Positions 1 to 20,000 of a stretch of DNA of 20,000 bases are shown here, piece after piece. The notes under the pieces are model-generated. The model saw only the letters and a program-made list of their open reading frames with translations. It was not told where the DNA came from and made no database searches. The stretch spans positions 60,870 through 80,869 of the forward strand of contig MU271301.1 of the NCBI GenBank assembly GCA_021432655.1, given 5' to 3'. The translations under genes and the position numbers were made by a program. Each line of letters starts with the position of its first letter. The first letter of the stretch is position 1. This DNA comes from Atractiella rhizophila. Taxonomy: Eukaryota.

Positions 1-3000
1 CGCTGTATAAGCCGACAGGCGGAGGGTGATCGCCAGCTACAATCCCTTTTTAGTACTCTCATTCTTGCGCATCAAATAAAAGATTTACTTTGATCATAAA
101 TGGGCATCTGAAATCCCCACCTATCTTCGTCGCCGCTAAACATCGAAGTCGTATCAGAACCTCCATATTGTGACCCTTCGAAGATTTCAGAGTTGACGCC
201 AGCATGGAAATGTTTAGTCCCGAAAGCTTTCTCAGCTTCCCTCTTCCTCTTTTCCTTCCTCAACCTGGTCCTTTCCCAGTCTTCCCATCTCCTCAAAGGG
301 ACCGTGTCCGAGCTCACAGTTCCACTATCATCACCATGTCCTTTATCTTTCCCTTCTCCTGCCACTTTCCTCGTCTCTCCCCAAGAGAAATCATCGAAAT
401 GCCAGAATGAATACACCGGTAATATCTGATAACGAAACTCAGTGAATACCCTTTTGACAGAACAAGAGAAACTTGGCGTACAAAGTTCCACACCGGCAAA
501 GCCAAGAGATAGATGAACATCCACAGGATATAGACAATTTTTCTAGTTGTCAATAAGATTAAAACTGCAGGCAGTCCCAAAACTGCCCCGAGTAGAAGTA
601 GTGGTATAGCGTCTGCGAAGTTGTTGGGGGGATTGAGGATGTAGTTGACGATAAGTGTGTAAGTGAGGGAAATAGCGACAGGTAGAACGACTGTCCCGAT
701 TAGTTCCATAAAGACGACGAACTGCATCGAGAAGCAAAAAGTTCCACAAAGATTCGGTACGCGCACTAGCTCCATAAGATTGTGAATAGTGGAATTGATC
801 CATCTCCTTCTCTGGGAGAGAAGGACTTTGAATTCGTCCGGCGCAATGGTTCGACACTTGGCCTGAGGACAGAACATCATCTTCCTATTGGGAAACGTGC
901 GGATCATGAGCGTTGTGAGGAATCGATCTTCACCAAGAAGGAGCAGGTTCTTTTGATGCAAAGTTGAGACCACGCTCTGACTGTATTCCAAACAGATTTG
1001 AGGTTGAACGAGAACGGGAATCCAATCGCCATCGTTGTTCTTTCGCGCTTTGAGTCGGTACATCGAGAAACAACCCGGAAGACAAGTCACACCGCCGAAA
1101 ACTGACTCGAAACCTTTCGCCAGATGATGGGAAATGAAATACCTTCAAATCTTGTCAGCATCGCAAGAATAAAATAGCGGAGGGACACACTCAAAGACCT
1201 GAATAGCCGTAACCCAGGACTGTCGCTTGTTTGCAATTCTTGTCTCTCCGCACACGCCCATGATGGTGCTATCATGCTGGCAACAATTTACGAGGTGTTT
1301 GATAGAGTCTCTGTAGACCTTAGTATCGGCGTCAACCTAACATTGCGTATTCACCATCAGCAACTGTTCAAGTTATGTAAGGTCCGCACGCACCATTAGG
1401 CAAACCTCAAAGAAATCAGGGGTAACACCCATGAGCGCATTAGTTTTCCGGAAGAGATCGTAGTCCAAAGGCGTCATCCGATCATTGTAAGTGACCCGAG
1501 AAAAGAAATTCATGAGCACCATTTGCGAGTCCCTCTTTCCCCTGTTCCCTGGCTTCGCTTCGTGAGCTTCTTCGGGTGGTCCGCATTTTACAATGACGAC
1601 TATTGGTGTCCTGTGACCTTTGACCCTAGCTGCTCTCAGCAAAGGCCATCAGTCACATCCCAAACATGCGAGAAAAGGAAATCGGCGCACTGTAATGACC
1701 AGCATAAACCTTCGCCATATTATGAGCCTTTTTTCCAGCTCCAACAGCACCATAGCTCATCGGCTGCGGGTCTCTGAACCTCGAATCAACCTCAATCATG
1801 TTGACAACGATATCGGGAGTGGACATCTTCTCTCCGCTTCCCGTAATGAGACCGTCGCAAACAACAAAGATCAGCTTTCGGGCATCAGAATAGTCTGAAG
1901 CGGCAATGGAAGAGAGGGTGTTGCCGATTCCTTCTTCTCCCTCCGAATAACAAGTGACGAGCGCGACGCAGAAAAGTTCAGCACCAATGGAAGCCATAGA
2001 GATGAGTCCGTTCTGGTCCAGCGCTTGAACCGAGCCCTCTTTCCCACCCTTGACCAGTTTGTTGTGTTTCTGTGCCTTGGGACCCACCCATGGCGCCGCT
2101 CCATTCTTATTTCCCACGTCAATGTTGGCGCCTTCAGGCATGACAGCTGGCGAGATAACGTTCCGCTTGAGATTCCTGGGAGGCTTGACGAGTGTTTCAG
2201 AAAGGAACCAGTTGAAGACACAGGCCATGGCGAAGCGGGCAAGAACGATGGAGAGGATGACGAAGAGGGAAAGGTAGAGGAAGAGCTGAGAGACGAAACA
2301 GCCTGGTGTTATTTTGTCGATATGTCCCGCGTAATATTTGTCGGAGAGGCAGTCCATGGCGGGTTTGAGCTCATTGGAGGAGACGAAGAGACGGGTCGCG
2401 TCTTTGCCGCTGGAGGGGTCCATGGTTCGAAGAACGAAGCGGATGGCAGTGTCCACTGGATCGTTTGGTATGGCTTGAGGGACGGCAGCCATGTAAGGAG
2501 CTAAATTGAGGACGTTCCCATCGAGGACCAAGAAATCGGTCTCGTTTGCGACTCCATCCCAATCATATCCCGGCTCCTTCGTCACATTCTGCAATCCCAA
2601 GGCCGCGAGGTTCGAGAAGCTGAGATCTCCAGCCGCACATGAGGCGAATTGAGATGTACTCGAGTTGGCGCACAGGTTGGCGGTGGCGTAGCGAGCGGTA
2701 TTGCCAGCGCATGAGGGGTATGTCACCTTGGTACGGTCGAACAGTGCGGTGATATCCAGCCCGCTCTCTTGATTGGCGAGCTTGGCGAAATCTACTCCTG
2801 CCACCGGTTTCGATCCTGTGGTATTGAAGAGCCAGCCGTTGATGCCTACGAGACCGGGGAGGGATCCCAACCTGACGTATTCCGCTGGTCCGTGATTGCT
2901 CGAGTTGGGGCAGAGGACGGCCGATAAACCGATGGTGACGAAACCCACGATGCCTCCGAGGAGCAGAGCGATGGTACAAAGAGCCACCTTTTCTCTCCAA

Positions 3001-3422
3001 GCGCGTTGGGTAGGCAAGTCCTTCATTCCCCCGATCCAGTCAAGCAAGAACGGAGGAGCCCACCAAGTGCAGCAGTAGGAAAAGAAGGTCCACGGCTTGA
3101 ACCACCCATCGTCGTCTCCCTTCATTTTGGAGATGGGAACCGGCATCTGTTGCTGACCGAGCGCTTGGGTGGGATTGATGAGAGGTGCAGGGGTGACATG
3201 GCGTTCCGGACGAGTGAGGGTCTTGCCTCTCGTCAGCTTTCGCTGGTAAGGGTTATTCTGGACGCCTATGAACGTCTTGCTCCTGTCTACTCCTGCGCCA
3301 GAGTTATTGGAAGCTGCTCCAGGCGGGCGTCGACGGCCGACGGGCTCTGGAGGAGGCTCATTGAGGAAGTGCGGACGATTAACGAGCGTAGTTGAGGAGT
3401 TGTTGGACAAGGGTATTGACAT
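1..3422 (-). CDS. Chitin synthase, class IV type (yeast Chs3-like); multi-exon, 3' end continues beyond the window
   Basis: Spliced ORFs give [63 protein letters not shown] and [12 protein letters not shown]. No myosin-motor domain. Short GT-AG introns at about 1630-1690, 1337-1390, 1145-1198 and 426-480. Confidence 0.95.
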
Positions 3423-3584
3423 CTTCAGTCACGCCCTTCAACTTCAGTCTGCGTGAATTATGAAATGTGAGAAATAAACACTTTACTTAAGAAATGGAGT
3501 AGGCGAAGGGCGAAGGAGTGTTGGTGGTTTGGATGTGCATCAATTTAGCCGTGGCAAGTTTCTAGTCTCAACGTTTCAACCACG

Positions 3585-3942
3585 ATGCATCCTGCGCTAT
3601 CCGAAAGACACAAGGGTATTATTATTATTACATTTACTTTGGCTATCTCTCTGCTGACGAGTATTGCCTTCAGTGTGTGCTCCATACATCCAGGCCCTCG
3701 AAGAGTGCCACCAAAATTTTCTCAAGACTTACACTGGAGGCTGCAACGACGTGAAGCAGGAGCTCAATCTCTGCTTACGGCGTTTGGTATGTCTTCTCAA
3801 TTCAGCTTAACAGGGACGGTAGGAGTGACTGCGAGCGTGGTAGCGGCTCGAACGAACGAGGGTGAATATTGAGAAAGGCCGGGAGAAGCGACGACAGCTC
3901 GAGGAAAAGTGGCGGCAGAACGAGCTTGAGGCTACTCCTTAA
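3585..3942 (+). CDS. CMC2: Twin CX9C mitochondrial intermembrane-space COX assembly protein (Cmc2-like), about 80 aa, 3 exons
   Basis: Exons 3585-3615, 3674-3786 and 3844-3942 (GT-AG introns) splice to MHPALSERHKVCAPYIQALEECHQNFLKTYTGGCNDVKQELNLCLRRLRLERTRVNIEKGREKRRQLEEKWRQNELEATP*. It has the MHP-L start and two exact CX9C motifs typical of the Cmc1/Cmc2 family. Confidence 0.88.
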
Positions 3943-4060
3943 TCCAGTCCTTAATCCCCTCTTAGCTCGTCCATTCTCTTCGTCAGTGTATTTGTATCAC
4001 CAGGAATTAGGTCATGTATTCTATACGTATCTCAGCTCATCATCCACGTACAAAGTGGCA

Positions 4061-5146
4061 TCACGAGAATATATTCCCCCACATCATGAAGAATCCGACA
4101 ATAAACACCAGCACCGCCAAATCATCCAACACCCCCGAGAGAAGGGTCCAGTAACGTCCTCCTGTATTAAGCGCTACAGCCAGTTGAGGAGGAAGGTGAG
4201 GAGTTATAGCCGCCAGTAAGGTGGGAGGAGCGAATTGATTCTGCTCATGTGCACCTGTCAGTTCAGGAATGGGAGCAGCGCAAAACACGTACTCGATTCA
4301 TATAGTAACGAGTGGATTGTAGCACTACTTCAAGAGTTGCAAACATGGCGAGCATGGGCTGTCCCATCAACCATCAATGCAGTCAGAAGCAAATTCAAAC
4401 ACCATGAGTCCCGAGCAAACAACGCACCACCTTCCCAACTGCTCCTTCTAATCCGACACTGGGTCTCTCCCACCTCAATCCTTTCCACCTCTTCATATTT
4501 CCCTCTTCTCCGACCACCAACGCGCTCACTGGCTCTAGTACCATGGCGGCATACAACCCCAAAGCAGCAACGAGCAAAAAGTGTACGAGCTCATAAGCCA
4601 CCCTCCCCAGGGTTGGGCGTTCCTTCGGGCGTGGCGGACCTGAAGAGGTTCCGTTGGCGAAATTGAGGAGTTGTTGGAGGGGATTAGCGGCGTCCATTTG
4701 AGGTAGTGGGAAAGGGAATTGCGGCGATTCTGTCCCTCCAGCTCCTCCTCCTCCCGCTGTAGGCGTGATCGTATCGAACATGGAAGGGGTCGGCATGAAC
4801 GACGACGTGTCCCCAACGAATGAATCGCCAAACACTCTCGAACTTCGTAAGCTCTCGTCTCCTGAACCACCTGCTGCACTCCAACTCCTGGAAATGTCTA
4901 CTTCTCCTGGATCGGAAACGTCTTCACTCGCAAGTGCTCCGCTCGCTCGTGGAGTTGATGGTGGATGCTCTATGCAACTTGAAATTGTACCCACCGAAAC
5001 ACAGGAAAACACTCACGTGTATACAAAGCAGCGTCCTCCCCTGGTCTCCCTGAGCCTGTAATCCTGGCTAAACGGTCGTTGCCCTTCGCTAGCAGCCTTG
5101 CTTTCCGCGCCTCAGCCTTTGCCCTTTTCTCTTCGCTCGTAGACAT
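4061..5146 (-). CDS. GET2: GET complex receptor subunit Get2 / CAML-like ER membrane protein, multi-exon
   Basis: Basic N-terminus MSTSEEKRAKAEARKARLLAKGNDRLARITG resembles the Get3-binding helices of Get2/CAML. Then DPGEVDIS, a long low-complexity linker and three C-terminal hydrophobic segments (LVHFLLVAALGLYAAMVL; MLAMFATLEVVLQSTR; DDLAVLVFIVGFFMMW). First intron 4970-5016. Confidence 0.8.
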
Positions 5147-5251
5147 TTCGTCGCTAGTCGTTCGCCCTCTCCCAAATCCGACCGCCTTTACGTGTGCCTC
5201 AGCCACCGCGACGACGAAGCAGCTTAATATTTTGGGTAAGACAGTTGGATA

Positions 5252-6716
5252 ATGGCACCTGCCGAGCTCGCATTAGAAAGTACACTACAGAACGTCTTAG
5301 ATGCTAAAGACCTGCGTACGTCGTTCCCTCTACCTCGCTGGATGTGTGGTTCACCAGTGATCGAAGGCTGGATATTCTGCGGTTAGCTGCTTGTCTGTCT
5401 GTGATGAGCTCTTCATAACGTCTCCTATGAGTTTAGGAGGGAAAGGAGGAGTAGGTGCGCGGTTGTCTCTCTCTCTAGCTTTTCGCTAGCTAAGACAACG
5501 GCTCAGGCAAAACGACGACATCATGCTCGCTTGCTGTACAGCTCGCAAAAGTTCGAGACTCCGTTCTTCTGATGTGCCATCTCTCCTCACGTCTGTACGC
5601 CATACTGAATAATACGAATAGCTCGACAGATCCTGCACACAACCTTTCGGACGCCTTCTCGCAGAAATTCGGCAAGGAAGCTACACTTGTTAATGGATTC
5701 AACAACCTTTATGCGATGGAAATCGATCCAACCTCTTCCATCCGAGAGATGGTATTGCAAGGTTTGTACCTTACATTGCGTAGCGAATAATGGATAACAA
5801 TATGAACAGCGGATCAGAATGGTGCTATGGGCACAATCATGCAAGACCTTGCGTTTGCCATTCCTGGAATCGATGAAGCCATGGGATTTGCAGAAATCAT
5901 GAAGTACGCATGTCATCTGTCTTCTGCCTCGCACTTTGCTAACAACTACACCCCAGGCACGTCAAATCGATGGAATTTTCAGTCATTGTCTTCGACACAG
6001 CACCTACTGGCCACACCCTTCGCTTCCTCTCTTTCCCCTCCGTCCTTGAGAAGGCACTTGCGAAGCTCTCAACGTTGTCTGGACGGTTCGGACCGATGAT
6101 GAACCAGATGATGGGCATGATGGGCATGGGAGGAGAAGGTGGAAATCCGACTGAGGATATGTTTGGCAAACTAGAGCAGATGAGAGGCGTTATTACCGAG
6201 GTTAACACCCAGTTCAAGGATCCCGTACGTTTTCTATGCTTCCTCTGCTAGAATAGACTGATTGGGGTATGCATGGGAACAGGATAAGACGACATTCATC
6301 TGTGTTTGCATTTCAGAATTTTTATCCCTCTATGAGACAGAACGTCTCATACAAGAGTTAACGGCGTACGAGATTGATACCCACTGCATCGTGGTCAATC
6401 AACTCCTCTTCCCGAAACCAGGTCCGCACTTCCCTTCCTTTCCAGCGCCGGCTAATGTGAGAATGGGACAGGAACGAATTGCGAACATTGCTCCGTTCGT
6501 AATGCGATGCAGCTAAAGTATCTTGACGAGATTCACGATTTGTACGGAGAGGATTTTCACGTTGTCAAGATGCCCCTATTAACAGAAGAAGTACGTGACT
6601 CTCCTTTGCCTTTTCTAACTATGACAACTCATTTTACATCGGTAAAGGTGAGAGGCGTGGAGAAAATCAAGAGTTTTTCAGAAATGCTGATTAAGCCATA
6701 CGAGCCACCGAAGTAG
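5252..6716 (+). CDS. GET3: Get3/ASNA1/TRC40 ATPase for tail-anchored protein targeting, multi-exon
   Basis: Spliced product contains [20 protein letters not shown] (deviant Walker A), [47 protein letters not shown] and the CEHC (CxxC) zinc dimerisation motif. Ends YEPPK*. Confidence 0.96.
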
Positions 6717-6901
6717 ACACTGTTTCGATGCTCATATTTTGGAATTCACACGGCGCCTTTCCTTTCCGTATCAGTAGCTTCCCAGGTTTGTTTAGAAACT
6801 CCCAATGCCAATGCATAAAACAATAAATATCACTTCCTTCGACAAATAAACAGTTTTTAACAGCCCTCTTACTTAGAAACCAAGATAAGTTAGCTGTCTC
6901 C

Positions 6902-8506
6902 TCAAAGTCGCGAGCTCTTCTTTTTGTCTGCACCGTTCTCGTATCCTTCTGTGGTAACCTTCCAGCCAGTCACCTCCTCGTTGTCTATCCTCTCCTTTAG
7001 GCGATCCCCGAACGCGGAAGCCGGCGTGAGGACCCCTCCCTTTGCCGCTATTGGAGTGAGCTTCTCTGGTTCGATGAGCAGCATTGCACATTCAGCGAGC
7101 AGAGATGCTGTCCTGTAGTAAGCGGGATCGCCCTTGCATGTTAGAATGCACTTTCCGCCGTACTTGCCATCCTCCGACGTCGCTATGGTCGACACCTGTG
7201 AATTCAGTTCAACGTTAAGGCATAAAGATCGCAGCAGGAAGCGAACAGACCTTGCATCGGCCGCTTTCTTTGTACTTGACTGGTCCAGATCCTTGACTAG
7301 GTCCAAACCGTTTCACGAGCCATCTCACAGGTGCAACATAGTTGAGGAGGATAAAACTGGTGATGATAATAGCACTTTTCAGGAAGGCTACGATTGGGTT
7401 GCGCTCCTCAGTGAACTCGTTATAGCTGCGTGCTCTGATTTGAACGCGTCGTTCCAGAAAATAACAAATACTCACTCAAATTTTCGACCATAAGGAGCAA
7501 TGTTCGATGCGACTCGATCCAGAATTTGTCGCGTCCTTTCCACAACTGTTCGATTGTATGGAGACTAGATTGTCAGTCAGCGACGGTACAGTCAATGTTG
7601 AACGCTCACCATCAACCAAAAACTTCCCCATGTCCCATTTTCCTTCGCACACCAAATGGTATTTGTAGGAACAGGCAACCCTTCAGGCATCCCATTCTGT
7701 TTGAGGTCTTCCGCCATCGCAATGCCGGAAGCAAGTGTACCTCCGGAAAAGAATGAGAGAACCCTCCATCCTGAGCGCACCTTCCCCACTGGGGTCGTGG
7801 GAGATGGAGAAACCTCTCTCATCTTCTTGACAGCCTCGTATGCGGAGAGATCAGAAGGAACAGAATCCAATCCACAACTCGGGACTGCCACTGGACTTAG
7901 ACAGAGGCAACAATCATAAAAGAAAAAAAAACTCACCCAGAATAGCGCCTGTCTGTTGAGCAACATCATTATAAGTATTGATCATTCGTTGTAGCCACGG
8001 CCCTTCTCCCGTCAAATCTGTAAAATCAAGTCTCAACGCTCAGCAAAGAAGGCAATAAGGACTCTTTGACTTGCCGACATAGTGTGTTCCATTCTCAGCG
8101 CAGGCCCTATCGAGGAGTCAGCGTTCTCTTCCTTCATCTCGAATGGAGACTTGCTTGAATAGGGAGGTTCCATAATGAGTGTACGGGCCAACAGTAGTTA
8201 ATACAACCTTGCACCTCTTTGCCATGTCGATGAGAGATTGCTCGTTTCCACTTTCGGCGATGATGATCTCCACTTCATCATGAAGATTGTATTTCTTCTT
8301 AATATCCCTGAGTTTTGGTTCAGACCTGCCAGCTATCGCCCACTTCTTTGGTGGATGGGGGTGTTTTGAAATATATTCTGCGACATAGTCTCCCCTGTGA
8401 AACAAGTCAGCAAATGATTGATTATTCAAGGAAAGAGGAAGGCATGCGTGAAACCAGTTGCCCCAAAAACGACCAGATCAATCTCTCTTTCGGTTTTGAC
8501 TGACAT
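6902..8506 (-). CDS. Saccharopine dehydrogenase-like oxidoreductase (SCCPDH / trans-acting enoyl reductase family), multi-exon
   Basis: Rossmann start IDLVVFGATGFTG, then WAIAGRS, TTVGPYTHYG, YVDLTGE, CGLDSVPSDL, SGGTLAS, GDPAYYRT and GGVLTPASAFG. Confidence 0.88.
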
Positions 8507-8596
8507 GTTCAAGTAAGTTCGACGTCACTCTTGCTCGGAGGAGAAACACTGCAATGCGTCGATATCGTCCAAACCTCCTCGATCAGTAGGTCTTCA

Positions 8597-8604
8597 TTTA
8601 TATA
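8597..8604 (-). promoter_or_regulatory. Candidate TATA box for the SCCPDH-like gene
   Basis: TATATAAA on the minus strand about 90 bp upstream of the ATG at 8506. Confidence 0.4.
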
Positions 8605-8932
8605 CACTGCTGGGCAAACAGTTACGTGGCCCAAGGGGCTTTCACGTTGCGAGGAATGAGGCATATGCAACTTGATGGCTAGTTGAGCAACCGGAATCTG
8701 CCGCCGGCTACCAATCTCGCTCGAACCGGTCGGATATCGGGGATTATCATGTGTGTGTAGAATTTATTGTTATTGAGAGCTTACGACAGCTTAGAAAAGA
8801 AGCGTGGATGGACCATGAATGATTTTATTGGGTCATTTTGGTGACAGAAGAGCTCCGTGCATTACTTGATTGATATTCGGATGGACTCTACTATTTTCAG
8901 GAAGAGCAACCTCCATATCTCTCTCATTTTCA

Positions 8933-10543
8933 TTACAAAGCTGACGTACATTCGGTCAACTTTCCTACCAAGTTTCAAGATAGAGACACTCACCAGACGC
9001 TCCGGTAATGATATCCACCAACTCGTTGGTAATGGCACCCTGTCGCTTGGTGTTGAACTGCATTTGCAAGCTAGTAATCATCTCTCCAGCGTTCTTGCTA
9101 GCATTATCCATAGCGTTTCTTCTGGACGAGATCTGCAAACTGTCTGTTCATGTATGCCGAGAAAAACGAGGGAGGTATACGAACTTCAGAGGCGTGTCCC
9201 TCAACCAGAGCTGTGAACACCAGGTTCGCCAAGCTGAAAGAAATGAGGTCTTTAGCAAGCTCGTCATCCTCAACTTCATAAGCGGAGAAAGCGGGCGAGT
9301 TCTTGAGCGCATCGACGGACGAAATGGTCAGAATGTCGGACTCGAAGGAGATAGCCGAGATGAATTTATTGTAAACAATTTTGACCTGCACACCAATTCA
9401 AGCGACACCGCAAGCTCCAAAAGAGCGATGCAACGCACGACATCGTATTCTAAGCCCTGAGTGGTGATCAACTCGGCAACTGCCAAAGCGTCCTCAAACG
9501 ACGGAACGGCACGGCCAATTTGATTGACAGAGAAGGCCAATTTCTCAGGGACGGAACGACCAAGTTGCGCTTTGGGCTTGTCACTATACATAGGTCAACT
9601 TAGTGTCCTGTCTCAAAAAAAAGATAACCAACCAAAGAACAACAATTGAAAACCCCCCCTAACCCCAACAAACCCCCTCCCCCCCCCCCTGGAAAAAAAA
9701 GAAAGGAAAACAACCCAAAAAACCCCGGCCCCTGAAAACCTGGGCCAGCAATTTCATTCTCCACGACATACCATTGGTTGAAAACTTACAACAATGTAAA
9801 GGGTCTTCTGACCGTCCTTAGTTTCTGGAGGTGGAATCGACTGGAAGATAGCGGTGCTAGCAGCTCCGTAGCCCTTGGCTTCTCGCATCGCCTTTTGAGC
9901 CTTGTTGAGACGAGTAGTGGCAATCATCTTCATGGACTTGGTGATCTTTTCAATGTTCCTGCGCACACCAGTCAGGTCAGCCTCCGGCACTGTTCTTACA
10001 CCATCGAAAAGGGAAGAGTGATCCCTGGATAAGGAGAATTTATGATGCTGCAGGTGAGAAATGTACCGAGCAAACCAGGTGTAGTTCCCGACTTTGCAAA
10101 CATTAGAATGCTCTTGGCAGGGCAGGAGTGGCTACTGGGTACCAGCATTCGTGTATGCCTCGCACGCGACAATGATCTTAAACATTCGTACCATGTAGAA
10201 TGCCTTCAGACTAGTGTGTCAAGCTTCCTTTTTAACGGAAAAATGTTGTCGTCACCAGCACCAGTTTGGCGCCAGCCGCATCTTTGCAATGACGCCTTTC
10301 GTCCGTCAATTTAAGTTTCTTTCATAGAGCAACAGAATAGGAGTAGTCCAAGTCTCCTGCGACACCATGCTGAGAGATAAGAACGACATACTTGACAGAC
10401 CGAATCCTGCTCTCCAACTCCTTCAGGGTCGCCGCGGCGACTGGGGAAGCGGAAAAGTTCCTCCTGCCGGCGACTGAGGCATGAGTGAAGAGTATGCCAG
10501 CCTGGCGGGAGAGTGCGGGGGTAGGACGAAGGAGCGGGAGCAT
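8933..10543 (-). CDS. ATP3: Mitochondrial F1 ATP synthase gamma subunit, multi-exon
   Basis: Presequence-like [14 protein letters not shown]..., then [61 protein letters not shown] and [19 protein letters not shown]. One internal exon (about 9630-9739) is corrupted in this assembly. Confidence 0.95.
9959..10391 (-). ncRNA. Candidate intron-encoded structured RNA(s), possibly H/ACA snoRNA, in the 433-nt first intron of ATP3
   Basis: The intron is about 8x longer than its neighbours. It has several stem-loops, one of which pairs only on the sense strand via G-U (10255-10275). An ANANNA box lies at 10317-10322, and ACA triplets follow hairpins at 10244-10246, 10062-10064 and 9991-9993. Family not identified. 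Confidence 0.45.
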
Positions 10544-10647
10544 GGTCAGGTTGTGTTGCGGTGGAACTTTTTGCAATGGTTAATGATGCAGGTTAATGAC
10601 AACCATAGAACCACCATTTCCCAGCATGTTTACTGGATATTAGGAGC

Positions 10648-13600
10648 ATGACTTCTTCTTCGCTCAGCTACAGCTCTTCAGAGTATCCTAGAGGGCTCCT
10701 AGACTCACGCCCAGACAGCACATTTATCCCCTCCAGCTCCCTCTTACGCTCTATAGAGTCGCCCGTCCCTGAACTCGAAGTTCAAGAGGTGTGTATCTCA
10801 CATTCCCGCTGTAAATATGGACTAAGCTGGGTTTTAGGTGACGGAATGGGGGGAGAAATTCTGGTCAGTCAATTTGGAAGCAGAAAGAACGAAATCGAAC
10901 GAGTTACAGGTGTCTGGTAGAGGACCCGATAACGAAGAATACATTCTACGCAAACCCCACAACGGGAGAGTGTAAATGGGATGCAGAGCCTGGTATGATG
11001 GTCGTACCTAGACCTCCAAATGGTGAATGGGTGAGTGTCTTTCATGTCTGACTAGCAAGATATTGAGGGAGCGCGTTGAAAGTGGGAATTACTTGGTGAG
11101 TTCTGCGCATAGCTCGCTCCGTGCAGCCATGACGGGGGTTCCGTCAGATGATCGCCGGCATTGCCTTTATTATTATAACTCGAAATCAGGTGCGTTTCAC
11201 CCCTCCTCGTGCTGTATTCGCTAAGATTGGATGTTCAGGCGAGACGAGTTGGCAGAAACCAAAAGGTGAAATCATGTATTGTTTTGATTGGTGGAATGCG
11301 CTCACCTTGAATCAGGACTTATAATACCGATGATTCAAATCCAACAGTCCGCCGGTGTGAAACGCTTCTCACAGACGCTCTTTTCCTCTTCCTTCGGGGG
11401 CCATGGGTCCCAGCCCTCACAAGACATACATTCTTCTGGCCATAGACCCGTACCGCCCCTAGATTCCCCTAGTCCAAGTGATGTGGAGATGCTAGCTTCC
11501 GTCCCCAACACGCCCAGTGGCTCAGAATTCCCAAGCGAAGGAACGAGCTCTCGATACCCATCTGGGACCCAAGCATTCACTAGACGGCGGCTCCACAACA
11601 ATTCCATTGGATCCTCATCCTTTTTCAGTACCGACGATCAGGATCATGGTGATGCAGTTATTGAACAGATTCAACCGTCTCGAATACCACCTCCGCCGTT
11701 ACCACGCAAATCATCCACACGATTTACCAGATACTCGATGCTCCAGAATCTCACAGCCATAAACGAAGAATCAGGCTTGCATTCACCTCCGCTGAGGGAC
11801 CCATCTCTCCCTTCTTCTCCAGCTTTGTCAAGTGCTGAACGAGATCCACTTCATAATCTCAGTATCCGTGACGCAATCGCGTCTCCCACCTCGGGTGTGT
11901 TGTTTAAGCTCTTGCTTTTTGTACTAATTCTCGGATAGAAATTTCATCTTGGTCACAGTCAACATCTGTCGTCCGTTCCAAACGATTAAGCACGGGTAAC
12001 CACCCGATCATGTCCTCTGACCTCCAAGCTGCAATCGCCGAGTTCAGGTTTGTTGATGCTGATGCATTCCAAATCTTGCGCTGACAAGGAGGCACAGTAT
12101 TGACGGATTTGCCAAACGATATTTTGCAAGCCGGAAACGTGGACTATTCCGACGGGAAGTACCTCTCGAAGAGCTGATGCGATTTCAAAAGAGTCCACTC
12201 TCTGCTCCGTTGCTCGTAATTAGGAAAGATAGAAGACAGGATGCTCTCGTATGCCATTTTCTTCCCACCAGACAGACAAGAGATTTATGGTGAATCATTT
12301 TAGAAAGCTTTTAAGTCGGTCCAAAGGGTGATGGGCGACCGCGATTCGCTCTGGAAAGGAAATTCGTCAAGTCCCCGGTCACCACGAGGACGTCCTTCCG
12401 ATGTCACTGCTTCCTCATCTGAAACCATCGATAGCGAAGCCGCAGAACCTTGGGAGGGGACAGTACTAGAGGAAGCCCGTTACCTGGTTGGTCTAGGAAT
12501 CGAACATCCAGAGCTTCGTTAGTATCTTCTCCATCAAACGAGACTAGCGTTAATGAGGTGACAGGTGATGAGCTGTATGCTCAACTGCAAAAACAGCTTT
12601 CAAGCAATCCGAGTTATCTATCGTCCTTCAGAGGCTGGCGTTTGCTATGCGTCTTCTTGTCAACTTTTGCTCCTTCCAAACAACTCGAGGGTTCGTTGCG
12701 CAGCTTCATTAACAGCTTCGCGACGGTCAAAGAGCTGCGAATCGACGTCGTCAGCCAATATTGCCTTCATCTCCTCAACTTGATTTCTGAACGTGGATCC
12801 CGAGGCAGGGTACCCTCGAATCAAGAAATGTCTGCCGTTCCCCACCATCTCATTATTAATCCTGATGTGTTTTTGATGGATGCAGTTCTTTTTCAAGTGA
12901 ATCTGCATTTTCTCCGAGCACCTTCGGAGAATCACTTGTCAGTTCTATGAAGATGCAGGAAGCTTATTATCCGAGCGCTCGCGTGCCCGTGATCCTCCCA
13001 TTTCTCGCAACAACCATCATTAATTTGGGAGGAATGACGGAAGAAGGCATCTTCCGGCATTCGCCCGACGCGGAGGCTCTTTTTCTTTGGCGTTTACGCA
13101 TCGATCGTGGGGACTACAGCTATCAGCCTGAATATGGCGATGTGCACGTAGCTTCCAGCTTGTTGAAGTTGTATCTGCGCGAGCTAAAAGACGTAAGCTG
13201 TCTCTTCTGACAAGCACCGAGGCTCATTGCTCCTCCAAGCCTTTGATCCCATCTCATTTGTATCAACGTTGTATCGATGCCTGCGATGACATTCCAAGAA
13301 TTGTGAAGTTAGTGCGGTAAGTAAAATTCTGCTGAGAGAGAAGGAGTTGACGTTCACGAACCTAGAAATCACTTTCCAGTCATAAACCAACGCGTCCTAG
13401 CCTTCATGACCAAGTGAGTCCACACACGGTCAGTAACAATGAACCTCTGAGACGATGCTTGTTTGGGACAGTTTCCTACAGTTGTTTTTAGAACCTCAAG
13501 TCGTCGCTGCCACGAGGTTAAATGCACAAAGTACGTTCATTGTCTTCTATTATGCTCTTCTCATCCTCCCCAGGCTTGGCCATGATCTTTGCCCCATCGT

Positions 13601-13761
13601 TCTTCCGAGTTCCCAATCAGACCACGCTGGCAGCGATATTTTCTAACATTCAACGTGAACAGCGGTTTTTGTTGAACTTGTTGGAGAAGTTGCGGCCCGC
13701 CGATTTGTCAGCCGACTTCCCTACCATTTCTTCCTCGTCTACGGGGACGCATCTTGAATAG
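10648..13761 (+). CDS. WW-WW / MyTH4 / RhoGAP protein (ARHGAP39/Vilse-like), multi-exon
   Basis: WW-like segments EDPITKNTFYANPTTGECKW and EWWELLDDRRHCLYYYNSKSGETSWQKP..IIP. MyTH4 motifs VMGDR, DELYAQLQKQL and RGWRLLCVFLSTFAPS. RhoGAP motifs FGESL, EEGIFR (arginine finger), ASSLLKLYLREL and LAMIFAP. Confidence 0.88.
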
Positions 13762-13886
13762 TTTATTGATACTCTTGGTTGCCTTTTTGGGATTAGCTTC
13801 ATAGGGCTTGTGCGAGTAAGTATACTACGATTTGTCTCAGTATTTGGCATAACGCATTGTATTTTATTCCATCAAGCCGTATATAT

Positions 13887-15771
<1,885 letters not shown>

Positions 15772-15916
15772 GTTTCGTTGTCCGTGATTGCTCAATCTTC
15801 TTTGGTAGAATCGCGTTCGCGGTTGTGGAAGCAAAACACGCACGTGACTTTGCGCTCTGCCTTCGCGTTTAGCCTGATTAGACTTATTACTCAGGCAGGG
15901 CTAGGAGCTAAAAACA

Positions 15917-17025
15917 ATGTCAATGGAGGATTTGATAAGGCGAGCGAGGGAGAGCATCTCTAGAACAAGGAACATTGGCATCCCCCAGCTAAGGAATTGT
16001 TCTGGACCATCCTCTTTACACACCGAGCTCACCCAATCATTGAGAAAGGAGTTGCAAGATGTCAGGGATCTTACTCAGGTGTGTTTCTTGCCTTTATACG
16101 CGTCTGGGTAAAGAATGTGTCGTTCTGTAGAGCATGGCATCCGTGGTGTCAGAATTGCCACCTAAAGAACAAAAGTCACGCTGGGATACCCTGTCAATCA
16201 TCGAGCAGGAGCTAGATGAGTGGGTGTCTTTCTCTGCAGTGCATCGATTCCCGGCTCACTGTTCAGGCAGGGTGAACAAGCAGATGCGCTCTGCTGCGTT
16301 GGCATCGAAGAGACGAATTGACTCTCAATCTGCGGCTGAGGCAAGAAACATTCTGTTTCATTCTAGCAAGGCGAAGCCAACAACAAGGTTCGTTTTTCAG
16401 TGCCTTTTGCGAGGGCCGCTATAATGTTTGAGATTACAGCTCGACAAACGATGATGCACTCATGTCCGCCACGTCAGAGGTCACAAATCGGCTTCAAGAA
16501 GCTGTGGCCTTGATGCAGCAAGAGCTTGATCGGTCCTTGCTTTCTACGCAGATGTTGGGTACAAAATGCCTCGCATGATATGCCATTTCTGACCACAGTG
16601 TTGTAGACCAATCCACATCCACGCTCCGTTTGACTGCCGAACAGCATTCAACGCTTTCCGGGTTGCTCAGTGCTTCAAAAGGACTTATCACCGATCTAGA
16701 AAGAGCTGATCTCTTAGACCGTTTTATCCTCATCGGTGGCCTTCTCCTCTTCCTGGCCTGTTGCGCCTACGTGTTCAACAAGCGCATTGTTCGCAAAGCA
16801 ATTGCTCCTTTTATTTCCGCCGAATCGGCGACGAAAACCCTCTCAGCCATTTCATCCATCGCCTCGTCCTCTTCGACCTTACTGGCAACCTCGTCCAGCC
16901 TCAGTCCAACACTCTCAAAACACTTAGAAAGCTCCGTAACTCAGGAACCTCCGCCGATTGCAACCGCTTCTATCGCTTCTGTCTTCTCTTCTGCAGACTC
17001 GCCAGGACAACATGTGGAGCTTTGA
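15917..17025 (+). CDS. SEC20: ER Qb-SNARE Sec20/BNIP1, multi-exon (start may be 15923)
   Basis: SNARE-like exons (DALMSATSEVTNRLQEAVALMQQELDRSLLSTQML|DQSTSTL...SKGLITDLERADLLDR), a TM helix FILIGGLLLFLACCAYVF followed by KRI, and a Ser/Thr-rich luminal tail ending HVEL (HDEL-like, as in yeast Sec20). Confidence 0.88.
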
Positions 17026-17115
17026 AAATGTTACTTTGACGTCCAAGCGTTCAAGTTCGTAGATCCACTAAGGAGTTCAAGTACTAGAAGACATACAACA
17101 CAATGACCTGGTTCA

Positions 17116-18048
<933 letters not shown>

Positions 18049-18259
18049 TTCGCTCCTCTCTCTAATATTATTCTGCTGGGTGTGTGCGGGCTTTGATTAC
18101 TTGCTTGGAGAGGAGAGACAAATATTAGTTAGGGTCAGGGTTAGAACTGACGAGTGAGAACTGGCTTTCAGACTTTCAGAAGGGTCAAAGTGCCTATTTG
18201 TTGAGGGTTGGCCAAGGGTGCATCTGCATGAAATTCGTGAGTGGAAACGGCGTCGCAAA

Positions 18260-18574
18260 ATGGGTGATGTGAATCCTGGTTCTTCGCTTGGTTCGCTGAA
18301 TGGCCCCAGCAATGCTCATCTCAGCCCCCATCCGCCAACCATTCCTCTGCCGTCTCTCCCTCCTGCGTACCAACGACAATCTTTACCGACAAGCAGAACG
18401 CCATCAAAGTCGCCAACACTCAAGGACCGCCATGCATCCACGCCTGTCGTATCAAAGCCAGTCTCTCCTCGTTTCAATCCGTCCAAGCCACCATCAATAC
18501 CGCTGCCTCCGCTTCCTCCTCCAACTGAAGGAGACGTCACAGGTCTCGGGATCACAATTCCCTTTCCATCCTGA
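18260..18574 (+). pseudogene. Truncated 5' copy of the Pro/Ser-rich gene that starts at 19170
   Basis: MGDVNPGSS...GITIPFP matches the intact copy except for one P->S change, then reads into the junction and stops (PS*). Confidence 0.8.
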
Positions 18575-18958
18575 AACGCTCCTGGCCTGCTGTGTCCCAC
18601 TATACATCGCAGATTCAATCTCACTCACAACCCGCGCACGATCCACAGGATGTACTCACAATTTGAAGCTTTATACGCTTTCCGTCTAGTTCGATCGTTC
18701 GCTAAATGCTGCCTATCAATAATGAACTCTCAACGCTCCCAGGGAGCGGACACACAATCTTGAAGTCAATTCCAATAGTCGTAATAAAGGAAGGAGTCCA
18801 AGCGTCGTCGCAGAATCGAAGAAGGAGACATGACTTGCCGACACCTGTTCACAACAATTGGTGGGAACAACGGGAGGCAGCAACCATGACTGACCGGAAT
18901 CGCCTATGAGAAGCAGTTTGATGAGCACGTCGTAAGCTGAAGAACCCTGTTTCGCCAT
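18552..18958 (-). pseudogene. Truncated 5' copy of SEC4 (exons 1-3 and part of exon 4)
   Basis: Same exons and splice sites as SEC4 up to [10 protein letters not shown], then junction-derived MEREL* (about 80 aa). It lacks NKxD, SAK and the terminal CC. Confidence 0.85.
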
Positions 18959-19169
18959 TTCGCTCCTCTCTCTAATATTATTGTGCTGGGTGTGTGCGGG
19001 CTTTGATTACTTGCTTGGAGAGGAGAGACAAATATTAGTTAGGGTCAGGGTTAGAACTGACGAGTGAGAACTGGCTTTCAGACTTTCAGAAGGGTCAAAG
19101 TGCCTATTTGTTGAGGGTTGGCCAAGGGTGCATCTGCATGAAATTCGTGAGTGGAAACGGCGTCGCAAA

Positions 19170-20000
19170 ATGGGTGATGTGAATCCTGGTTCTTCGCTTG
19201 GTTCGCTGAATGGCCCCAGCAATGCTCATCTCAGCCCCCATCCGCCAACCATTCCTCTGCCGTCTCTCCCTCCTGCGTACCAACGACAATCTTTACCGAC
19301 AAGCAGAACGCCATCAAAGTCGCCAACACTCAAGGACCGCCATGCATCCACGCCTGTCGTATCAAAGCCAGTCTCTCCTCGTTTCAATCCGTCCAAGCCA
19401 CCACCAATACCGCTGCCTCCGCTTCCTCCTCCAACTGAAGGAGACGTCACAGGCCTCGGGATCACAATTCCCTTTCCTCGGTCTCTGTCATCCTCTTCCC
19501 GAAACTCTACATTGTTCAGCCTTTCCAGGAACAAGTCGGTGTCAGGACCGCCTTCTGCCGTGAGCAAACCAACGCTCCAGAGGTCTCAAAGCATGTCCAG
19601 GACAGAGAGTCAAGGCAGTTCATTTTCTATTCCATCTATTCGGACAGAAGATAACCAATCTCGCCAATCTTTGGATTTCGAGGACATTCTGAACAAGTCT
19701 TTGCCCAAGCGGAGGAAATCTGTGCTAAAGGAAAAACCAAAGGAGAAAAGTGAGCAACAAGGCAGTAAAGCCAAGGGAAAGGGAAGAACAAGAACTCAAA
19801 CTATTATTGGAGAGGAGGAGGATTCAGAGCTAGACTTGGAAGCAAGTTTCGAAACATCTGCAGTAAGTCCTTCTATCTGTCTGCACTAACCAAGACTGAA
19901 CGTGCGCCAAGTATCGCGCTGGAGTGATGAAGACCAGTCTCGAGCCAGACTTACTAGATCGAGCCTTGAAGGTATGAAGCCTGTTGTGTTTTCCCGAACC
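19170..20000 (+). CDS. Unidentified protein with a Pro/Ser-rich, probably disordered N-terminus; partial, continues past the window
   Basis: Open frame of more than 230 codons from AAAATGG at 19170, divergent from the SEC4 promoter. A GTAAGT donor lies at about 19863. No recognisable domain in the visible part. Confidence 0.7.

What the first reader, a model, noticed from the sequence alone, without database searches (positions are those of the whole stretch)
4061..6716. GET2 and GET3 sit head-to-head across a 105-bp divergent spacer
Seen: the GET2-like ATG (5146, minus) and the GET3 ATG (5252, plus) are only 105 bp apart. Known: Get3 delivers tail-anchored proteins to the ER Get1/Get2 receptor, Get2's basic N-terminus binds Get3 directly, and the genes are unlinked in S. 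cerevisiae and human. Inference: a shared bidirectional promoter may couple the amounts of ATPase and receptor, forming a non-metabolic two-gene cluster. The linkage could also help find poorly conserved Get2 orthologues by synteny. Caveat: other divergent pairs here are similarly tight (104-211 bp), so the functional pairing is the signal, not the distance.
Basis: partly seen in the sequence, partly recalled or inferred. Interest (0 to 1): 0.75.

Follow-up and report, generated by a model that had tools for sequence, protein, structure and literature searches.

The report
GET2 and GET3 genes head-to-head
In this fungus the gene for the Get3 targeting ATPase and the gene for its membrane receptor subunit Get2 really do sit back to back 105 bases apart, but the arrangement was absent from every other fungus that could be checked, so it looks like a local accident of gene order rather than a conserved cluster.

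Summary
The window is Atractiella rhizophila nuclear DNA. A 4-exon minus-strand gene (4061-5146) gives exactly the 305-aa database protein P0001. That protein passes Pfam GET2 at 34 bits against a cut-off of 25.5. A 10-exon plus-strand gene (5252-6716) gives exactly Get3 (P0002). The two ATGs are 105 bp apart. RNA-derived contigs confirm 10 of the 12 introns as clean joints; GET3 introns 1-3 appear as one gap holding the two micro-exons. Together these contigs cover nearly the whole spacer as 5'UTR.

GET2 and GET3 lie on different supercontigs in Microbotryum. They lie on contigs of different length in Tremella, Vararia and Sistotremastrum. Their accession numbers are not consecutive in Ustilago and four ascomycetes. 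A Get2 profile hit 0 of 79 environmental Get3 loci, 44 of which hold at least 1.3 kb upstream. That profile detected 80 of 81 held-out Get2 proteins cut into exon-sized pieces. Synteny is therefore no general route to Get2 orthologues. A shared promoter region is likely. Co-regulation and conservation within Atractiellomycetes are untested. Interest is low to moderate.

The parts
4061..5146 (-). GET2 gene. It has 4 exons (5146-5017, 4969-4428, 4358-4293, 4240-4061 including the stop) and introns of 47, 69 and 52 nt. The product is 305 aa, annotated only as 'hypothetical protein'.
   Evidence: The model equals P0001 exactly. All three introns are skipped in RNA-type contigs. Pfam GET2 PF08690 scores 34 bits against a cut-off of 25.5. 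The family profile hits PDB 8odu_C at 2e-11.
5017..5146 (-). GET2 exon 1. It encodes the basic N-terminal helix region (10 K/R in the first 35 residues, ending in the RLARITG motif), which is the predicted Get3-docking segment.
   Evidence: The exon alone hits Get2_like positions 4-35 and GET2 positions 4-36 weakly. The family profile aligns positions 1-36 to the yeast Get2 fragments crystallised with Get3, 3zs9_C at 4.9e-4 and 3sjd_D at 1.1e-3. R14, R25, L26 and T30 are (nearly) invariant in 49 relatives.
4061..4670 (-). Part of GET2 that encodes the three hydrophobic segments (residues about 166-198, 219-238 and 276-305).
   Evidence: Kyte-Doolittle 19-residue window peaks are 2.05, 1.56 and 2.21. 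The region aligns to the membrane part of the solved Get2-Get1 fusion 8odu_C.
5147..5251 (.). The 105-bp ATG-to-ATG spacer. Almost all of it appears to be 5'UTR of one gene or the other, so it is the presumed shared bidirectional promoter region.
   Evidence: The GET2 RNA contig of X5 reaches 5226, and that of X4 reaches 5151. The GET3 RNA contig of X4 starts at about 5224-5227 (worked out from record positions and bin depth), and that of X5 at about 5240. Contig ends are only a weak hint of transcript ends.
5252..6716 (+). GET3 gene. It has 10 exons and a 330-aa product, with the P-loop at residue 27 and CEHC at residue 272.
   Evidence: The model equals P0002 exactly. phmmer gives 1.4e-145 to Get3 structure 3ibg_A and 2.8e-143 to 8odu_A. 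ArsA_ATPase scores 77 bits on one exon. The motifs are shown.
5367..5454 (+). Two micro-exons of GET3 (5367-5381, 15 nt; 5437-5454, 18 nt) that split the coding sequence of the P-loop.
   Evidence: Contigs of X4 and X5 join 5316 to 5505 with 30 letters between that match the two micro-exons (table 5c). The model with them reproduces P0002.

Best explanation
These are the genuine single-copy-type GET2 and GET3 genes of Atractiella rhizophila, placed head to head in a compact genome. Get3 is the cytosolic ATPase that carries tail-anchored proteins. Get2 is the three-span ER receptor subunit, and its basic N-terminal helix docks Get3 (function inferred from family membership). Both genes are transcribed and spliced. 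Their 5'UTRs fill the 105-bp spacer, so initiation in both directions must come from one small shared promoter region. The adjacency itself is a lineage-restricted outcome of gene-order change. It is not an ancient or widely conserved GET cluster. Any coupling of expression is a plausible by-product that has not been shown to be selected.
For: Identity: Pfam GET2 scores 34 bits against a cut-off of 25.5. phmmer finds 168 relatives at E<=1e-3. All 14 proteins at E<=1e-5, the query P0001 among them, carry PF08690. The family profile hits solved Get2 chains. There are three hydrophobic segments. Get3 matches solved Get3 structures at 1e-145. Reality of the pair: the exon models reproduce the database proteins exactly. 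Contig joints support every intron, GET3 introns 1-3 together as one gap holding micro-exon letters, and a genomic contig bridges the spacer. The accession numbers are consecutive. Not conserved: in Microbotryum lychnidis-dioicae GET2 (MVLG_05243) is on supercontig 67 and GET3 (MVLG_00298) on supercontig 2. Get2 and Get3 contig lengths differ in Vararia minispora (14,101 vs 201,958), Sistotremastrum suecicum (70,455 vs 373,855) and Tremella mesenterica (1,223,319 or 572,165 vs longest 1,201,232). In Rhizoctonia solani a fused gene model puts a Brr6-like gene directly upstream of Get3 on the same strand. Get2 and Get3 accession numbers are far apart in Ustilago maydis, M. oryzae, Z. tritici, C. 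fructicola and N. crassa (S2 table of PMC12313070). A Get2 HMM hit 0 of 79 environmental Get3 loci better than E 0.37, while the four window exons scored 1.5e-19 to 7.5e-7. Of those loci, 44 hold >=1300 bp upstream, in 30 distinct groups. The HMM found 80 of 81 held-out Get2 proteins cut into 60-aa pieces.
Against: Only one Atractiellomycete genome exists (PMC13347111, passages read), so conservation inside the class could not be tested. No rust (Pucciniomycetes, a possible sister class) pair could be compared, because the P. striiformis accessions come from different assemblies. Contig-length and accession-number comparisons are proxies; only the accession proxy was validated, and only on the Atractiella pair itself. 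The environmental loci are unnamed and some may be non-fungal, where the HMM is untested. For one specific pair, a random-order chance of about 2/(gene number) is small (inference), so chance is not proven. I only argue that, among the many functionally linked pairs in a genome, a few adjacent ones are expected.
Confidence: 0.72

Rival explanations
1. The pair is a selected two-gene module. It arose in the Atractiellomycete lineage and is kept together because a shared bidirectional promoter co-tunes the receptor and the ATPase.
For: The two products are direct binding partners in the family (solved complexes 3zs9 and 3sjd contain the matching Get2 fragment). The spacer is only 105 bp and seems fully transcribed from both sides. 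Both genes appear as RNA-type contigs in the same three runs. Fold of Get3 dimer with Get2 1-60 (ESMFold2; the handed-in alignments were not used): weak support, score 0.59 against best control 0.00. The mark was reached by 51 of 78 solved complexes and 2 of 108 mismatched pairs. At 0.60 or under it was reached by only 5 of those 78 solved complexes and by all 4 mismatches that passed (of 180). The runs agree in >=32% of contacts and the partner pLDDT is >=54. A like complex is solved, so the pass may come from memory.
Against: There is no conservation in any other lineage checked. No expression correlation data could be obtained.
Confidence: 0.2
2. The minus-strand protein only resembles Get2 and is not the functional Get3 receptor subunit (a diverged paralogue, or another three-span ER protein).
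For: The exons taken singly are below the Pfam cut-off. Get2_like/CAML PF14963 stays below its cut-off at 13.8 against 25.2. The strict 'four K/R in a row' feature described in PMC7817167 (passage read) is not met, because the basic residues alternate with alanines. The complex prediction gives only weak support.
Against: The whole protein passes the Pfam GET2 cut-off. It aligns end to end with 48 relatives whose members are named GET2 by UniRef. The profile hits both the N-terminal Get3-binding fragment and the membrane part of solved Get2. No second Get2-like protein of this species appeared.
Confidence: 0.04
3. The adjacency is an assembly artefact.
For: None was found.
Against: A genomic contig from a public run, differing at 14 of 1274 positions, spans 4618-5891. 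A GET2 RNA contig reaches 5226, which is 26 nt from the GET3 ATG.
Confidence: 0.01

Closest known systems
Fungal Get2 (Pfam PF08690; S. cerevisiae Get2 fragments in PDB 3ZS9/3SJD; Get2-Get1 fusion in PDB 8ODU/8ODV)
   Same: It has a basic N-terminal helix ending in an RL.KITG-type motif, a long low-complexity linker and three C-terminal hydrophobic segments. Pfam scores above the cut-off and the family profile hits these solved chains.
   Different: Identity to the best non-self relative is only 33-39%. The basic residues are interspersed with alanines rather than forming an uninterrupted run. The gene sits head to head with GET3, which was not seen elsewhere.
Get3/TRC40 (ArsA-family ATPase; PDB 3IBG, 3IQW, 8ODU, 2WOO, 6SO5)
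   Same: E-values are 1e-145 to 1e-121 over the full length. It has the P-loop GGKGGVGKT at residue 27 and CxxC at residue 272.
   Different: Nothing functional differs. The gene structure is unusual in having two micro-exons of 15 and 18 nt inside the P-loop coding region.
Divergent (head-to-head) gene pairs with bidirectional promoters that encode functionally linked proteins. Surveys: PMC1487180 and PMC2871058, seen only as search listing and abstract start. The yeast histone and GAL1-GAL10 pairs are recalled.
   Same: Two interacting partners are transcribed divergently from a spacer far under 1 kb.
   Different: The classic examples are conserved across many species, and this pair is not. 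No paper among those searched links GET2 and GET3 by position. One search found 0 papers. One search found 1 paper, seen only as listing and abstract start, on plant translocation systems. In one search none of the 10 listed papers holds the GET terms.

Membership tests
GET2 (Pfam PF08690) | Whole-protein score above Pfam's gathering cut-off | tested here: met
   The score is 34.0 bits against a cut-off of 25.5, E 3.3e-8, in two stretches. The database's precomputed annotation is also PF08690.
GET2 (Pfam PF08690) | Positively charged N-terminal Get3-interaction motif | tested here: met
   There are 10 K/R against 4 D/E in residues 1-35. The family profile aligns positions 1-36 to the yeast Get2 peptides co-crystallised with Get3, at E 4.9e-4 and 1.1e-3. 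The strict form 'at least four R/K in a row' (PMC7817167) is not met.
GET2 (Pfam PF08690) | Three transmembrane segments at the C-terminus | tested here: met
   Three hydropathy peaks lie at residues 166-198, 219-238 (weak, 1.56) and 276-305. The region aligns to the membrane part of 8odu_C at E 2e-11. No dedicated TM predictor was run.
GET2 (Pfam PF08690) | Physical binding to Get3 | tested here: inconclusive
   Complex prediction gave weak support: score 0.59 against best control 0.00. The mark was reached by 51 of 78 solved complexes and 2 of 108 mismatched pairs. At 0.60 or under it was reached by only 5 of those 78 and by all 4 mismatches that passed (of 180). Contact agreement is >=32% and partner pLDDT >=54. 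A like complex is solved, so the pass may come from memory.
GET2 (Pfam PF08690) | Heterodimer with Get1 in the ER membrane; insertase activity | not testable with these tools
   No GET1 (CHD5/WRB) domain was seen among the window ORFs of >=80 aa scanned. No whole genome is held.
Get2_like / CAML (Pfam PF14963) | Score above the gathering cut-off | tested here: not met
   The score is 13.8 bits against a cut-off of 25.2, and only the N-terminal 8-59 matches.
Get3 (ArsA_ATPase PF02374, eukaryotic Get3/TRC40 clade) | Full-length similarity to solved Get3, with P-loop and CxxC dimer motif | tested here: met
   E 1.4e-145 to 3ibg_A, and 26 distinct PDB sequences at E<=1e-20. The P-loop is at residue 27 and CEHC at residue 272. 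C272 and C275 are nearly invariant in 30 fungal Get3 proteins.
Conserved divergent gene pair (functional two-gene cluster) | The adjacency persists across lineages | tested here: not met
   The genes are unlinked in Microbotryum. By proxy they are not adjacent in Tremella, Vararia, Sistotremastrum, Rhizoctonia, Ustilago and four ascomycetes. A Get2 profile hit 0 of 79 environmental Get3 loci. Persistence within Atractiellomycetes was not testable.
Conserved divergent gene pair (functional two-gene cluster) | Co-expression beyond that of neighbouring pairs | not testable with these tools
   Only Logan contigs were available, and their depth cannot rank genes.

The most novel reading that the evidence does not exclude
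In Atractiellomycetes the Get3 chaperone gene and the gene for its receptor subunit Get2 have been captured under one roughly 100-bp bidirectional promoter. The arrangement is kept by selection, giving a natural system in which targeting factor and receptor are transcriptionally yoked.
Probability: 0.15. Interest if true: 0.45.

Novelty: new member of a known kind. Interest (0 to 1): 0.25.

Why it matters
The finding gives a correct name (GET2) to a protein filed as hypothetical. It also shows a tidy natural case of two binding partners sharing a promoter-sized spacer. The arrangement is confined to this lineage as far as can be seen. It therefore does not give a general synteny handle for finding the poorly conserved Get2/CAML orthologues, and it says little about how GET pathway stoichiometry is controlled in general. 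Its main use would be as a small experimental system for bidirectional promoter function in a basidiomycete.

Tried and rejected
1. UPRE-like motif. TACGTG at 5189-5194 in the spacer (the link to the unfolded-protein response is recalled) is not enriched. There are 8 matches in the window against 4.41 expected, and 17 of 200 shuffles reach 8. Several matches are intron donor sites. Dropped.
2. Earlier scan notes. 'Relatives' found nothing and the words search found nothing. The sequence search gave two unrelated prokaryotic ArsA/Get3 notes. None was used.
3. Own-genome search. No genome is held for this window.
4. Word-indexed search with the 49-sequence Get2 alignment. It returned only 14 proteins, mostly ascomycetes, so it was of little use for synteny.
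5. Looking for the Get2 of Mixia, Phenoliferia or the Cystobasidiomycete, whose Get3 accessions I had. I looked up 17 further Get2 representatives and none came from those species, so no pair could be formed.
6. P. striiformis, B. cinerea, F. graminearum, F. oxysporum and Blumeria. Their Get2 and Get3 accessions come from different assemblies and were left out of the comparison.
7. X3 shows no cover over 4910-5414. A hole in contigs proves nothing.
8. Contig depths of the two genes look similar within each run, but depth cannot rank genes, so this was not used as co-expression evidence.
9. Fragment P0189 (exon 1 of a relative, 76% identical). Its 24 upstream residues do not reach any Get3 start, so it is uninformative.
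10. My first splice guess for GET2 exon 2 (end at 4431) was wrong by 3 nt. RNA joints and P0001 put it at 4428.
11. Supplements of PMC4469406. The terms ArsA_ATPase and PF02374 were not found. GET3 was found by name instead.
Full report
WHAT IS THERE

The window is nuclear DNA of Atractiella rhizophila (Pucciniomycotina). Translating the largest minus-strand exon retrieves a 100% identical 305-aa protein, P0001, named 'hypothetical protein BT69DRAFT_1319037'. An exon of the plus-strand gene retrieves a 100% identical 330-aa protein, P0002, named 'arsenical pump-driving ATPase'. Both sit on a contig of 102,359 bp.

I built exon models from the sequence and corrected them with RNA evidence.
- GET2-like gene, minus strand: exons 5146-5017, 4969-4428, 4358-4293, 4240-4061.
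- GET3, plus strand: ten exons from 5252 to 6716.

The two models translate exactly to P0001 and P0002.

TRANSCRIPTION AND ASSEMBLY

One call laid Logan contigs of four public runs on 3900-6900. Run X1 behaves as genomic DNA, with no intron-skipping joints. One of its contigs (1274 nt, 14 differences from the window) spans 4618-5891. The adjacency therefore exists in a second, slightly different copy of the locus.

Runs X3, X4 and X5 behave as RNA.
- Their contigs skip all three GET2 introns.
- They skip six GET3 introns cleanly.
- They join 5316 to 5505 with 30 letters between. These letters are the two micro-exons (15 and 18 nt) that split the P-loop coding sequence.

A GET2 contig of X5 extends to 5226, which is 80 nt upstream of its ATG. 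The GET3 contig of X4 begins at about 5224-5227. I worked this out from record positions and bin depth; the first piece itself is not among the rows shown. Taken together, the whole spacer appears to be 5'UTR of one gene or the other. The tool warns that contigs cannot prove transcript ends, so this is only a hint.

IDENTITY OF THE TWO PROTEINS

Get2:
- P0001 passes Pfam GET2 (PF08690) at 34 bits against a cut-off of 25.5. Get2_like/CAML (PF14963) stays below its cut-off.
- Single exons give only sub-threshold hits, at the N-terminal and C-terminal ends of the GET2 model.
- An exhaustive phmmer search finds 168 relatives at E<=1e-3. The best non-self hit is 4e-25 at 33% identity.
- 49 of these relatives align end to end. 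R14, R25, L26 and T30 are (nearly) invariant in the N-terminal motif, and D286 in the last hydrophobic segment.
- The profile of that alignment hits the solved Get2-Get1 fusion 8odu_C at 2e-11. It also hits the two yeast Get2 N-terminal peptides crystallised with Get3: 3zs9_C at 4.9e-4 and 3sjd_D at 1.1e-3.
- Hydropathy shows three segments at residues 166-198, 219-238 and 276-305.
- Named members of the family include proteins that UniRef calls 'Golgi to ER traffic protein 2' or 'GET complex, subunit GET2'.

Get3:
- P0002 matches solved Get3 structures at up to 1.4e-145.
- It has the P-loop at residue 27 and CEHC at residue 272.

Predicted complex: a fold of the Get3 dimer with Get2 residues 1-60 gave weak support. 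The score was 0.59 against a best control of 0.00. The mark was reached by 51 of 78 solved complexes and 2 of 108 mismatched pairs. At 0.60 or under it was reached by only 5 of those 78 solved complexes and by all 4 mismatches that passed (of 180). The runs agree in at least 32% of contacts, and the partner's pLDDT is at least 54. The handed-in alignments were not used. Because like complexes are solved, the pass may come from memory.

IS THE ADJACENCY CONSERVED?

No eukaryotic genome collection was on hand, so I used four indirect routes.

(a) Accession numbers and contig lengths.
- Vararia minispora: Get2 is on a 14,101-bp contig and Get3 on a 201,958-bp contig.
- Sistotremastrum suecicum: 70,455 against 373,855 bp.
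- Tremella mesenterica: Get2 is on contigs of 1,223,319 and 572,165 bp in two assemblies. The longest Get3 contig is 1,201,232 bp.

(b) Published tables.
- In supplementary file 2 of PMC4469406, Microbotryum lychnidis-dioicae GET2 (MVLG_05243, identified) is at 123,171-124,800 on supercontig 67. Its neighbours are a protein with no Pfam hit and an AMP-binding enzyme. 'ATPase GET3' is MVLG_00298, at 82,817-85,943 on supercontig 2.
- The S2 table of PMC12313070 lists Get2 and Get3 accessions that differ by thousands in U. maydis, M. oryzae, Z. tritici, C. fructicola and N. crassa, and by 823 in yeast. The orthologue calls are those authors'. Five further species in that table mix assemblies, and I left them out.

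(c) Fused gene models.
- A Rhizoctonia solani model joins a Brr6-like domain directly upstream of Get3 on the same strand.
- An unnamed model joins a TPT transporter upstream of Get2.

(d) Environmental DNA.
- A scan of metagenome contigs with P0002 returned 79 loci with Get3 43-81% identical.
- 44 of them hold at least 1300 bp upstream, falling into 30 distinct groups at 97% identity.
- An HMM of the 49 Get2 relatives scored the four window exons at 1.5e-19, 3.3e-18, 8.9e-13 and 7.5e-7. It hit no locus better than E 0.37.
- As a sensitivity control, 80 of 81 held-out Get2 relatives, cut into 60-aa pieces, had a piece at E<=1e-5. The one miss, P0200, also lacks a Pfam GET2 hit.
- The loci are unnamed, and many short ones are probably cDNA.

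LIMITS

Passages of PMC13347111 read show that Atractiellomycetes is represented in phylogenomics only by A. rhizophila. The class is placed as sister either to Pucciniomycetes or to Microbotryomycetes. I could test Microbotryomycetes (negative) but no rust and no second Atractiellomycete. Fragments of apparent relatives exist: P0207 on a 1,947-bp JGI contig, and P0189 and P0191 from Logan. Their contigs could not be fetched.

READING

The genes and their layout are real, and the minus-strand gene is GET2. A shared promoter region is almost forced by the geometry. The adjacency is not an old or general feature of fungi or of Basidiomycota. It therefore cannot serve as a general synteny handle for Get2.

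For one named pair, random gene order would give adjacency with probability of about 2 divided by the gene number (inference). A genome holds very many functionally linked pairs, so a few adjacent ones are expected. Without conservation or expression data there is no evidence of selection. I put 0.72 on 'real pair, lineage-restricted, coupling unproven' and 0.2 on a selected module within the class. The rest goes to 'not a working Get2' or artefact.

LITERATURE

No paper in the held library links GET2 and GET3 by position.
- GET2 + GET3 + 'bidirectional promoter': 0 papers.
- Get2 + Get3 + synteny + tail-anchored: 1 paper, seen only as listing and abstract start, on plant translocation systems.
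- A six-term search listed only general papers on divergent pairs, none holding the GET terms among the 10 shown of 49.

PMC7817167 (passages read) states that Get2/CAML conservation is confined to the basic N-terminal motif and three TMDs. This protein fits that description, except for the 'four in a row' form of the motif.

Noticed in passing
window 5367-5381 and 5437-5454: GET3 has two micro-exons of 15 and 18 nt, so the P-loop motif is encoded across three exons. RNA-type contigs from two runs carry both.
   Followed up: partly
window 16579-17022 (+): An ORF piece hits Pfam Sec20 (49 bits). That Sec20 is a tail-anchored ER SNARE, and so a client type of the GET pathway, is recalled. The piece lies 10 kb from the GET pair, which is probably coincidence.
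   Followed up: no
window 75-3428 (-): A multi-exon chitin synthase gene with a CHS4-like domain (Chitin_synth_2 up to 388 bits) lies beyond the 3' end of GET2. It may run off the window start.
   Followed up: no
window 9107-10131 (-), 12435-13207 (+), 15393-15725 (-), 17119-17391 (-): Pieces of an ATP synthase gamma gene, a MyTH4 + RhoGAP gene, a protein kinase and a Ras-family GTPase. The window is gene-dense.
   Followed up: no
window 4618-5891: The genomic contig of run X1 differs from the window at 14 of 1274 positions. Most of the differences lie in GET3 introns and the spacer region (table 3). It may be a second haplotype or strain.
   Followed up: no
P0207, P0189, P0191, P0003 (database proteins): These fragments look like Get2 exon 2, exon 1 and the C-terminus, and a 91%-identical Get3, of unsequenced relatives of Atractiella. 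They are the best material for testing whether the adjacency persists.
   Followed up: partly
P0170, P0090, P0099 (database proteins): Gene models fused with neighbours: TPT transporter + Get2, Brr6-like + Get3 (Rhizoctonia solani), and Get3 + PEBP (Antrodiella citrinella). These are likely annotation run-throughs.
   Followed up: partly
Microbotryum lychnidis-dioicae supercontig 2 (PMC4469406 supplementary file 2): GET3 (MVLG_00298) has a 1.5-kb neighbour with no Pfam domain, MVLG_00297, 295 bp away. Its identity was not checked.
   Followed up: no
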